Shown: positions 1 to 64,000 of the stretch, in pieces | Numbering within the stretch: the stretch's first letter is position 1 | How the letters are laid out: each line of letters starts with the position of its first letter | Source of the DNA: a virus | Virus record (IMG/VR): IMGVR_UViG_3300017971_000035 | Coordinates: 6,357 to 70,356 of that record | Length of the DNA stretch: 64,000 nucleotides | Reading direction: 5' to 3' (one strand) | The notes under the pieces: generated by a model | What the model was told of the DNA's origin: nothing | What the model saw: the letters and a program-made list of their open reading frames with translations, nothing else | Databases searched by the model: none | Made by a program: the position numbers and the translations under genes

Positions 1-104
1 TCTTTCTGAGCTTGCTTAAGGGCCCTTGATTGAGACCAAATAGAAACACCAGTACCTATTAAGGCAGCAGCTGCGGTTATACCTGCTCCAATTAAAACAG
101 CCAT
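1..104 (-). CDS. N-terminus of a putative internal virion/DNA-ejection protein (runs off the window edge)
   Basis: ATG at 104 reads MAVLIGAGITAAAALIGTGVSIWSQSRALKQAQK. The Gly/Ala-rich hydrophobic N-terminus is typical of podovirus ejection proteins. Read manually; not in the ORF track. Confidence 0.55.
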   Translation of the reverse strand, partial: MAVLIGAGITAAAALIGTGVSIWSQSRALKQAQK

Positions 105-105
105 A

Positions 106-660
106 TTAGACTCCCATTATCTGTCGTACGTTTTCCTTATTTAGATTATCAAGAAATTTCTTTTTCTCAGGTTGAATATTCATGCGGTTTATCATTGTAT
201 ACCTGTCTGGATCAAAATGAAGACCTGGAATTAAATGATACCATAGGTGTTCAATTTCTGTGATGTTGTCCAGGTCTTCATATTTTATGATATGAGGATC
301 ATATCGATTCTTCAGGATTTCAAGTTTCTCAAGTGACATGTCAAAGAATTTTTTTTGTTCATCATTAAGAGTTCCGAAAAATGCTGTGAGACTGTTAAAT
401 ACATCTATTGGATCTCTTTCGACTATGGCAAGTCTCCAAAGCTCGCTTAATTGGACAATATCATCAAAGTAAAATGGTACTCCGCAGTCAGCGGTTCCTA
501 TATAGGACTCAGCCCTATTGGCCATTACATGATGAAGTTCCATATAATTACTTCCATAATTAATAAGTTCATGAAAGCAATACGAATCTTTGTAAGTAAA
601 GAAATTTGACAGCCATGCTGTCCTTGACCTCGGTAGGCCTGTGATGAAAAATCTGTTCAT
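106..660 (-). CDS. Sulfotransferase-like P-loop protein
   Basis: ITGLPRSRTAWL resembles the 5'-PSB loop (GxPRSGT). ERDPIDVFNS resembles the 3'-PB motif (RDPxDxxxS). IKYEDL is also present. Confidence 0.65.
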   Translation of the reverse strand: MNRFFITGLPRSRTAWLSNFFTYKDSYCFHELINYGSNYMELHHVMANRAESYIGTADCGVPFYFDDIVQLSELWRLAIVERDPIDVFNSLTAFFGTLNDEQKKFFDMSLEKLEILKNRYDPHIIKYEDLDNITEIEHLWYHLIPGLHFDPDRYTMINRMNIQPEKKKFLDNLNKENVRQIMGV

Positions 661-671
661 CGATCTATCTC

Positions 672-3488
672 CTAAACGTTGTGATCTCCTGTATGAAATA
701 CTGTTTCTTCACCTATTCTGTTTCCGTCTGCGTCAACTTCCCATCCTAACATATGACCAGCTCTATGCCAATTATTTATTCCAAGTGGGGCATTATAGAT
801 ATATTCAAAATCATGAATATAGTCCAATTCATACCTTTTATCTCCTATAAGTATTATTGGACCTCTTGAATCTGGATCATTAACATCACGATAAGATCTA
901 ATATGAGCATCACGATTTGATCCAAGATTAAGAGTTCTATTTAACGTGGTTGTGTCAGTAGAAACGGGTACAATTCCTTGGTCTCTTAACCATGCCTCAA
1001 CTTCATGTCCCATGTCTGGAGTGGGTATATCAGAAAGTACCCTGGCATTTGCATCTAGGTATCCAGCGTCCCTTAGTTGTCCCAAGACATCAGGGTTATC
1101 ATGGACATTCATCAGATCGGTTGATGTAAAGTTACTAAGAGTAATTTGATTTTCTCCTGGTGTTTCTCCTACGTTGACAAGATTATCACCTAACATTTCA
1201 AGTCTTGTAAGAGGATCTTCTTCACCTTCTATCATTTCGGGAGTAGGTTGCGTTGGGGTTGTTAAATTAAACAGTTCCCAAAGAGGATTTTCGACATCAA
1301 CGTCTATATCACCAGAATCATTGACATATAATCCGCCAGTTGTTTGAAGGTTTGCAAGAGCAAGACGTACAGCTTCAGAACCATTCTTACCGGCATATGT
1401 GAATGAATCAAGGGTCGGATATTTTGTGGATCCATCTTCATTCGTTATACCACTTACCATACCCCATAATTCTGTTTCGGACATTCCGGATGTAGATGCC
1501 CATGCCTCGGACTGCATAGCCCTTCTTGCATTGATGGTATTAACAATCCATTTTTCTGCATCAGTTCCTTGAACGTTATCTTTGGTAACTTGTTGGTCAG
1601 GGTGCATTGCATTCCAGGCACGAATACCATCTGAGACCACATCAGTATTTAAAGCATCATCGTTAAGGCTCCATATCCCGTTGGCTCCAAGTGTGGCAAA
1701 TTCGAAATCAGGAGAGACAAGATTGAAGTCTGCATCCATATTTGCTATGGAATCTCCGAATATTCCTTGCTGTCTGGAATCAATCATATTTGAATAATCG
1801 ACATTTATTCCGAAGTGGTCACTCCATATTTGACCAGCAGCTTCATAGTTTTCGGTGAGAAGAAGAGTCTCAATTTCAGCCATTTTCATACCATGATTAT
1901 TAATCAGATTTTCCATAGCATAGTTTAAATCAAATCTGCGAACATCCTCACGGAACTGATCAAGGGCGAGGCCAAATTCGCTGTCCCATCTTCTTATACC
2001 CTCATCGAAAGTTGCCCAAAACTGTTCATCCATTTTCTGAACTTTATCATATTCGAGTCTGATGTTTTCCCAGTCAAGACGCAGGTTCTTTGAAAACTGT
2101 TCCTTCATTTCATTAAACTGTGCGACATCAAGTCCATAATTAGCTACAGCAAGATTGAACTGATCTCCGTATTGACGTTTCATTTCTTCAAATTGAGTTC
2201 CGGATTCGGCAAGACTTGCGAGTTGAAGGACTGCAGTTTCAGCACGTTCGACAGCAGCCAAGGCTAATTGTCCTTGAAGACCGGTTTTGGCTAATTCTGC
2301 ATCTCTTTTGCGTGTTGCAATATTAGCCGCCAAGGATCCACCGGTTAAACCAATTTGAGCTGCAGCCTGGGCCGCGGCCATATTACCTGCGGCCAATTGT
2401 CCAGAAAGTTTTTGCATCGCAATTTCACTTGCAACTTTAGAAGCTGTTCCTTCGCCTTTTGCGATAAGTTGAAGTTCTGCAATCTGGTCATCCAAAAGTT
2501 TCTCAAACATTTTGGATCGTTCGGTTTGAGGCATCTGCCTTAGATTTGCAGGAACGAATGGTTCAAAATCAAATTCTCCAGGAGGAGGTTTTGGCTTATC
2601 AGGATCATAATCTTCGGAATATTCAATGCTGGTCTGTACTTTCTCACCTTCTTCAGGAACTATTGGTTCACCTTCATATCCGATTGCCTGAAAAGTTTTT
2701 GGATCAACTTCTTCACCAAATTCATTCCTCATTACGGTTCTGGTGGTTGTGACTCCACCCTCTGTTACTGATTCATCATTGATAGAATAACCAGCAGGCA
2801 TAACTTGAGTATAAAGTTGTTTGGCTAATTCAGAAGCCGTATTATCCACAAACTCATGACTCTCTGCTGTTTCAGGAGCATCAGGAGTGATAACAGGCTG
2901 TTGAGTATCAATTACACTTGTTTGTGCTGTTTGCTTTGAAGCCGGAGTAATTGTCTGTTCTGGGGTAGTTATTGTCGAGCTTTGTTGTATAGTAACAGGA
3001 TCATCCGGTTTTATAGGTTCAGCAGGTTTTTTTATTCCAAACATTTTTTCAAATGCTGAAACTCCGGCATCCGTAACAGTTGGAGTTCCAAATTGAGCTC
3101 CTTTTCCTTGCATCTTGGTTCCAAAATTACCACGAGGGAGAAGGGGTTCCTGACCTAATTTCTGGTCTGATGGGAGAGGTTTTGCTGGTTGATTTATATT
3201 CCCGGCAGCCTTCATTTCAACAGCATTCTGAACGGCTGAGGGGCCTCCTGCAGCTCGTACCAGGGGAGCGGGGGTCACATGTTCATTCTCATGATAGACA
3301 CCGGCAGGCTCCGCATCCTGGGCCCTATTATCCGGACCACGCCCTGTAAAGCCATTGGATAGACGAGGCTTCATGGTATTACTTAACATACTCTGTGGAG
3401 CAGGTTGACCGGATGGTTGAAGGAAGCCACGATACTTCCTTTGCATAGACCTTATAAAGGCCTGGTTTTCTTCAGTGACCTTCGGCAT
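672..3488 (-). CDS. Large internal virion/ejection protein
   Basis: 938 aa. Disordered P/Q/T N-terminus, an Ala/Gln-rich helical part and QF.E..RQ-type repeats; lies downstream of the tail genes. Confidence 0.55.
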   Translation of the reverse strand: MPKVTEENQAFIRSMQRKYRGFLQPSGQPAPQSMLSNTMKPRLSNGFTGRGPDNRAQDAEPAGVYHENEHVTPAPLVRAAGGPSAVQNAVEMKAAGNINQPAKPLPSDQKLGQEPLLPRGNFGTKMQGKGAQFGTPTVTDAGVSAFEKMFGIKKPAEPIKPDDPVTIQQSSTITTPEQTITPASKQTAQTSVIDTQQPVITPDAPETAESHEFVDNTASELAKQLYTQVMPAGYSINDESVTEGGVTTTRTVMRNEFGEEVDPKTFQAIGYEGEPIVPEEGEKVQTSIEYSEDYDPDKPKPPPGEFDFEPFVPANLRQMPQTERSKMFEKLLDDQIAELQLIAKGEGTASKVASEIAMQKLSGQLAAGNMAAAQAAAQIGLTGGSLAANIATRKRDAELAKTGLQGQLALAAVERAETAVLQLASLAESGTQFEEMKRQYGDQFNLAVANYGLDVAQFNEMKEQFSKNLRLDWENIRLEYDKVQKMDEQFWATFDEGIRRWDSEFGLALDQFREDVRRFDLNYAMENLINNHGMKMAEIETLLLTENYEAAGQIWSDHFGINVDYSNMIDSRQQGIFGDSIANMDADFNLVSPDFEFATLGANGIWSLNDDALNTDVVSDGIRAWNAMHPDQQVTKDNVQGTDAEKWIVNTINARRAMQSEAWASTSGMSETELWGMVSGITNEDGSTKYPTLDSFTYAGKNGSEAVRLALANLQTTGGLYVNDSGDIDVDVENPLWELFNLTTPTQPTPEMIEGEEDPLTRLEMLGDNLVNVGETPGENQITLSNFTSTDLMNVHDNPDVLGQLRDAGYLDANARVLSDIPTPDMGHEVEAWLRDQGIVPVSTDTTTLNRTLNLGSNRDAHIRSYRDVNDPDSRGPIILIGDKRYELDYIHDFEYIYNAPLGINNWHRAGHMLGWEVDADGNRIGEETVFHTGDHNV

Positions 3489-3497
3489 AGTAAACTC

Positions 3498-3794
3498 CTA
3501 GCTGTAATGATCTCCTAAAATAAGAATTGTTTCGGTGGTGGTTCCTGATTTGATGATTTCTTCGACACCGATTTCATATATCCTATTTGTTTCAAGTTTC
3601 AAAGTAACCTGGTTTCCATTAAAATCTTTGGCAACTACGTCTTCAACTGAAGATGCAGCGGCCATGATCATAATGGCTTGAGGAATCAGGTTATAATCAT
3701 TGGAACCGGATTCATTATTCCTTTGAGTGGTGAGGTTTAAGTCACCGCTTGCCACGGCACTTGTGACATCAATAAATCTTCTGTAACCTTTCAT
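3498..3794 (-). CDS. Hypothetical protein
   Basis: 98 aa, AGGAGG SD, tightly packed in the late operon. Confidence 0.6.
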   Translation of the reverse strand: MKGYRRFIDVTSAVASGDLNLTTQRNNESGSNDYNLIPQAIMIMAAASSVEDVVAKDFNGNQVTLKLETNRIYEIGVEEIIKSGTTTETILILGDHYS

Positions 3795-3803
3795 CTTAGC
3801 CTC

Positions 3804-4103
3804 CTAATCCATTAAAAAATCTGTGCTTTCTCCCTGATTTTTAAGCAGTAAAACCATTCCCTTTTCGATACGTTGAATCGCTTTGCCGTTATCATCAGAC
3901 TCTTTGCCAATTCTTTCCTTGAAACGCTGAATGTTGTCATGCCTTTCTTTGCAATCGACATTATTTACTTTTTCATCCAGAATTTCTTTCATGGCCTGTT
4001 TGCTGTTATTCTTAACATTGCTTCTATGATTGAAGTATGTTATTGCTACTCCAAAAATAGTTGCAACGGTTCCAATTGTTACAGCATCAACTGAAATGTT
4101 CAA
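3804..4103 (-). CDS. Single-TM membrane protein, holin-like candidate
   Basis: N-terminal hydrophobic helix VTIGTVATIFGVAITYF followed by a charged coiled coil; TTG start after AGGAG. Confidence 0.4.
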   Translation of the reverse strand: MNISVDAVTIGTVATIFGVAITYFNHRSNVKNNSKQAMKEILDEKVNNVDCKERHDNIQRFKERIGKESDDNGKAIQRIEKGMVLLLKNQGESTDFLMD

Positions 4104-4104
4104 A

Positions 4105-4494
4105 TCAAACTCCTATCATCAGAACGTTATCAGGAAGAGTGGCATGGCTGCTGGTTTTCCAAATTTCTCCTGTAGCAGCTCCAGCTCCAACCTGGGTGGC
4201 TCCGGATTTGATGGTTAGAATATAATGATTTCCGACCGTCTGTACATGGCCTCCTTCAATTAATCTGTGGGCCTCAACATCAAGGACAATGAATTTCCAT
4301 TGTTTTGCAGTAGGATCCCATGTAAAATAGGTACGGCCGGCAACAACCAGGGAAATACCCGAATATCCATAAAGCAATTGAGACCTGTCTGGTGCGGTAA
4401 AAAAGCCATCCGGAGTCGGGGCCGTAGTACGGCGCCAGGGCAATTTAAAATGAATTGCCGACCGGCGTTTTTGTCTGGTATCCATGTTTGCCAT
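4105..4494 (-). CDS. Hypothetical (tail-associated) protein
   Basis: 129 aa; start overlaps the tail fibre stop. Confidence 0.5.
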   Translation of the reverse strand: MANMDTRQKRRSAIHFKLPWRRTTAPTPDGFFTAPDRSQLLYGYSGISLVVAGRTYFTWDPTAKQWKFIVLDVEAHRLIEGGHVQTVGNHYILTIKSGATQVGAGAATGEIWKTSSHATLPDNVLMIGV

Positions 4495-7400
4495 TATGGT
4501 CCAGTTACCACCTTTCCAAGAGTTGCGACAGATCCATTATCGGTATCTGAAGATTTCTGGTCAACGACAGAACCAGCATCATTGTAAAGTTGGTGTGTAG
4601 TTCCATCGTGGTCTTTTTTGTTTCGCCAAGCCTTATAGAGGTATCCGATTTTGGTAGTAAGAGATACCGTTGCTCCTGGAGTTCCTTGACCTGGTTCAGC
4701 ATAGGTATCTGTATTCAAGGCATCAACGATTTCATCATTAACATCGGTTTTACCCTGGGAATTAAGCTGAACCTCCTGACCGGCATTAAGATCAACTGCT
4801 GGGTGTGAACCATTGACATTATTATAATCAATTCCAGCTTCACCTGTTGTTGCGATATCAAGAGTCCGACCGGCAACTGTAGGTTTAAGAGCCCCATAAT
4901 CAGAAAGGGCTGTGTCTGCTTGAGCATTAATATTTGGAAGATTTACATTGTCAAGTTCATTCGGAGTAATGCTTCCATTTCCAACATAGGTCCATGCTCC
5001 ATTAAGATAAAGTGAACCGGCAGAAGGAGAATCCATTGAAAGCCTACCATATCCACCATTGAAATATGCAGTCGCATTTGCATTCATACCATTGAGAGTA
5101 AGAAGGTCAATACTGGTATTTGAAAAGACAAGGTTCTGAGCTGCGGACGGAGAATTCATATTTATGAGGAATTGTCCATCTTCAAATGTACATTCATGCA
5201 GAACAATAGAACCAGCTTCAGATCCATTTAATATGAATTGATTATGAAGCACACATCTTACAAATCTTTCATTATTCACATTTGTAATAGCATCAATTCG
5301 ACAATCATAAAATGTATTGCTATTAGAATCTGAGTGTCTGGTTCCTGTAATATTAAGACCTCTGACAACACAGTCTGCTAAGTAATATGAACCTGCACCA
5401 AAATCAACTTCTACGTTTGACTCTCTCACGCCAAAAAGTTCAACGCTTGATATGTTTGCATTTACAGCCGGAGGATTGAGGACATATATTTTTCCGAATC
5501 CCGTACTATCAGCAAGTGTTTGAGCATCAGACCAATTATCGACAGGATTGTCTGGTGTTCCATGAGTACCGATAGTGGTTCCATTTAATCCAGAAGAATC
5601 AAGCCAAATACCTCCATTATACACTGAAAGTTTGGTATCATTTTGAATGGCAGTTACTTCTGCAGAGCTGGCTACATTTCCACCAATGTTCAGATAATCC
5701 ATATATCCAGCTCTTGCAGCGGAAAGCCTGGAAAGTAGAGTATCCACATCAGCAGGTATGTTTGTAGGTCCAAGTTCATCCAGATAACCAGCACGAACAG
5801 CGGTAAGGCGAGTTTCAAGTTCATCGACATAGGCTTTTATCTGAGCAAGGCCGTAGGTCCCATCGGTGACCTCTGCGTATGAATCTCCTGTTTGTGGTGT
5901 GTGGCCATTCAGATTATCTAAATAGCCGGCACGTGCGGCCGTAAGGCGTGATTCGAGTTCGTCCACAAGACCCTCAAGGACCGATAGCCCATAGGTCCCT
6001 GAAGTTACTTCAGCATAGGAATCTCCGGTCTGAGGTGTATGACCGTTCAGATTATCAAGGTACCCTGCCCTGGCCGCGGTCAAGCGAGTTTCGAGCTCAT
6101 CAACCAGTGTCTCTATAGCGGCCAGGCCGTAGGTTCCATCACCGAGTTCAGAAATGACAGTATCAATTTTGGTCTCATTGGCATTAATTTCAGTTTCAAG
6201 ATCATCTTGAACAGAACTGGCTTCTGGAGATGCGGTTGCACCAGGAATATTTTCTCTCATCGCATTGACGATAACTTTCTTATTGGCATCAGTATCAGCA
6301 AGACTTGCGCTGCCCGGGGCTGCATCATATCTTGCGCTTCCACGCATTTCATAAAGGGCAACAGAACCCTCTTCCCATCCAAACTTAAAATTAAGTGCCT
6401 CTTCATTATCACCTGAACTGAGTTTAAGCCACATGTGATAAAGACCGGTTCCATCTTTGACAAGTTTGGAAGTTACTCCTGAAACACCGGAGGCATCAAG
6501 AGCTGCACCACCATCTGTTTTGAAAAGGCGGCTGGTAATTTCGCCATCGTCACCGGTAATCTTGACACCAAGATCATCACTATCAGGATCTTCCATGTTT
6601 CCATCAGAATCCTTAAGAGCAACTTCTATGAGGTAATATTCATCACCGGCATCTGGAATAAGATAATGACCTGCGACAGATGCTGAGAGCCTGGTTACAT
6701 TGGATACCCCATTTATTGAAGTTTGCAAGGCAGTCAATGTTGTTTGGAGGTCAAAATCCAGCTCGTCCAGGTAACCAGCACGTACCGCAGACAATCGAGA
6801 AAGGAGTGTATCGATATCAGCTGGAATATTCGGAGCATTGAGCTCATCCAAGTAACCGGCTCGGGCAGCGGTGAGTCGTGAAAGAAGTGTATCAATATCG
6901 GCCGGAATATTAGCGGCCTGAAGTTCATCCAGGTACCCTGCTCTAGCAGAAGTAAGTCTTGATAATAAGGTATCAATGTCAGCAGGGATATTTGCAGCGG
7001 CTAATTCATCCAAATATCCGGCTCTGGTTGTTGTATAATTATCATCCAGAGTTTTAAGGCGCTCATTAATTGAGTCAGCAGTGGGTGAACCAGGAATTGC
7101 AGTATCAAGTGCATTGTCAACTTCTGCATTGACATTGGTTTTATTAACGTTTCCTTCTTCATCTGGAACAATTGCACCACTATCAGTAACTTTAAAGTTT
7201 CCAGATACTACCGCAGTACCGGCTGAACAAGTTGCCTCAAAAATAACTTCCCCCGCACCTGAAAGATTGAGATATGAGTTCGCATTCATATTCCTCACTC
7301 TAAGAACACCGTGGAAATTACTCATCTGGACATAACTTGCCGCTGCTGGACTTGAAAAATCCAATAGAGCTTCTAATGATGGATTTTGTCTTGAACTATA

Positions 7401-8882
7401 GCAGCTATCAAAATGAACTTTTCCTCCATCATTAACACCTGCAATTTCATGTATTTGGCATCTTTTATATGTTCCATTTGGATTGGCCACATTAAGTGAA
7501 CAATCCTCGGCCATAATTGATCCTTTATCTGTACTTGAATCCATGTAGACGTTTCTGAATAGGGCACCAGTGACAGTAGCTGAATTATCCCAAGCACCAG
7601 CGGCACCACCTTCATCTATAGTATGAGAACCGACTCCTATAATTTCCCAATTGGAAAAATCAGCACCAAGAACTAAGCTGCTTGCTTTTGTAACATATAT
7701 GCGATGGATACCGAGAGCAAGACCTATTGTCCTACAAGCATCATCAGATGAAACTGGATTATCCGGTGTACCATCAGTTCCGAGAACAGTATTTGTATTT
7801 GCGGCACCTTCATCAAACCAAACACCACCTTGATATATTGATATTTTTGTGTCACCCTTTATTTGATCTATATCAGCCGGTAAGTTTGCGGCGGCAAGTT
7901 CATCAAGGTAACCAGCTCTGGCAGATGATAATCTGGATAACAATGTATCAATATCAGTTGGAATATTTTCCGCAGACAATTCATCAAGATTGGATGCCCT
8001 GGCTGCTGTTAATCTGGAAAGGAGAGTATCAATGTCTGCTGGTATGTTGGCTGCACCCAGTTCATCAAGATAGCCGGCCCTGGCTGCTGTAAGCCTGGTT
8101 TCCAATTCATCAACGTAGGCTTTGATGACAGATAAACCATAGGTTCCAGAAGTGAGTTCAGCATAATTATCACCAGTTTGAGCAGTATGGCCATTGAGGT
8201 TATCCAGGTAACCAGCACGAGCCGCTGTGAGCCTTCCTTCCAGTGTACTCACATCGGCTTTATAATCATTGAGAGTTTCTGAAGGAACGCCTTTTTGGTT
8301 CTTACCGCCAAAAGTGGTTCCCGTACTGTGGTCTGCAATAGGCTCTTCCCACACACCATCGGCAATTTCATTAACTGCATCAGTAGCCAGAGCTGCTGCA
8401 TTAATTGCATTGGATCCGAATTTAGCAGCCGTGATTGCTCCATCCTGAATAGCAGAAGCAGTGATAAGATTATTGGTAATTTCATCAGCGTGGACCTGAA
8501 GTTTATCGGTCCCTTTAACCATAGAATTATAAACTTGAGTAGGAATCATATCATAGGAAACAGATCGAAAAGGAAGAACACCTGTGCAAAATCCAACTAC
8601 TGTAAGAATACCTTCTTCGGTATTATTAAACGATGCTCCACCTGAAGCAGGGAGTTCAAGTTCATAATATCCTTGATCAGTATGGGCCCAGTCATAATCT
8701 CCACCGGTTGTTGGAGTAATTGCAGTTGTTACAATAGTTCCATCATGCTTTTCAAGAATAGCATCAATTTCCATACCGGCTTGATCATAAGTAAGAGCTT
8801 CTTCACGAGATTTAAAATCGGTATCATCGATACAAGGACCGAGGATAACTTTGATTGCGGTATCTACTGGTTTGTAAGGCAT
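4494..8882 (-). CDS. Repeat-rich tail fibre/tailspike-like protein
   Basis: 1462 aa with 12 RLTAARAGYLD-type repeats and two homologous beta-rich domains (DTK.S.Y.GG.W.D...GTPDNPV); lies among tail genes. Confidence 0.7.
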   Translation of the reverse strand: MPYKPVDTAIKVILGPCIDDTDFKSREEALTYDQAGMEIDAILEKHDGTIVTTAITPTTGGDYDWAHTDQGYYELELPASGGASFNNTEEGILTVVGFCTGVLPFRSVSYDMIPTQVYNSMVKGTDKLQVHADEITNNLITASAIQDGAITAAKFGSNAINAAALATDAVNEIADGVWEEPIADHSTGTTFGGKNQKGVPSETLNDYKADVSTLEGRLTAARAGYLDNLNGHTAQTGDNYAELTSGTYGLSVIKAYVDELETRLTAARAGYLDELGAANIPADIDTLLSRLTAARASNLDELSAENIPTDIDTLLSRLSSARAGYLDELAAANLPADIDQIKGDTKISIYQGGVWFDEGAANTNTVLGTDGTPDNPVSSDDACRTIGLALGIHRIYVTKASSLVLGADFSNWEIIGVGSHTIDEGGAAGAWDNSATVTGALFRNVYMDSSTDKGSIMAEDCSLNVANPNGTYKRCQIHEIAGVNDGGKVHFDSCYSSRQNPSLEALLDFSSPAAASYVQMSNFHGVLRVRNMNANSYLNLSGAGEVIFEATCSAGTAVVSGNFKVTDSGAIVPDEEGNVNKTNVNAEVDNALDTAIPGSPTADSINERLKTLDDNYTTTRAGYLDELAAANIPADIDTLLSRLTSARAGYLDELQAANIPADIDTLLSRLTAARAGYLDELNAPNIPADIDTLLSRLSAVRAGYLDELDFDLQTTLTALQTSINGVSNVTRLSASVAGHYLIPDAGDEYYLIEVALKDSDGNMEDPDSDDLGVKITGDDGEITSRLFKTDGGAALDASGVSGVTSKLVKDGTGLYHMWLKLSSGDNEEALNFKFGWEEGSVALYEMRGSARYDAAPGSASLADTDANKKVIVNAMRENIPGATASPEASSVQDDLETEINANETKIDTVISELGDGTYGLAAIETLVDELETRLTAARAGYLDNLNGHTPQTGDSYAEVTSGTYGLSVLEGLVDELESRLTAARAGYLDNLNGHTPQTGDSYAEVTDGTYGLAQIKAYVDELETRLTAVRAGYLDELGPTNIPADVDTLLSRLSAARAGYMDYLNIGGNVASSAEVTAIQNDTKLSVYNGGIWLDSSGLNGTTIGTHGTPDNPVDNWSDAQTLADSTGFGKIYVLNPPAVNANISSVELFGVRESNVEVDFGAGSYYLADCVVRGLNITGTRHSDSNSNTFYDCRIDAITNVNNERFVRCVLHNQFILNGSEAGSIVLHECTFEDGQFLINMNSPSAAQNLVFSNTSIDLLTLNGMNANATAYFNGGYGRLSMDSPSAGSLYLNGAWTYVGNGSITPNELDNVNLPNINAQADTALSDYGALKPTVAGRTLDIATTGEAGIDYNNVNGSHPAVDLNAGQEVQLNSQGKTDVNDEIVDALNTDTYAEPGQGTPGATVSLTTKIGYLYKAWRNKKDHDGTTHQLYNDAGSVVDQKSSDTDNGSVATLGKVVTGP
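5690..8234 (-). repeat. Intragenic 27-aa and 46-aa repeat units in three blocks of four
   Basis: RLTAARAGYLDEL.AANIPADIDTLLS (27 aa) and RLTAARAGYLDNLNGHTPQTGDSY...VDELE (46 aa). Blocks at about 7860-8234, 6750-7040 and 5690-6090; boundaries approximate. Confidence 0.9.
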
Positions 8883-8891
8883 CGTTTTCCC

Positions 8892-10040
8892 CTATTGACT
8901 ATTTATTCCTGTCCTAAAGAACCATGGATGTTTTGTAGAAACTGCTGGTGATTGTGGTGTTCCTACACTAATAAAATTATACGGGTCATCCCATGAACTG
9001 TAATATGTCGCCCAATAATTATCGCCTTTGTTGTAATCAATCATTATCATTACTTCATCGAATAAAGCATTGGCTTCATCCGAAAAAAGGTCTTGGCCGA
9101 TGTCACAGATTTCCTGAAGCCTTAAAGCATACATGGCATCCCATGTCAATGTACCAAGTGAAACGCCGTTTCGATATAATTCAGACTGTCCCGTGTCTAC
9201 GTTATATCTTAAAGCTATGTGATACTCTACGCCATCAGCAAAAGTGCCGGTTTCTACATGTTCATCGCCACCTTCACCGTCATCGTTTCCAACAACAGTT
9301 ATTCCTAATTCATCAAATTCATTGTCGATGAATAAATTAAAGTCACCATTATTGGTATCACCAGCACTACTGAAAATCGGTATATATATGTCAGCATCGT
9401 CAGGTTCGACCCACATTGAGAAGACTACGATGTCTTCGGCAGTAGTGGATAGGCGATTAGTGTTAAAATCTATGAAGTCACCCGCACCGTCTAAGTCCTG
9501 GCGATAAGTAGAAACAGTACCTGTTCTTTGATCTGGAAGTCCGCCATTTTCTTCGGCATCCGTACCATTTCCAGACCTATCATCGTAAATAATTCCTGTA
9601 CCGCTAGATACATCAAGTTCATTTGCATAAAGACATGAACTGTATACATCATTAATACCACCAGTTGCAGCTTCTCCTGGTTGAGTCTTGCTGCCTCCAG
9701 CATTGTACCAGACATAAACAGTTTGATTTGAACCTGTGGTATCTATTCCAAGAGCTATTTCACAATCAGCGTTGGCAGGATTATTATCAGTAGTAATGTA
9801 ACGGATATGAATTGGTAGAAGATTTTCTCCAGCTTCATCGGAAGTAACCCGAATGTCACCGCCATTTGCCTGGCATGGATAACTACCATCAGCATCGAAC
9901 ATTTCTTGAGGAAGATTAGAATTAAGGACAACCCCATCCCACCATAGTTTTGCAACGAAGTCAGATGGTGAACCTGAAACTTCTGTACCCTGTATAGTTA
10001 TAGGGCAGTATCTATTCCATCCTTCGTCTGGTAAGGCCAT
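8892..10040 (-). CDS. DUF2341-like plus LamG/concanavalin-like lectin domain virion protein
   Basis: GGDIRVT...VYVWYN resembles DUF2341. FSMWV, YHIALRY, LYRNGV and FDEVMI are LamG-type strands. Confidence 0.7.
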   Translation of the reverse strand: MALPDEGWNRYCPITIQGTEVSGSPSDFVAKLWWDGVVLNSNLPQEMFDADGSYPCQANGGDIRVTSDEAGENLLPIHIRYITTDNNPANADCEIALGIDTTGSNQTVYVWYNAGGSKTQPGEAATGGINDVYSSCLYANELDVSSGTGIIYDDRSGNGTDAEENGGLPDQRTGTVSTYRQDLDGAGDFIDFNTNRLSTTAEDIVVFSMWVEPDDADIYIPIFSSAGDTNNGDFNLFIDNEFDELGITVVGNDDGEGGDEHVETGTFADGVEYHIALRYNVDTGQSELYRNGVSLGTLTWDAMYALRLQEICDIGQDLFSDEANALFDEVMIMIDYNKGDNYWATYYSSWDDPYNFISVGTPQSPAVSTKHPWFFRTGINSQ

Positions 10041-10291
10041 TATTCAATTTGATTCTGATCTACCACATTCTTAATGGTGTTAAGTTTTGCTTGGATATCT
10101 GAAACCTCGGTTCTTATAGCGTTACCGAAATATTGAGGATCATCATTCATACTTTCAGCCGCATTTGTAACATCAGTAAGAGCACTATCTACTGTGCCTT
10201 TTATCTTTGAAAGTATATTTTGAATGACAGTAAGTTGCCGAGCTGAGTTTGCTCTATATGCTACTTTGCTGATTTCACTTTTCTTCGGCAT
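10040..10291 (-). CDS. Hypothetical protein
   Basis: 83 aa, GGAG SD, stop overlaps the next start. Confidence 0.55.
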   Translation of the reverse strand: MPKKSEISKVAYRANSARQLTVIQNILSKIKGTVDSALTDVTNAAESMNDDPQYFGNAIRTEVSDIQAKLNTIKNVVDQNQIE

Positions 10292-10306
10292 TATTCACTC
10301 CTTTTT

Positions 10307-10786
10307 TTAACCATCCACATAAAATTTCTGATTTGATTTAAGATAAAAATCCGCGCCAGCTCTTACATCGCCATTTGCGGCAAGTTGTAAATTCTGTTTA
10401 TCTGTTTCTGAACCGATGAAACCATCATCCTGAGATTCGAAATTCGGAGCATGAAGAGTTTCAGTTGGGGTTTTATAATTCAAATTTGGATTATCCTCAA
10501 CCAGGTCGCCATCTGCATCGGCAAACGGAACTGAATGCTCTTCAAAAGTCGGTAAACTCGGACCCGGGGTTCCCCCTCCTGGGGTCGTCGCTTCGCCCGT
10601 ACTAGTTGGTGGAGTATAAACAGTTTGGCCTGCAGATTGGCCGACCGGAGTTGAGAGAACAGATCTGAGCCTATTCCAAATTGTTGCAATATCATCTTGG
10701 ATCGCCTGAAATTTATCCTTATCATCCGTAAGCATATTAAGCCTAGTCGGATGATCCGGCATTAATTTTGTGAGGGCATTAGACAT
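10307..10786 (-). CDS. Hypothetical tail-associated protein
   Basis: Likely start at 10786 (MSNALTK), overlapping the upstream gene's end, rather than 10891. Confidence 0.5.
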   Translation of the reverse strand: MSNALTKLMPDHPTRLNMLTDDKDKFQAIQDDIATIWNRLRSVLSTPVGQSAGQTVYTPPTSTGEATTPGGGTPGPSLPTFEEHSVPFADADGDLVEDNPNLNYKTPTETLHAPNFESQDDGFIGSETDKQNLQLAANGDVRAGADFYLKSNQKFYVDG

Positions 10787-13700
10787 ATTCCCTCGCAGGT
10801 ATAAGTGAAGCGCCATCATGGCTAAATACATCACGTTGATAATACTCGGCTGCTTCATCAGTGATTTTCTTGTTGTATAGCCGAAAATCAAACATTGATA
10901 AAACGAGGTCGTTCCATGTTCCTACGTAAACTTGATTGCTTGTTGAAGCTGGTAAATCAAAAGTTCCTATATCATATGATGTGACAAGACCATCTTCATC
11001 CCAAAGTTGTATTGACCCGTATATTTCTTCAACCAGTGTCGATTGGATTTTAATGATATACCATTTACTGATTTCAATATCATATTCCCAGATTAAATTT
11101 GTATTATCGTAGACTTTTATTTTTCTATCCCATGGAGGATAATCAGCATAGATATATACATGAAGTCTTTTGCCTCCTGAGATGATTTCTTTGTAGATAT
11201 CAGATGTGGCATTACTTGATGAACCACCACCATATCTAAAGCCTGTGATGATTGTTCTTCCATTAACGAGATTCAGATTATTGAATACCAGTCCTTCGCC
11301 TTGGACATCTGGTCTCCATGCTGTCCTATAAACTCCGGAGAAATCAGGACCAAAATCATCATCAAGTACCGGATTCGTATCTGCGTAAAGACCTGTGGCT
11401 CTATTTCTTCCTTTTGGAGGCTGTCTTGAAAGCCATATAGATAAATCACTCGAAAGTGCGCTTTGATAATCTGTTTCTTTTATTACGATTTCAGGTGCTA
11501 TACGGCGGCGAAGAGTATCATAATAATTTTTAATACCAACACAGCGAAGCTCTGATGCAGTACCAGATATCTCTGTCTGGATCCTGTAATCCTCAATTTG
11601 ATAAGGATGTACTATCGTGGCTTTTGGTTCGGTCGTATCAACTTGTGATTCTGCAACTGAATTGCCATTAATGTATTTCTTACAAGTTATAATCTGGGCA
11701 TCACGGAAACCATAACTATCATATCCTGAACCATCCTTGTTCGCCTCGTCTTGAGGTCTTAAATTCAGGTGTTCTTCTGTAAATCTAAGTTTAAATTCAT
11801 GGTCTTTATCAGCATGTTCTCGTAATTTAATTGACCATGTAATTTCTGTTCCATCAGTGTCTGTATACTTATCAGTCCATCTGACAGGAAGGCTTTCTAC
11901 TGAAGGAGTTTTTCTGGTGCAGATGAGCCAGGGTAAACCTTTTTCATTATCGAATGCTATTGTAATCGATGTTCCTTTTTCAGTTATGACTCTGAGATAG
12001 TTGGCCTGCAGTTCAGGAAATATCCAATCTGCTCCGGTTATCTCGGTGAATGAATATCCCTGTTGTCTTTCAATTGCTAATCTCCAGCATTTTGTTGACC
12101 TGGTTAAAGATTCGTTTACCAGATCATCTGTAGTTGTGGTTGCAAAAATAAGCAGGCCATAGAGGTTTGGTTCATAATATGCTGTAATTTCATATCTGAA
12201 TTGTTCAAACTCAGTATTGATGTGGGATCTTCCTTGTTCATCATATAAAAGATTCGGACCATACCTGGCGCCATCGAATATTCTTATTCCAGGTTCGCTT
12301 GTAATGACCAATTTCTTACCTGTCGCAAAATCAGTTACACCCTGTTTATCCATGATTCCGACATAACTGTCAACCAGGCTTAATCCTGAAAGAATTGAAA
12401 TGGCTTCTCCGACACGTTCATCTGTTATGACCTGGCTACTGTTTGTCTGTTCACGCCATGTTGAATTACTACAGTAGATAATGAGCTGATCCGGCATTTC
12501 CTGTAATTTTTTAATCGTATCTTTCACGATTTCAAATTGATAATCAGCTCTATGATGGCCGGCCAAGTACCGATACTCTGCATTCAAATTGCAATAATGA
12601 AATTGTGTTCCATCTATTTCTGCAGTTACTAAAAAACCAGGTACTGTTGCACCTAATTGACCAGAGGGCATTCCTGTCCAAAATCTACTGAGAACAGGGA
12701 AATCGGCAGAACGAGCCTCAAGATCCGTATCTGTTACATTATCGTTGAAATTTCTTCCAATGAGGTCAATTACAAGCGCCCGATCAGTTCCATCACCGCC
12801 AGTGCCATCGACTTCAAAAGTTGTGGAAGTCAGATATTTTCTGATAATATTTACATGGCCACTATCCCAGTAACATGATTTACCTTCATCGGAACTGGAT
12901 ATTGTTCCATTGGAAAGAGTTACAATATTTCCGGAACGTGTACCTGTAAGAATGGTACTCGCACCTATTGCGCATTCATTGGATCCGGAGGGTAATACAT
13001 CTGCAACATTAATTGATGTTGTGCTGTTTACCTTTACAATTTGAGTATAACTATAAGCTCCGGCTGGTGTTCTAAAATAAAGCCAACTTCCTAAATCATC
13101 AAGAGAAAATTCACCCTGGGATGCTGTGACTGCAACACCAGCATAACTCACTTTCATGCAGGCTGCTACACGGACATCCTTGAGCCATATGAAATATTGA
13201 TTATTCCTAACTGCATTTCCACCTATTCGCCAAGCAGGTCCTAATGTCAAAGTAGCGTAAACTGAAAAATGCGTTTGTCCACGTGTGGAATTATTAACGA
13301 GTGCTGGTGTGCTTCTGTTACCTAATACACCCCATATAGTAACAGCAACATATGATATTGAATCTAATTTTCCTGTGGTAGTAAAATCAGCTCCAGCATC
13401 AGGAGCTGTAGGGGAGCTAATGGCACTTACATCAACATCAGGTTCTCCTGAAGAAATTACGAGATAACCATCTGTATCAAAATTAACCTGGATATATTCA
13501 TACTCAGGAAAAGAGGCTTTTAATTCAGTTTCCATATAGGCGGCAATATCTTCCCAGGTATTCATGCCTTTCTTATAGGCAGAATAGTGAACATCACGAG
13601 TCTCAGTACCTATAGTAATACTAAAATCGGCATCACTATATCGCAGCCATGATTTAAGATAATGTCCAGTGGATTCTCTTACATCACATTTTGCAACAAG

Positions 13701-14651
13701 GTCTACATATGTTGAACCAAAGGTATAGGCAGAATCATTACCCCAGTACATCGGGCGCCACATTTCAATATAATCAATATAGTCTGTTGATTCATCAGCA
13801 CGATTACTTCCTGATTCTTTGATAATCCGTGAAGTTCCATCAGCGCGGTTTCCTGTGAGAAGACCATCCATCCAGGTATGAGTATAAATATACCTGCGGC
13901 CAAAACGATTCATTGTCGTTTCTTCATCTGTGGGCCCATAATTGGTCTCTGTGGTAATATTATTAATAGTATTTGCAACAACACTGCAATTAATCCTGAA
14001 TATCCTTATTGGATCAAGACGAGTATCGATTTTATACATTCTTCTATCGTTAAATAGAAAAACATCTTCGTCAAATTCTGCAAATGAAGATTCAGTGCTG
14101 AATGGTGTATCACCAAAACCAGTATAAATCCTGGTCATAGAAGAAAAAGTCAAATCGGTATGATAAACTTCTCTTCCACAAAGCATAAATATTTTCTGAG
14201 ATTTCTGATGCCAGTATAAAGCATTAATTCTTCCACGGAAATATCCAGTTGAAGCCCCTCCATTGGCCTGGTCACTTGCAACATCGAATTCAGTTGAACT
14301 GACGTAATTGGTTATCCAATCGCATATTCCACTATCCCATACGAAAACACCATGTTCCATATGACTTCCATTTGGAACAGTCGTAGATGAAAGTGTAATT
14401 CTATTGCCGACTTTTGTCGCAGCATGGGCTGAGTCACCACCCTGGGCAAGGATCCCGTTGGTACTGAGTCTGGCATTACCAGGTCTTATAAAGAATTGGT
14501 CACCAAAGAGAAGTGCGTTTATAGCTTCAGCTACACCACCCTTTGGTAATTCTGTTGCGGGAATATCTTTATAAAGTGAAGTAAATACTTCCTGTTCCCA
14601 TGGAGTAATGGGATCGGCCCTTTTGGGTACTGGCTTTTTTAAGAACTTCAT
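10779..14651 (-). CDS. Tail nozzle/stabilisation protein (tail tubular B or P22 gp10-like) with C-terminal LamG-like domain
   Basis: 1290 aa and beta-rich; follows the adaptor-sized gene; C-terminus has FDFRLYNKKIT. Call is mainly from synteny. Confidence 0.5.
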   Translation of the reverse strand: MKFLKKPVPKRADPITPWEQEVFTSLYKDIPATELPKGGVAEAINALLFGDQFFIRPGNARLSTNGILAQGGDSAHAATKVGNRITLSSTTVPNGSHMEHGVFVWDSGICDWITNYVSSTEFDVASDQANGGASTGYFRGRINALYWHQKSQKIFMLCGREVYHTDLTFSSMTRIYTGFGDTPFSTESSFAEFDEDVFLFNDRRMYKIDTRLDPIRIFRINCSVVANTINNITTETNYGPTDEETTMNRFGRRYIYTHTWMDGLLTGNRADGTSRIIKESGSNRADESTDYIDYIEMWRPMYWGNDSAYTFGSTYVDLVAKCDVRESTGHYLKSWLRYSDADFSITIGTETRDVHYSAYKKGMNTWEDIAAYMETELKASFPEYEYIQVNFDTDGYLVISSGEPDVDVSAISSPTAPDAGADFTTTGKLDSISYVAVTIWGVLGNRSTPALVNNSTRGQTHFSVYATLTLGPAWRIGGNAVRNNQYFIWLKDVRVAACMKVSYAGVAVTASQGEFSLDDLGSWLYFRTPAGAYSYTQIVKVNSTTSINVADVLPSGSNECAIGASTILTGTRSGNIVTLSNGTISSSDEGKSCYWDSGHVNIIRKYLTSTTFEVDGTGGDGTDRALVIDLIGRNFNDNVTDTDLEARSADFPVLSRFWTGMPSGQLGATVPGFLVTAEIDGTQFHYCNLNAEYRYLAGHHRADYQFEIVKDTIKKLQEMPDQLIIYCSNSTWREQTNSSQVITDERVGEAISILSGLSLVDSYVGIMDKQGVTDFATGKKLVITSEPGIRIFDGARYGPNLLYDEQGRSHINTEFEQFRYEITAYYEPNLYGLLIFATTTTDDLVNESLTRSTKCWRLAIERQQGYSFTEITGADWIFPELQANYLRVITEKGTSITIAFDNEKGLPWLICTRKTPSVESLPVRWTDKYTDTDGTEITWSIKLREHADKDHEFKLRFTEEHLNLRPQDEANKDGSGYDSYGFRDAQIITCKKYINGNSVAESQVDTTEPKATIVHPYQIEDYRIQTEISGTASELRCVGIKNYYDTLRRRIAPEIVIKETDYQSALSSDLSIWLSRQPPKGRNRATGLYADTNPVLDDDFGPDFSGVYRTAWRPDVQGEGLVFNNLNLVNGRTIITGFRYGGGSSSNATSDIYKEIISGGKRLHVYIYADYPPWDRKIKVYDNTNLIWEYDIEISKWYIIKIQSTLVEEIYGSIQLWDEDGLVTSYDIGTFDLPASTSNQVYVGTWNDLVLSMFDFRLYNKKITDEAAEYYQRDVFSHDGASLIPAREYV

Positions 14652-15355
14652 TCTTCATTTCTGGTAATCGTATAGGTGAGCCCTTGCTCCCCTTCATTCA
14701 TCTCAGCCTGAAACTGCTTCTGATAATTTTCTTTGATGAAGGCGAGGGCTTCTATCCAATTCCCATTCTGATGTGCTTCGAGCAGTTTAAGGGCTGTTGG
14801 AATTAAAATAGTGAGATGATGTTGTTCAGGAATTTGAGTTTCGATTCCTTCTGAAAGCAATTCCGCTGGTTTCTTATAAGCCAGTATGTGATAAACATCA
14901 GTTGTGTCTCCTGGATTTAAAGTAAACCTAACTTTTGGATGGATACCACGAATCGCATCTTCCGTATGGATTTGATAGAATCTATAATATTCGATTCCAT
15001 TATATTCCATAAGTTGATGAGGCTGTCTGAGATTAGGCTGCAAATTATATTCAACTTGCAAAGCCTGTCTTAAAGTATTGGCAAATGGAGCCCTTACCAG
15101 AACCTGGGCCACACGCCAGACATCAACAGATAATCCGGTAGTGGCCTGGTTCATGGTATATTCATATATACTATCAGAGGTTGAAAATTTTGGGAGATAT
15201 CCATCAGAGCCAAAAACCATTGACTGTTCATTTTCCTGTAACAATAATAGATTCTGAGCATCTTCAAGAATCTGAATAAGACTCTTATCACCAGTCCGAT
15301 CCCAGGACTGAGCGTTCATTTTCAGAATATCTATTAATCGTTTGGTACTAGGCAT
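14648..15355 (-). CDS. Head-tail adaptor (tail tubular A-like)
   Basis: 235 aa between the capsid and nozzle genes; contains an IPEQHH motif of adaptor type. Confidence 0.5.
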   Translation of the reverse strand: MPSTKRLIDILKMNAQSWDRTGDKSLIQILEDAQNLLLLQENEQSMVFGSDGYLPKFSTSDSIYEYTMNQATTGLSVDVWRVAQVLVRAPFANTLRQALQVEYNLQPNLRQPHQLMEYNGIEYYRFYQIHTEDAIRGIHPKVRFTLNPGDTTDVYHILAYKKPAELLSEGIETQIPEQHHLTILIPTALKLLEAHQNGNWIEALAFIKENYQKQFQAEMNEGEQGLTYTITRNEE

Positions 15356-16118
15356 TTATCAGTTCCGGTGCTCCTGTGGTTTCCTTTTTGATTGTTTCTA
15401 CTGAACCAATCGGAGCTGGTTCTTCACCAGCATCAGTTTTCTCAGGTTCAGTTTCAGATTTCTCGGCTGTACTTACCATTTCAGCCTTCATTTCCTCTGG
15501 ACCAGGATCTTCTTTGGATTCAATGGCTGCAACAGCTTCCTGAATTTCATTTTCCTTTTTGATTTCTTCGGCCTTTACTTCCACCAGTTTATCCTTTTGG
15601 GCCTGGAGGAATGCCATCTGTGCATCAATATCCTGGATACTGTCATCGGTTGTAATCTTATCAACAACAGGACCTTTTTTCTGAACTGTCTTTGTCGGAT
15701 TTGCCTTGTGGTATTTATACCTGGCATGGATATCGGCATAGAGTTCAGGATCCTGGATGATGAAGAAATTCTCTTCCCAATGAGAAGCCAGGAGATCACG
15801 ATTGTAACCTGTTTTTGAGAAGTACCCAGGCCCGGGATCATCATAGAGCCAGCAAATAAATTCTCTTTCGCTGTAATCAAATTCAAATACCATTGATTCG
15901 CCGCGGACTTCCCTGAAGTCAAATTTGGGCAGGCCCATTCCGTCCACACCCTTCTTATATCCTATGAGGGTTACAGCTCCGCAGATACTTATTTTTCTCT
16001 GCATTTGGCCGATCCTGTCACGATGAAGATAAATCTTCATAAACTTGTGACCGGCCCTTCTAGCTTCAATGAGTTGATTAAAGCTAGGGTCGTTTACATT
16101 CTGAATCATACTCTGCAT
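15348..16118 (-). CDS. Hypothetical protein downstream of the major capsid gene
   Basis: AAGGAG SD supports a start at 16118 (MQSMIQ); acidic C-terminal tail. Confidence 0.6.
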   Translation of the reverse strand: MQSMIQNVNDPSFNQLIEARRAGHKFMKIYLHRDRIGQMQRKISICGAVTLIGYKKGVDGMGLPKFDFREVRGESMVFEFDYSEREFICWLYDDPGPGYFSKTGYNRDLLASHWEENFFIIQDPELYADIHARYKYHKANPTKTVQKKGPVVDKITTDDSIQDIDAQMAFLQAQKDKLVEVKAEEIKKENEIQEAVAAIESKEDPGPEEMKAEMVSTAEKSETEPEKTDAGEEPAPIGSVETIKKETTGAPELINA

Positions 16119-16140
16119 TTTTATCTCCTTTATGGTTATA

Positions 16141-16166
16141 TGGAGGGGGATTTTACCCCCCCTCCA
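16141..16166 (-). terminator. GC-rich hairpin after the major capsid gene
   Basis: TGGAGGGGG...CCCCCTCCA inverted repeat. The U-tract is weak, so it may be leaky or stabilising. Confidence 0.5.
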
Positions 16167-16183
16167 CAATTATACGGCGCGGA

Positions 16184-17425
16184 CTAATAAGCCCATCTGT
16201 TCATGATACAGACCATCGAGCCGTAATATTCGATGGAAGTATCAGTCGGTGATGTCTGATCATAAGTAAGCATCTGAATGCCCCTTACGCCAGCATAACC
16301 AGTTCCCAGGATCCGGCCATAGTCATCCTCGTGTTTGACCATGTGCATTTTTTCAGGCTCCCACTTTACGAGGGCTCCCTTTCCATGCAGGATACCAGCA
16401 TCCCTGGTATTGGCATTGGAATAGTTCCTGTTGTCCACATCACCGGCAACCACATACCCCGGTGTCAGAGTATAAGGATTGGTACCGGCCGGAAGCAGCG
16501 TTGACAGCTTCGGGTCAACAGTAACATAAATGCAAACACCGATGGAGGTCATGAACTTGCCAATTACTCCATACCAGTTCTGAATCTTCTCGGAGAGCTG
16601 GGCAATTGATGTCCAGACTGCACCGTGAGATGCAGTAAGATTCGGATCGGTATAAATCGATGCGTTCAAAGGGCTGATTGTCAGGATATAGGCATCTTCC
16701 CCGCCGATTTGCAGAGGTTTCAGCTTTTTATCCAGGGCCCTCAGTGCGATTTTGTTCAGCATCCTGAACGTGGCCGCACCAGCCTGGGTCTGTGTCAGGG
16801 AGCCTCCGACAGAAACGATGGAAGTAACAATGTTATTCACAAAGTCACTGGCGGTCGAATCATATGCCGGCTGATTGGTTGTAGTGGCACCTTGAACGAA
16901 GAAATGGGGATTCCAATGCTGAGTGATGACGCCCGAAAGGTCGCCAGCAATCATATCAGAAGGGTAACGTCTGAGCAGGGCTTCACGAATTTCGTATCCC
17001 TCCTGCTGCCGCGCATGGTCGCCGAGCTCTTTGATGTGAGCATCAAAAAGTCCGTACGGCTTCTGATCCAGGGCTCTGGTATTATAAGTCTCAGTGCGAA
17101 CCGCAAACTTATAGTTGTTCCGATAGATGGTACCAGCGATGGTATCCGGTTCTACTTCGTTTCCGAGTAGTCGGTCGTTACCGGTAACAACAGAACCAGC
17201 GAGAGGCCTTTTGAACGTAACGGTAATCTGACGATTTCCGACATTCTCAGTTCCCTCAACCTGAGCATAGATTGCATTGGGTAGTGCCTGTTCGGTCTTG
17301 TTATACAAGCCCTGAACATTCACATAAATATCCTTCAGCTTGGCACGAAAACGAAGCCTCTTCGCATAGCCTTGAACTCGTGACGCTGCAGGAAGCTGTG
17401 TTACAGCCGCAATTGTTGCAGTCAT
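16184..17425 (-). CDS. Major capsid protein (N4-gp56/DUF4043-like)
   Basis: 413 aa after the scaffold gene with a strong AAGGAG SD. VTGNDRLLGNE, LKPLQIGGEDAYIL and EDDYG resemble this MCP family. Confidence 0.75.
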   Translation of the reverse strand: MTATIAAVTQLPAASRVQGYAKRLRFRAKLKDIYVNVQGLYNKTEQALPNAIYAQVEGTENVGNRQITVTFKRPLAGSVVTGNDRLLGNEVEPDTIAGTIYRNNYKFAVRTETYNTRALDQKPYGLFDAHIKELGDHARQQEGYEIREALLRRYPSDMIAGDLSGVITQHWNPHFFVQGATTTNQPAYDSTASDFVNNIVTSIVSVGGSLTQTQAGAATFRMLNKIALRALDKKLKPLQIGGEDAYILTISPLNASIYTDPNLTASHGAVWTSIAQLSEKIQNWYGVIGKFMTSIGVCIYVTVDPKLSTLLPAGTNPYTLTPGYVVAGDVDNRNYSNANTRDAGILHGKGALVKWEPEKMHMVKHEDDYGRILGTGYAGVRGIQMLTYDQTSPTDTSIEYYGSMVCIMNRWAY

Positions 17426-17477
17426 AGTATGCTCCTTAATTTAAGTTCACGCTTCTTGCGTTAGGCCATTTCGGCAA

Positions 17478-18860
17478 TCATTCACCAGTAACATCAGACT
17501 CTTGAATTGGGGAATGTCCCAATTTAACAAGAGCTTTGTTATACTCGGTAACGAGAGGGTCTTTGAAATTTTTCTTGGCCCTATCGTAAATTTCATCTTC
17601 TGAAAATTGTCTGAGAACTTCATCTGCCCTTTCTTTAGGCATATCGCCAACGTCATCTTTCCGGTGACCGTCTTCAAGTTCAACCGGATTCTGGCGGCGG
17701 TTCATAGCATCAAGCATTTCTTTGGTGGCTATTTTCTGAGCTTTCAAAATTTCTTCAGCTCTCATTCCACGTTCATCCTGAATATGAGCCCACGCTGAAG
17801 ACATGCTTGGAAATCTGACTTCCTTACCCTGAGAGTCCTTCATTATTTCCCACTCTCCGGTAGTTTTATTAAGGACATATCCCATCTTCACAGCATTAAT
17901 TTCGCTGAGGAGGACAAATTTACGAAGCCATTCCGGTTCTTGTAAACCTTTGGCCTGGACTGTTTCAGATAGATGAGGACTGCCTGCGAGGTACTTCTGC
18001 ATGGCGATCTCAGTATCTTCAGGAGTGACATCATTCAAGTTTTTTGAGAAATATATAGAAGCAATCTCGCAGGCAAAATCAGTATACTGTGTATCCATTT
18101 CGCTGTATTTGGGGCCCTCAAATTCCGGTTTGTCTTCACGGAACTTGTCAATCATTTCGAACATTTTGTTTTGCTCGGTTTCTTTGGCAGCGCTTTTGCG
18201 TTCGAGTTCCTGTTCCTGTTTCATCTGATTGAGCTGGGCATCTTGTTTCTTCAGAATCTCTGCACTTCTGGCATTAACCAGGGAAGTCAGTTTCAAAGAA
18301 TAAGAGTTCAACGTGCGCAGACTTTTCATGTACTTATCCTGGTCGATTTCCAGGTCGATGCCATTCATTTCGGCTTCGAGAGATTTGATTTCATTCTGCA
18401 CTTTTTCGATTTCTTTGTCTGCCTGGGTAACAGTTTCCTGTTGATCATCATTGGACTTACCCTGTTTTAATTCCTCAATCTGGGCCTGCAGATCCTGCAT
18501 CTTCTGATTGGTGTCTGTAATGACACGATCCCTCTGTTCGATAAGGGTGTCAATACGATTCTGCATTATCTGTTTTTCATCGGGAGGTTCTTTCTTTCCT
18601 GAATCGGCACTCTGGTTTCCGGCACCCTGGTTTCCTTCCTGACCGACCGGTGGCTCCTGATTTCCGTTCTGGTCATCTTGACCATCTCCATCACCTTCCT
18701 TATACTCAGGATCGATATCAGCTTCCATGATATCTATGAGTTTTTGCTCATTTTCTTTTTCCCACTCCTCAAGGTTTACACCGGTAGGAGCCTCTTCAGG
18801 TTCAGGAACCGCAGCGATGGCAGCTTGCCTGTCCTCTTCTGATTTGAATTTTAATGGCAT
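17478..18860 (-). CDS. Capsid scaffolding protein
   Basis: Very acidic coiled-coil protein of 460 aa between portal and MCP. Confidence 0.7.
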   Translation of the reverse strand: MPLKFKSEEDRQAAIAAVPEPEEAPTGVNLEEWEKENEQKLIDIMEADIDPEYKEGDGDGQDDQNGNQEPPVGQEGNQGAGNQSADSGKKEPPDEKQIMQNRIDTLIEQRDRVITDTNQKMQDLQAQIEELKQGKSNDDQQETVTQADKEIEKVQNEIKSLEAEMNGIDLEIDQDKYMKSLRTLNSYSLKLTSLVNARSAEILKKQDAQLNQMKQEQELERKSAAKETEQNKMFEMIDKFREDKPEFEGPKYSEMDTQYTDFACEIASIYFSKNLNDVTPEDTEIAMQKYLAGSPHLSETVQAKGLQEPEWLRKFVLLSEINAVKMGYVLNKTTGEWEIMKDSQGKEVRFPSMSSAWAHIQDERGMRAEEILKAQKIATKEMLDAMNRRQNPVELEDGHRKDDVGDMPKERADEVLRQFSEDEIYDRAKKNFKDPLVTEYNKALVKLGHSPIQESDVTGE

Positions 18861-18877
18861 GACTTTCTCCTTTATGG

Positions 18878-20932
18878 TTATACCCTATCAGCAGGCATTG
18901 GAAGTTCCAATATTTCCTGTCCTTGGGGCAAAGAGGCCTCTTCAACTGGAAGCTCCTGGGGAACTTCATCTTCCGGAACCTGCTGAGTCGGAACTTCAGG
19001 CTGTTGGCCTAATTGAGCCATAAGCTGTTGAAGTCCGACCTGGGCCTGGGCGCCGGCAAAATCGGCCTGTTTTGACTGTGAAATAAGATTGGCAATCTCA
19101 GTCTGAATCTTGGTCTTGTCTCTTATTTTCTGCAGCGCAGAGATTTCTTTAAGCCGTTGTTTGTGTTCCTCATCCAGATCCATTGTCTCAAGCAGCAATT
19201 CAAAAAAGAAAGAAGCATATTCTGGATTGGTCTGAGTGGATAAATTGTAAAGTTCTGAGAAAATGGCCCTGTCTCTTATTTTCCTGTTTGGAGCTGATCT
19301 GGACTCAGTAGCTATGACATGACACCTGGGCATCATATCAGGCCGATTCTGGATGTAAACCTTCCCATTTGAAGGATTATAGACCCTCTTATTAAGAACA
19401 GTTTCACGGCTACCATCAGATGTTGACATTGTACGTTCAGGTCCATTATACGCCAGTTGGAATTGATGATAATAGGCTTCAGCACATTTCTTCATAAAAT
19501 CTCGAATCCTGTTTACCAGGGTGATTGTGTTTACCCGGGCAACCTGTAACTTCCTTTCAAAAAGGACACCAGACTCATTCGGATTATCTGAAATGGCCTC
19601 AAGCGCGGCCGGTACCTTCGAAACTCTGTCAACGATATCCCACATTCTCATAAGCTGATTGATGATCTCAGCCGGGTACTGAGCAGAATTGATATATTCA
19701 ATTGTTTTCCCTTTTACCATTTCATCACCATTAACAAATTCCGTATAGGAAGGATCATTGGCCCTTTCCAGGAATCGTTTCATGGCTTTCGGATCGAGGA
19801 AGAGATCCTTGTTGACCAATTTGCCGCCGCCTGTAGCGACTGAAATGAGGTCGGTGAGTTTAGATTCTCTTTTGTTGATAGTTTGCTGAATATCAACGAG
19901 GTCATCGACAATGCCTTTGTTTTGACCAAAAGCTCGATTAGCGGTGAGCTGGATGTAAGGCAGCCGCCGTATCTGAGTTTTTGAGGTTCCTTTTTCAAGG
20001 CATTTGTCATGAACGATATCCGGTGCAATTGTTTTGAGTTTATGGATTCTGTCAGTATAGGGTGTCTCAAGTATCGTGAATGGGTCAATATGATTGGTCA
20101 GCATGTAATGTTCTTTGGCCGCTTTATCAGTTGTTATCGGAAAAGTTATGTACCTCGTTGAATCAAGCCGCTGTCCTATGAGTCTTGTAGTTTCCAGGTT
20201 CTCCATATAGTGATGTTCAATAACCCTGTGGAGATGACCTTTTCTCATTAGAAGAACGAGTTCATTTGGATTCCTGGTTTGCTCGTAATAGCGGAAACCT
20301 GTCTTCCTGTGCTCAAGAACCTCCTGTTCCAATAAAGGGTTGGAAATATCATATCGACGCATGATTTCTTCTGCTGATAGATGAAAGATTTCATAAGCAT
20401 TTTCACATTCATCATCTTCATCTGATATCCAGTATGGATCAAAAACAACAAATCCTGGTTCCATCCGACGCATTACGATATTGAATAATGGATCATGCCG
20501 GTCACTCATTTGGACTTTCAGGACACCCAGATAAATCAAAGCATCCCTGATGACAGCTTCAAAATTCTTCGGGTAATTAGCTATTTCACTGTCAACATAA
20601 TATCCGGTTTTCAAAGATTCAGTTAAAGAGTTCCTTATACCGTCCATTGGCTTCCAATCCAAGTCCGTTTCCTCTTGCATGAGGGATCCAGCCATTGCAT
20701 CCACCTTGGGCCCGATAATATTGAATTGAGCTGCATGACGATTTTGGCCAATTAATTTGTTCCTGGTCAAATCCTTCCATTGAGTACCATCTACAGCGAA
20801 ATAATTTTTCCAGTTCCAGTAACATCGTTCTCTATTTTTCTCATCAGCTCGGATTGCAAATTCACAATCAGAAAGAGTAATGAGAACTTCTTCCTGGGAA
20901 GTGGTAACTATTTGTGGAAGGATACTAGGCAA
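18878..20932 (-). CDS. Portal protein (P22-like)
   Basis: G.QW, FNIIGPKV, VVFDP, GIVDDLVDIQQTINKRES and ESGVL motifs, plus a Q-rich tail. Probable TTG start at 20932 after AGGAGG. Confidence 0.85.
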   Translation of the reverse strand: MPSILPQIVTTSQEEVLITLSDCEFAIRADEKNRERCYWNWKNYFAVDGTQWKDLTRNKLIGQNRHAAQFNIIGPKVDAMAGSLMQEETDLDWKPMDGIRNSLTESLKTGYYVDSEIANYPKNFEAVIRDALIYLGVLKVQMSDRHDPLFNIVMRRMEPGFVVFDPYWISDEDDECENAYEIFHLSAEEIMRRYDISNPLLEQEVLEHRKTGFRYYEQTRNPNELVLLMRKGHLHRVIEHHYMENLETTRLIGQRLDSTRYITFPITTDKAAKEHYMLTNHIDPFTILETPYTDRIHKLKTIAPDIVHDKCLEKGTSKTQIRRLPYIQLTANRAFGQNKGIVDDLVDIQQTINKRESKLTDLISVATGGGKLVNKDLFLDPKAMKRFLERANDPSYTEFVNGDEMVKGKTIEYINSAQYPAEIINQLMRMWDIVDRVSKVPAALEAISDNPNESGVLFERKLQVARVNTITLVNRIRDFMKKCAEAYYHQFQLAYNGPERTMSTSDGSRETVLNKRVYNPSNGKVYIQNRPDMMPRCHVIATESRSAPNRKIRDRAIFSELYNLSTQTNPEYASFFFELLLETMDLDEEHKQRLKEISALQKIRDKTKIQTEIANLISQSKQADFAGAQAQVGLQQLMAQLGQQPEVPTQQVPEDEVPQELPVEEASLPQGQEILELPMPADRV

Positions 20933-21200
20933 CCTTTTTCCTCCTACTAATAAAGTCACCTATAGCAATACCAGGTACCGGTTCGAGATTAAAGTTGGTA
21001 TCAATATCTATCTCAGTGACTTTTGATCTGACATTGTTGAAATAGATTGGCTTTTTGCCCCTAAAAAGTTCAATCCTTAACCACCTGTGTTCGCCACAGA
21101 AAATATCAATTTCCTTGTTTCCAAGTAGTAGTAGTATTTTTTTGTGGGGGTGGTCCGAAGATTTGGGGCAGTAAATGGCTCTTCGGTTTAGATTACCCAT
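20925..21200 (-). CDS. Hypothetical protein, possibly metal-binding
   Basis: 91 aa with C..H..C..H residues, directly upstream of the portal gene. Confidence 0.5.
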   Translation of the reverse strand: MGNLNRRAIYCPKSSDHPHKKILLLLGNKEIDIFCGEHRWLRIELFRGKKPIYFNNVRSKVTEIDIDTNFNLEPVPGIAIGDFISRRKKVA

Positions 21201-21217
21201 TGATTATTATATTATAT

Positions 21218-21589
21218 TCATTCGTCCTGGATATCAAGTATTTTCGATGCAGCATATGGAAAAGACCTGTCAATATAATAAACTAATATACCTAGTTTCT
21301 CAATATGATCCAGCACTTTCAGGTTTCCACCAGCATAAATATCACAATTGTGCGAATTCCATTCTTTTTCCGTAAGTTTCCCGAAATGAGTTTTATTTAC
21401 CTGCACTGACATATTTTCATTGCAGACACATTTCTCAATGACTCTGCAACAAAAGGACAGGGGGAAACGCCTTTCAGGATAATCAAGCATCATCACCACA
21501 ACCTTTTCAAACTTATGAAGGAGTTTTTGAATACTGGCTATATGACCTGGGTGAGGCGGGTCAAATCTACCTGAAAATAAACATTTCAT
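21218..21589 (-). CDS. Cytidylyltransferase-like (HxGH) nucleotidyltransferase
   Basis: GRFDPPHPGH at the N-terminus and YAASKI at the C-terminus; TagD/CoaD-like size. Confidence 0.8.
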   Translation of the reverse strand: MKCLFSGRFDPPHPGHIASIQKLLHKFEKVVVMMLDYPERRFPLSFCCRVIEKCVCNENMSVQVNKTHFGKLTEKEWNSHNCDIYAGGNLKVLDHIEKLGILVYYIDRSFPYAASKILDIQDE

Positions 21590-22185
21590 AAAAATTCCCA
21601 GGTCTCCTGATTATACCATCTTTGGATTCTGCAGACAAGCTGAAAATTTGAAGTGCATCCTTCAAGTGGGAAATACCAATTTGGATACCAGAAATCAAGA
21701 AGTTCCCCGGCCGCGGAGGGAACCTGCCATTTCTGTGATAAGAAGTCAATTTCAGTAAATTTGCGGAATAATCTTGCTGGGGCTCCTTTCATAATAGCTT
21801 CATCATCCAAAGCATAATTATAATTGTGATAGCTAAAAATCCCGGGATCCACCCAGAGCCTTCCTTTGGTGTGCCAAAGAACATTCTTCCATTCCAGGAA
21901 GAACCAATTACAGCATTTTATTGATTTTGGGCGTTTTTTACATGAGAACCAAAGCAGCTCGCCTGTAGGTTTGCTGGCAATACGCTGCTCGAGCTGCGGC
22001 CAGCCGGCCATGAGGCCTTTATTCTTACATCGATGAAAATAATCTTCCTTTTCTTCGATGGTCAGAGGGAGGAAAGCAATATCCAAATCCAGATCATGAG
22101 GAATAATCCCCCGTTCTCGGACTGCACCAAGAAGCGTACCAAACGCCAGAAAGGCCTTTGAGAGAATACCAGCTCTCTTCGCCAC
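21586..22185 (-). CDS. LicD-family phosphotransferase
   Basis: FGTLLGAVRERGIIPHDLDLDI is the LicD signature; C-terminal YPNW..P. True start may be further upstream. Confidence 0.85.
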   Translation of the reverse strand: MAKRAGILSKAFLAFGTLLGAVRERGIIPHDLDLDIAFLPLTIEEKEDYFHRCKNKGLMAGWPQLEQRIASKPTGELLWFSCKKRPKSIKCCNWFFLEWKNVLWHTKGRLWVDPGIFSYHNYNYALDDEAIMKGAPARLFRKFTEIDFLSQKWQVPSAAGELLDFWYPNWYFPLEGCTSNFQLVCRIQRWYNQETWEFL

Positions 22186-22220
22186 TTCCTGGATTTCATA
22201 AAGGACCTCTTCGGCCGATT

Positions 22221-22397
22221 CTATGCCCCTGGCACCCTCTTTAATCTCGGGTTCCTCCGCTTGGCCGCAGGGCTGGCTTTTCGAGTGGATGATGCCAGTA
22301 TTGCACCAGCTCTATTTTTCGATATGCCTTGTTTTCTGGCAATCATGGATTGAGCTCTGGCGAATCCTGGATGTGCAGTTTTCTTGCCTTTTGCCAT
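22221..22397 (-). CDS. Small basic protein (58 aa)
   Basis: Manual translation: MAKGKKTAHPGFARAQSMIARKQGISKNRAGAILASSTRKASPAAKRRNPRLKRVPGA; AGGAGGT SD. Below the ORF-track cutoff. Confidence 0.75.
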   Translation of the reverse strand: MAKGKKTAHPGFARAQSMIARKQGISKNRAGAILASSTRKASPAAKRRNPRLKRVPGA

Positions 22398-22412
22398 TCG
22401 ACCTCCTATACT
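22384..22412 (+). promoter_or_regulatory. Sigma70-like promoter for the inverted glycosyltransferase gene (leaderless geometry)
   Basis: TTGCCT (22384-89), 17 nt, TATACT (22407-12), then ATG 6 nt downstream with no SD. Confidence 0.5.
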
Positions 22413-22418
22413 TGAAGT

Positions 22419-23090
22419 ATGATCTTCACTTGTGCATCAGGAAAATACAGAGAGCTTGAACCACTATATAGGTACTGTATAAAACGAGTGTACCCCACAG
22501 AAAAAGTTGTGGTTTTAAAAACGGACCTCTTTCCTTCCTGCATGCGATTCTTATTCAATCCTGGTAATAGTGAAGTTTATGTTACGGACATCGATATTTT
22601 AATTCTACCACATAAGATATCTCATTTCGAGTACTTTTCAAAATACAAAGTTTATGGGGCCTCATATATGCGCGGCTGTGATTGGTCATCTGAGGGTGAA
22701 TGGAAAGGTGAAAATTCGAGGATTTGTGGAGGATTTGCGCTTCTTGGGCCTGAATATTATGAACGAACAGCAAAAGCGAGAAATAAATATTTTGATGTTA
22801 ATGAAATTGAAGACTATCGTGCATTTGATGAAATTATGTTCTGTCGGATTCTCAAATCTTCCGGTTACCCGATTCCGATTACACCATATACTTTTCCCAA
22901 CGGTGAAGCGTGGGATCCATCTTATAGGGATCTTCATCTTCATGATTTTAGGAATAGAAAATTTGAGAAGTGGAAACCAGATAAAATGAAATTGGCAACG
23001 CTTTTTAAAGACCTAAACTTTATTTCACTCGTTAAAGGACTTTCTCAATACTGGTATGATTTAATAGGGGATGTTGAAGATTATATTTAA
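22419..23090 (+). CDS. Glycosyltransferase-like protein (GT-A, DxD)
   Basis: VYVTDIDIL, ICGG and DE motifs; the only plus-strand gene in the late operon. Confidence 0.55.
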   Translation: MIFTCASGKYRELEPLYRYCIKRVYPTEKVVVLKTDLFPSCMRFLFNPGNSEVYVTDIDILILPHKISHFEYFSKYKVYGASYMRGCDWSSEGEWKGENSRICGGFALLGPEYYERTAKARNKYFDVNEIEDYRAFDEIMFCRILKSSGYPIPITPYTFPNGEAWDPSYRDLHLHDFRNRKFEKWKPDKMKLATLFKDLNFISLVKGLSQYWYDLIGDVEDYI

Positions 23091-23635
23091 TGATCAGAAA
23101 TATATTCCATAAATGCGGCTCTTTTTATGAACTTATTTCCAATTTTCCTTATGGCACAGTGCATCTGCCATCCGTCTTTTACATTATTTTCCGCAGCTGA
23201 TGCCATCCATTCAAGACCTTCATATTTTGATTTATTCACGAGGACTTTAAAAAATTCCTTTTTGAAATAATGGATTCCATGACCAGGCCAATTACCTGTA
23301 ACTGGTACCACATGAAGCATGATGCCGCCAACTTTACAGGCATTGTGGATATTCAAAAAACAATTATAAACATCGACAACATGTTCAGATGTTCCGAAAT
23401 TGGTTACCACATCAAATTGACCAAGATTAACAGGATGATTAAGGTCAACTCTTTCTGAACCAAGACACCCTGAAATATCAATTGAAAGGCATTTAAAGCC
23501 TATTGAATCCCAATACTTTTTTGCCACAGCTCTTCCTGGGTAGAGTTCCTGACAGCCCAATTCAAGCATAGACATACCGCCAGGAGCATGAATATTTCTT
23601 TCGACAAATTTAAGAGTTTCCTTTGTTATTCCCAT
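23087..23635 (-). CDS. Class I SAM-dependent methyltransferase
   Basis: MLELGCQ, SIDI, FDVVTNFGTSEHV and CKVGG motifs; likely start at 23635. Confidence 0.8.
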   Translation of the reverse strand: MGITKETLKFVERNIHAPGGMSMLELGCQELYPGRAVAKKYWDSIGFKCLSIDISGCLGSERVDLNHPVNLGQFDVVTNFGTSEHVVDVYNCFLNIHNACKVGGIMLHVVPVTGNWPGHGIHYFKKEFFKVLVNKSKYEGLEWMASAAENNVKDGWQMHCAIRKIGNKFIKRAAFMEYISDH

Positions 23636-24267
23636 AATTCCTTCCTTACGAATATATCGTCCCATTCAAGCTGAATGAATTCATATCCTTTATTTTTTAA
23701 ATAGTCTCTTAGTTCTTGGTCGTTAAAGTTATTTTCTACTGATATTACATTAATGCGCCAACTATCAAAATCTATTCCATGGATTATTTCTCTTTCAGAA
23801 CCTTCTGTATCAATGCTCATATAATCTATTACACTTACTCCACAGCCAATTAATAATTGATTTATTGTTATGGCCTTGAGTCTTTTTACACTTTGGCCAA
23901 TCCCTTTGGTCTGCAAGTCTATTCTCGAAATATGCCGTGGATCCATAGCTTTTTTTATTCCGCTTAACATGGGGGCCTCTTTATCCTCACATTCTGAACT
24001 GATTTCTATGAAATCGATTTCACCGGATTTACTCCAAATCGGATATTCAAGACATACGCATTTTCTTGCTGCCTTGAGCTTTTGGAATGGTTCAGATGCC
24101 GGTTCTACGCAGCAACCCTTCCAACCTAGTTGCTCAAAAAAAAGAGTATTACTAAAGGTAACGCCATCGTAAGCACCGATATCAAGAAAATAACCATCCT
24201 TTTTATTGGACTTATATACATTTTCGTATACATATTTATCCTGTCCTATCTGGCTGTAATAAGTCAT
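23626..24267 (-). CDS. FkbM-family methyltransferase
   Basis: YSQIGQD, FLDIGAYDG..FSNT, VEP and SIDTEGSE motifs; likely start at 24267. Confidence 0.9.
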   Translation of the reverse strand: MTYYSQIGQDKYVYENVYKSNKKDGYFLDIGAYDGVTFSNTLFFEQLGWKGCCVEPASEPFQKLKAARKCVCLEYPIWSKSGEIDFIEISSECEDKEAPMLSGIKKAMDPRHISRIDLQTKGIGQSVKRLKAITINQLLIGCGVSVIDYMSIDTEGSEREIIHGIDFDSWRINVISVENNFNDQELRDYLKNKGYEFIQLEWDDIFVRKELWE

Positions 24268-24959
24268 CTTGGATCCCTGCTGTGGTGTATATATGAGTCT
24301 TCCTTCATTCCCCATTGCGAAAGGTCTAATTCTGGTTGTATCTTGTGTTTTATGGCCATGAGGCTAAGTACCGATTGATCATGTCTATGGTCTTCAAATT
24401 CAAAATAATTATCCTTTCCGCATTCATTCGGATTATCAGATATTATTCTTTCATCCTGGCACCATTTGAGATATTCTGAAATAAAGTCAACACTTTCCTT
24501 ACATTTTTTAAATATCATAAAGGCACCATTCCAATGAGAACCTTCTGAATATTCTTTGTTATCACAATCCATAAGGACAAAAGCATCACGTTTAACCCAT
24601 TGATTATTCGTGAAGTATGGCATGTCAAAAAGGACTATGTTCCTTTCTCTTGTTTTATGGAAATATGGACTTAAATCCTTTTCAAAATAAGCTCCTGCAT
24701 CAGAATAAAAAATTGTATCTCCCTCAAGTATTTCTTCATTCATAATTGTCTTGTAAAGAAAATACGGTTTCCAAAGCCAGTAACCAGCTCCCCTGGGACA
24801 ATCAAGTATCTTATGATTTTTGTTATAAAATGCAGAATCAATTTGAGCCCTATTATAACAATAGACAAAATCAAAACCAGCGATATTATAACCAGTTTTA
24901 GTATTGAGCATTTGGCTTCGAAAGTAACGTTGGTCTGAATAATTAATCAGATAATTCAT
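24264..24959 (-). CDS. Glycosyltransferase-like protein
   Basis: GAGYWLWKP, YSDAG and HRHDQSVLS motifs. Confidence 0.7.
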   Translation of the reverse strand: MNYLINYSDQRYFRSQMLNTKTGYNIAGFDFVYCYNRAQIDSAFYNKNHKILDCPRGAGYWLWKPYFLYKTIMNEEILEGDTIFYSDAGAYFEKDLSPYFHKTRERNIVLFDMPYFTNNQWVKRDAFVLMDCDNKEYSEGSHWNGAFMIFKKCKESVDFISEYLKWCQDERIISDNPNECGKDNYFEFEDHRHDQSVLSLMAIKHKIQPELDLSQWGMKEDSYIHHSRDPR

Positions 24960-26158
24960 TTTTTCACCATTACACAGGTATTTGAATAAAAATGGATTGA
25001 GGATATTGGACCTTCCTGACCATCAATTTGTTTAAGCAGCTTAAGAAAAAATATTTCCATATCCACTCGAACATTCTTAAAACTTTCTTTGCTATCATTG
25101 AATTTCATACCAGGCCATTGATTCCTCACATCCTCTTTGTCAAGATCTATATAGGAACAATGAAGGTCTTCGATTATATAAATGCCGCCTGGATTAAGAT
25201 GATTAATTAGATATTCAAAAGTCTTCATGGTCATCTTATTAACATGACTCCCATCATCAAGGATAAAATCAAAAGAACCAGCTTCATTTATAATTTCATC
25301 AAGAGTTGTTTCACTGTCCTGGCTCCCTATAAAAATTTTAATATTCTCTTCTTCGTGTGTTTTGCAATCCGGATTTATATCCAGACCATAGATATTTGAT
25401 TCCTTGAAATATCTTTTCCAGGTTCTTAAGGAGGCCCCATTATAAACCCCTATTTCCAGTATATTATTATTGTTATACCTCATCCTGATAAGATATTTCT
25501 CATAGACCTGAAGGAAACTCTTGCCATTATAAATATGATGGGCCTTGTCAGTCTTGCAGAGTTTACCTATGGAATGGAGTGAGGGAGCTATGATTTCTTT
25601 TTTAGTATTGAAATTATATATGTAAAGTTCCTCGTCTATTATCATTTCTTTCTTGAGGTACTTCTTAAGACCATAACTATAATCTCTGTCTTCGCCGGAA
25701 TCCTTATCTTCGAAACCGACTTGAATGGCATATTCACGTTTCACAGGTGTAATATGATTCGGACACCTATAAAAGATTCTCAAGCCCTGGTTGTTAGGAT
25801 CTGTTTCAGTAAACCATTTGTCATATTTGATTGAAAGTCTCGCACGTTCCCTGGTCTTATTATCTGTGACCATGAGGACATTGAAACAGATGACATCAGG
25901 ATCCATAGGGATGCAGTTCATTATCATAGGAAGGTATTTATCAGATATTGAATCATCATCATCTATGAAAACAACGTAACGTCCCTGGGACTTTTCAAGA
26001 AGTTCATTTCTTTTTTCACCAACGGACTTTTCACCATTATCAACATTAATGATAACTTCCACATTTTTTGTTCTTTTTTCATTTATTTTATCAAGAAGTA
26101 CTTTTAAACTTCTTTGACGTTTCTCAAGCGAGCAAATTAATATGGAAAGATCAATCAT
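24956..26158 (-). CDS. GT2 glycosyltransferase fused to a sugar O-methyltransferase
   Basis: N-terminus has LSILI, GEKRN, FIDDDD and GED. C-terminus has TDK, LEIGV, GLDI, DDGSH and GGIYIIED. Confidence 0.85.
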   Translation of the reverse strand: MIDLSILICSLEKRQRSLKVLLDKINEKRTKNVEVIINVDNGEKSVGEKRNELLEKSQGRYVVFIDDDDSISDKYLPMIMNCIPMDPDVICFNVLMVTDNKTRERARLSIKYDKWFTETDPNNQGLRIFYRCPNHITPVKREYAIQVGFEDKDSGEDRDYSYGLKKYLKKEMIIDEELYIYNFNTKKEIIAPSLHSIGKLCKTDKAHHIYNGKSFLQVYEKYLIRMRYNNNNILEIGVYNGASLRTWKRYFKESNIYGLDINPDCKTHEEENIKIFIGSQDSETTLDEIINEAGSFDFILDDGSHVNKMTMKTFEYLINHLNPGGIYIIEDLHCSYIDLDKEDVRNQWPGMKFNDSKESFKNVRVDMEIFFLKLLKQIDGQEGPISSIHFYSNTCVMVKK

Positions 26159-26718
26159 ATGTGATGCCCTTTATATACAAATCTATTTTCATGGACTTTA
26201 TCATAAAGACTGAAATCCAATGGAAACATGTCTTGAATTGCTTTCCTCATTTTCCTGGTTACTACGACATCAGGTTTTCCACTTCTATGAAGTTTTGGCA
26301 CTCCATTTAATTTATAACCAAATTTGTCAGCTATGTAACCTATAAGTTCTTTGAGATAAATATAATCATATAATAAATCGATTGTTGTTACCGTTCCGTC
26401 AGAGACAAATTCATATTGATTAAGCGGATTCTTAAATCCTGAATACAGGCATTTTATATCTGACCAATGATGCTTACAACCTTCGAACACCCATTCTTCA
26501 AAAGTCAATGGATACAGCTCTTTAGAGCTGTCATAATTGACACACCAGTAATACCAGCTTATAAGCCTGTCTATTGGTTCACGAATAACTGCGAAGGAAA
26601 ATTTGGATTTATCAGGAAAATCTTTGTATGCCGAATGATTCAGGAACTTACCAGTATTAAATACCTCATGGATGGTTCCACTACCGGTTCTTGGTATGGA
26701 TACAAAATTAAAATTCAT
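26155..26718 (-). CDS. Sulfotransferase family 2 protein
   Basis: IPRTGSGTI and REPIDRLISWY PAPS-binding motifs. Confidence 0.8.
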   Translation of the reverse strand: MNFNFVSIPRTGSGTIHEVFNTGKFLNHSAYKDFPDKSKFSFAVIREPIDRLISWYYWCVNYDSSKELYPLTFEEWVFEGCKHHWSDIKCLYSGFKNPLNQYEFVSDGTVTTIDLLYDYIYLKELIGYIADKFGYKLNGVPKLHRSGKPDVVVTRKMRKAIQDMFPLDFSLYDKVHENRFVYKGHHI

Positions 26719-27374
26719 ACAATTAGTTTATTCTCAACGGACATATTTAATCTGGCTTCATAGATTTTCTTATTAACATGGTATCCTGGTTCCACTTTTT
26801 CATCAACTTCATCCTTATCCCTTTTACCATAACAATGATGTTTATGTTCAAAAATGTATTTATCATTTTTACAATCTTTTATTAAATCCAGTTCCTTAAG
26901 AACATCGAATAATTCCTGGTCTGAGAACATATGATTATAGACAGGATGGTAGATAATTCTATTAAGCCTGAGTAAGCATCTATAGGTCATTATGGGCAAG
27001 GGAATTATATCCTGGATATGATCATCATTAATTCTAAGGGCCCATTCCCAATCATCGAAAGTTCGAAGCAGATAATTATCCCATCCTTCAGGTGGATAAA
27101 AATCATCAGATGGAACCACTATGATATCATGTTCATTTGCATTAAGATTTTTTGTGAGTTCGTAAAGTGGAGTTGTTATCCCGCCACGAGGGTTTTCACA
27201 GAGAATTATGTCTTTATATTCTGATAAGGAATCATAATGTTCTTTTGAATCAACTGCAATTTCAGTAAAGATTATATTTTTATTTCTTGCACGATCCATC
27301 CAGACTTTGTGCATTTTCTTAAATACTTCAGGTCTGGCTGTGGGCCAAAGGAGTATTATGATAATTTCAGGCAT
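26715..27374 (-). CDS. Glycosyltransferase (GT2-like)
   Basis: WPTARP, VPSDDFYPPEGWD, SD and FEHKH motifs; likely start at 27374. Confidence 0.75.
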   Translation of the reverse strand: MPEIIIILLWPTARPEVFKKMHKVWMDRARNKNIIFTEIAVDSKEHYDSLSEYKDIILCENPRGGITTPLYELTKNLNANEHDIIVVPSDDFYPPEGWDNYLLRTFDDWEWALRINDDHIQDIIPLPIMTYRCLLRLNRIIYHPVYNHMFSDQELFDVLKELDLIKDCKNDKYIFEHKHHCYGKRDKDEVDEKVEPGYHVNKKIYEARLNMSVENKLIV

Positions 27375-27786
27375 CTTTGACCGCCTGTTCTTCCAGTTGC
27401 TCAACTATTTCTTTTAACATACTGAGAGGAAGAGGAACATCAACAAGATGTCTTTTATAATAATCATGAAGTCTTACTAGGAGGCACCATTCTCCATTAT
27501 ATTTTTGATATGGAAATGTTGCGTCGAGCTTGCTGAATCGTTTCAAAAGGTCTTCATATTTCGCTTCGGCGACAGTTTTGGACATTGGAGGCGGCTCCAT
27601 CTGAGCAAATCTTTCTTTTTCAGCTCTTGCTTTTTCCTGAAAATCATTAACCTTTTCTGGTGTGGATCCAGGGGAAGCAAGGATGATACAGTCTGTACAG
27701 ACCTTGAATTCAGTCGGCGCGTCCTGGTCGCCTTTTCTCAAAACTCTCTGACAATTCCCGCATACTATTCTTGTTACTACACCCAT
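27367..27786 (-). CDS. Hypothetical Zn-finger protein
   Basis: CxxC...CxxC at the N-terminus. Confidence 0.55.
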   Translation of the reverse strand: MGVVTRIVCGNCQRVLRKGDQDAPTEFKVCTDCIILASPGSTPEKVNDFQEKARAEKERFAQMEPPPMSKTVAEAKYEDLLKRFSKLDATFPYQKYNGEWCLLVRLHDYYKRHLVDVPLPLSMLKEIVEQLEEQAVKDA

Positions 27787-28394
27787 AATTTTTTCTCCAG
27801 ATCAGCACATGAATCAACTTCTTTTATTATCCCAAGGGATACTCCGAAATCAGGATTTGGAATAAACCAATCCGGATACCAATAATCAAGAAGCGTTCCA
27901 TATTTAATTGGTACTTTTAATTTAGGCTCTCCATCAAGCCAGTTGAAATCTTTTATTCCACCTTCGAACATCCATTTTGGAGTTCCTTTGAAATGATATT
28001 TGGAAGGCCGGCCATCTGATGGTTTCTCCATCAAATAATCATAGGTATGCCATAATAAATCACCCACCTGGAACCAGAAGAACAAATCGAGAGAAAGGCC
28101 ATTGGGCGATTCGTACTCGGCATAAAGAATATCGTCTGTGAAATCATTTCTGATTTCTCGAATACGATTCCAACCGCCATTCTCAAGATTTTTTCTGGTT
28201 CTTTCGTACCGGTGTCTACCAGTAATTGAGATGTCCATATCGGTTTCAAATGGTACTCCATGTTTAAAATCTCGGATGAGATAAAGAAGTGATCCGAAGG
28301 ATACAAACCACTTCTGCCTAGTTATCTCATCCTGTGTAAAAATATTAAGAGAACTGGCAATAGTGGAAAAATCTTTTCTTAAAGATTCATTCAC
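27777..28394 (-). CDS. Second LicD-family-like nucleotidyltransferase-fold protein
   Basis: WFVSFGSLLYLIRD...DMDI, LDLF and WYPDWFIP motifs. Confidence 0.7.
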   Translation of the reverse strand: MNESLRKDFSTIASSLNIFTQDEITRQKWFVSFGSLLYLIRDFKHGVPFETDMDISITGRHRYERTRKNLENGGWNRIREIRNDFTDDILYAEYESPNGLSLDLFFWFQVGDLLWHTYDYLMEKPSDGRPSKYHFKGTPKWMFEGGIKDFNWLDGEPKLKVPIKYGTLLDYWYPDWFIPNPDFGVSLGIIKEVDSCADLEKKLWV

Positions 28395-28594
28395 TTTTTG
28401 CCCATCTTGGCGACTCTCGTAAACGCCCTGGCTTTCTCCTGTTGCTCCTGTTTCATCTGAGATGCAGCCATCGCAGCCATCTTTAACTTCTTAGGATCCT
28501 TCTTGATGGCTTCGGCCTCAGTAAGCGTATGTGCATATTGACGAGCTTCCCAGTCCTTGTCACTGTTCGGTGAAACTGCATTAAGTTTTGCCAT
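28391..28594 (-). CDS. Small basic hypothetical protein
   Basis: 67 aa, AAGGAGG SD, directly after TerL. Confidence 0.65.
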   Translation of the reverse strand: MAKLNAVSPNSDKDWEARQYAHTLTEAEAIKKDPKKLKMAAMAASQMKQEQQEKARAFTRVAKMGKK

Positions 28595-28607
28595 GGTTTC
28601 CTCCTTA

Positions 28608-30893
28608 TTAAACGCCCATAGGGTCGCCGGTTTCAGGTTTAGGTTTTCGACTGTCTCCTATTCTCATTGAATATTCTTTGATTTTCATGACCTTTGTTTT
28701 GAACGGTTGGTATGACATCAGCTCGGAGATAATCATTAAAATAGCTTCTCTCATTCCGGTCTGTTCAAATTTTCCCTTTTCAAGCCGCCATGATATAAAT
28801 TGACGATACGCTTCTTTGCACCGCTTGTCAATCATCATCCTTTTCATTTTGGCCAAATTCATCAATACAGAAGCGGATCCGATGGGATCATATCTTGAGG
28901 CTTCCCTTATTTTCATAAATTGAGTGCTTCCGATTTTTCGCCAGAAATGAGCATCCATTTCCTTTTTAAAGGTTCTTTTGAAATCTTCGAACATGACCTT
29001 ATTTCCATAGAGTTTGTCCACACGGACCTTACTCATCTGCATCTTTCGGACAAGCAGACTGCTTAGGAGATCGGTATTAATCATTTCCATTGAAACCTCG
29101 TCATAGACAGACAGGAAATTTTTCTCCTCGTCCCATACGGCAAATAGGCCATTGACCGACAGGTCCTGGTTGAGGACAAGGGCCCCATAATGCCGGTTCC
29201 TGAAGTCAGGAGCTGACCAATCAATCTGAGTGGATCCCATGTGCATGTAACCCAGAGAATCGATAATCTGTTTGCGGCCCCCGGACTTCGGAAGGAAAGC
29301 CATGACCATCGCATCAGCTTCATCAGGGGAGGCGATTCCCCTTTTCATCATCTGAGATTTGGATTCACATTTTATCTTTCCAGACTCAGTAATCAGCATT
29401 TTCGGGGAAGCGAGCTGGGCAATGAGGTTTCCCTGGTTTGGGATACTGATGAGTTCAGACTCATCGTATTTACGGATTCCATTGACATGTTCGAAGGTCT
29501 TTTCGAACCGGCGCCGCATCCTGTACCACCACTCGGCCCGGGCATTGACAAAGGCATCTTTGGCCTTTTTTTCCAATTCATCATAAAATATGTCAGATGG
29601 CGGATCACCCGCATCCAGGGGGTAATGCGGAAATTTGATAACCCGTTCCGTCCTGTTTATCGTAGAATAGACCGCATGGCCCACTCCGATTTTATCATAG
29701 TGGAAAAAATCAACAAGAGCCTTATTGCACAAATCAATGGCCGTATGGGCCAAGTCTGTCCCATTTTCAATGTTGAATGACTGAACCAGGGCCACAGGTC
29801 CATAATGGATAGCCAGGGACGATTTATTGGTGCCTCCGGCTGCAACATCCAATCCGGATCCTTTCTCGCCTACGGGCTTTAAATCGAGGTCTACAGCAGC
29901 CGAAATCCATTCAGGCTTGATAAACAGGCCTTCGACAGAAGCATGGTAATTTACTTCTATTTCCTGGGCTACAACCACAGGGTCGAGAACGGCCAATTGT
30001 TCCTCATGCCATTGGTCATCTTTCCTGGGATCCTCTTTCCAATGAAAGGTAAACACCGAAACCTTTCCGGAATGACGTTTTTGGCCGAAATGATTCATTC
30101 CTTTGGGCGTAGAAAGGTCCATTTGACAATTCGTATTGGCAGAAAGAGCTGCATCCACCTTCAGCGGGAACTCCAGGGAGGCCGCTTCATCAACAAGGTA
30201 AATGGAACGCCGGCCACCGCGGCCGATATCCGGTCCACCTTGGCCAACGATATTTGAACCCATCTCAGGATTGATTAAATTACCCCATTTGTCGTGTTTT
30301 CGCTTATCATAGCCGTGGGGCATCCAGAAAGGCGGCATAAATTTGATATAAGTGCGGATTTTCTCAAAAATACAGTCCGGATTGTCCTTCTGGTCCACGT
30401 TATCCAGCTTATTTGACCCAATTCCACCGGCAAACCCCTCAGTCCAACGCCATTCGTGCGTCATCATGAGGATAAAAAACCAGGTTGCACCGGCATCACG
30501 GGATTTTTCTACTAATCCGCGCTTCTGACGGAGGTAGTGTTCGTACAACCACTCTAAAAATTCGATTTGCCGGGGAAATGGGATGATTGGAAGGAGGGTA
30601 GGAAGGCCGAGGGTCGCATTTCGTGGATCATAAGTCCACCCCCAGTCCATTATTCCATCAATAAGGTGTTCCCTTTGGGAAATATGAGTCAGAATGGAAC
30701 GCATGTTCCAATCATTCTTTTCAGTTTCTATAAGTAATTCAGTCCTTCGGGCTATTTCCTGGTTAAAAAAATCATTCAATATTTCAATGTAGCCATCAGG
30801 ATCATTGTACCTATGGGGGTTGGCTAATTTATAAGTGTCTACAGCGCGGATTACCAGCTCTTCATGCTCTGGCTCAGTCTTAAATTTAAACAT
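28608..30893 (-). CDS. terL: Terminase large subunit
   Basis: VEKSRDAGATW (Walker A), LVDEAA (Walker B), STPKG coupling motif, GLDVA nuclease motif and SPDEADA; carries an extra ~220 aa C-terminal region. Confidence 0.92.
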   Translation of the reverse strand: MFKFKTEPEHEELVIRAVDTYKLANPHRYNDPDGYIEILNDFFNQEIARRTELLIETEKNDWNMRSILTHISQREHLIDGIMDWGWTYDPRNATLGLPTLLPIIPFPRQIEFLEWLYEHYLRQKRGLVEKSRDAGATWFFILMMTHEWRWTEGFAGGIGSNKLDNVDQKDNPDCIFEKIRTYIKFMPPFWMPHGYDKRKHDKWGNLINPEMGSNIVGQGGPDIGRGGRRSIYLVDEAASLEFPLKVDAALSANTNCQMDLSTPKGMNHFGQKRHSGKVSVFTFHWKEDPRKDDQWHEEQLAVLDPVVVAQEIEVNYHASVEGLFIKPEWISAAVDLDLKPVGEKGSGLDVAAGGTNKSSLAIHYGPVALVQSFNIENGTDLAHTAIDLCNKALVDFFHYDKIGVGHAVYSTINRTERVIKFPHYPLDAGDPPSDIFYDELEKKAKDAFVNARAEWWYRMRRRFEKTFEHVNGIRKYDESELISIPNQGNLIAQLASPKMLITESGKIKCESKSQMMKRGIASPDEADAMVMAFLPKSGGRKQIIDSLGYMHMGSTQIDWSAPDFRNRHYGALVLNQDLSVNGLFAVWDEEKNFLSVYDEVSMEMINTDLLSSLLVRKMQMSKVRVDKLYGNKVMFEDFKRTFKKEMDAHFWRKIGSTQFMKIREASRYDPIGSASVLMNLAKMKRMMIDKRCKEAYRQFISWRLEKGKFEQTGMREAILMIISELMSYQPFKTKVMKIKEYSMRIGDSRKPKPETGDPMGV

Positions 30894-31086
30894 TTTCCCA
30901 ATCGGATATAATTCTCTCTATCTTTATTTTAACCTTTTCAGGCATGATTCGTCTACCGCTGAGATAATGCTGCAGAGTATCATAGCTGATTTGAAGTTTT
31001 AAAGCCAAGTCCGTTTGCGTCTTCCTTACTGAACGCAAACGTCCTTTGATCTCCGTATAGGATCTGAACTTTTTTTTGGGTGTCAT
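30886..31086 (-). CDS. XRE/Cro-type HTH regulator
   Basis: TQTDLALKLQISYDTLQHYLSG helix-turn-helix; AAGGAG SD. Confidence 0.75.
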   Translation of the reverse strand: MTPKKKFRSYTEIKGRLRSVRKTQTDLALKLQISYDTLQHYLSGRRIMPEKVKIKIERIISDWENV

Positions 31087-31141
31087 GCTAAATACTCCTT
31101 TTACTACTACAAATAAATTTATATATTTCTATTTGCAAGGC

Positions 31142-31173
31142 AAAAAGCCCGGTTCTCTGTGAACGGGCTTTTT
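31142..31173. terminator. Bidirectional terminator-like hairpin at the strand switch
   Basis: AAAAAGCCCG GTTC TCTGT GAAC GGGCTTTTT. Confidence 0.6.
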
Positions 31174-31186
31174 ACCAAGGAATCAT

Positions 31187-31360
31187 ATGGCCGAGAAACC
31201 ACTTCAACAGCAATTTTCTGATGAAATACGGGAAGTTCTGGATAAATTCAAGGATTCTGGTCTTACAAACGGTGAAGCCATCGGAGTATTGGACATGCAC
31301 AAATTTAATCTAAATTTCACAATTGCTATGGACGAGTACAGAAGGAAGAAACCGTTTTGA
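31187..31360 (+). CDS. Hypothetical protein (57 aa)
   Basis: Manual translation MAEKPLQQQFSDEIREVLDKF...RKKPF; AAGGA SD; overlaps the next start. Confidence 0.55.
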   Translation: MAEKPLQQQFSDEIREVLDKFKDSGLTNGEAIGVLDMHKFNLNFTIAMDEYRRKKPF

Positions 31361-31680
31361 ATAAGAATAAATTCGATTACCTATTTCATATAAGGGTCAC
31401 AGATGGTGGCTCAATTCTCCCCACTGGTGGCTGCACATTAGCTGCGATAGTGACCGGTGATAAACTCAAATGGGGCGTGTCAAGATGTTCTGAAAAGGAC
31501 AATTTTTGTAAGAAAGTCGGCCGCGCCATCGCATCAACCAGGGCCCAAGGAACACAGGCCATGGAGACAAGAAAGATGGATATTCCAGCTCTTCGGATAT
31601 TCGCCGATCTCCTTGGTGCTCATATTAACCAGAAGAGTTCGGTAACGGAGATTGCAGAAGTCATCGGACAATACCGTTGA
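31357..31680 (+). CDS. Hypothetical phage protein
   Basis: G.SRCS.KDNFCKK.GR.IA motif, common in small phage proteins. Confidence 0.65.
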   Translation: MNKNKFDYLFHIRVTDGGSILPTGGCTLAAIVTGDKLKWGVSRCSEKDNFCKKVGRAIASTRAQGTQAMETRKMDIPALRIFADLLGAHINQKSSVTEIAEVIGQYR

Positions 31681-31812
31681 ATCTTATGAGGTTCCAAAGG
31701 ACCAGTTGCCCAAAGGGGTAACGTACCGAAAAATTTATGGTCAGAAAAAACCACCCAAAGAGAATAAGCTCGGTCAGGCGCCAGGTGTTCTCAAACTTTT
31801 ACCGGAGTTAGA

Positions 31813-32055
31813 ATGGTACCCAGACCGCCCTTAGAAACACTTCCCTGCAGAGACCTCAAAGTTGAAGGTGCCTGCGCAAAGGATATTTGTCCTTATGTAA
31901 TTCAGAACTGGGATGGTATCATCCGGATTGCCAGATATGAACATGAGTATGAAATGCAGCGCCGGAGTATTGACGCTTTCAAGGAAAAAATTCGTAAGAA
32001 AAAACCTTTTTTACATAAGATTTTCCCATTTAAAATCACCATTGAAAGGAGATAA
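31813..32055 (+). CDS. Hypothetical protein
   Basis: 80 aa, GGAG SD. Confidence 0.4.
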   Translation: MVPRPPLETLPCRDLKVEGACAKDICPYVIQNWDGIIRIARYEHEYEMQRRSIDAFKEKIRKKKPFLHKIFPFKITIERR

Positions 32056-32057
32056 TC

Positions 32058-32255
32058 ATGGTAGACATCGAAACCGTAAAGGCCAAGGCCAAAGAAGAAG
32101 TTGACAAGGAGCGGAGTGAAGCCGCGGTGGAAGCTCTGAAAGACAAGTACAACGAATTGGCCGATGCAGAGCAAATGGTCAAGAACGTCAAGAAAGAAAT
32201 TGAAGACCTGGAAGCATCTATTGCCGATGGCTCATTCGCTGAACAGTCCTGCTGA
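32058..32255 (+). CDS. Small coiled-coil protein
   Basis: 65 aa, AAGGAG SD. Confidence 0.65.
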   Translation: MVDIETVKAKAKEEVDKERSEAAVEALKDKYNELADAEQMVKNVKKEIEDLEASIADGSFAEQSC

Positions 32256-33216
32256 ACAATGGGACGAGAGTGCGCTTGAGAAATTAAAGCGCAGTGCTGA
32301 AAAGGAAGCAGCCAGTTTTAATAAAATCCGTCCTAAAATTACAATTGACCATGAATACATAAAAAAAAAGCAAGAAACTGCTGCAAAAATAATGCAGGAA
32401 AAAGATCGATATGAACGCAGAGAAAAATTCAGAAAATATCTTGACCTTGCAAACAGTATTCCTTCTGCGGCACCAATGCTTACAAAGAAAATTCTTAATG
32501 AAGTCCAAAAAGACCTGATTGGAATCTCAACTCCTAAAGGGCAAAACAGTTTTTATGAAGAAATACAAAAAACTTTTAATCAAAGGGAATCTCATTTGGC
32601 AGATGCTCTAGCGTACGGTAGGGCCGGCGGCATGTATTCCATGAGAGAAATGAATCCCAGTCTTCATGTTTTTTGGGATGGCTGGCGTACAACAACTTTT
32701 GAACTTGGGCAGAATGGATGGAAACTTGCAGCCGATCAGGATGCTTATGGCAGACGACTCCAACTTGTCTTCAGTAAAGATAATATCGTCATGATAGGGC
32801 AACCATTGGAATTTGATTATATGCGATATGCCCAAAATCCTACCATGATGGATTTGAAGGAAGTGAGAATCAGACCAATTGCGCTGGATAAAAATATAAC
32901 ATTTCAATACATGGACAAATTAAACATATATGGTCTAAAGTCAGTAAAACACATACCAGAGATTTCCAATAGCGAGGTCACCTCTTTCGCCGACCTCGCT
33001 ATTTTTCAAGAGAAAGAGGAAAGAGAAGTAATTATTGAAAATAAAGACGTACAATCCCTCATGAAGGAAATTCTTAAAATCCAATCAGAGAAACAAAAGG
33101 AACTCAGGGAAAAAGAAAGACTTGCCAGGCGGCGTGATGTATACAAAGCTGAGAAAGGAGAAGGCCTGGTTGAAACAGTCCATGCAAAAATTATAACACT
33201 TGACCAAGTTTCATGA
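32227..33216 (+). CDS. Hypothetical protein
   Basis: Long ORF (track 32164-33216); the likely start is the internal ATG (MAHSLNS). Confidence 0.6.
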   Translation: MAHSLNSPAEQWDESALEKLKRSAEKEAASFNKIRPKITIDHEYIKKKQETAAKIMQEKDRYERREKFRKYLDLANSIPSAAPMLTKKILNEVQKDLIGISTPKGQNSFYEEIQKTFNQRESHLADALAYGRAGGMYSMREMNPSLHVFWDGWRTTTFELGQNGWKLAADQDAYGRRLQLVFSKDNIVMIGQPLEFDYMRYAQNPTMMDLKEVRIRPIALDKNITFQYMDKLNIYGLKSVKHIPEISNSEVTSFADLAIFQEKEEREVIIENKDVQSLMKEILKIQSEKQKELREKERLARRRDVYKAEKGEGLVETVHAKIITLDQVS

Positions 33217-33348
33217 CAAAATGTCCTCCAAATATTTTGTCATCGGAGGGTGGAAAGGTACGCCGTTCCATCCTCCACCGCTCCCGAGAAAAGTTGCAAG
33301 CACACCCTATAAAATGGATGCAAGCACTTTTTTCGGGGCACAAAAAAA

Positions 33349-34236
33349 ATGAAAGAACCGATAGCATACAACAGCGGAAATATCCGTTCAATAAACGAAA
33401 CCAAGGCCAGCATTGAAATTGGAGCTCCCATTGGTATTACTGTTCATTCACAACAAAGTATTATCGAGCTGGCCATGGGTTACGCCTTCGTCGGAGGCAA
33501 AGTATTCGTTGATAATGGCGCTTTTACTGAGTACTCAAAGGGAACAAACCTTGATATTGAAACCCTGTCCGGAAGATGCTATTGGGACAGTGTATTCGCA
33601 GTCTATCGTGAAATTGCAAGTATACCGTACGGAGCTGACAATCTGGTATTTGTAGCACCGGATCAGGTAGGAAATCCTGATGTAACTTTGAAAAATCTTG
33701 AATGGTTAATGTATGAAGTCCATGAGATTCGCAGCACTGGAGCTCAAATCATCCAGCCCATTCAAAAAGGAAAAAAGCCAGATTATGATATATCAGTCCA
33801 TATTGCAGATTTATCAAATTGGTACTACGACTTTGAAAATACTATCCTCGGATTCCCCTCAAAGCGAGAGGCTTGGCATGTATCAGAAGTTCTTGATTAT
33901 CTGATGTATAAGACTTTATGGGAGAAGAGGCTTTCAACTACTGAACCGGTTTGGTGTATTCATCCGGATTTGAAAATTCACTTCCTGGGGATTGGCGATC
34001 CCTTGAGGTTAAGCAAGATTCAAAAGTATATTGATAAAATCAGACCGAATGTATTTGTCTCAGGCGACAGTGTACCGACCGGAGGAATTGTCGGCAAAGG
34101 CCGCAAGCTCACAGAAACTATGAACTCATACCTTAAACTTCATCCAAACTTGACCAGAGAAGAAAGAGGCGAGCTTCGCTGTAAAATCCTCTCGGGAATT
34201 GAATGGACGAAACGTCAACAACACACTTTAGCATAG
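33349..34236 (+). CDS. tRNA-guanine transglycosylase (TGT/DpdA)-like protein
   Basis: VFVDNGAF (compare DSG), APDQVGN, PIQKG, IHFLG and SGDS appear in TGT-barrel order. Confidence 0.55.
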   Translation: MKEPIAYNSGNIRSINETKASIEIGAPIGITVHSQQSIIELAMGYAFVGGKVFVDNGAFTEYSKGTNLDIETLSGRCYWDSVFAVYREIASIPYGADNLVFVAPDQVGNPDVTLKNLEWLMYEVHEIRSTGAQIIQPIQKGKKPDYDISVHIADLSNWYYDFENTILGFPSKREAWHVSEVLDYLMYKTLWEKRLSTTEPVWCIHPDLKIHFLGIGDPLRLSKIQKYIDKIRPNVFVSGDSVPTGGIVGKGRKLTETMNSYLKLHPNLTREERGELRCKILSGIEWTKRQQHTLA

Positions 34237-34245
34237 GAGGAATCC

Positions 34246-34509
34246 ATGGAAATGGATATGAAAATCCAGGTGGAAGCAAAGGTTCTGATACCCGATGTCC
34301 CGAAGGAAATTAAGTTTACCAATGGTCAGAGCATGCCGATTGAATCTCTGTCCGAAAATGCCCTGATGAAAATCGGTAAGCAGTGGACCAAGAATCTCGT
34401 ATTGGCCGCGCATCCTGATTCAACAATCGGTCAGGAAAAACCGGCACCTGAAAAGCCTGAAAATCCGGAACCGGTCGAAGGTAAAAAACCCAACGGAAAG
34501 AAAAAATAG
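34246..34509 (+). CDS. Hypothetical protein
   Basis: 87 aa, AGGAGG SD, followed by a GC hairpin. Confidence 0.6.
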   Translation: MEMDMKIQVEAKVLIPDVPKEIKFTNGQSMPIESLSENALMKIGKQWTKNLVLAAHPDSTIGQEKPAPEKPENPEPVEGKKPNGKKK

Positions 34510-34571
34510 GGGCATCACGGAGCAAGGCTTTAAGGGGGGTATAACGCCCCGCCCCCCGCCTTTCAATCATT

Positions 34572-34922
34572 ATGCCATTACTTAACTTCCAGCAGCAGTT
34601 TGCCGATAAAGTCGAGAAAAAGATAAAACGTCAAACCATTCGTGCTTGGAGAAAATATCCAATTCGAACAGGCCAAATACTTTATCTCTATACAAGACTG
34701 AGAACAAAATTAGCCAGACGTATTGGAATGTACGTCTGTTTCAGTGCGCAGTCTATTGTCATTAATGAAGACTCTTTCACAATTGATGGTCTTTTAATAA
34801 CCAATAAAAAAAGACTGAATTTATTTGCTGTTAAAGACGGTTTTGAATCATGGAATGATATGATATCATGGTTCAAGAAAACACATGGACTCCCATTCAG
34901 AGGACAATTGATAAAATGGTAA
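34572..34922 (+). CDS. ASCH/PUA-like domain protein
   Basis: LNF...F...K.QTIR at the N-terminus, and FA..DGF. Confidence 0.75.
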   Translation: MPLLNFQQQFADKVEKKIKRQTIRAWRKYPIRTGQILYLYTRLRTKLARRIGMYVCFSAQSIVINEDSFTIDGLLITNKKRLNLFAVKDGFESWNDMISWFKKTHGLPFRGQLIKW

Positions 34923-35164
34923 AAAGAGAAATTAAAGTAATAATTAACATGGAATCAGATGAACCTGTTATCATCCAGGCTGATGATGTTAATCCCATAA
35001 AGGACATGGCCTGCTTATGTGAAGCCCTTTGTACTTTGATTCATGCAGCTCATAAAAATGGAATCCGCAAAGACCACGAATCCCTCAAGCTCTGTATCGG
35101 CCATCTTGAATCAGGATTTGCTGATGAAAATTATAAAGTAAGGTTACCTGGTGAACAAGACTAA
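34916..35164 (+). CDS. Hypothetical protein
   Basis: Internal ATG (MVKREIK) coupled to the upstream stop. Confidence 0.5.
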   Translation: MVKREIKVIINMESDEPVIIQADDVNPIKDMACLCEALCTLIHAAHKNGIRKDHESLKLCIGHLESGFADENYKVRLPGEQD

Positions 35165-35768
35165 AATAGAATGGTGTGATTACACCTGGAATCCTGTGGT
35201 GGGCTGTAAACATGCCTGTTATTACTGCTATGCACAGCGCATAAACCAACGGTTCAAAATGATTCCAAACTGGACAAAACCGAAATTTTTTCCTGAAAGA
35301 CTTACTGAACCTGCGAAAGTACAAAAGTCCTCAAAAATATTCATAGGATCCATGTGTGACTTATTTGGTAACTGGGTCCCTAAGAAATGGATTGATAGTG
35401 TTCTGGAAGTATGTCAAGCACTTCCGAGACATGAATTCATGTTTCTCACAAAGAATCCAAAAAGATATCTTGATTATGAGGTTTATCCTGGTAATGTCTG
35501 GCTCGGGATGACATTATCCGAAGGAAATACCAAGGAACTTAGAAATTATGTATGGCATGTACACCATACGCACTGGAAAAAATTTGTATCCATTGAACCT
35601 TTGAGAGGCGACTTCAGCAAATTTAATTTCTACCCGATGACAAAAATAATCGTTGGAGCCATGACAGGTCCGAATCCTGTGGTGCCGAGGAAACAATGGA
35701 TTGATTCAATCATATCACATAACACTTTTTATAAAAATAACATGAAGGAGTATCTTGGCAGAAGATAA
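35151..35768 (+). CDS. DUF5131 (Gp37/Gp68) radical-SAM-like protein
   Basis: TKIEWCDYTWNPVVGC...C.YCYA, SMCDLF, LTKNP and SIEPL motifs. Confidence 0.9.
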   Translation: MNKTKIEWCDYTWNPVVGCKHACYYCYAQRINQRFKMIPNWTKPKFFPERLTEPAKVQKSSKIFIGSMCDLFGNWVPKKWIDSVLEVCQALPRHEFMFLTKNPKRYLDYEVYPGNVWLGMTLSEGNTKELRNYVWHVHHTHWKKFVSIEPLRGDFSKFNFYPMTKIIVGAMTGPNPVVPRKQWIDSIISHNTFYKNNMKEYLGRR

Positions 35769-36051
35769 AAAATCAGGGATTTACAGTGAGCTGAAACGGT
35801 ATGAAATATTAACCGGCCTGGTCTGCATATGCCAGGCGGATCCGTCCGAAGAAATCAGCTCAGAATTTGAAGTGGGCTGTCGGTACAGATTTGACTTGAT
35901 GGGCCTGGGTATAACTAAGTATGTTAAAGTATATTCTGAAGGATCATCAGATAGTTTCGAAATATGCTCAACTGCAATATTCAATAAATATTTCAAACCC
36001 GTGGAGGTAAACAATGTGGAAAATACTGACCCTATGGAGAAAGATTCCTAA
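35755..36051 (+). CDS. Hypothetical protein
   Basis: TTG start after AAGGAG. Confidence 0.5.
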   Translation: MAEDKKSGIYSELKRYEILTGLVCICQADPSEEISSEFEVGCRYRFDLMGLGITKYVKVYSEGSSDSFEICSTAIFNKYFKPVEVNNVENTDPMEKDS

Positions 36052-36337
36052 AGAACTGAAGACCACTATTCTGTGGTTGGTCATGGAAATCGTTGATCGC
36101 ATCAAAAATAAAAAGAAAAAGGAATACGACAAACTTCTCCATAAGCTCATTGACCAGGCAAATCTGAATAATCCGCAAAAATCCTTTCTTAAGACCTTCG
36201 TGTCTTATTATTACAATGACGGAAAAATCACTATCAACGAGGCCCTGGATTTAGCAAATCTGCTTTTCAGAATAATTGGGAAAGAGGTTCATATCAGCCA
36301 GGATAACAAGAACTGGCTGGTAAGAGTAAAGAAATAA
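36014..36337 (+). CDS. Hypothetical protein
   Basis: 107 aa, GGAGGT SD. Confidence 0.6.
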   Translation: MWKILTLWRKIPKELKTTILWLVMEIVDRIKNKKKKEYDKLLHKLIDQANLNNPQKSFLKTFVSYYYNDGKITINEALDLANLLFRIIGKEVHISQDNKNWLVRVKK

Positions 36338-36417
36338 TTTCGGGGGCCCTTCGGGTCGGCTTTAAGACAGTTAGCTCTAACTTAACCAAATCCTGAAGGG
36401 TCCCTGCAGGGAGTTTT

Positions 36418-36863
36418 ATGACATTGACAAAAGAAGAAATTCGTATATTAGTCGAGGATGAGCTTCAGGGCATCCAGGCAAAGGAACCTCATGAACGCCT
36501 TGTTGCTATAAAATTGATTCTTGAACCTTACCTGGATCCACAGGTAAACATACCCAGTGCTCTTTACAAGGACATTTATGGCTGTGTATTTTTAGCAAAT
36601 ACCATCTTATGAAATTCAGATTCATAAATCATTGGCTTCATGCTCATGGAATCATATTAGGCTGGGATTACGGCCAGGATTTTGAATATAATTATTTTGA
36701 ATTGACTATTTTAAATTTTGGCCTGGGAATAAAATGGCTGAGATATAAAATGCAAAAAGGTATTTGGGATTGGCCGGAATGGAAATTCCTTTGCTTTTGC
36801 CGGTCAGCCTTTCTCTTTGTGAAAAGGCTTCCCGGCCGTATCCGTAAATTCTTAACTATATGA
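36418..36863 (+). CDS. Two coupled small hypothetical ORFs (36418-36612, 36609-36863)
   Basis: ATGA overlaps, GGAG SD. Confidence 0.5.
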
Positions 36864-37060
36864 ATAAGAAATTCAAAATCGGTGAAGTCGTGCAGCTCCG
36901 TTCAGGAGGCTGCGATATGACAATAAGCGCTACCGGTACCCAGGATGGAAAACCATTCGTAAAATGCCAATGGCATGACAGCGGTTTAAGTGCAGAAGGA
37001 GATACTTATCATCCGGATATGCTAAGGAAGGTCGAAAGGAAAAATTGTGGTCTGGTATAA
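36860..37060 (+). CDS. YodC/DUF2158-like protein
   Basis: FKIGEVVQLRSGGCDMTI...CQW motif. Confidence 0.8.
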   Translation: MNKKFKIGEVVQLRSGGCDMTISATGTQDGKPFVKCQWHDSGLSAEGDTYHPDMLRKVERKNCGLV

Positions 37061-37608
37061 TGTCCTCATAGACAACGGTGTACTCCGCGGGAAGTCCGAG
37101 CATGAAAAACAGGAAATCCTCGCCGAGTACGCCGATTACCTTCGGGACTGTAGAAAGGATGAACAACTTGAAAAAAAAGCGGAAAAAGAAGCCGGCAATA
37201 ATCAAGGAACCTGAAAAACCAGAGGAAATTTTTAAACCTTCAGTGGATGATATTGTCCGTAATATCAGCGTAAAAGTCTATGCTGATAAAGTGGTTTGGA
37301 TAGGTAAACGTGAGGGAAAATCAGTATTCGTTTGTCAAAATTCAGGATTATGGTATGGAACCTCCAAGGGTTGGGAAATCCGCAAAAGAGCAAAGGATGA
37401 TCTGCACGTGGATAAAGGACAAGTGGCCTCTGGAGAAAAAACTTGAAGTATACATAAACAATCTTCAACTTGAATGGGCCCATCGTCAAGATCATATGAA
37501 GATGAAGTTCACGCCTCTGCATAGTTTTGATACTCATTGTGGATACGATTGGCGATTTACACGGGAACTTATAACCAATCACATTTATTATTATATAAGG
37601 AAAATAAG

Positions 37609-37845
37609 ATGCTTAAAATCTCAACTTTCATCACAGCCGCAGCAATCCTTATTTTAATTGGATGCAGAAGACCAGAAGAAAAAAGGGTTGAAATGGAAGT
37701 CATCGAAGTGGATAACTGTCAGTACATTGTGTGGTTCGGTATATATCATGATGCCATTATTCATAAGGCCGACTGTCATAATCCGGTTCATTCTCATAAT
37801 TGGTTCCAGACCCTGGTTGATTCAGCGAAAATTAAACATGACTGA
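37609..37845 (+). CDS. Small putative lipoprotein
   Basis: Internal start MLKISTFITAAAILILIG-C resembles a lipobox; H..C.NP.H tail. Confidence 0.5.
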   Translation: MLKISTFITAAAILILIGCRRPEEKRVEMEVIEVDNCQYIVWFGIYHDAIIHKADCHNPVHSHNWFQTLVDSAKIKHD

Positions 37846-38268
37846 TATTAACGAGTACTGGTGCATTCAATGCCATGTCGATGATGAAGATCCTTGTATC
37901 CTTCTGATGAGAGGAACTGAGTTCAGGCCAATCCATTGCCCCTTAAATTTAGAACGCAGAGCTTTATGGAAAAAAGTCACTCATGAAATGACCCATATCA
38001 GTGTGACTGTCGCTGATGTCATGAAAAAAGTAATAGAGGACCAGAATGCACGAAACCGACTCGGACATGACAATCCAGCCCCCGGGGCGTGAGGACCGGA
38101 AGAACCGGCGCCATGTGACCGAAGGAGAGGTCCTGGCAGCAGTCCTCGAATTGATCCGGCAAATTGATGCAAAGGAGGCTCAAAAACACCTGATGAAAAA
38201 ACGACACCCACAGTCCCGCCGCAGCTACTTTTTTGCGGGACCCTCACAACGTCTGCAGAGGTACCACG

Positions 38269-38874
38269 ATGGGTGACCCTAAACGAGATTATCTGACGAC
38301 CGACGAGGTTTACAAACAGATCCAGTATGACAATCCTGAAATCCATGTGGCTTATTATCCCAGGTCTTCGCCGGTTGCCTATAAGGACCGGCCGGAAAAA
38401 ATCGGCTGTATTGCCTGTGGGAAATCCTACATGGATACCGGGGAACGGCAGGATTGGGATTACGATGGTCTTACAAAACAGAGGTGGGAATGCCCGAGCT
38501 GTCATAACTTCATAACTGTCAGTCACCGGAAACCGAAGTCCATCAATGAAATCAAGGCTTTCTCGGAAATTGCCGTTGAATCGACTCATGCCTGGGCGGC
38601 AGCCAATAAAAAATCTGTACTTAAATATGCCCACACGGATACCGGTTTCTGCAGGGTCTATTACACCTGGAAGAACAGCCAGGGCCAAAAAGTCTGGTAT
38701 TGCGCACAGGAGGGCCGGCCGGGCTGTGATGTGGAGTTCCTGCGGTGCTGCGGCGACCTGGAACCGGAATATGAGGTCCACCCCAAGGATCCCCCGCCCC
38801 TCTCCCCCGGCAGCACTTCGACGGATAAAATCGTGAATGCCTGGATTAAAAAGAAATGGGGAAAAGATGGGTGA
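38269..38874 (+). CDS. Hypothetical Zn-ribbon protein
   Basis: CxxC...CxxC; likely start MGDPKRD. Confidence 0.55.
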   Translation: MGDPKRDYLTTDEVYKQIQYDNPEIHVAYYPRSSPVAYKDRPEKIGCIACGKSYMDTGERQDWDYDGLTKQRWECPSCHNFITVSHRKPKSINEIKAFSEIAVESTHAWAAANKKSVLKYAHTDTGFCRVYYTWKNSQGQKVWYCAQEGRPGCDVEFLRCCGDLEPEYEVHPKDPPPLSPGSTSTDKIVNAWIKKKWGKDG

Positions 38875-39118
38875 GATTGCCGAGGCCATAGTGAATGGCG
38901 ACTTATGCGAACAATGCGGCTCCTGGATAGGCCCCGGGGATGGCTACCCCAGGAACTGCGGGTGCGACTCCGGCGCCCGGGCAGCAGCTCCCGCGCCGAA
39001 ACCGTTCAAATGCCCTAAATGCGGCAAATCATTCGAAAAGAAAGTGGGCCGGACAGACCATTTCATCAATCACCACCGGTCCGAGGTCAATAAACTCGTG
39101 GAGGGATATTTGGAATGA
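38867..39118 (+). CDS. Small Zn-finger protein
   Basis: MGEIAE...LCEQCG plus C2H2-like CPKC...H...H. Confidence 0.6.
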   Translation: MGEIAEAIVNGDLCEQCGSWIGPGDGYPRNCGCDSGARAAAPAPKPFKCPKCGKSFEKKVGRTDHFINHHRSEVNKLVEGYLE

Positions 39119-39484
39119 AATATGACATCGTGAAAGCCAAAACAGTTGATGACTTGATATCCCGGGTCCAGCAAAAAATGAACGAAGGGTGGATGGTCCA
39201 GGGTGGGGTAACAATTCTCCAGAACGATTACCAGCCAATAATACTCCAGGCAATCAAATATATAAGGAAAAAATGACCATCTTCGTATTAACCGGACCTG
39301 ACCAATGGAGGCATTGGTGCCATGAAAATTACTGGAATCGGAAAGACACTCGCATCGTCCCCCTCCAACGGGCCGAGCAGCTACACGGCCATGAAAATCC
39401 TATTGTCCTAAAATGGGGAACCTGGTATACCAGGCCAAGTGAAGAGCTTGACCTGATTGACCAGACCATAGAAGCCCTCACCCG

Positions 39485-39769
39485 ATGAGCCCCCTGGCAG
39501 CAGCCCTCCGCGCCATAGCAGCAATTTTTAAGCGGCGGGGTAGCCACTGCAGCGGTGACCCCACCCCCCCGAGCAGCATTCTCCGGCCATGCCCCTGTGG
39601 CAAAGACCCCCTCATCCGAAAAAACATTGGTGCCTCTGAACTGCACTTCGGATATGCAGAATCCGAGTATGCTGTCTTCTGTGACTGTGGCAAAGCCGGA
39701 CCTATAGGAATCACCCCTGAAAAAGCCGCTGAATACTGGAATTTCCTCGTGGAATATGACCGGATATAA
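39485..39769 (+). CDS. Lar (restriction alleviation)-like Zn-finger protein
   Basis: LRPCPCG...V.C.CG..GP......A...WN pattern. Confidence 0.6.
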   Translation: MSPLAAALRAIAAIFKRRGSHCSGDPTPPSSILRPCPCGKDPLIRKNIGASELHFGYAESEYAVFCDCGKAGPIGITPEKAAEYWNFLVEYDRI

Positions 39770-39997
39770 TATATATATAGAGGTTTTTTTGAAAAAATGA
39801 TATAAAATCTCCTGGACCGAATAAGATTCTCCTGTACTTTACACTCTCTCTATGCTCACCCCCTGATTGAAAGAAGGAATAGGGGGGGCGGGTTCGGGGT
39901 ATTGAGATAGTGGATAAGTAGGAAGAGAACCACACGGCCTTGTCGCTTCGCTCCTGGGAGCCGCGCGGCTCTCATCCACCTCAACCAGGAGTACACC

Positions 39998-40153
39998 ATG
40001 ACCTGTATACTACGTCAGTTCTGTATCATCAATGAGTTCGGTGAGTGTGATGGTGAGATACCATGCAACATGCAGCTGGACAGAGAAGAAGATGATAAGA
40101 TTCTGAGTGCCGTTGCCCCTTCTAACGAGGGCAACGTCCCTCATTCATCATAA
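39998..40153 (+). CDS. Small Cys-containing protein (51 aa)
   Basis: Manual translation MTCILRQFCIINEFGECDGEIPC...; AGGAG SD. Confidence 0.4.
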   Translation: MTCILRQFCIINEFGECDGEIPCNMQLDREEDDKILSAVAPSNEGNVPHSS

Positions 40154-40171
40154 ACCAAATTGGAGGACATT

Positions 40172-40246
40172 ATGTATCACAAGGCATTACAGGTTGCCAT
40201 GACCTTAAATGTGGCATTCGCTCTCTCCCTGGCTCTGTTGGCCTAG
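40172..40246 (+). CDS. 24-aa hydrophobic peptide
   Basis: Manual translation MYHKALQVAMTLNVAFALSLALLA; GGAGG SD. Confidence 0.45.
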   Translation: MYHKALQVAMTLNVAFALSLALLA

Positions 40247-40335
40247 AGAGATCATTCGTTGAAGGTCGGCTCCCCTCTCCATGAGGGCGCCGCCCTTCTT
40301 TATTAATAACCAATCACTTAACAAGGAGGACATTT

Positions 40336-40644
40336 ATGTCTTTACAAATTACTGCAGTCAGAGCAATTAAAGGTGCCGGAAACCTGGTGGCTGGATGCTC
40401 AGTCGTTATCAACGAAGTACAGCGTGTGAATGGAATCAAGCTGTTCCATGATGAGACACGTGGTTACAACGTTGGCATGCCTGCCCAGCAGGGAGCTGAC
40501 AAGCGCTGGTATCCCCAGTTCAGGTATCTGGACAGGAAAATCCAGGCTGATTTCGAGGAACAGATTCTCAGCCAGTTGCTGGCCCATGAGGATCTGAGCC
40601 ATCTCAAGTCACCTGAGAAGAAGAAGCTCGAACCTCAGTTCTAA
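40336..40644 (+). CDS. SpoVG-like protein 1 (divergent)
   Basis: ITAVR...GNLVAGCSVVINE...VNGIKL...VGMP matches the SpoVG fold pattern. Confidence 0.7.
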   Translation: MSLQITAVRAIKGAGNLVAGCSVVINEVQRVNGIKLFHDETRGYNVGMPAQQGADKRWYPQFRYLDRKIQADFEEQILSQLLAHEDLSHLKSPEKKKLEPQF

Positions 40645-40662
40645 GCTGATTCTCAAATCCAT

Positions 40663-40696
40663 AGCCCGGGGTCGAAAGGCCTCGGGCTTTTTTTTT
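40663..40696 (+). terminator. Rho-independent terminator
   Basis: AGCCCGGGGTC-GAAA-GGCCTCGGGCT followed by T8. Confidence 0.9.
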
Positions 40697-40718
40697 GACA
40701 ATTTACCAGGAGGACATC

Positions 40719-41255
40719 ATGAGAATAATTGACAGAGCCAAGCTCTATTCAGCATATGGGTTGAACGCAGAAGGTTATCAGCGTTTGGCCAATCGGATGA
40801 ACCATGAGGCCAGTGAGTCGAATTGGGACGATTTCATCCTCATCACAGCACAGGACATCTATTCGATAGTCAGGTGCATGCGGCACTCGGACAGACGCCG
40901 GCTTATCCAACTGTTCCCGGCACTGCACTACTCCTTCAAAATAGCCAAGAAGATTAATGTGGTTCTGGTTTATCTGAATGACCAGGTGAAGCGTGACATC
41001 ATTACGGCTATTGAGGCCTTCGGAGAGCATAAAGAGGAATTTGAGTTTCTGAAGGAATTTGTCAGATGGTATGGCATCAGAAGGATTCAGTATAAGGTCT
41101 TCAATAATTGGATACCTGCGGATCCCAGGCCTGGCTATCTCTCAAATGAGTATGATGGCACAAATATCCACAATTTCACATACGAGGATATCCATCTTGA
41201 TACCGAGGATGAGGAAGCCAAGGAAGAATGGTTGGCACAACAGTGCTGCCCATAA
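40719..41255 (+). CDS. Hypothetical early protein
   Basis: AGGAGG SD before the ATG at 40719. Confidence 0.65.
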   Translation: MRIIDRAKLYSAYGLNAEGYQRLANRMNHEASESNWDDFILITAQDIYSIVRCMRHSDRRRLIQLFPALHYSFKIAKKINVVLVYLNDQVKRDIITAIEAFGEHKEEFEFLKEFVRWYGIRRIQYKVFNNWIPADPRPGYLSNEYDGTNIHNFTYEDIHLDTEDEEAKEEWLAQQCCP

Positions 41256-41265
41256 TAGGAGTATC

Positions 41266-41308
41266 GAAAGCCCTTTGCCTCGTGCAAGGGCTTTCTCACC
41301 TTTTTTTT
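41266..41308 (+). terminator. Terminator-like hairpin
   Basis: GAAAGCCCTTTGC-CTCGT-GCAAGGGCTTTC, then a T-run. Confidence 0.7.
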
Positions 41309-41323
41309 GTCAAGGAGCATAAG

Positions 41324-41740
41324 ATGAGTGATTTTTTAGCCATGGCCGAACGATTAGGCGGCATTGACCAGGAGCACATAGACCCCCAGGTCTACAATCA
41401 TGCCTCAAAGCCACTAGGAAACGGCCATGAGACCCAGGCCGCGGCCGCATTGTCCGAATTGATGCAGGAGCACCAGTTCACTGATGAAGACGAGTGCATG
41501 GAATTCATGGGCTCAATATCCAATGAGAGCCATGTCCGGCAATCCATTTTCATCAAATACGGAGCTGAAGCAGCCGAGGAATATGAGCCATGCGTCCAGG
41601 TGAAGCCGAAGACCGAGTGGCTGAGGAATGGCTATGTCATCCGAGAGGGTGAGCAGAGGCTGTGCGGAATTATTACATATCATCATGGTCAGCAGCAAGA
41701 GGTTGACATGTGGCACATCAACCAGGTGGAGAGGAAATAA
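41324..41740 (+). CDS. Hypothetical early protein (acidic)
   Basis: AAGGAG SD before the ATG at 41324. Confidence 0.65.
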   Translation: MSDFLAMAERLGGIDQEHIDPQVYNHASKPLGNGHETQAAAALSELMQEHQFTDEDECMEFMGSISNESHVRQSIFIKYGAEAAEEYEPCVQVKPKTEWLRNGYVIREGEQRLCGIITYHHGQQQEVDMWHINQVERK

Positions 41741-41743
41741 CCA

Positions 41744-42325
41744 CTAATTGAAGGACTTCTGGACGAGCCTTTGGTAATTGGCAGCAAGCTCCTGGGCTGT
41801 CTTACCCTTCATATCCTCTTTGGATAAGTGGAGATGGAGATGTTTTTCTCCCCCGCCTCCAGAGAGCCTGTTCAGAAGCTCCTTCAGTGCCTCGACCTTG
41901 TTGTAGGGCTTGACCACGATGTAAGGAATGCCTTGAGCATTGAGCTTCACAGTCATTTCCTGGATGACAGAGGTGTCCATATCCTCGAATTCCTCGAAAG
42001 TAAGGCCCAATTCACCATCCTGGAGCTTGTGCTTAAAGTCAGTGGCAATATCCTTAAAGTCAAAAAAGGCTATTTTGCCAAGTTCATTCAGACACTCATC
42101 GAGGGTAATATCGCATCGTTGTTTGGCACTTTGGATACGATTCTGAATTTCCCTCTTAACATTTGGCTCTTTTAGCCAGTTTTTGGCAGTTGATATCGAA
42201 ATTCCTGTTTTTTGAGCAGCCATTTTCCTGTTATTACTCAGGAGCAGGCAGTTAATAAACGCATTTTGCTCTGGTTTTAGAGGGATGTCCTCGTCACGGG
42301 TGATGAGTTGCTTTGATTCGTCCAT
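41744..42325 (-). CDS. terS: Terminase small subunit
   Basis: L.PEQNAF...N...AA...G.S...A...L..PNV...I, L.EL.KIAF.D and Y.K.EAL..L match the Terminase_2-type pattern. Confidence 0.8.
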   Translation of the reverse strand: MDESKQLITRDEDIPLKPEQNAFINCLLLSNNRKMAAQKTGISISTAKNWLKEPNVKREIQNRIQSAKQRCDITLDECLNELGKIAFFDFKDIATDFKHKLQDGELGLTFEEFEDMDTSVIQEMTVKLNAQGIPYIVVKPYNKVEALKELLNRLSGGGGEKHLHLHLSKEDMKGKTAQELAANYQRLVQKSFN

Positions 42326-42504
42326 GTCTCTTTATTATACTCTTTTTTGAAGGAAAGGTAAATAAATAAGTTGTCATTTTTTCTTTGTACAGAAAATAAC
42401 TGGGTGGCTTTGTTCCCCGAAGGGTGGCTCTGTTTCCTTATGACTCTCTATGGAGGTTGGCATTAATTAGGACTTAGCCGCCCCTTAAAAATTGGAAGGA
42501 TATC

Positions 42505-42807
42505 ATGTCGGATGAGAAATTAGATGAGCAAAAAGTAAGCGTTGATTATGTCGATGCAGTAGCCATGTTGGCCGAGGACGAGTTCATCCATACCTTCATG
42601 AATCCATGGGCTAATATGCTCATGGGTGCCGATAAGTCCCGTGAATCCATCATAAATGAAATGCAGGATGCTGACATTCAGATTGGCGGCAAAATGTGCC
42701 GAGCTATGGGCCATGGCCTGGTCATGAAGACCAATGAGAAAACATTATTCATACAAGTGGACGATAAGAAGATTGAGGAATATTTACAAAATAGAAATTG
42801 TGACTGA
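42505..42807 (+). CDS. Hypothetical protein
   Basis: 100 aa; IHTF...GAD...GHGL. Confidence 0.65.
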   Translation: MSDEKLDEQKVSVDYVDAVAMLAEDEFIHTFMNPWANMLMGADKSRESIINEMQDADIQIGGKMCRAMGHGLVMKTNEKTLFIQVDDKKIEEYLQNRNCD

Positions 42808-43007
42808 TGCCATCATTTGACCTGGAATTTGAAGTCTACTGCTCGTGTGGTGGCGGTCTCTGTAATCAATCAGACACCAATAAGAATGGTCATTCCCATT
42901 ATGTCACAGTTGAGCCCTGTGAGTCCTGTATCGATGATGCCAAGGAAGAAGGAAAAGAAACGGTTTTGAATAATCCTGATGAATATGATTTACAAGAGAA
43001 GGAGTAA
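42807..43007 (+). CDS. Small Cys-rich protein
   Basis: CSCG..LC...PC..C. Confidence 0.6.
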   Translation: MPSFDLEFEVYCSCGGGLCNQSDTNKNGHSHYVTVEPCESCIDDAKEEGKETVLNNPDEYDLQEKE

Positions 43008-43057
43008 TATTTTTATTTAGGACTTAGCCGACCTCTAATTTTTTGAAAGGAAATAGC

Positions 43058-43267
43058 ATGCCCACAGGAAAAGTAAAGTTTTTTCAGGCCGACAAGGGAT
43101 ACGGTTTCATAGTCCCTGATAATGGTGACAAAGACATATTTGTCCACGCTTCCGGCCTCAATGGAATCAATAAACTGGATCCCGATGACTTGGTAGAATA
43201 CGAGGTTGGCGAGGGCAAAAAGGGCCCTGTTGCCAAGAATGTCCAGATTATTCATGAAGATGCCTGA
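43058..43267 (+). CDS. csp: Cold-shock domain protein
   Basis: GKVKFF..DKGYGFI (RNP1), DIFVH (RNP2) and KGPVA.NV. Confidence 0.95.
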   Translation: MPTGKVKFFQADKGYGFIVPDNGDKDIFVHASGLNGINKLDPDDLVEYEVGEGKKGPVAKNVQIIHEDA

Positions 43268-43541
43268 AGGTGATATCTGCCATAGTGATGCAGATCCCGG
43301 GTTATAGAATGAGTCGATATCCTATGAAAATAGTCATGAGGATATTACCATCATCCAAGGATTATCAAAGAAAACCGGTTCCACCACTCGTACCTGGGCA
43401 TTCTGCAGGTATGGTTCTGGTAACCAGGTATGGAATTGGAAATGATCGAGAATTTGATATGATAAGTACTTCCCGGCCTCGAAATATTATCACCCTGTTA
43501 ACCATAGAATCCATTCACGGAGTATCCAGGAGGATTTCAGC

Positions 43542-43955
43542 ATGAAAGTAATTGTGGCCGGCACCAGGACGATTACGGATACAGCGCTGGTTGCAGAGGC
43601 CATACAGGCTTCTCGGTTTCACATCACGGAGCTGGTCTCAGGCCACTGCCATGGGGTAGACCAGCTCGGTGAGGCGTGGGCCGCCGAGAACAGGATCCCC
43701 GTGAAGCTGTTTCCGTTCCGGAGTGACCTGGGCAAGGCCGGAGGTCCCATCCGGAATACCCAAATGGCAAAATACGCTGATGCCCTTATTGCTGTTTGGG
43801 ATGGTAAGTCCCGGGGAACAGCCGATATGGTCAGAAAGGCTTTTAAATACGGATGTCACGTTTATCAATTAAGGATTACGAATTATGACTTTTCATGTAC
43901 CGGAAAAATACCGGATTATCAAGGGCTTGTTGGCCAGCTCGCAGCACGAAGGTAA
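43542..43955 (+). CDS. SLOG/YspA-like (DUF2493) protein
   Basis: VIVAGTR, SG..HGVD, AGGPIRN.QM and WDGKSRGT.DM motifs. Confidence 0.85.
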   Translation: MKVIVAGTRTITDTALVAEAIQASRFHITELVSGHCHGVDQLGEAWAAENRIPVKLFPFRSDLGKAGGPIRNTQMAKYADALIAVWDGKSRGTADMVRKAFKYGCHVYQLRITNYDFSCTGKIPDYQGLVGQLAARR

Positions 43956-44241
43956 TAATGGCTGCTTCATGTTTAAGCATCATGGGAACTGGGTGAAATG
44001 TGTGGTTTCTGATGGTTTTGGATGGGAACATGTGTCAGTCAGCCTGGAAAAAAAGAAATGTCCAAACTGGGGAATTATGTGCGCGGTCAAAGATCTTTTC
44101 TGGGATCCGGAGGACTGTGTTATCCAGTTTCATCCACCGGCCAGTGCCTATGTCAATGCACACCCATACTGCCTGCATTTATGGCGTAAAATAGGCCATG
44201 AATATGAAATTCCTGACTCGATTTTGGTAGGACCTAAATAA
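43885..44241 (+). CDS. Conserved phage hypothetical protein
   Basis: GWEHVSVS...P.W..MC.VKDLFW...HP...YVN.HPYCLHLW. Confidence 0.8.
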   Translation: MTFHVPEKYRIIKGLLASSQHEGNNGCFMFKHHGNWVKCVVSDGFGWEHVSVSLEKKKCPNWGIMCAVKDLFWDPEDCVIQFHPPASAYVNAHPYCLHLWRKIGHEYEIPDSILVGPK

Positions 44242-44276
44242 TTATCCTCCATAAGAATGCTGGGGGGTAATTTTTT
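44240..44276 (+). terminator. Terminator-like hairpin
   Basis: AATTATCCTCC...GGGGGGTAATT followed by a T-run. Confidence 0.55.
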
Positions 44277-44308
44277 ACTTTTCTTAAAACTAACGTGGAT
44301 TTTAAACC

Positions 44309-44352
44309 AAAATCAATGATAACTTGATTTTTGTATCATTTTTGATTATAAT
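44309..44352 (+). promoter_or_regulatory. Sigma70-like promoter with overlapping palindrome
   Basis: TTGATT (44324), 17 nt, TATAAT (44347); inverted repeat AAAATCAA-N7-TTGATTTT at 44309-44331. Confidence 0.6.
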
Positions 44353-44362
44353 AAATATATAT

Positions 44363-44536
44363 ATGGATATGGCAACAATTATACAGCGGCTGAGAGCCAA
44401 AGTAACTCGGTATATTAATTGTGATGCCGAGCCCTGCGACAGTTGTGGTAATATCCATTCCTACCAGGAGTTGCTAAATGAGATAAGCCAGGAAGCGACT
44501 CAGTACGGACTCACTCTGGAAGATATCGGAATATAG
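44363..44536 (+). CDS. Small hypothetical protein
   Basis: First ATG downstream of the promoter; contains CxxC. Confidence 0.4.
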   Translation: MDMATIIQRLRAKVTRYINCDAEPCDSCGNIHSYQELLNEISQEATQYGLTLEDIGI

Positions 44537-44590
44537 AACCCCGGGGAGGCGGCTTGCTGATGGGCCCCTCCCCATAATGGGGGGTATTTT

Positions 44591-44764
44591 ATGATTGTGA
44601 CCCTTAACGACCAGCAATATGATGTCAAATGGCACTTCGACAGAGACTACCTGTTCATCGATTCCGTTGATGATGTTCCATCTGTAAATTTACAGGTCAA
44701 ATTTTTGAATATGATTAAAGGCTTTGTGAAAATTCAATTACATGAAAGGAGTAAGGAGCTATGA
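44591..44764 (+). CDS. Small hypothetical protein (57 aa)
   Basis: Manual translation MIVTLNDQQYDVKWHF...; ATGA overlap with the next gene. Confidence 0.45.
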   Translation: MIVTLNDQQYDVKWHFDRDYLFIDSVDDVPSVNLQVKFLNMIKGFVKIQLHERSKEL

Positions 44765-45276
44765 AAATCATCGAAGCTCTTAAGCAGCTTAAAGACCTGG
44801 AGAGAAAGGCCGACGATCTCCAGAAGAAAGTCATGGACCACACGGCCATCATGGATTTTGAGGATCCGGTTTACAAAGACCAGCATAAGAAAGTACGGTC
44901 ATGGATTGATGCTTTCCATGGTATCCAGGAAGAAATACTCCGGTTACATTGTGCCATTCAGGTCACGAATCTACAGACTCCTGTGGAAATCAAAATTTCT
45001 GATGCAAAGGCGAAGACCAGGACTATTGCAGAGTGGGTCATCAGGCGCCGGAAGACTGCCAAAAGGGAATTTAACTTCTGGGCCCATGTGAATGACCGCG
45101 GCCTGGTTACCAAACCCATTGTCAAGAAGGGCCAAACCGAACCTGAGATTGCAAAGGTCATCAGGTTCTATGATCCTGAAGAAAGAGATACCATGGTCGA
45201 GAGGTTGAGAGCTGAGGATGCGGCCATCGATGCGGCTCTTGAAATTGTCAATGCAAAAACAGATCTTATCGAATAA
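44761..45276 (+). CDS. DIP1984/DUF6847-like coiled-coil protein
   Basis: MKIIEALK..KDL.RK..DL at the N-terminus, AIQ.TNL.T.V...TIAEW centrally, and ID..L...NA.TDL at the C-terminus. Confidence 0.65.
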   Translation: MKIIEALKQLKDLERKADDLQKKVMDHTAIMDFEDPVYKDQHKKVRSWIDAFHGIQEEILRLHCAIQVTNLQTPVEIKISDAKAKTRTIAEWVIRRRKTAKREFNFWAHVNDRGLVTKPIVKKGQTEPEIAKVIRFYDPEERDTMVERLRAEDAAIDAALEIVNAKTDLIE

Positions 45277-45491
45277 CTGCCGGTTCAACCCTCGGCCGGG
45301 GAGCCACAGTAAGGAAGTATGAATGGCGAGATTGCCCAAGGGCCTTGGGAACTGGCCAGGCCAGCTTCTTCAGAGGGGAAGAATTTATATTACTGAGGAG
45401 TAGTAGCTTTCGCTAGGAAACTCATACACCGTGAACGAAGATAAAAACTGGAAAAGGAGGCGTTCTCATTTGACGATACTAAATGAAACCA

Positions 45492-45567
45492 TGCAACTTA
45501 GCTCAGTTGGTTAGAGCAACAGAGAGTAATCTGTAGGTAGTGCGTTCGAATCGCACAGATGCAGCCA
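45492..45567 (+). tRNA. tRNA-like element with an aberrant 6-nt anticodon loop (no assignable anticodon)
   Basis: Acceptor TGCAACT/AGATGCA (1 mismatch), D arm GCTC-AGTTGGTTA-GAGC, anticodon arm ACAGA-GAGTAA-TCTGT, T arm GTGCG-TTCGAAT-CGCAC, 3' GCCA. Confidence 0.85.
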
Positions 45568-45594
45568 ATCAACGGCTCGCAGGCGTAGTGTCTG

Positions 45595-45680
45595 CTCAAC
45601 ATCAAGGCTCAAGTCTCAAGAATTAAGTAAGTAAGGTTCAATCGGTTCAAGTGAAAAAGGTACAAGAACGCAAGGCTAAT
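45595..45680 (+). repeat. Degenerate (C/T)AAG array, about 7-nt period, 12-13 units
   Basis: CAAC atCAAG gctCAAG tctCAAG aatTAAG TAAG TAAG gttCAAT cggttCAAG tgaaAAAG gtaCAAG aacgCAAG gcTAAT. Confidence 0.75.
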
Positions 45681-45777
45681 CGGAAGACGAATGAGCTTCT
45701 GAATGTCCTCGGATAAGTTATTTTCCTCATTAACCCAGGTTACTTCCGAGGCTTCTCGTTTGGGGTGTACCAGAATC

Positions 45778-45816
45778 AAAATCGTGGCTTACTCTGTGAA
45801 GCCACGATTTTTTTTT
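45778..45816 (+). terminator. Rho-independent terminator
   Basis: AAAATCGTGGCTT-N8-AAGCCACGATTTT plus further Ts. Confidence 0.9.
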
Positions 45817-45826
45817 GGAGGTAAAC

Positions 45827-46120
45827 ATGTCAGTAAATGGAATTGATATTACAGATGTTATAATCTTTCCTGTGAAAAATAAACCGGAAGATTCATGCCT
45901 TGCTGCATTTGCAAGGATAGTTTTTAATGACCAATTCATCGTATCTGGTATCAGAGTTTTCGAAGGAGAAAATGGACCTTTTATAAAATTTCCACAAGAA
46001 TATAACAGGAATGTTGGTAAAGGATATGATGTCTGTTTTCCAATCACAGCAGAACTCCGATGTTATATCCATGACCAAGTTCTTAGCCAGTATTCAATCA
46101 CTATGGAGATAAAATCATAA
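45827..46120 (+). CDS. spoVG: SpoVG-family protein 2
   Basis: ITDV.IFP, LAAFARIVFNDQFIVSGIRVFEG.NG.FI.FP and YDVCFPITAELR. Confidence 0.9.
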   Translation: MSVNGIDITDVIIFPVKNKPEDSCLAAFARIVFNDQFIVSGIRVFEGENGPFIKFPQEYNRNVGKGYDVCFPITAELRCYIHDQVLSQYSITMEIKS

Positions 46121-46368
46121 TGTTAGCATACAGACTTGTACGTTTATACGGAAGCAAATTAGTGGGTCGTATTGTACACACGATACCTTATGGTTCATGG
46201 CCTGGAGGATTTGCAAGAGTCAAGTGGATAAATAAAGATTCAAGTTGTCCAGAGATATCTTTCTTTGTTGAAGGTAATCAAATTGATCCAGATGAAGAAA
46301 AGCCATTTGGTGTGATGGGTGTTTTTGAAAATGAAGAAGTTACCCTCACGTTAAAAAGGAAATTATGA
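46120..46368 (+). CDS. Hypothetical protein
   Basis: 82 aa, translationally coupled. Confidence 0.55.
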   Translation: MLAYRLVRLYGSKLVGRIVHTIPYGSWPGGFARVKWINKDSSCPEISFFVEGNQIDPDEEKPFGVMGVFENEEVTLTLKRKL

Positions 46369-47012
46369 AACCAGGTCATATATATTATAATTCAGAAACA
46401 CCTTTACTTGCAGCTCTTTGTCTGAATACTGAAAGGGCTTTTAAAAAAGGTCGAATAAACCAACATTATCCTGTCAAAATACATGGTAAGGAATATGCTG
46501 ATGCTGACCTCGCTTATATAGAAGAGAAGAAAACTTGGCCTCTTGGTAAAATTAGATATCAACTCATGACAGACATTCTCACTAAGAAACTGCATCAAAA
46601 TTATTCATTGGTAAATGGATTGACAGAACAGGGTGGCGATGATTTCCTAAAAAAATGTTTTGCTTATATTGACCTCGCTGAGTGGTGGGGATCCAGGGAT
46701 TCAGAAGGACAATTTATGCTGGCTTTAAGAACAGCATACAGGCTGAATCATGCTATCGATGATGGTAGACTCTGGTGTTTATATCTTGAACATGCCAATC
46801 CAATAGAATGTATGATTGATAAAGATTTGAGAGGTTACTTGAAAAGGTATAGCGCATTTGCTTATAATAATAAAGTTACGATTCTGGAACAAAATCCTAA
46901 TAGGAAAAGTGAATGGGCTGAGAAAGCCAGAGAAGGTAAGAGTGTTGCTCAATTATTTCTCAATGGCAAATATCATGGAGTTTATGTAGACGGAGAGTTT
47001 ACGAGGTATTAA
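46365..47012 (+). CDS. Hypothetical protein with a divergent NADAR-like N-terminal domain
   Basis: YPV.I.GK.Y..A..AY...LM.DIL..KL.QN..L...L...WWG....G.FM.AL follows NADAR/YbiA motif order. Confidence 0.4.
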   Translation: MKPGHIYYNSETPLLAALCLNTERAFKKGRINQHYPVKIHGKEYADADLAYIEEKKTWPLGKIRYQLMTDILTKKLHQNYSLVNGLTEQGGDDFLKKCFAYIDLAEWWGSRDSEGQFMLALRTAYRLNHAIDDGRLWCLYLEHANPIECMIDKDLRGYLKRYSAFAYNNKVTILEQNPNRKSEWAEKAREGKSVAQLFLNGKYHGVYVDGEFTRY

Positions 47013-47251
47013 TGTTATTTGTCGCAGTATATCATGATCCAAGAACCCAGGAACAACTCGAAGGTTTTGCCATTCTTAAAGAAAAAATGGAGGATAAACC
47101 AGACCATGAGTTTGAATTTGGCGGCAAGATATTTCAATACAGAAACGTTAAATTCATTGGTGATGAAGGAACTTATGGCCGATGGATTGAAAAGCCTAAT
47201 CCTAATAATGCTATGTATATAACAAGAGACCAATGGCCGTGGAGACCGTGA
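47012..47251 (+). CDS. Hypothetical protein
   Basis: 79 aa, coupled to the upstream gene. Confidence 0.55.
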   Translation: MLFVAVYHDPRTQEQLEGFAILKEKMEDKPDHEFEFGGKIFQYRNVKFIGDEGTYGRWIEKPNPNNAMYITRDQWPWRP

Positions 47252-47508
47252 TGACATATCCTTATGAAGATATTAAATGCAGTTGCGATGAAGCTCTCAG
47301 TCTTAGAAATGATCTTCGTGTACTCATAAAAGAAATGTTTCAAATTTGTGAAGTTACTGGTTATATGGATAATATGTCAAATGAGTGCAAAATTGTTCTC
47401 AAGAAACATGAATATATTAAATGACTCGCTGCCGCTTCTCCCTCTCTCTGAGAGAAGCGTCTGCTCCTTTCAACCATAGAATAGCTCACTTTAAAAAAGG
47501 AGGATAAG

Positions 47509-47832
47509 ATGAGTATTAATGGTATAGAAATCACCGATGTGGTGATATTCCCAATCAAAAACAAACAGGAAGGAAGTAACCTTCAATCATTTGCCAAGGT
47601 TCTTTTCAATGACACATTCTGTATCACAGGGATACGAATCGTCGAAGGAAAGAACGGCTTATTTCTCGGTTTCCCTCAACAGTATAAAAAGGAAGAGGGA
47701 AAGGGATACGATATTTGCTTCCCGACTACGGCCGACATGCGAGAGTATATAACCGATCAGGTTCTTGCTCAGTATGAGCTGGCAAAAAACGTTGATGCTG
47801 ATCCTCAAGAAGGAAATGAAAGCCAGTATTAA
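47509..47832 (+). CDS. spoVG: SpoVG-family protein 3
   Basis: ITDVVIFP, FAKVLFNDTFCITGIRIVEGKNGLFLGFP and YDICFPTT; AAGGAGG SD. Confidence 0.92.
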   Translation: MSINGIEITDVVIFPIKNKQEGSNLQSFAKVLFNDTFCITGIRIVEGKNGLFLGFPQQYKKEEGKGYDICFPTTADMREYITDQVLAQYELAKNVDADPQEGNESQY

Positions 47833-47927
47833 TCCGCATTTTTAAGTCCAGGAGCGTATTTATTGCGTTCCTGGCACCAAAATTCTATAATAGGAATAAC
47901 CCTTTCACTTCAACCAAAGGAGGCAAA

Positions 47928-48224
47928 TTGAGAAAAATATTATTCTTTCTGATTTTCTCAGTTTTCATTTCTTTCTCTTCCTCCATGGCTTTTCAGCCGG
48001 AAGTGGAGATCACGGCATCGGAGCTAATGATTGATGAACAACCGATGGCCGTTTCGCCCGAATGGGCCATTGAAAAAACTTTTATATATCATGAAACCTG
48101 GCCGGATAGGGAGGTAACCAGAATAATCAAGGGACCGATACAGGGCTCCGAGGTATTATTTTGGTATATAGCGCCTCACGTACCGGATTACAATATCCTG
48201 CCAGAAGTAATCGAACGTACTTAA
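47928..48224 (+). CDS. Putative secreted protein
   Basis: MRKILFFLIFSVFISFSSSMA resembles a signal peptide; AAGGAGG SD. Confidence 0.55.
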   Translation: MRKILFFLIFSVFISFSSSMAFQPEVEITASELMIDEQPMAVSPEWAIEKTFIYHETWPDREVTRIIKGPIQGSEVLFWYIAPHVPDYNILPEVIERT

Positions 48225-48242
48225 ATTTATTTGACGAGATTC

Positions 48243-48282
48243 AAAACCGTTGCTCTTGTTATGAGAGCAACGGTTTTTTTTT
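48243..48282 (+). terminator. Rho-independent terminator
   Basis: AAAACCGTTGCTCT...AGAGCAACGGTTTTTTTTT. Confidence 0.9.
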
Positions 48283-48291
48283 GGGGAAGAT

Positions 48292-49563
48292 ATGAGCTAT
48301 ATAAAAATAAAGAATAATGGATTACTCCACATTAAAGCTCTGACATTAGTTGGAGCTTCCACAAAAGTACATGACCGCACTAAAATAGGACAATTCGGTT
48401 CAGGGAATAAGTATGCCTTGGCTTATTTACTCCGTAATAATTATGAAGTTCAAGTATATTCTGGTCTTGACCAGATGCACATCGCCACAGCTCCACTGGA
48501 CTTCAGAGGTCATAAATTCCATGTCATATATATCAATGGTCAACAGACTTCCATTACTACCGATATGGGTAAGGATTGGAAGTACTGGCAGGCACTGAGA
48601 GAAATATACTGCAATGCTCTGGATGAACCGAAATCTGAATTTGACATTGTACAAGAAATTGAACCAATGCCCGATGAAACCCATTTTTATATAAAATTTG
48701 AAAGAGATGGTCTTGACTTCATAAAGAACTTCGATAACTATTTCGCATTTAATAAGACAGTAGTATATGAATCTGGTATAGGTAAAATAATGATCCGAAC
48801 AGGCGATTCAGTTAATATTTATCGAAAAGGAATCAGATGTTATGAACCTAATAATCAAAGTCTGTATGATTATGATCTGGAACAAATAGATGTCGATGAA
48901 AATAGAATTGTCAGATATACCTGGGAAGTTGAAGAACAAATCTGGCAATTAATATTCAGTTGTACCAATAAGGATGTACTGAGAAATATCTTCCTAAATT
49001 TGGACAAATCATTCTATGAAGCCAGATTTTCAAATATATCCAGTATCCATGCTAAAAGGATCTCTGATGAGTGTAAGGATGTATTAACAGAAATAAAATT
49101 TGTTCCCGCTGAATATTCTGGTATGCTTAAGCCTGATGAGGAAATGATGTATGCCAGGATACCAAGTCGCCTCTATGATGCAATTAAACCTTATCTCAAA
49201 AATGATAATCTTGCTACTAAATTCAAAATATATACTGATGGCGCATACAGAGAAATAGAACCTGATTCGCTTCAACAGAGTGTTATTGATAATGCTCTTG
49301 AGTTTTTAAAGAAAGTAGATTTTTTCATTCCATATATTATTAATCTCGCAATATTTGTTGAAAAGGATGTGCTCGGTACAAAAAGTGAAGAAGTAATTAT
49401 ACTTTCAGATACATGTCTTGAAAAAGGAATCACCGTAGTTATTAATACAATCATCGAAGAATACATACATATCAAATACGGCGTTAAAGATGAAACCAGA
49501 GGGTTTCAGGACGCTATTATATCAGAATTCATATCATACATGAAAAGGAGGAATGAATGTTAA
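48292..49563 (+). CDS. GHKL (HATPase_c)-like protein
   Basis: GASTK...IGQFGSG.K and LREIYCNALDE (GHKL boxes in permuted order); C-terminal EEYIH. Confidence 0.7.
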   Translation: MSYIKIKNNGLLHIKALTLVGASTKVHDRTKIGQFGSGNKYALAYLLRNNYEVQVYSGLDQMHIATAPLDFRGHKFHVIYINGQQTSITTDMGKDWKYWQALREIYCNALDEPKSEFDIVQEIEPMPDETHFYIKFERDGLDFIKNFDNYFAFNKTVVYESGIGKIMIRTGDSVNIYRKGIRCYEPNNQSLYDYDLEQIDVDENRIVRYTWEVEEQIWQLIFSCTNKDVLRNIFLNLDKSFYEARFSNISSIHAKRISDECKDVLTEIKFVPAEYSGMLKPDEEMMYARIPSRLYDAIKPYLKNDNLATKFKIYTDGAYREIEPDSLQQSVIDNALEFLKKVDFFIPYIINLAIFVEKDVLGTKSEEVIILSDTCLEKGITVVINTIIEEYIHIKYGVKDETRGFQDAIISEFISYMKRRNEC

Positions 49564-50651
49564 AAGGACAAGATATTATGGATATGGCTGCTGAACTCGT
49601 TGAAATTCAGAAGTCAAAAAAGGATCTTATTGTCCCAACTGTACAGATGAGAATGTGCAGAACGGATGGTCATTCGCCACTTCAACTCAGGCTCGAAGAC
49701 GGTCAACTTTTCGATATAAACAATTGGCCACACAGCCAGATAAGCACCTATACGAATATTCCAAAACAATACTATGACAGAATCAAGGATGAGAAACCAG
49801 GCCTATTAACCCTATGTGTTAATCATGGTTTCCAAATGGTCATCAATCGGCACTTTGCAGAAAAGAAAAAACATGATTGCCGGATGCTTCGTACGATAAA
49901 TGGAAATGTGAGAGCTTTCCTGAGTGACAGATACTGGCGCCTGGATTGTTATGATCTTCTGGATGCAGTGTTTCCTATTCTTGAAGATAACAGATTCAGA
50001 GTCATTTCTTCTCAACTCACCGAAACCAGGATGTACATCAAAGCCATTACTGACACAATTCAGGGTGAATGGAAAAAAGGACACATTGTCCGATATGGAA
50101 TATGTATAAGCTGTTCCGATGTTGGATGCGGAAGCGTATCAGTTGAACCACTTCTCTATGAAGTCGAATGTACCAATGGTTGGATAAGCGAACAGGCATT
50201 TCGTCGTGCACATATCGGCAAGTCCCAGGCCGGCGATAACATCCAGGAACTTCTGACTGATGAAACTAAGAATGTTTCGGATAAAGCGTTCTGGATGCAG
50301 GTCCGTGATGTTGTTAAAGGAACAATGGAAGATAGAATTTTTCAGCAGAATCTCAATAAACTGAGGGATGCAGCTGACATCAAAATGGAAAATCTGGATA
50401 TTCCGAAAGTCGTGGACTTAACCATGAAAGAAGTAGGGATCACTGGTGAAAAGGTTAAGAATTCAATCGTTGAACACCTGGCTTCCGGAGCTGATGGTAA
50501 GGGCATGACGATGCTTGGCCTCGCCAGTTCATTTACCTGGGCAGCACACAAGGCAGAAGATGTTGATTATGAAACATCGACTGCTTTGGAAAAGGCCGGA
50601 CCGAAAATTATTGAACTGTCTCAAAAGGACTGGCGTAAAATAGCTGCTTAA
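49557..50651 (+). CDS. DUF932/DUF945-like phage protein
   Basis: RAFLSDRY, SDVG.GS and C.NG...H.G motifs. Confidence 0.8.
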   Translation: MLKGQDIMDMAAELVEIQKSKKDLIVPTVQMRMCRTDGHSPLQLRLEDGQLFDINNWPHSQISTYTNIPKQYYDRIKDEKPGLLTLCVNHGFQMVINRHFAEKKKHDCRMLRTINGNVRAFLSDRYWRLDCYDLLDAVFPILEDNRFRVISSQLTETRMYIKAITDTIQGEWKKGHIVRYGICISCSDVGCGSVSVEPLLYEVECTNGWISEQAFRRAHIGKSQAGDNIQELLTDETKNVSDKAFWMQVRDVVKGTMEDRIFQQNLNKLRDAADIKMENLDIPKVVDLTMKEVGITGEKVKNSIVEHLASGADGKGMTMLGLASSFTWAAHKAEDVDYETSTALEKAGPKIIELSQKDWRKIAA

Positions 50652-50665
50652 ATTATTTTCTTTGA

Positions 50666-51022
50666 ATGCAGATTCCATCTCAAAAGGATGCCGTACATTT
50701 TATGAATAAGCGCCTCGCCCAAATCAAGGGTGGGGCATTTATTTCCGTCAAAGAAGCCGCGCAGAAGCTCGGATATACCCCCGAATTCATCACCTGGTTG
50801 TGCCGGAAGGGAAGGGTCAAGGGGGCCTATCGTGTAGGCCATGCCTGGGCCATTCCCGAACGCTGGCGTTATGTGAAAAGAAGAAGAGGTGGCAAACACG
50901 GGCCTTCTAAAGTGAAGCCCGTGTTCGCCCTGGAGGATCCGTCTTTGAAGATGGGCCTGCCATCCAGGACGCACCCAAGTGAAGATACCGAAGTAATTGA
51001 CAATCCAGGTAATATTTATTAG
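50666..51022 (+). CDS. Excisionase/MerR-like HTH DNA-binding protein
   Basis: ISVKEAAQKLG.....I..LCR.GR..GA.RVG..W.IP. Confidence 0.75.
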   Translation: MQIPSQKDAVHFMNKRLAQIKGGAFISVKEAAQKLGYTPEFITWLCRKGRVKGAYRVGHAWAIPERWRYVKRRRGGKHGPSKVKPVFALEDPSLKMGLPSRTHPSEDTEVIDNPGNIY

Positions 51023-51055
51023 TATATTAATATCATATTTATTAAGGAGGTATAT

Positions 51056-52006
51056 ATGAATGCTGAAAATGTCGATGATGTCCCTGATGATGTTGTCGAT
51101 CAGATTCTCACAAAACAGGAACAACCCCCCATACAGACCACCAGCCTCATCACCAATCTCGAAGAACTTGATATCGATGCCATCACTGAACGTGCTGAAA
51201 AACACGTTGAGAAAGAGCTGATTTTGCGTAAATTGGCCTTAAAGGTAACAAATGTCCAGGATTGGATTGACCAGAACGGGAAGCCTTATCTCCAATGGAC
51301 CGGCGCCTCCCGGGTAGCAAGGATACTCGGAGTGAGTTACACCGGTCTCCATTTTGACCGAGTGGACCGAACCGACAAACATGGAGAATTTTGCGAAATT
51401 GACTGTTTTGGCACAATTCATTGGATGGGCGGTAAAATCGAAGAAATTGGCAGCTGTTCCTCCAGGGATCCGCTGTTTGGTGTCCGCAAAGATGAAAATG
51501 AAAAACCTTTTTTCCTTCCTCTGTCCGAAGTCGATGCCACGGACGTAAAAAAGAAATCCCTTACTAATTTCCTGAACCGCGGATTGAAGTCCATGGTAGG
51601 TCTGAGTTTCACCTGGGATGAGATATCCGAGATTTCAGGCGGGAAAATCACCAGGGAGCTCGTTAACGCCGTAAAATACAAGAAGAGGGGTTCCGGCCAG
51701 CCGGCCAAGGAAAACCCCGAGGAAAGGGCCGCAGCCTCTAAGAATGGAGCTGAAGTCTGGTCCTGGCTCACAGAAATGCACGGCAAGGACGCTACGACAG
51801 CGCTGCAGGCCCTGACCACCTGGACAGATAATTCCGGAAGGAAGGTCGCAGGGAAGAAGAAAATTGATTATGTCTCACCAGCTCAGATGAAAGTTTTATA
51901 TCCAAAGGCCAAGAAATTGTACAATGAGTGGAAAAAATCAAATAAATCCAGTGATGGATTTACGGAAGGAGTGAATTTAGATGATAAAGGTTCCAAATCT
52001 GATTGA
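51056..52006 (+). CDS. Putative ssDNA-annealing/recombination protein
   Basis: KPYL..TGA, G.CSSRD and KK..TN...R motifs; adjacent to the exonuclease gene; strong SD. Confidence 0.5.
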   Translation: MNAENVDDVPDDVVDQILTKQEQPPIQTTSLITNLEELDIDAITERAEKHVEKELILRKLALKVTNVQDWIDQNGKPYLQWTGASRVARILGVSYTGLHFDRVDRTDKHGEFCEIDCFGTIHWMGGKIEEIGSCSSRDPLFGVRKDENEKPFFLPLSEVDATDVKKKSLTNFLNRGLKSMVGLSFTWDEISEISGGKITRELVNAVKYKKRGSGQPAKENPEERAAASKNGAEVWSWLTEMHGKDATTALQALTTWTDNSGRKVAGKKKIDYVSPAQMKVLYPKAKKLYNEWKKSNKSSDGFTEGVNLDDKGSKSD

Positions 52007-52952
52007 GGCCGTAGAGGCTCAAAAATCCAAGAAAATCAAACGTTCTCCATGCCCTAATAATCGGGCAAGTTCAATTGGATATGCGGTTCCCATGCTTAAT
52101 GGGTGTCTCCGGCGCGGCGTGTATGAACGGACACACTGGCAGGAAAAAAAGCTATGGGAAGTCCATACCATTCTGATTTTCGAAGAAGGAGACCTGCAGG
52201 AAGGGAAGGTCATGGCAGACCTGCAGCAGGCCGGTTACCCTATCATTGAACAGCAAACTCCCTACCAATGGGAAGACAAAGAGACCGGAGAAGTCCTGGT
52301 TACCGGGCATGTCGATGGTAAATTGATGTGCGAAAAAGAAGGCACCGAGGAACACGTTGCTATTCCAGTTGAAATAAAGAGCATGCACCCCAATATCTTC
52401 GCCCAAATCCACACCTGGGAAGATTTCAAGAAGAAACCATGGACCAGGAGTTACATGGCTCAGATTACTCTGTATATGCTGATGAACAATATCGATATTG
52501 GCCTATTCATCCTCAAAAATAAATCCTCTGGCAAGCTGAAGCAGATAATCGTCAAACTGGATTACGAGCTGGGCGAGGCTTGCGTGAAAGCAGCGGAAGC
52601 CATCAACCAGCATGTCAAGGAAAAAACTCTGCCAGATAGAATTGATGACCGTGATGTCTGTAAGGACTGCATGTTCAATCATGTATGCCTGCCAGATATC
52701 AATTTTGGTGAAGAAATTCAGATAGGTGAGGATCCTGCCTTTGAATCCAAACTCAAAGAATACCTGGAAATCAAAGAAACTGCCAAAAAGGCTGAAAAGA
52801 TGTGGGATGAAGTTCTCAGACCAAGAATGAAGGCATCGACCGATGAAAAAGGTACATTGAATATGGTTCTCGGAAATTACCATCTCAAAGGTAAGACTGC
52901 AAGCAACGGAACATTCAGACCAAAAATCGAAATCATTGACCAGGAGGGATAA
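51981..52952 (+). CDS. Cas4-like PD-(D/E)xK exonuclease
   Basis: ASSIG...C.R, GHVDG, EIKS, Q...Y and CxxCxxxxxC (Fe-S ligands). Confidence 0.85.
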   Translation: MIKVPNLIEAVEAQKSKKIKRSPCPNNRASSIGYAVPMLNGCLRRGVYERTHWQEKKLWEVHTILIFEEGDLQEGKVMADLQQAGYPIIEQQTPYQWEDKETGEVLVTGHVDGKLMCEKEGTEEHVAIPVEIKSMHPNIFAQIHTWEDFKKKPWTRSYMAQITLYMLMNNIDIGLFILKNKSSGKLKQIIVKLDYELGEACVKAAEAINQHVKEKTLPDRIDDRDVCKDCMFNHVCLPDINFGEEIQIGEDPAFESKLKEYLEIKETAKKAEKMWDEVLRPRMKASTDEKGTLNMVLGNYHLKGKTASNGTFRPKIEIIDQEG

Positions 52953-53323
52953 TGCCACCAGAAAAAGCAAAAAGGAAACTTGCTTTCTTCGAAGTTGATA
53001 GGGGCCGACTTGGAGAATGTCTTCAAGAAGACTTCGAGGAAGCTCAGAAAATTGCGGCCGAACGGGGTGTTGAGGTAAAAATCAATGCTCAAATTACTGT
53101 GTTCCCGCCCGACCAAAAAGATCCTATGTACGGTTCGGTACAATACAAACATAGTATCTCACAGCCTGCATTTCTTTCACGTAAGTACGATACCGTCCTT
53201 AATAATGATGGTATGATTATCAGCGACGCAGAACAGCCTCTTGAACAACTCGATCTTGACCTCGAAATTAAAAAGGATCCAAAACTTATACCGCACCCGA
53301 GTACGGGTACTGAAAAGGAGTAA
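52952..53323 (+). CDS. Hypothetical protein
   Basis: 123 aa; sits where the partner of DUF2303-like genes usually does. Confidence 0.6.
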   Translation: MPPEKAKRKLAFFEVDRGRLGECLQEDFEEAQKIAAERGVEVKINAQITVFPPDQKDPMYGSVQYKHSISQPAFLSRKYDTVLNNDGMIISDAEQPLEQLDLDLEIKKDPKLIPHPSTGTEKE

Positions 53324-53326
53324 GCC

Positions 53327-54097
53327 ATGTCTGGCGACAAAAAGGTTGTTATCAGCCACCAGGGAGAAATCCTTCGTCTTCTCGAAGGCTGTGACTATGT
53401 ACAACTGACCGATGGTACAGATGATACATTTGACACAGATAGTATTGATTCTTTCGCAGATTATCTCAGCATTAAGGATAATGATTTCAGATTATTTTAT
53501 GATGAGTCTGTCTGCAGGGCAATTGAAAGCAATGTTAAATATAATACGAAATCAATAGCTGTATGTTCATTACAGTTCTCATTGCTCATGCAGAAACTTG
53601 TTAATGTAGCAAATCAGAATCTCGGTCTTGATGCTCTCGAAGAATTCCTTACAATAATGAAGCCATTCATTGACCAGAGTGGTATTGACCTCTTAAGCTG
53701 TTGTAACGATTTTCAGTCTTCCAAGATAACTTCCGTAAAAAGGAAAAGAGATCAGAAGAAGGGAAACTTTTGTTTCAGCATCAGCCAGGAAGATACAGGT
53801 AAAAATGACTTCGATCCTCCTGAATCTGTGAAGTTCGAATTACCCATATTTGATTTCATAGATGATGCTTCAAAGTTCGAATTCGAAATCCATTTTTCGC
53901 ATCGTGCTACGGAAGATGACTGCCGTGTCTACTTCAAATTTTATAATCCTATGTTCAACAACCTGCTCCGCATGGAACAAAAAAGGATTATAGAATCAAA
54001 GCTCGAAAGAATTGATGCACCTAAATTTTGGGGCTCTCTTGAAATCAATAACAGAACTGATGAATGGAAATACAAATTCAATAAACCTGTTCATTAA
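53327..54097 (+). CDS. DUF2303/YfdQ-like protein
   Basis: T.SIDSF.DY and PPE...FELPIF patterns; size and context fit. Confidence 0.45.
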   Translation: MSGDKKVVISHQGEILRLLEGCDYVQLTDGTDDTFDTDSIDSFADYLSIKDNDFRLFYDESVCRAIESNVKYNTKSIAVCSLQFSLLMQKLVNVANQNLGLDALEEFLTIMKPFIDQSGIDLLSCCNDFQSSKITSVKRKRDQKKGNFCFSISQEDTGKNDFDPPESVKFELPIFDFIDDASKFEFEIHFSHRATEDDCRVYFKFYNPMFNNLLRMEQKRIIESKLERIDAPKFWGSLEINNRTDEWKYKFNKPVH

Positions 54098-54435
54098 TGC
54101 TTTCTAAAAACCTGACCTTGCAAATACGAGGTCTACTGGAACAACAACCGCGTCTTAGGGATGATGACCAGTACCTCGTTGCAATGGTATGGAGGCAGGA
54201 GATAGGCGAAGCAGCTCATTCCGAGAGCTGCTTCACCTTACTCGGTAAGATTGCGAAACATGAACTTTCACATTTTGAATCAATTCGTAGAATCAGGCAG
54301 ATGATTCAGGAGGAAACACCGGAACTGCGCGGTGAGAAATGGCAGAAAAGACAAGACCATACTGTAAAAGTAAAGCAGGAAATCGAGGAAATAAGGCCTC
54401 ATGCAGGTCCGCAAGAGAATTTGTTTGACAAATAG
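54097..54435 (+). CDS. Hypothetical phage protein
   Basis: LRDDD..L...VW and ESI.R.R...QE..PELRG motifs. Confidence 0.7.
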   Translation: MLSKNLTLQIRGLLEQQPRLRDDDQYLVAMVWRQEIGEAAHSESCFTLLGKIAKHELSHFESIRRIRQMIQEETPELRGEKWQKRQDHTVKVKQEIEEIRPHAGPQENLFDK

Positions 54436-54685
54436 GTGTCATTGAGATATTTTACGAAAAGCCAGAATGGACCCGGGAAGTGGTCGATCCTCCTGGTGAA
54501 ACCCTTCCCAACTCCATACCTGGCGGGTCTATTAAATCTGGTTCCCACCAACGGCAACAGATCACTGTCGTAGAATCAAAGTGACGTAAACGCTTACCGT
54601 ATGGCGTGTCTATCTCAGACGCACAGCACCCAGGGATAGAGGATACGGCGGGGTTCATTGCGAGGCGACCGAAGGATTAACCTCC

Positions 54686-54727
54686 CACCTTTCAGGGAAA
54701 CCACTGTGTTTTCCTGGGGGGTGTTTT
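54686..54727 (+). terminator. Long G-U-rich hairpin with a short T tract
   Basis: CACCTTTCAGGGAAAC-CACTGT-GTTTTCCTGGGGGGTG-TTTT (16 bp including wobbles). Confidence 0.55.
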
Positions 54728-54778
54728 GCTCGGCTCACTCAGAATTAAAAGGGAACAACATTAACAGAAAGGAGTAAG

Positions 54779-55120
54779 ATGACAGATCAACAACCAATCC
54801 AAGGGAAATTTATGGAGTCCCTTGTAAGGAATAATAAACAGATCCGCAAAGAAAGAGCAGCGGCCATAGGCGAAGATGCGGAACTGATTTACAAGCGTCA
54901 AATCGAAGACCTTGAAGTTTCGATAAAGAGACTCGAACGGGAACAAGAGAACATGCTCGATATGTCTCCTGATTCGGCAACCAGTCTCAAACTCGCCACC
55001 AATTTCGATGCTGTGGAATACTGCAAAACCGATCTTGAGTTGAGTGTCACAATTTACAAAAAGAAAATCCGGCTTGACCTTGCTAAGAAAAGGTATGCCT
55101 ATCTGTTTGGAGGTACATGA
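54779..55120 (+). CDS. Conserved coiled-coil hypothetical protein
   Basis: F.ESL.RNN.QIR..RA.AIGED.ELIY.R..ED...YLFG; AAGGAG SD; ATGA-coupled to the vWA gene. Confidence 0.75.
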   Translation: MTDQQPIQGKFMESLVRNNKQIRKERAAAIGEDAELIYKRQIEDLEVSIKRLEREQENMLDMSPDSATSLKLATNFDAVEYCKTDLELSVTIYKKKIRLDLAKKRYAYLFGGT

Positions 55121-56001
55121 TGGGTAGTGGTGGATATTCTTTTGCTTCTCGCAGTACCAGGGCAACAAACCTGGGTTTCCATACCAAAAGCATTCATGAA
55201 ACCTTCTCGGCTCGTGAACTGAATAATGCCATGAATCCAAAAGGTGTCACTCTTCGTGAGTCTTGTGATTCAGAAGAACATCCGGAATCATTGGCAATTA
55301 TCCTGGCTCTTGATGTCACTGGATCAATGGGTTCTGTTCCACACCACCTGGTCAAAGATGGTCTCCCTCATATAATGAGTAAAATCATCGAACGTGGTTA
55401 CAAGGATCCCCAACTTCTTTTTATGGGAGTGGGGGATCATAAGACTGACCAGGCCCCACTTCAAATAGGCCAATTTGAAAGTAGCGATGAGTTACTGGAT
55501 AAATGGCTGACAGATATTTGGCTTGAAGGAAATGGTGGTGGCAATCAGGGTGAAAGTTATTTTTTACCTTGGTATTTTGCCGGCCATTGCACCAAAATTG
55601 ACTGTTTCATTAAGCGCCAGAAAAAAGGATATCTTTTCACAGTAGGTGACGAGGATATTCATACTACCATTTCAAAATCATCAATGACCAGGATCTTTGG
55701 TGCTGGTGAATTTAATGATGAGATTTCTGCCATGGAGCTTCTTGATAAAGCCAAAGAAATGTATCATGTCTACCATATTCATATCACTGAGACCGGAGCT
55801 GGCTCCAGGCCTGAGTGGCAGAATCATTGGAAAGAAATTCTTGGAGATCATTTTATTCCTGTGAAAAGCAGTAATGATGTCTCAAAGGTCATACCTGATA
55901 TAATTTATCAGGAAGTGGACCCAGGACGTGAGCCGTACAAACCGGCCGCACCGCAGTCTGAAACCCAAACTGCGGGTGCGCCCCAAGATGACATCATATA
56001 A
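55117..56001 (+). CDS. von Willebrand factor A (MIDAS) domain protein
   Basis: LDVTGSM (DxTxS), LQIGQFES, EG.GGGN.GESY and FTVGDE motifs. Confidence 0.85.
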   Translation: MMGSGGYSFASRSTRATNLGFHTKSIHETFSARELNNAMNPKGVTLRESCDSEEHPESLAIILALDVTGSMGSVPHHLVKDGLPHIMSKIIERGYKDPQLLFMGVGDHKTDQAPLQIGQFESSDELLDKWLTDIWLEGNGGGNQGESYFLPWYFAGHCTKIDCFIKRQKKGYLFTVGDEDIHTTISKSSMTRIFGAGEFNDEISAMELLDKAKEMYHVYHIHITETGAGSRPEWQNHWKEILGDHFIPVKSSNDVSKVIPDIIYQEVDPGREPYKPAAPQSETQTAGAPQDDII

Positions 56002-57115
56002 AGCTGTAATAGGATTAGGATTTGGAGATGAGGGCAAAGGTCTGGTAACAGATTACCTTTGCTCTGTCTCTGAAAATCCTATTGTTGTTCGCTTCTCAGG
56101 AGGCCAACAAGCAGGACATACTGTATGGTTTGAGGACCGTAAGCATACCTTTTCAAATTTTGGTTCTGGTACATTCAGAGGGGCAGCCACTGTCTGGATG
56201 AATTCATGTACTATTGATCCAATCGGAATTTCAAGAGAATTCAAAATCTTAAAAGACCTAAATACCACACCTATTTTATATATCCATCCTGAATGTCCAG
56301 TTACTACTCCATATGAAATAGAAAAAAATCAACAGGACATAAATTATATTCATAATGGCACTTGTGGAGTTGGAGTGGGTTGTACATGGCAAAGAGAAGA
56401 AAATAATTATCACTTAAGAGCTAAAGACCTTTATAATTTATCAGTATTAAAAATAAAATTGGACCTTCTTGCTGAATATTATGGATATACGACTCCAGAA
56501 ATACAAAGATTTTATGCTGCTGTTCAGTCTATAACAAAAAATCCGTATATCTATATTCAACAATATACTTTTGGTATACATGATGATGTTATTTTCGAAG
56601 GTTCCCAAGGACTACTTCTTGACCAGGAAATAGGTTTTTTTCCTCATGTAACCAGATCATATACTGGTTCAAAAATGATATGGAACTATGACCCTGAGTA
56701 TTATCTCGTCACTAGGGCATACCAGACAAGACATGGTGAAGGACCAATGACCAATCGTGACATGGATCTAAACTTGACAAATAATGAACACGAAAATAAT
56801 CAAGAAAATAAATGGCAAGGATGTCTTAGAACATCACCATTGGATATGAATCTAATAAAATATGCAATTCAATCTGATGAATATATTTTAAATAGCAGTT
56901 ATCTGAACCTCATAATAACTTGCCTTGATCAGCTTAAACCTCCATATCATTATACCTTGGATCAAAAGGAAGTGAAATTCAATGGGCCATTATCAATGTC
57001 TGATGGCATACGATTTATTTTTAATAGAAGCATACGTGGATCATTAGTAAACACATACTGTTCTTATTCAAAATATTCGGACGATTTAAAAAAGGCTGAT
57101 GAAATTGATGTATAA
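55988..57115 (+). CDS. Divergent adenylosuccinate synthetase (PurA)-like ligase
   Basis: GLGFGDEGKG, RFSGGQQAGHTV, GTCGVGVG, FEGSQGLLLD, FPHVTRS.TG and Y.TRHG.GP; lacks the GxTTGRxR loop. Confidence 0.88.
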   Translation: MTSYKAVIGLGFGDEGKGLVTDYLCSVSENPIVVRFSGGQQAGHTVWFEDRKHTFSNFGSGTFRGAATVWMNSCTIDPIGISREFKILKDLNTTPILYIHPECPVTTPYEIEKNQQDINYIHNGTCGVGVGCTWQREENNYHLRAKDLYNLSVLKIKLDLLAEYYGYTTPEIQRFYAAVQSITKNPYIYIQQYTFGIHDDVIFEGSQGLLLDQEIGFFPHVTRSYTGSKMIWNYDPEYYLVTRAYQTRHGEGPMTNRDMDLNLTNNEHENNQENKWQGCLRTSPLDMNLIKYAIQSDEYILNSSYLNLIITCLDQLKPPYHYTLDQKEVKFNGPLSMSDGIRFIFNRSIRGSLVNTYCSYSKYSDDLKKADEIDV

Positions 57116-57425
57116 TCATTATCATTGCAAAAAATGTATGTTCGGACCACTCTCCACACCAGACGAGAAACACGAATGTACAGCCAAATCGACCAGATGG
57201 AAACCCCCGACTGTCGAAGAAGTCCAGGCTTACATTGATGAGAAGGGTTACAATATTGATGCGGAGTACTGGTGGAATTTTTATAATTCGAAAAATTGGA
57301 TGATTGGTAAAAATAAAATGTCCAAATGGAAATCTGCTGTTGCAACCTGGGCGCGGGGGAATGGTAATTCCGGTCGAGTCAGCGGATCAAGGCCAAAACT
57401 CAAGGAATTGGGAGACATTGGGTAA
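57099..57425 (+). CDS. Stand-alone phage replication-initiator C-terminal-like domain
   Basis: PPTVEEV.AY...ID...W.FY.S.NW..GK.KM..WK.AV.TW; immediately before dnaB. Confidence 0.65.
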   Translation: MKLMYNHYHCKKCMFGPLSTPDEKHECTAKSTRWKPPTVEEVQAYIDEKGYNIDAEYWWNFYNSKNWMIGKNKMSKWKSAVATWARGNGNSGRVSGSRPKLKELGDIG

Positions 57426-58710
57426 GCCAAACGCAGAACGTGAGGTCATCAAGTGCATGCTGTTCGATGCTGAACGGTGTATGCCGGCGTTCGAGTTGTT
57501 AAAACCACAGCATTTCTTTTACGGGGAATACAGGCATTTTTTCGAGGAAATGTGCCGGATGTCTGAAGAGGGGAAGGAAATAAATCCTGTCACCCTCACG
57601 GAAAATGCCCGTTTTAATCAGAATTTATTGGATGAACTGGTTGTTGAGGCCATCACTGCATCCGGAATAAGAAGCTATTGTGATGTTGTCCTGAACAATT
57701 ATTACAAACGTGCTGCCCGGAAACGGCTCATAGACGCGCTCTCAGCAGCTCAAAAATCAGAAGCCACTCCTGAATCCATACGAGCAGATGTGGAGGATTT
57801 GGCCTATTTCCTTGCGGATAGGGCCGACCTGAAGGGTCTCAGACACACTTCTGAATATGTGAAGGATTCTCTGGTCCTGATGGACAAGATAGTGGAGTCG
57901 GGGAGCCCCGGGATCCCGACCGGTTTTCACGCCCTGGATTCCAAAGGTTTCAGCATGCGGCCAGGCAAGATGATTGTAATCGGGGCCCGGCCACGGATGG
58001 GGAAATCTGCGCTGGCACTGGATATCACCGAGAAATGCGGACAGCATGTGGCATTCTTTTCCCTGGAAATGGATGGTCAGGAACAGATTGAACGGATGCT
58101 GTCAAAACGGACAAATCTTAGCGGTGACCAGCTCCGTAATAAGAGCTCCCTTTGCGGCCATATGAATGAAATCACTCACCAGGCCAATGAAATATCCAAA
58201 ATGAATATCTGGTGGAATGATTCACCAACTATCAGCCCCCTGCAGCTGCTCATGCAGTGTAAAAGACTGAAAGCCGAAAAGGGCCTGGGCCTGGTTGTGG
58301 TGGATTACCTCGGGTACATATCTGAGGAAGGAAAGCGGTACGAAAGTAGGCGTATTGAGGTGGGCCATTATTCCAGAATGATGAAAATGGTGGCCAAAAC
58401 ATTGAAAATACCGGTGATAGTGCTTTCCCAGCTCAACCGAGAATGTGAGGGAAGATCGGATAAACGGCCAAACCTGGGGGACCTGCGGGAATCCGGCGAT
58501 ATTGAACAGGATGCTGACCAGGTATGGTTTATTTATCGGGATGAAATTTATAATGAGCAGGCTGAACCCGGCCGCGCCGAAATTCTTATTGACAAGAATC
58601 GGGGTGGCCCCGTTGGGAAAGTCATCCTTCATTTTGATGGAAGGACAACCAGCTTTAAGGATTATACCGGACCAACCTCCACAGCCAAAGAAGACTGGCA
58701 ACCCACTTAA
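57418..58710 (+). CDS. dnaB: Replicative DNA helicase DnaB
   Basis: GARPRMGKS, FSLEM, VVDYL, LSQLNR, DLRESGDIEQDAD and KNRGG; TTG start at 57418. Confidence 0.95.
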   Translation: MGKPNAEREVIKCMLFDAERCMPAFELLKPQHFFYGEYRHFFEEMCRMSEEGKEINPVTLTENARFNQNLLDELVVEAITASGIRSYCDVVLNNYYKRAARKRLIDALSAAQKSEATPESIRADVEDLAYFLADRADLKGLRHTSEYVKDSLVLMDKIVESGSPGIPTGFHALDSKGFSMRPGKMIVIGARPRMGKSALALDITEKCGQHVAFFSLEMDGQEQIERMLSKRTNLSGDQLRNKSSLCGHMNEITHQANEISKMNIWWNDSPTISPLQLLMQCKRLKAEKGLGLVVVDYLGYISEEGKRYESRRIEVGHYSRMMKMVAKTLKIPVIVLSQLNRECEGRSDKRPNLGDLRESGDIEQDADQVWFIYRDEIYNEQAEPGRAEILIDKNRGGPVGKVILHFDGRTTSFKDYTGPTSTAKEDWQPT

Positions 58711-58752
58711 TTATTTATTACTTTATATATTTATTAATTAGGAGGTATATAT

Positions 58753-59235
58753 ATGGGTGTTAAAAGCGTTCAATTCTCATACGATGACGCATTAAGCGAA
58801 AGAAAGAAGAAAATCAAGAAGACCTGGAAACAGATAATGCTGAAGGGGATTGAGAGTTTTGAAGTCGAGCAGAATGGCGCTCCGGCACCCATACCAGAAA
58901 CCACCGAGGTACCGGTCCAGGAACCTGAACCGCAGCCGCCTGAACCAGATCCCGTTGTCGATGACAGAGACAAAGAGTGTGGATTGCTGATATCAAAGCC
59001 TGAAGGAGTGGGTGTCCGTGAATTTGATGTATATATCAACAAGACCTGGCGCCAATGCCCATTTGATGAAATAAGCCCTCGTCAGATATTCCGGATTCGT
59101 GATGATAACGTGGTGACCGCGGTGAAAAAATATAAAGTCTTTGAAAAAAGAAGCCCGATTACAAAACGTGAAGTCAATAAACAAATGCTTGATTATGCTC
59201 TTGTGCTTCCATTAGAAAAACTTCCAATTAAGTGA
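58753..59235 (+). CDS. Hypothetical protein
   Basis: 160 aa, GGAGGT SD, P/E-rich linker. Confidence 0.6.
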   Translation: MGVKSVQFSYDDALSERKKKIKKTWKQIMLKGIESFEVEQNGAPAPIPETTEVPVQEPEPQPPEPDPVVDDRDKECGLLISKPEGVGVREFDVYINKTWRQCPFDEISPRQIFRIRDDNVVTAVKKYKVFEKRSPITKREVNKQMLDYALVLPLEKLPIK

Positions 59236-59241
59236 GGTATC

Positions 59242-59775
59242 ATGACTGCATTTACAAAAGCTCTGAAAAAAGTACTCGCCTCTGAAGGTGGGTATGTAAA
59301 TGATCCTGATGATCCTGGTGGAGAAACTTATAAAGGAATTTCCCGTAGATATTGGCCTAAATGGGGCGGTTGGAAATACATTGATAAAAAACATTGGAAT
59401 ATAGCCAACAGCTATGTTGCCAATTTTTATTATCATAAATTCTGGCATCCATTAAAGTGTAATTATCTCCAAGAAGAATTAGCCACATTCCTTTTCGATT
59501 CAGGAGTGAATCTTGGAAAGAAGCCGGCCATAAAACTCCTACAGGAAACCTATAATGTCTACAGAGAATCAGGACAACCTGGTCTTTTAAAAGTAGATGG
59601 AATTATCGGCCCATTGACCATTAAGGCTTTGAACAGTATGAAAGTTCAGAAATTTGTCAATCAATGTATTGAAGCACGGATTGTTTTATATTTCATGAAG
59701 TGCGAAAAACGTCGTGTCAAATACAAATACCTAAGAGGGTGGGTAATAAGAACCCTTAAATATCTCGTTAAATGA
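59242..59775 (+). CDS. Endolysin, glycoside hydrolase family 108
   Basis: EGGYVNDPDDPGGETYKGI, FDSGVN.G, VDGIIGP.T and GW..R motifs. Confidence 0.93.
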   Translation: MTAFTKALKKVLASEGGYVNDPDDPGGETYKGISRRYWPKWGGWKYIDKKHWNIANSYVANFYYHKFWHPLKCNYLQEELATFLFDSGVNLGKKPAIKLLQETYNVYRESGQPGLLKVDGIIGPLTIKALNSMKVQKFVNQCIEARIVLYFMKCEKRRVKYKYLRGWVIRTLKYLVK

Positions 59776-59787
59776 AAGGAGTCTCAT

Positions 59788-60210
59788 ATGGGACAACCAG
59801 CACCTGATTCTCAGCCCGAGACCGCACCGGCCGGACAGCCGGAGGAACAAGAGAAAACTGAACCCACTCCAGGAACAGAGCCTGAACAGGAAGGTAAGGA
59901 AGAACAGCCTGAAAGCGAATCTGAGGAACCTTCGATAAGACCCCTGGCCGATAAAGTAATCATCAAAGCCATACAGCCCGATGAAAAATCTGCTGGTGGG
60001 ATTTATCTCCCTGCAGGTAGTGAGCTGCCGGATCAGGGAATTGTTTTTGCGGCTGGGCCCGGGAAGTACAGTACTGATGGAACATTTATTCCTACAGAAG
60101 TCAGTCCTGGTGATCGTGTTATTTTCAATAAGCACACCGGAGTTGATATTCAGATTGGCAGTGTATCGTTGATTGTTCTGAAGGAGGAACATGTTCTCTG
60201 TATTATATGA
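59788..60210 (+). CDS. groES: GroES-like co-chaperonin with an acidic N-terminal extension
   Basis: IRPLADKVII, SAGGIYLP, G.V.A.GPG, V.PGDRVIF.K..G and LKEEHVL motifs. Confidence 0.9.
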   Translation: MGQPAPDSQPETAPAGQPEEQEKTEPTPGTEPEQEGKEEQPESESEEPSIRPLADKVIIKAIQPDEKSAGGIYLPAGSELPDQGIVFAAGPGKYSTDGTFIPTEVSPGDRVIFNKHTGVDIQIGSVSLIVLKEEHVLCII

Positions 60211-60542
60211 AGTTCCCAAAGCATAAGAGGGTGAAGGATCCGGAGGCCTATAAGGAATATGGACGACTTCACCCTCAATGCCAAATACCCCAGTGTCGAA
60301 ATCTTCTTTGGCTTGGCCCTCATCATATTCGTTTTCGCAGTCATGGCGGTTCTGATATCCCCAGTAATCTTATATCACTTTGTCAAGGACATCATGATAT
60401 TGCTCATGGGAGGGTTAAAGGGATTTTGGCAAAGGATTACAAACTCTATTTATTAGCAATAAAACATGATAGAATTACGATTTCATTTAGAACCTTTTGC
60501 AAGCCAATCTGTGCGTCAGGGAAAATCATGGAGTGGCCGTAA
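60207..60542 (+). CDS. HNH endonuclease
   Basis: C...C...HHIRFRSHGGSD..SNL.SLC..HH...H. Confidence 0.85.
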   Translation: MKFPKHKRVKDPEAYKEYGRLHPQCQIPQCRNLLWLGPHHIRFRSHGGSDIPSNLISLCQGHHDIAHGRVKGILAKDYKLYLLAIKHDRITISFRTFCKPICASGKIMEWP

Positions 60543-60918
60543 AATATTTTACCAACCTGAAGAAGTAAAAGCATACAAGGCCAATATAATAGCCGCAACT
60601 AAAAATCAGATTAAAGATCTTCCCTATTTTGAAATGTTTCCAAGGAGTTGCCCGTTATCAGTTATGATAACATATTGTTTCCAATATCGTAAAAAAGAAA
60701 GAAAAAAATACATGTCCAAATTACCCCATAGACATGTACCTAAAATTACTTGGCCTGATGTGAATGATAATCTTCAAAAGCCTCTTATGGATGCTCTGGC
60801 TGGAATAGTTTTCGAACAGGACCAGCAAATTTTTGACATTAGAGCAAGGAAGTTTTGGTGGAGAGAGGATTTAATAACTGTGAGTATTACTCCATATCTT
60901 CATAAGGATCATTTATAA
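60466..60918 (+). CDS. rusA: RusA-family Holliday junction resolvase
   Basis: PDV.DNL.K.LMDAL.GIVF..D.QI motif. Confidence 0.85.
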   Translation: MIELRFHLEPFASQSVRQGKSWSGRKIFYQPEEVKAYKANIIAATKNQIKDLPYFEMFPRSCPLSVMITYCFQYRKKERKKYMSKLPHRHVPKITWPDVNDNLQKPLMDALAGIVFEQDQQIFDIRARKFWWREDLITVSITPYLHKDHL

Positions 60919-63900
60919 CAGAAATATCCTCCGATTCCTCTGCCATAATTTCATCCATGTATTCCCTATAGACATCAGCATTATCAGCCCAATATTTTAT
61001 ATTGATAAGTTCTTCTTCGATGTTCTGCATTTCAACTTCTTCTTTTTCAGAACGAGCCTTTTTTCCTTTGAAAAATCTATATCTGGTTTCCCATTTTTTA
61101 CCTACTTCTTTAACCTCTTCGGTTGCATGTCTGGCTGCTGTTTCGAATATCTGATCAGGAAGGATATTATTTCTTATTGCAGCAAGACGGAACTGCTCTG
61201 ATTTTTTCTTCCATCTTTTTACTGCCGCAGGTGTGGGAACACCATTATTCTTCTGCTTGTTTTTAAGGAGTTTGGTGTATTCAAACATCACACCTTCTTT
61301 AAGCCTGGTCTTGGACATACCAGCTCGCTTTGAGGCTACAACATCAAGAGGTTTGAAATCCTGTCCTTTTTGAAATAAACGACTCATTGAAAATGGAGCT
61401 GGAACAGCGGCCATCTGCAGAATTGTGTGATTAATAGCAGACCACCCGCCCTTTTTCCGCGCCTGCAAAAGAGTATGGTTTGGATAACCACCAGCTGAAT
61501 GTCCCGTGGCAAGTTCTGAAAGACCCTGGATAACAGGTGATGATTTTGTACCTACACGTTTTGCAAAATTCATAGGCACTTCTGCTGGATTGAACCTTGG
61601 AAGGAAGGAAGTGTTCTTGGGAGATTTAAGATTGAAAATATAACCAGGGACTTCTTTGAACTGCTTTCCAAATCCACGGTAGACTTCACGGCCCTGCCGA
61701 TCCTTACCAGTGTACAGGTTCCACTTACTTCCAGGGGAATTACCGGCAAATGATAATTCAACAAAACGTTTCGGATCGGTGAGGTCAAACTTGGGTTTAT
61801 TATTGCGGAGGTCTTTAAGACGATTCTCCAATTCGAGGATTTTATTGTTTCTCCGACTTGTTTCCTGGTCTTTGATACGTTGACTGAGATTGCGTTCCTT
61901 CTTAAGAAGCTGTACTTTGAGGCGTTCATTTTCTATACGTTCAGAAAGACGTTGGATTTTTTCTTCCCATTCATCTTCATCAGATGATTGTCTGAATGCC
62001 ATATTCAAAAGGTTTAACCCGATACCATAGAATGCCACAGATTTAATCCAGAACTTTCTTCCCATTGCCCCCCTGACCTGGCGACCTAATGGAGTTTTAG
62101 TAAGTGTTCCCATTCCATATATTTGAGAGAAGAATTGACGAGCTGTTGAAACTGTCCAATCGAGTGATAGTAATAATCCTCTTCCAATCTGAAGGACATT
62201 TGGATGAGACATGTGAGCAAGATAATTCTGTCCACCGAATGTATCATTAACTTGTGTGGCAACTTCGAATTTTATGAGTTCTTCTTCTTCAGCGGTAGGG
62301 GGTCTTTTATTTTTCTTTTCAAATCTCGCCAGAGCTGAATCACGAAGATTTTCATAACCAAATAATTTAAGGGTGTTATGAGTGTAGTCCCAGAGGAGTC
62401 TATCATTCAGGGTATTAACTCCCTTCAATAATGATATAGGTGATTTGAATACAAGTTTCCCTGCTTTCCCTCCGGCCTTTGAGCCTACCCATCCAAAGCC
62501 TTTTTCAAGTAAGGTGAGAAATTTTTCCATTTGGTCACGATGTACATCCTTAATGTCACCAAGCTCTCCAGTATGTTCAAGAAATTCGGAAGCAAGATCC
62601 CATTTCTTCTTCATCACATCATAACCACCGTGCATGGTTGTTTTTGCTAAGAGAATAATTTCCTTATAAGCATCTTTGGAACTTTTAAGATTTTTGGCAT
62701 TGAGGTTAATGGTCCCCATTGCAGTTTCAACAAGGGCCAAATAGTGAAATAATCCAAAACTCAGATTACCCCTCTTGGCAAAACCATTCAGCCATTCAAT
62801 AGTTTTGATTGCTGGGTGACGCCACCTGTCCTTAAGCATAGCATTTAACATTGGAATTGCAGCCGGATGTGCTGACATTCCATTAAGGGCTTCAGTCTTT
62901 ATATCAAGATTTTCAATGGGTATGTATCCAAGTTGATCTGTTTCATCAGTTCTATCAAGGATAAGTCGGACACCTTTTTCATTGGCCCCATTTAACATTT
63001 TAATGAGATTCTGATTTGCCATTACCTGAACAGTCATCTCATTATAGATGTTCATGATTTCGGTAACATCAAATGTCGCAGGGACTTTACCTTTTGAAAT
63101 ACCAGCAAGATAAGTATCAATGTAACGGGGTTTTAGAAAACGGTTTTCTACGAGGAATTTTTTAATAGCACCTGGATTTCTAGACTTATCGGTCCTTAAA
63201 AAAGCACGAATATTCTTTTTGAGTTCTGTATTTTTAATAGTTCTTGCAAAATCTGAGAGTTCTTTTCTGGTCTTGATCTTCCCTGCTTTTTCTGATTCAG
63301 GTCCGGTAATGGCATGACCCATGACTTCTTCTATTTCCTCTGGTGTGAGGTCTTTGGCGTTTGGTTTTCTTCCCCAAATATGTGTGATGTAATATTCAAT
63401 TTCATGGGCTTCAAGATTATCAGTATTCCTTTCAATCAGATTCCACATGGACTTATAATGGCTTATTATTTTCTCAGCCATTGAATAGATTTTCTGCCTA
63501 CGTTTTGGATCAGCAAATATCGCTTCCATTTCCTTCTTCGTGGCTTCGAGCTTTTCCCTCACTCTCGTCTGTGTTGCCTTAGAATCGATAGCAGATTGCA
63601 TTGAATCAAGAATCGCTTTTTGGTTTTGCTCAACTGTTCCTTTTTTACCTCTTGATTCTTCAACCAGAAACGTAAGGGCATTCCTTTCGGCCTGGGTTGT
63701 ATTAAGGGCAATCTCCTTCACATTTATGTCAGATGCTGCCCTTATTTTATTTGCTCTTCCAATGATACGCCACCAGTCTTTTCCAACAAGTCTGACAGCC
63801 TGTTTTTTCTTTGTATCAAAAAATTTCTTTAAATCCTTTATGAGTTTTGGGCCATTGTATTGATAATATGTCTTTTGGACTTTGGTTACAGGGCCATATG

Positions 63901-64000
63901 GAAGCTCATCTATTCTACTATCTTCAATGGAAGCCTGACCTGGGTTCTGATTACGCCAGATATCAACGGCCTCTTTCTTTTTGGCCTTTAATTTTGCCTC
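60887..64000 (-). CDS. C-terminal part of a very large internal virion (ejection/polyvalent-type) protein
   Basis: The frame stays open from 63721 to the window end (checked codon by codon). Helical and Lys-rich, with N.TFGGQN and L..DWT.S motifs; same strand as the late operon. Confidence 0.6.
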   Translation of the reverse strand, partial: EAKLKAKKKEAVDIWRNQNPGQASIEDSRIDELPYGPVTKVQKTYYQYNGPKLIKDLKKFFDTKKKQAVRLVGKDWWRIIGRANKIRAASDINVKEIALNTTQAERNALTFLVEESRGKKGTVEQNQKAILDSMQSAIDSKATQTRVREKLEATKKEMEAIFADPKRRQKIYSMAEKIISHYKSMWNLIERNTDNLEAHEIEYYITHIWGRKPNAKDLTPEEIEEVMGHAITGPESEKAGKIKTRKELSDFARTIKNTELKKNIRAFLRTDKSRNPGAIKKFLVENRFLKPRYIDTYLAGISKGKVPATFDVTEIMNIYNEMTVQVMANQNLIKMLNGANEKGVRLILDRTDETDQLGYIPIENLDIKTEALNGMSAHPAAIPMLNAMLKDRWRHPAIKTIEWLNGFAKRGNLSFGLFHYLALVETAMGTINLNAKNLKSSKDAYKEIILLAKTTMHGGYDVMKKKWDLASEFLEHTGELGDIKDVHRDQMEKFLTLLEKGFGWVGSKAGGKAGKLVFKSPISLLKGVNTLNDRLLWDYTHNTLKLFGYENLRDSALARFEKKNKRPPTAEEEELIKFEVATQVNDTFGGQNYLAHMSHPNVLQIGRGLLLSLDWTVSTARQFFSQIYGMGTLTKTPLGRQVRGAMGRKFWIKSVAFYGIGLNLLNMAFRQSSDEDEWEEKIQRLSERIENERLKVQLLKKERNLSQRIKDQETSRRNNKILELENRLKDLRNNKPKFDLTDPKRFVELSFAGNSPGSKWNLYTGKDRQGREVYRGFGKQFKEVPGYIFNLKSPKNTSFLPRFNPAEVPMNFAKRVGTKSSPVIQGLSELATGHSAGGYPNHTLLQARKKGGWSAINHTILQMAAVPAPFSMSRLFQKGQDFKPLDVVASKRAGMSKTRLKEGVMFEYTKLLKNKQKNNGVPTPAAVKRWKKKSEQFRLAAIRNNILPDQIFETAARHATEEVKEVGKKWETRYRFFKGKKARSEKEEVEMQNIEEELINIKYWADNADVYREYMDEIMAEESEDISVINDPYEDME

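What the first reader, a model, noticed from the sequence alone, without database searches (positions are those of the whole stretch)
44761..45816. Candidate undescribed ribonucleoprotein system: a DIP1984/DUF6847-like coiled-coil gene followed by a large structured ncRNA
Seen: in an otherwise gene-dense phage, this 171-aa helical gene is followed by ~540 nt with no ORF, ending in a strong terminator (45778-45816). The first ~150 nt are a chain of hairpins (CCCAAG/CTTGGG, CTGGC/GCCAG, TTCTTC/GAAGAA, TAGC/GCTA). A long-range stem (TACACC-G-TGAACG 45425-37 with CGTTTG-G-GGTGTA 45757-69) then closes a ~345-nt domain. That domain holds a tRNA-like cloverleaf, a periodic YAAG array and a CCTCGG/CCGAGG stem, whose loop CCAG (45735-38) could pseudoknot with CTGG (45448-51). 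Recalled but unverified: DIP1984-like genes have no known function and often lie near RNA-repair (rtcB) loci. Inference: the protein oligomerises and binds its own cis-encoded repeat RNA, perhaps as a decoy or repair aid against host anti-phage RNases.
Basis: partly seen in the sequence, partly recalled or inferred. Interest (0 to 1): 0.88.

Follow-up and report, generated by a model that had tools for sequence, protein, structure and literature searches.

The report
Phage protein gene with partner RNA
Behind a small helical-protein gene this phage encodes a roughly 350-base folded, knotted RNA that carries a crippled tRNA and a seven-base repeat; the same gene-plus-RNA pair recurs in every related phage examined, so the two probably work together, though their job is unknown.

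Summary
Window 45423-45771 (+) is one member of a conserved family of structured phage RNAs, 251-438 nt long. My covariance model R1 hits the window once (129 bits, E=7.5e-34). It also hits 79 of 80 related viral loci once each, always on the strand of the DUF6847-like gene; the one miss is a truncated locus. An RNA-first search found the gene beside 27 of 27 assessable RNAs. No other gene is shared between the loci. Among distinct RNAs, 33 of 71 embed a tRNA; the window's copy has a 6-nt anticodon loop. AAG units recur every 7-8 nt. Across all Rfam scans the only above-threshold match inside these RNAs is tRNA; GOLLD, ROOL, YrlA and RAGATH-27 do not match. The first 146 nt after the gene are not conserved and are not unusually structured. 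Protein-RNA binding and function remain untested, and the recalled rtcB link was not seen. Earlier notes of this scan report the same pair on other DNA. I found no paper describing it.

The parts
44761..45276 (+). DUF6847/DIP1984-like gene, 171 aa: helical, predicted to form a dimer
   Evidence: The ORF is listed. NF038048 matches at E=1.1e-7 over its full length, below the curated cut-off. Relatives carry PF20935. The AF2 model has pLDDT 96.6. Foldseek's best match is 3kdq. The dimer scores 0.75 against 0.00 for the best control.
45277..45422 (+). Spacer specific to this phage, not part of the conserved RNA; holds an unconserved 25-codon micro-ORF at 45319-45396
   Evidence: The only match in 154 other loci is one 18-nt identity in L034 (E=0.009), taken as chance. 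The fold z-score is -0.88. In 49 of 71 downstream cases the RNA starts within 39 nt of the stop codon.
45423..45771 (+). Conserved structured RNA, full-length member of the family modelled by R1
   Evidence: It is the only R1 match in the 64-kb window: 129.1 bits, E=7.5e-34, model positions 1-304 of 304.
45425..45438 (+). P1 closing stem, 5' strand (P1a 45426-30, bulged G 45431, P1b 45432-38)
   Evidence: RNAalifold on the MAFFT alignment predicts it. The two helices are 97.7% and 96.3% paired, and all 12 pairs show compensatory changes.
45439..45447 (+). Nearly invariant A-rich junction AGAUAAAAA (family consensus AGAGAUAAAAAC)
   Evidence: These are invariant or nearly invariant columns in the 48-sequence alignment. 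The motif occurs with at most 2 mismatches near the gene in 53 of 81 loci.
45448..45451 (+). Pseudoknot, 5' strand (CUGG)
   Evidence: An unbiased scan of column pairs found it. It is 78.4% paired with both-side changes at 4 of 4 pairs, although it was not modelled in R1.
45466..45486 (+). P3 hairpin (UCAUUU/AAAUGA) with conserved loop G-A-CGAUA
   Evidence: The CGATA loop word and the varying stems were seen by eye in alignment A2. They were not counted formally.
45492..45567 (+). Embedded tRNA-like cloverleaf with encoded CCA and a 6-nt anticodon loop (GAGUAA, no U33)
   Evidence: ARAGORN calls it 'tRNA-???'. Rfam tRNA scores 48.9 bits with a 6-nt loop in place of 7. It is 84% identical to phage tRNA-Thr genes. 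In the family, 33 of 71 distinct RNAs hold a tRNA at this site.
45579..45595 (+). Small hairpin (GCAGGC/GUCUGC) between the tRNA and the repeat array
   Evidence: It appears in the single-sequence fold. This region varies across the family.
45604..45674 (+). AAG repeat array: 10 AAG units, mostly 7-8 nt apart
   Evidence: The window positions and the family-wide spacing peaks at 7 and 8 nt, with shuffles as control, come.
45680..45702 (+). P4 hairpin, followed by the conserved GAAUGUCC (45701-45708)
   Evidence: It is 76.4% paired with both-side changes at 4 of 4 pairs. GAAYGWCC is conserved in the seed alignment.
45707..45751 (+). P5 (CCUCGG 45707-12 / CCGAGG 45746-51) with inner AAGU/ACUU (45715-18 / 45742-45); its loop carries the pseudoknot 3' strand CCAG 45735-38
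   Evidence: P5 is 95.4% paired and 5 of 6 pairs show compensatory changes. The inner helix is 89.2% paired.
45756..45769 (+). P1 closing stem, 3' strand, preceded by the conserved GGCUUC
45778..45816 (+). Intrinsic terminator directly after the RNA
   Evidence: A 13-bp stem with an 8-nt loop, followed by a T run.

Best explanation
What it is. Window 45423-45771 encodes one member of an undescribed family of structured phage RNAs, 251-438 nt long. In order, the RNA has:
- a covarying closing stem;
- an invariant A-rich junction;
- an H-type pseudoknot;
- a small hairpin with a CGAUA loop;
- a variable bay that holds a tRNA or a tRNA-like module;
- about 10 AAG units spaced 7-8 nt apart;
- a conserved 3' domain.

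Shown: the RNA and the DUF6847/DIP1984-like gene form a self-contained two-gene module. They lie on the same strand and usually only a few bases apart.

Inferred:
- The two are made from one transcript that ends at the terminator at 45778-45816.
- The helical protein, as a dimer or a higher oligomer, binds the evenly spaced AAG units.
- The folded core holds out the tRNA-shaped module so that it meets something that recognises tRNAs, such as a host tRNA-cutting defence nuclease or a tRNA-processing or tRNA-modifying enzyme. In layout this is a phage counterpart of a Y RNA-Ro particle.
- In this phage the tRNA module can no longer decode normally (6-nt anticodon loop, no U33) and yet is kept. 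That fits a role for its shape rather than its decoding.
For: Family and structure (shown):
- R1 hits 80 of 81 sources once each, all on the gene's strand. The one miss, L067, has only 103 nt of DNA after the gene.
- 90.8% of cells pair against 65.0% in shuffles, and 0 of 500 shuffles reach this. 29 of 30 pairs show compensatory changes. Slid controls give 34-48%.
- The pseudoknot was found by an unbiased scan and holds although it is not in the model.
- G-U pairs are common in P1b (18 and 19 of 71 rows at two pairs). That marks RNA of this strand, not DNA.

Linkage (shown):
- Among ORFs of at least 60 aa in 81 loci, only the DUF6847 gene is shared (81 of 81). The next non-overlapping cluster occurs in 6 loci.
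- A DNA pattern drawn from the RNA alone gave 30 true RNAs. Of these, 27 have the gene beside them on the same strand. The other 3 have at most 105 nt of stored DNA on the 5' side.
- All 10 contigs binned into metagenome-assembled genomes (MAGs) whose homologue is at least 39% identical carry the RNA.
- 71 of 80 RNAs lie downstream of the gene, with a median gap of 14 nt. 9 lie 13-111 nt upstream of the start codon.

tRNA module:
- 33 of 71 distinct RNAs hold an ARAGORN tRNA inside the RNA.
- 11 of those 33 have odd anticodon loops: 5 without a 3-base anticodon, 5 with A34, and 1 with tca.
- Three members give sub-threshold YrlA matches (37.5, 34.5 and 40.7 bits against a cut-off of 69).

Repeats: AAG spacings of 7 and 8 nt occur 191 and 141 times, against 11.4 and 11.2 in shuffles.

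Protein:
- The model is confident (pLDDT 96.6).
- The homodimer scores 0.75 against 0.00 for the best of 3 controls. That mark was reached by 20 of 30 proteins solved as pairs of one chain and by 1 of 23 solved as single chains. The runs agree in at least 97% of contacts, and the partner's pLDDT is at least 91.
- 3kdq is a solved relative listed with several chains, so this pass may reflect that likeness.

Transcription: a terminator follows the RNA, and the scan found no promoter-like site between the gene and the RNA.
Against: - No test here shows that the protein touches the RNA, and no expression data could be had.
- The fold has no recognised RNA-binding motif. Its only significant structural relative is a protein of unknown function.
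- Four cellular DIP1984 genes that score above the curated cut-off sit in ordinary chromosomal settings without an AAG array. The fold therefore does not always come with this RNA.
- 22 of 71 downstream RNAs lie 140 nt or more from the gene, so they may have promoters of their own.
- The AAG array could serve RNA-RNA contacts instead, as in RNA-only cages.
- The embedded tRNAs are of many types, and 22 of 33 look normal. The bay may simply be a place from which tRNAs are expressed.
- The decoy idea rests on analogy only.
Confidence: 0.5

Rival explanations
1. The RNA works without bound protein, like GOLLD and ROOL. It assembles with itself into a multimer or cage that carries covalently linked tRNAs. 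The DUF6847 protein would then be a helper (chaperone, cargo or regulator), not a stable partner bound to the repeats.
For: - The family shares the hallmarks of GOLLD and ROOL: it is found in phages, it is large and pseudoknotted, and it sits at tRNA islands. For example, L042 has 17 tRNAs in the locus, one of them inside the RNA and 15 after it.
- The AAG units could make A-minor or other RNA-RNA contacts (inference).
Against: - Neither GOLLD nor ROOL is reported with an obligatory neighbouring gene. Here the gene is present in 27 of 27 assessable RNA-first loci and in 80 of 80 loci with enough DNA.
- No Rfam model, GOLLD and ROOL among them, matches the window (E up to 10) or 10 tested relatives (E up to 1), nor 20 other relatives at gathering scores.
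- At a median of 335 nt the RNA is much smaller than either.
Confidence: 0.2
2. The RNA is mainly a cis-acting untranslated region of the DUF6847 mRNA. The protein binds it to control its own synthesis or the stability of the message, and there is no separate function in trans.
For: - The RNA lies on the same strand as the gene with very short gaps (median 14 nt). It can sit on either side of the gene: 71 downstream and 9 upstream.
- The scan found no promoter-like site between the gene and the RNA.
Against: - A roughly 300-nt core with a pseudoknot, a tRNA bay and about 10 repeats is far more than autoregulation needs.
- The RNA functions in both 5' and 3' positions.
- This account would leave the protein itself without any role.
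Confidence: 0.12
3. Only the tRNA matters. The flanks are leader and trailer of a phage tRNA gene, or decayed tRNA remnants, and the neighbourhood with the gene is plain synteny.
For: - Six GenBank phages match the window only at the tRNA.
- Many loci carry tRNA arrays.
Against: - 38 of 71 distinct RNAs have no ARAGORN tRNA yet keep the whole core.
- The covarying stems and the pseudoknot lie outside the tRNA.
- No other gene is syntenic across the loci.
- The window's tRNA has a defective anticodon loop.
Confidence: 0.03
4. It is a DNA-level element such as an origin with iterons, a packaging site or an attachment site, not an RNA.
For: - It contains short repeated units.
- The tRNA-like sequence is reminiscent of attachment sites.
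Against: - Pairing tolerates G-U on this strand only.
- Compensatory changes preserve helices and a pseudoknot.
- The orientation relative to the gene is fixed in 80 of 80 loci.
- A terminator follows the RNA.
Confidence: 0.02

Closest known systems
GOLLD RNA (large phage/prophage RNA)
   Same: - It is phage-borne and lies at tRNA islands.
- It has a conserved 3' region and a variable part that sometimes contains tRNAs.
- Its function is unknown.
(Passages of PMC12286853.)
   Different: - No Rfam family other than tRNA matched the window at E up to 10, 10 relatives at E up to 1 or 20 relatives at gathering scores.
- GOLLD is over 800 nt, against a median of 335 nt here.
- GOLLD has no reported obligatory partner gene.
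ROOL RNA
   Same: - It occurs in phages and prophages, near tRNAs.
- It has several pseudoknots.
- Its function is unknown.
(Passages of PMC5737381, and of PMC12286853.)
   Different: - The Rfam model does not match.
- ROOL averages 581 nt.
- No protein partner is known for ROOL, whereas this RNA always has the DUF6847 gene beside it.
Bacterial Y RNA-like YrlA with Ro60/Rsr (recalled: a closing stem binds the Ro ring and a tRNA-like module recruits another factor)
   Same: - The layout is alike: a closing stem plus a displayed tRNA-like module, encoded next to its protein.
- Three family members give sub-threshold YrlA matches inside the variable bay.
   Different: - The window has no YrlA match at E up to 10.
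- The relatives score 34-41 bits against a cut-off of 69.
- The protein is a helical DUF6847 fold, not a Ro60 ring.
- Y RNAs are not known to me to have an AAG array or this pseudoknot (recalled).
PDB 3kdq, 'functionally unknown conserved protein from Corynebacterium diphtheriae'
   Same: It is the best and only significant structural match of the window's protein: E=2.4e-4, probability 1.00, TM 0.58-0.64. NF038048 aligns over the full length.
   Different: - Identity is only 16%.
- The NCBIfam score is 32 bits, below the cut-off of 70.
- Four cellular family members showed no AAG-array RNA beside them.
Repeat-reading oligomeric RNA-binding proteins (recalled: TRAP binds 11 G/UAG triplets; HutP binds UAG triplets separated by 4 nt)
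   Same: NAG triplets recur at a fixed short period. The 7-nt period here equals a triplet plus 4 spacer bases.
   Different: The folds are unrelated, and no binding has been shown for DUF6847. This is an analogy of mechanism only.
RAGATH-27 (RF03100), named by earlier notes of this scan as covering the 5' part of such RNAs
   Same: It is claimed for related gene-plus-RNA pairs on other DNA.
   Different: - It has no match in the window's genome at E up to 10.
- It was not listed for 19 related loci scanned at E up to 1 or 0.1.
- It has no match in phage T5.

Membership tests
New RNA family defined here (model R1) | Full-length match to the covariance model | tested here: met
   Window 45423-45771 scores 129.1 bits, E=7.5e-34, over model positions 1-304 of 304. 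It is the only hit in 64 kb. The window was not among the 16 sequences used to build the model.
New RNA family defined here (model R1) | Closing stem P1, stem P5 and the pseudoknot are all formable | tested here: met
   The window row pairs at P1a, P1b, P5, P5i and the pseudoknot. The single-sequence fold recovers P1, P4 and P5.
New RNA family defined here (model R1) | Adjacent, co-oriented DUF6847-like gene | tested here: met
   The gene ends 146 nt upstream of the RNA, on the same strand.
tRNA (RF00005) | Cloverleaf scoring above the Rfam gathering score | tested here: met
   48.9 bits against a gathering score of 29. ARAGORN also calls it.
tRNA (RF00005) | 7-nt anticodon loop with U33 and a 3-base anticodon | tested here: not met
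   The loop GAGUAA has 6 nt. ARAGORN reports the 2-base 'gt', and the Rfam alignment shows 6 positions in place of 7.
GOLLD / ROOL | Match to the Rfam covariance model | tested here: not met
   A scan of all 4227 Rfam families over 45200-45900 at E up to 10 listed neither. Neither appeared in 20 relatives at gathering score or in 10 relatives at E up to 1.
YrlA (RF02553) | Match to the Rfam covariance model | tested here: not met
   No match in the window's genome at E up to 10. Three relatives score 34.5-40.7 bits, below the cut-off of 69.
RAGATH-27 (RF03100) | Match to the Rfam covariance model | tested here: not met
   No match in the window's genome at E up to 10.
DIP1984 / DUF6847 protein family | Score above the curated cut-off of NF038048 or PF20935 | tested here: not met
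   NF038048 gives 32.1 bits against a cut-off of 70. PF20935 was not reported at E up to 10.
DIP1984 / DUF6847 protein family | Homology shown through intermediates and fold | tested here: met
   NF038048 aligns over positions 1-149 of 149 at E=1.1e-7. Many of the listed homologues (38-54% identical) carry PF20935. Foldseek's best PDB hit is 3kdq.
Y RNA-Ro-type ribonucleoprotein (works-like claim) | The protein binds the RNA | not testable with these tools
   No protein-RNA binding or co-folding tool was available. Only the genetic linkage is shown.

The most novel reading that the evidence does not exclude
A phage-encoded ribonucleoprotein of a new kind. Oligomers of a DUF6847 protein read a ruler of AAG units on a knotted scaffold RNA. 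The particle displays or cages a tRNA or tRNA mimic. That module either traps host tRNA-cutting defence nucleases or shelters phage tRNAs from them. It would be a viral, protein-assisted counterpart of the Y RNA-Ro particle and of the GOLLD/ROOL cages.
Probability: 0.15. Interest if true: 0.92.

Novelty: new variant of a known kind. Interest (0 to 1): 0.82.

Why it matters
Large structured phage RNAs such as GOLLD and ROOL are among the least understood RNAs in biology, and no protein partner or function is known for the phage ones. This family has the same habits: it lives in phages, sits at tRNA islands and can embed a tRNA. Unlike them, it comes with a dedicated, small, confidently folding protein gene in every assessable case. 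That gives a direct experimental handle: co-express the pair, pull it down, image it, delete either part. The results could show what this class of RNA does. The retained but non-decoding tRNA in this phage points to a role for tRNA shape rather than decoding. That is relevant to the contest between phages and tRNA-targeting defence systems.

Tried and rejected
- Known RNA families. An Rfam gathering scan of the whole window found nothing; it even missed the tRNA that scores 48.9 bits in the local scan. GOLLD, ROOL, YrlA and RAGATH-27 were rejected as memberships.

- Claims in earlier notes. Notes of this scan say the pair occurs in phage T5 and that RAGATH-27 covers its 5' part. In T5 (NC_005859), R1 gave only 7.3 bits (E=0.68). 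Profile A1, PF20935 and RF03100 gave nothing. These claims are therefore not reproduced for this class. T5 may hold a more distant class that my models cannot see.

- Cultured phages. tblastn of the window's protein against 50,697 GenBank phage records gave no match. blastn of the locus matched only the tRNA. Foldseek against viral models did find uncharacterised proteins of cultured phages (Aeromonas LAh_9, Cronobacter vB_CsaP_009, Acinetobacter PhT2) at E of 1e-4 to 6e-3. I did not follow these up.

- Structure database by sequence. Profile A1 gave no PDB match.

- Expression.

- The rtcB link. It was not seen in the phage genome or among the named neighbours of 4 cellular DIP1984 genes (8 flanking ORFs scanned, one without a Pfam hit).

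- T-loop count. A T-loop word count gave 60 of 71, but I do not use it because the pattern also matches inside the AAG array.

- Weak fold matches. Foldseek hits to the coiled-coil arm of seryl-tRNA synthetase (E=1.6-2.8) are too weak to use.

- Papers.
  - No paper held DUF6847, DIP1984 or PF20935. The 35 hits were all for 'septicolysin', and the 20 listed concern unrelated topics such as Acinetobacter plasmids (listing only).
  - No paper held RAGATH-27 or RF03100. The two hits for 3KDQ are unrelated (listing only).
  - Searches for ROOL/GOLLD and for structured phage RNAs with embedded tRNAs returned only the known families (listings; passages of PMC5737381 and PMC12286853).
  - Supplementary files were not consulted. 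The supplementary motif lists of PMC5737381 could hold this RNA under another name.
Full report
**Setting.** The window is part of a complete 70,356-base virus record with direct terminal repeats. The 171-aa ORF at 44761-45276 (+) is followed by 550 nt before the next gene, a SpoVG homologue at 45827-46120 (Pfam PF04026, E=2.4e-19). The pair sits in a rightward block of small genes (YAcAr/SLOG, DUF7694 and a second SpoVG). That block diverges from a small-terminase gene on the other strand.

**The protein.**
- It has no Pfam hit of its own.
- It aligns end to end with NCBIfam NF038048 (DIP1984_fam) at E=1.1e-7, below the curated cut-off.
- A word-indexed search found 158 relatives at E of 0.001 or less among 316 candidates. 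The best non-self relative is 54% identical, and many carry PF20935, which is DUF6847.
- A profile search of 1.84 billion cluster representatives found 732 at E of 0.001 or less, 372 at 1e-10 or less and 138 at 1e-30 or less. Among the 150 best listed, most are full-length single-domain proteins of about 170 aa.
- AlphaFold gives a confident model of four long helices with short strands (pLDDT 96.6, pTM 0.80).
- The only significant solved relative is 3kdq, an uncharacterised Corynebacterium diphtheriae protein (E=2.4e-4, TM 0.58-0.64).
- A homodimer is predicted at 0.75, against 0.00 for the best of 3 controls. That mark was reached by 20 of 30 proteins solved as pairs of one chain and by 1 of 23 solved as single chains. 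The runs agree in at least 97% of contacts, and the partner's pLDDT is at least 91. Because 3kdq is a solved relative listed with several chains, this pass may reflect likeness rather than independent evidence.

**The RNA is real and conserved.**
- ARAGORN finds one tRNA-like gene in the whole window, at 45492-45567, with a 6-nt anticodon loop. Rfam's tRNA model scores it 48.9 bits.
- I collected 80 viral loci that encode relatives of the protein. Downstream of the gene they share a motif, AGAGATAAAAAC, and a 3' domain ending ...AACTT-NNNN-AGGCTTCC-TGTTTGGG. An nhmmer profile of that 3' domain hit 60 of 81 loci.
- A MAFFT alignment of 48 distinct full-length RNAs, folded with RNAalifold, gave a 13-bp closing stem and a 6-bp 3' stem. 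18 of the 20 predicted pairs show compensatory changes.
- An unbiased scan of column pairs in a 16-sequence alignment found, in this order, the two halves of the closing stem, the 3' stem and a four-pair pseudoknot.
- I built covariance model R1 from those 16 sequences; the window was not among them. R1 hits 80 of 81 sources exactly once each, always on the gene's strand. The only miss, L067, has just 103 nt of DNA after the gene. The window's hit is 45423-45771 (129.1 bits, E=7.5e-34).
- On the resulting 71 distinct rows, 90.8% of cells pair against 65.0% in shuffles, and 0 of 500 shuffles reach this. 29 of 30 pairs have changes on both sides. Sliding the partners by 1-3 columns drops pairing to 34-48%.
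- That alignment is fitted to the nested helices, which favours them. The pseudoknot was not in the model, yet it is 78.4% paired with both-side changes at all four positions. The MAFFT-based result is independent of the model.
- Frequent G-U pairs on this strand argue for RNA and against a DNA element.

- Right: the long-range stem, the GATAAAAAC junction, the cloverleaf, the YAAG array, the CCTCGG/CCGAGG stem and the CCAG/CTGG pseudoknot are all conserved family features at the stated coordinates.
- Wrong: the first 146 nt after the gene (45277-45422) are not part of the RNA.
  - Their only match in the 154 other loci is one 18-nt identity in L034 (E=0.009), which I take as chance.
  - They fold no better than shuffles (z=-0.88).
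  - In 49 of 71 downstream cases the RNA starts within 39 nt of the stop codon.

**The gene and the RNA are one module.**
- An all-against-all comparison of ORFs of at least 60 aa in 81 loci found only the DUF6847 gene shared (81 of 81). Apart from two antisense shadow clusters inside that gene, the largest other cluster occurs in 6 loci.
- Searching from the RNA side, a DNA pattern taken from the 3' domain matched 55 viral stretches. Of the 54 that were new loci, 30 are true R1 hits.
- Of those 30, 27 have a DUF6847 gene on the same strand beside the RNA. The other 3 have at most 105 nt of stored DNA on the 5' side, so they cannot be judged.
- Among contigs binned into metagenome-assembled genomes (MAGs), all 10 loci whose homologue is at least 39% identical carry the RNA.
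- Eight more distant homologues (26-31% identical) have no significant R1 hit. By eye, the 7 I examined are followed by a divergent RNA of the same design: a closing stem plus blocks of AAG units 7 nt apart.
- Overall 71 RNAs lie downstream of the gene (median gap 14 nt), and 9 lie 13-111 nt upstream of the start codon. RNA lengths are 251-438 nt, median 335.

**The tRNA bay.**
- 33 of 71 distinct RNAs contain an ARAGORN tRNA inside the RNA, between the CGAUA hairpin and the AAG array.
- The tRNAs are of many types. Thr-TGT is the commonest, with 6.
- 11 of the 33 have odd anticodon loops: 5 without a 3-base anticodon (the window among them), 5 with A34, and 1 with tca.
- Members without a called tRNA often still show anticodon-arm-like and T-arm-like hairpins. 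Some have the order T arm, acceptor, D arm (by eye). Three such members give sub-threshold YrlA matches.
- The window's copy is most like phage tRNA-Thr genes (84% identity). It lacks U33 and one loop base, so normal decoding is unlikely (inference). It is the only tRNA-like gene in the window.

**The repeat array.** Across 71 RNAs, AAG spacings of 7 and 8 nt occur 191 and 141 times, against 11.4 and 11.2 in shuffles. Secondary peaks fall at 14-16 nt. The window has 10 units between 45604 and 45674.

**Known families.**
- Across all Rfam scans, tRNA is the only above-threshold match inside these RNAs. This covers the window at E up to 10, 20 relatives at gathering scores, 10 relatives at E up to 1 and 9 further loci at E up to 0.1.
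- The one other above-threshold hit was a SAM riboswitch elsewhere in L150.
- GOLLD and ROOL share the biology: phages, tRNA islands, tRNAs in the GOLLD linker, and no known partner for ROOL (passages read). Their models do not match.
- RAGATH-27 and YrlA do not match the window's genome.

**Earlier notes of this scan.** They report the same kind of pair on other DNA. The lead to 3kdq checks out. The T5 and RAGATH-27 claims were not reproduced with my models.

**The recalled rtcB link.** The phage has no RtcB. Four cellular DIP1984 genes that score above the cut-off, found in 301 sampled genomes, lie next to housekeeping genes and have no AAG array.

**Mechanism.**
- Shown: a conserved, pseudoknotted RNA of this strand; obligatory linkage to the gene; a tRNA bay; and a periodic AAG array.
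- Inferred: co-transcription (short gaps, no promoter-like site between the two, a terminator after the RNA); binding of a dimeric or oligomeric protein to the AAG ruler; and display of a tRNA-shaped module to a tRNA-recognising factor.
- The decoy role is an analogy to Y RNA particles and to known phage-host conflicts over tRNAs (recalled). It remains the weakest step.

**Verdict.** It is a member of an RNA family that is absent from Rfam 15 and from the papers searched, and it is tied to a partner protein. Function is open. No RNA holder was listed for this stretch, so expression could not be examined.

Noticed in passing
window 45319-45396 (+): A 25-codon micro-ORF (MNGEIAQGPWELARPASSEGKNLYY) with an AAGGAAG word just upstream lies in the spacer between the gene and the RNA. 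tblastn found no relative in 154 other loci.
   Followed up: partly
window 45827-46120 and 47509-47832 (+): Two SpoVG-family genes (PF04026, E=2.4e-19 and 7.3e-22). One starts right after the RNA's terminator. SpoVG is not a conserved neighbour of the module in other phages.
   Followed up: partly
window 1-64000: The Rfam gathering-mode scan of the whole window returned nothing, yet the local scan scores the embedded tRNA at 48.9 bits against a gathering score of 29. The fast filters can lose it.
   Followed up: no
L148, L150-L155 (about 10-480 nt after the gene): Distant DUF6847 homologues (26-31% identical; Synergistaceae and other genomes assembled from metagenomes) are followed by a divergent RNA of the same design. 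It has a long closing stem, a GCGGCGA(C/U)GUAA-like junction and two blocks of AAG units 7 nt apart. R1 does not detect it.
   Followed up: partly
L158-L161 (downstream of cellular DIP1984 genes): The non-coding stretches after four chromosomal DUF6847 genes share short blocks in pairs. L160 and L161 share ...AACAGGGGGTTGAAAA.... L158 and L159 share ...GTACAAGTGAC... and a G-rich block. A different conserved element may accompany the cellular genes.
   Followed up: no
L042 3594-5626: This locus holds 17 tRNAs. One lies between the gene and the RNA, one (Thr) is embedded in the RNA at 3965-4041, and 15 follow it. The module heads a tRNA operon.
   Followed up: no
L068 2306-2661: A tmRNA gene (tag ANPDLALQAA) lies about 340 nt upstream of the DUF6847 gene in a viral contig.
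   Followed up: no
24 of the 54 loci L084-L137 (such as L085, L086, L088): 24 pattern matches are not R1 RNAs. Many of them have the same 59-nt span, which suggests another recurrent sequence that happens to fit the pattern.
   Followed up: no
control genomes of the genome search: Among the 14 named control genomes, only Deinococcus radiodurans holds a DIP1984-family gene above the NF038048 cut-off. By my recollection it is also the organism in which bacterial Ro and Y RNA were studied.
   Followed up: no
L150 941-1049: A SAM riboswitch (89.1 bits) lies about 1.45 kb upstream of the start of a distant DUF6847 homologue in a Synergistaceae contig.
   Followed up: no
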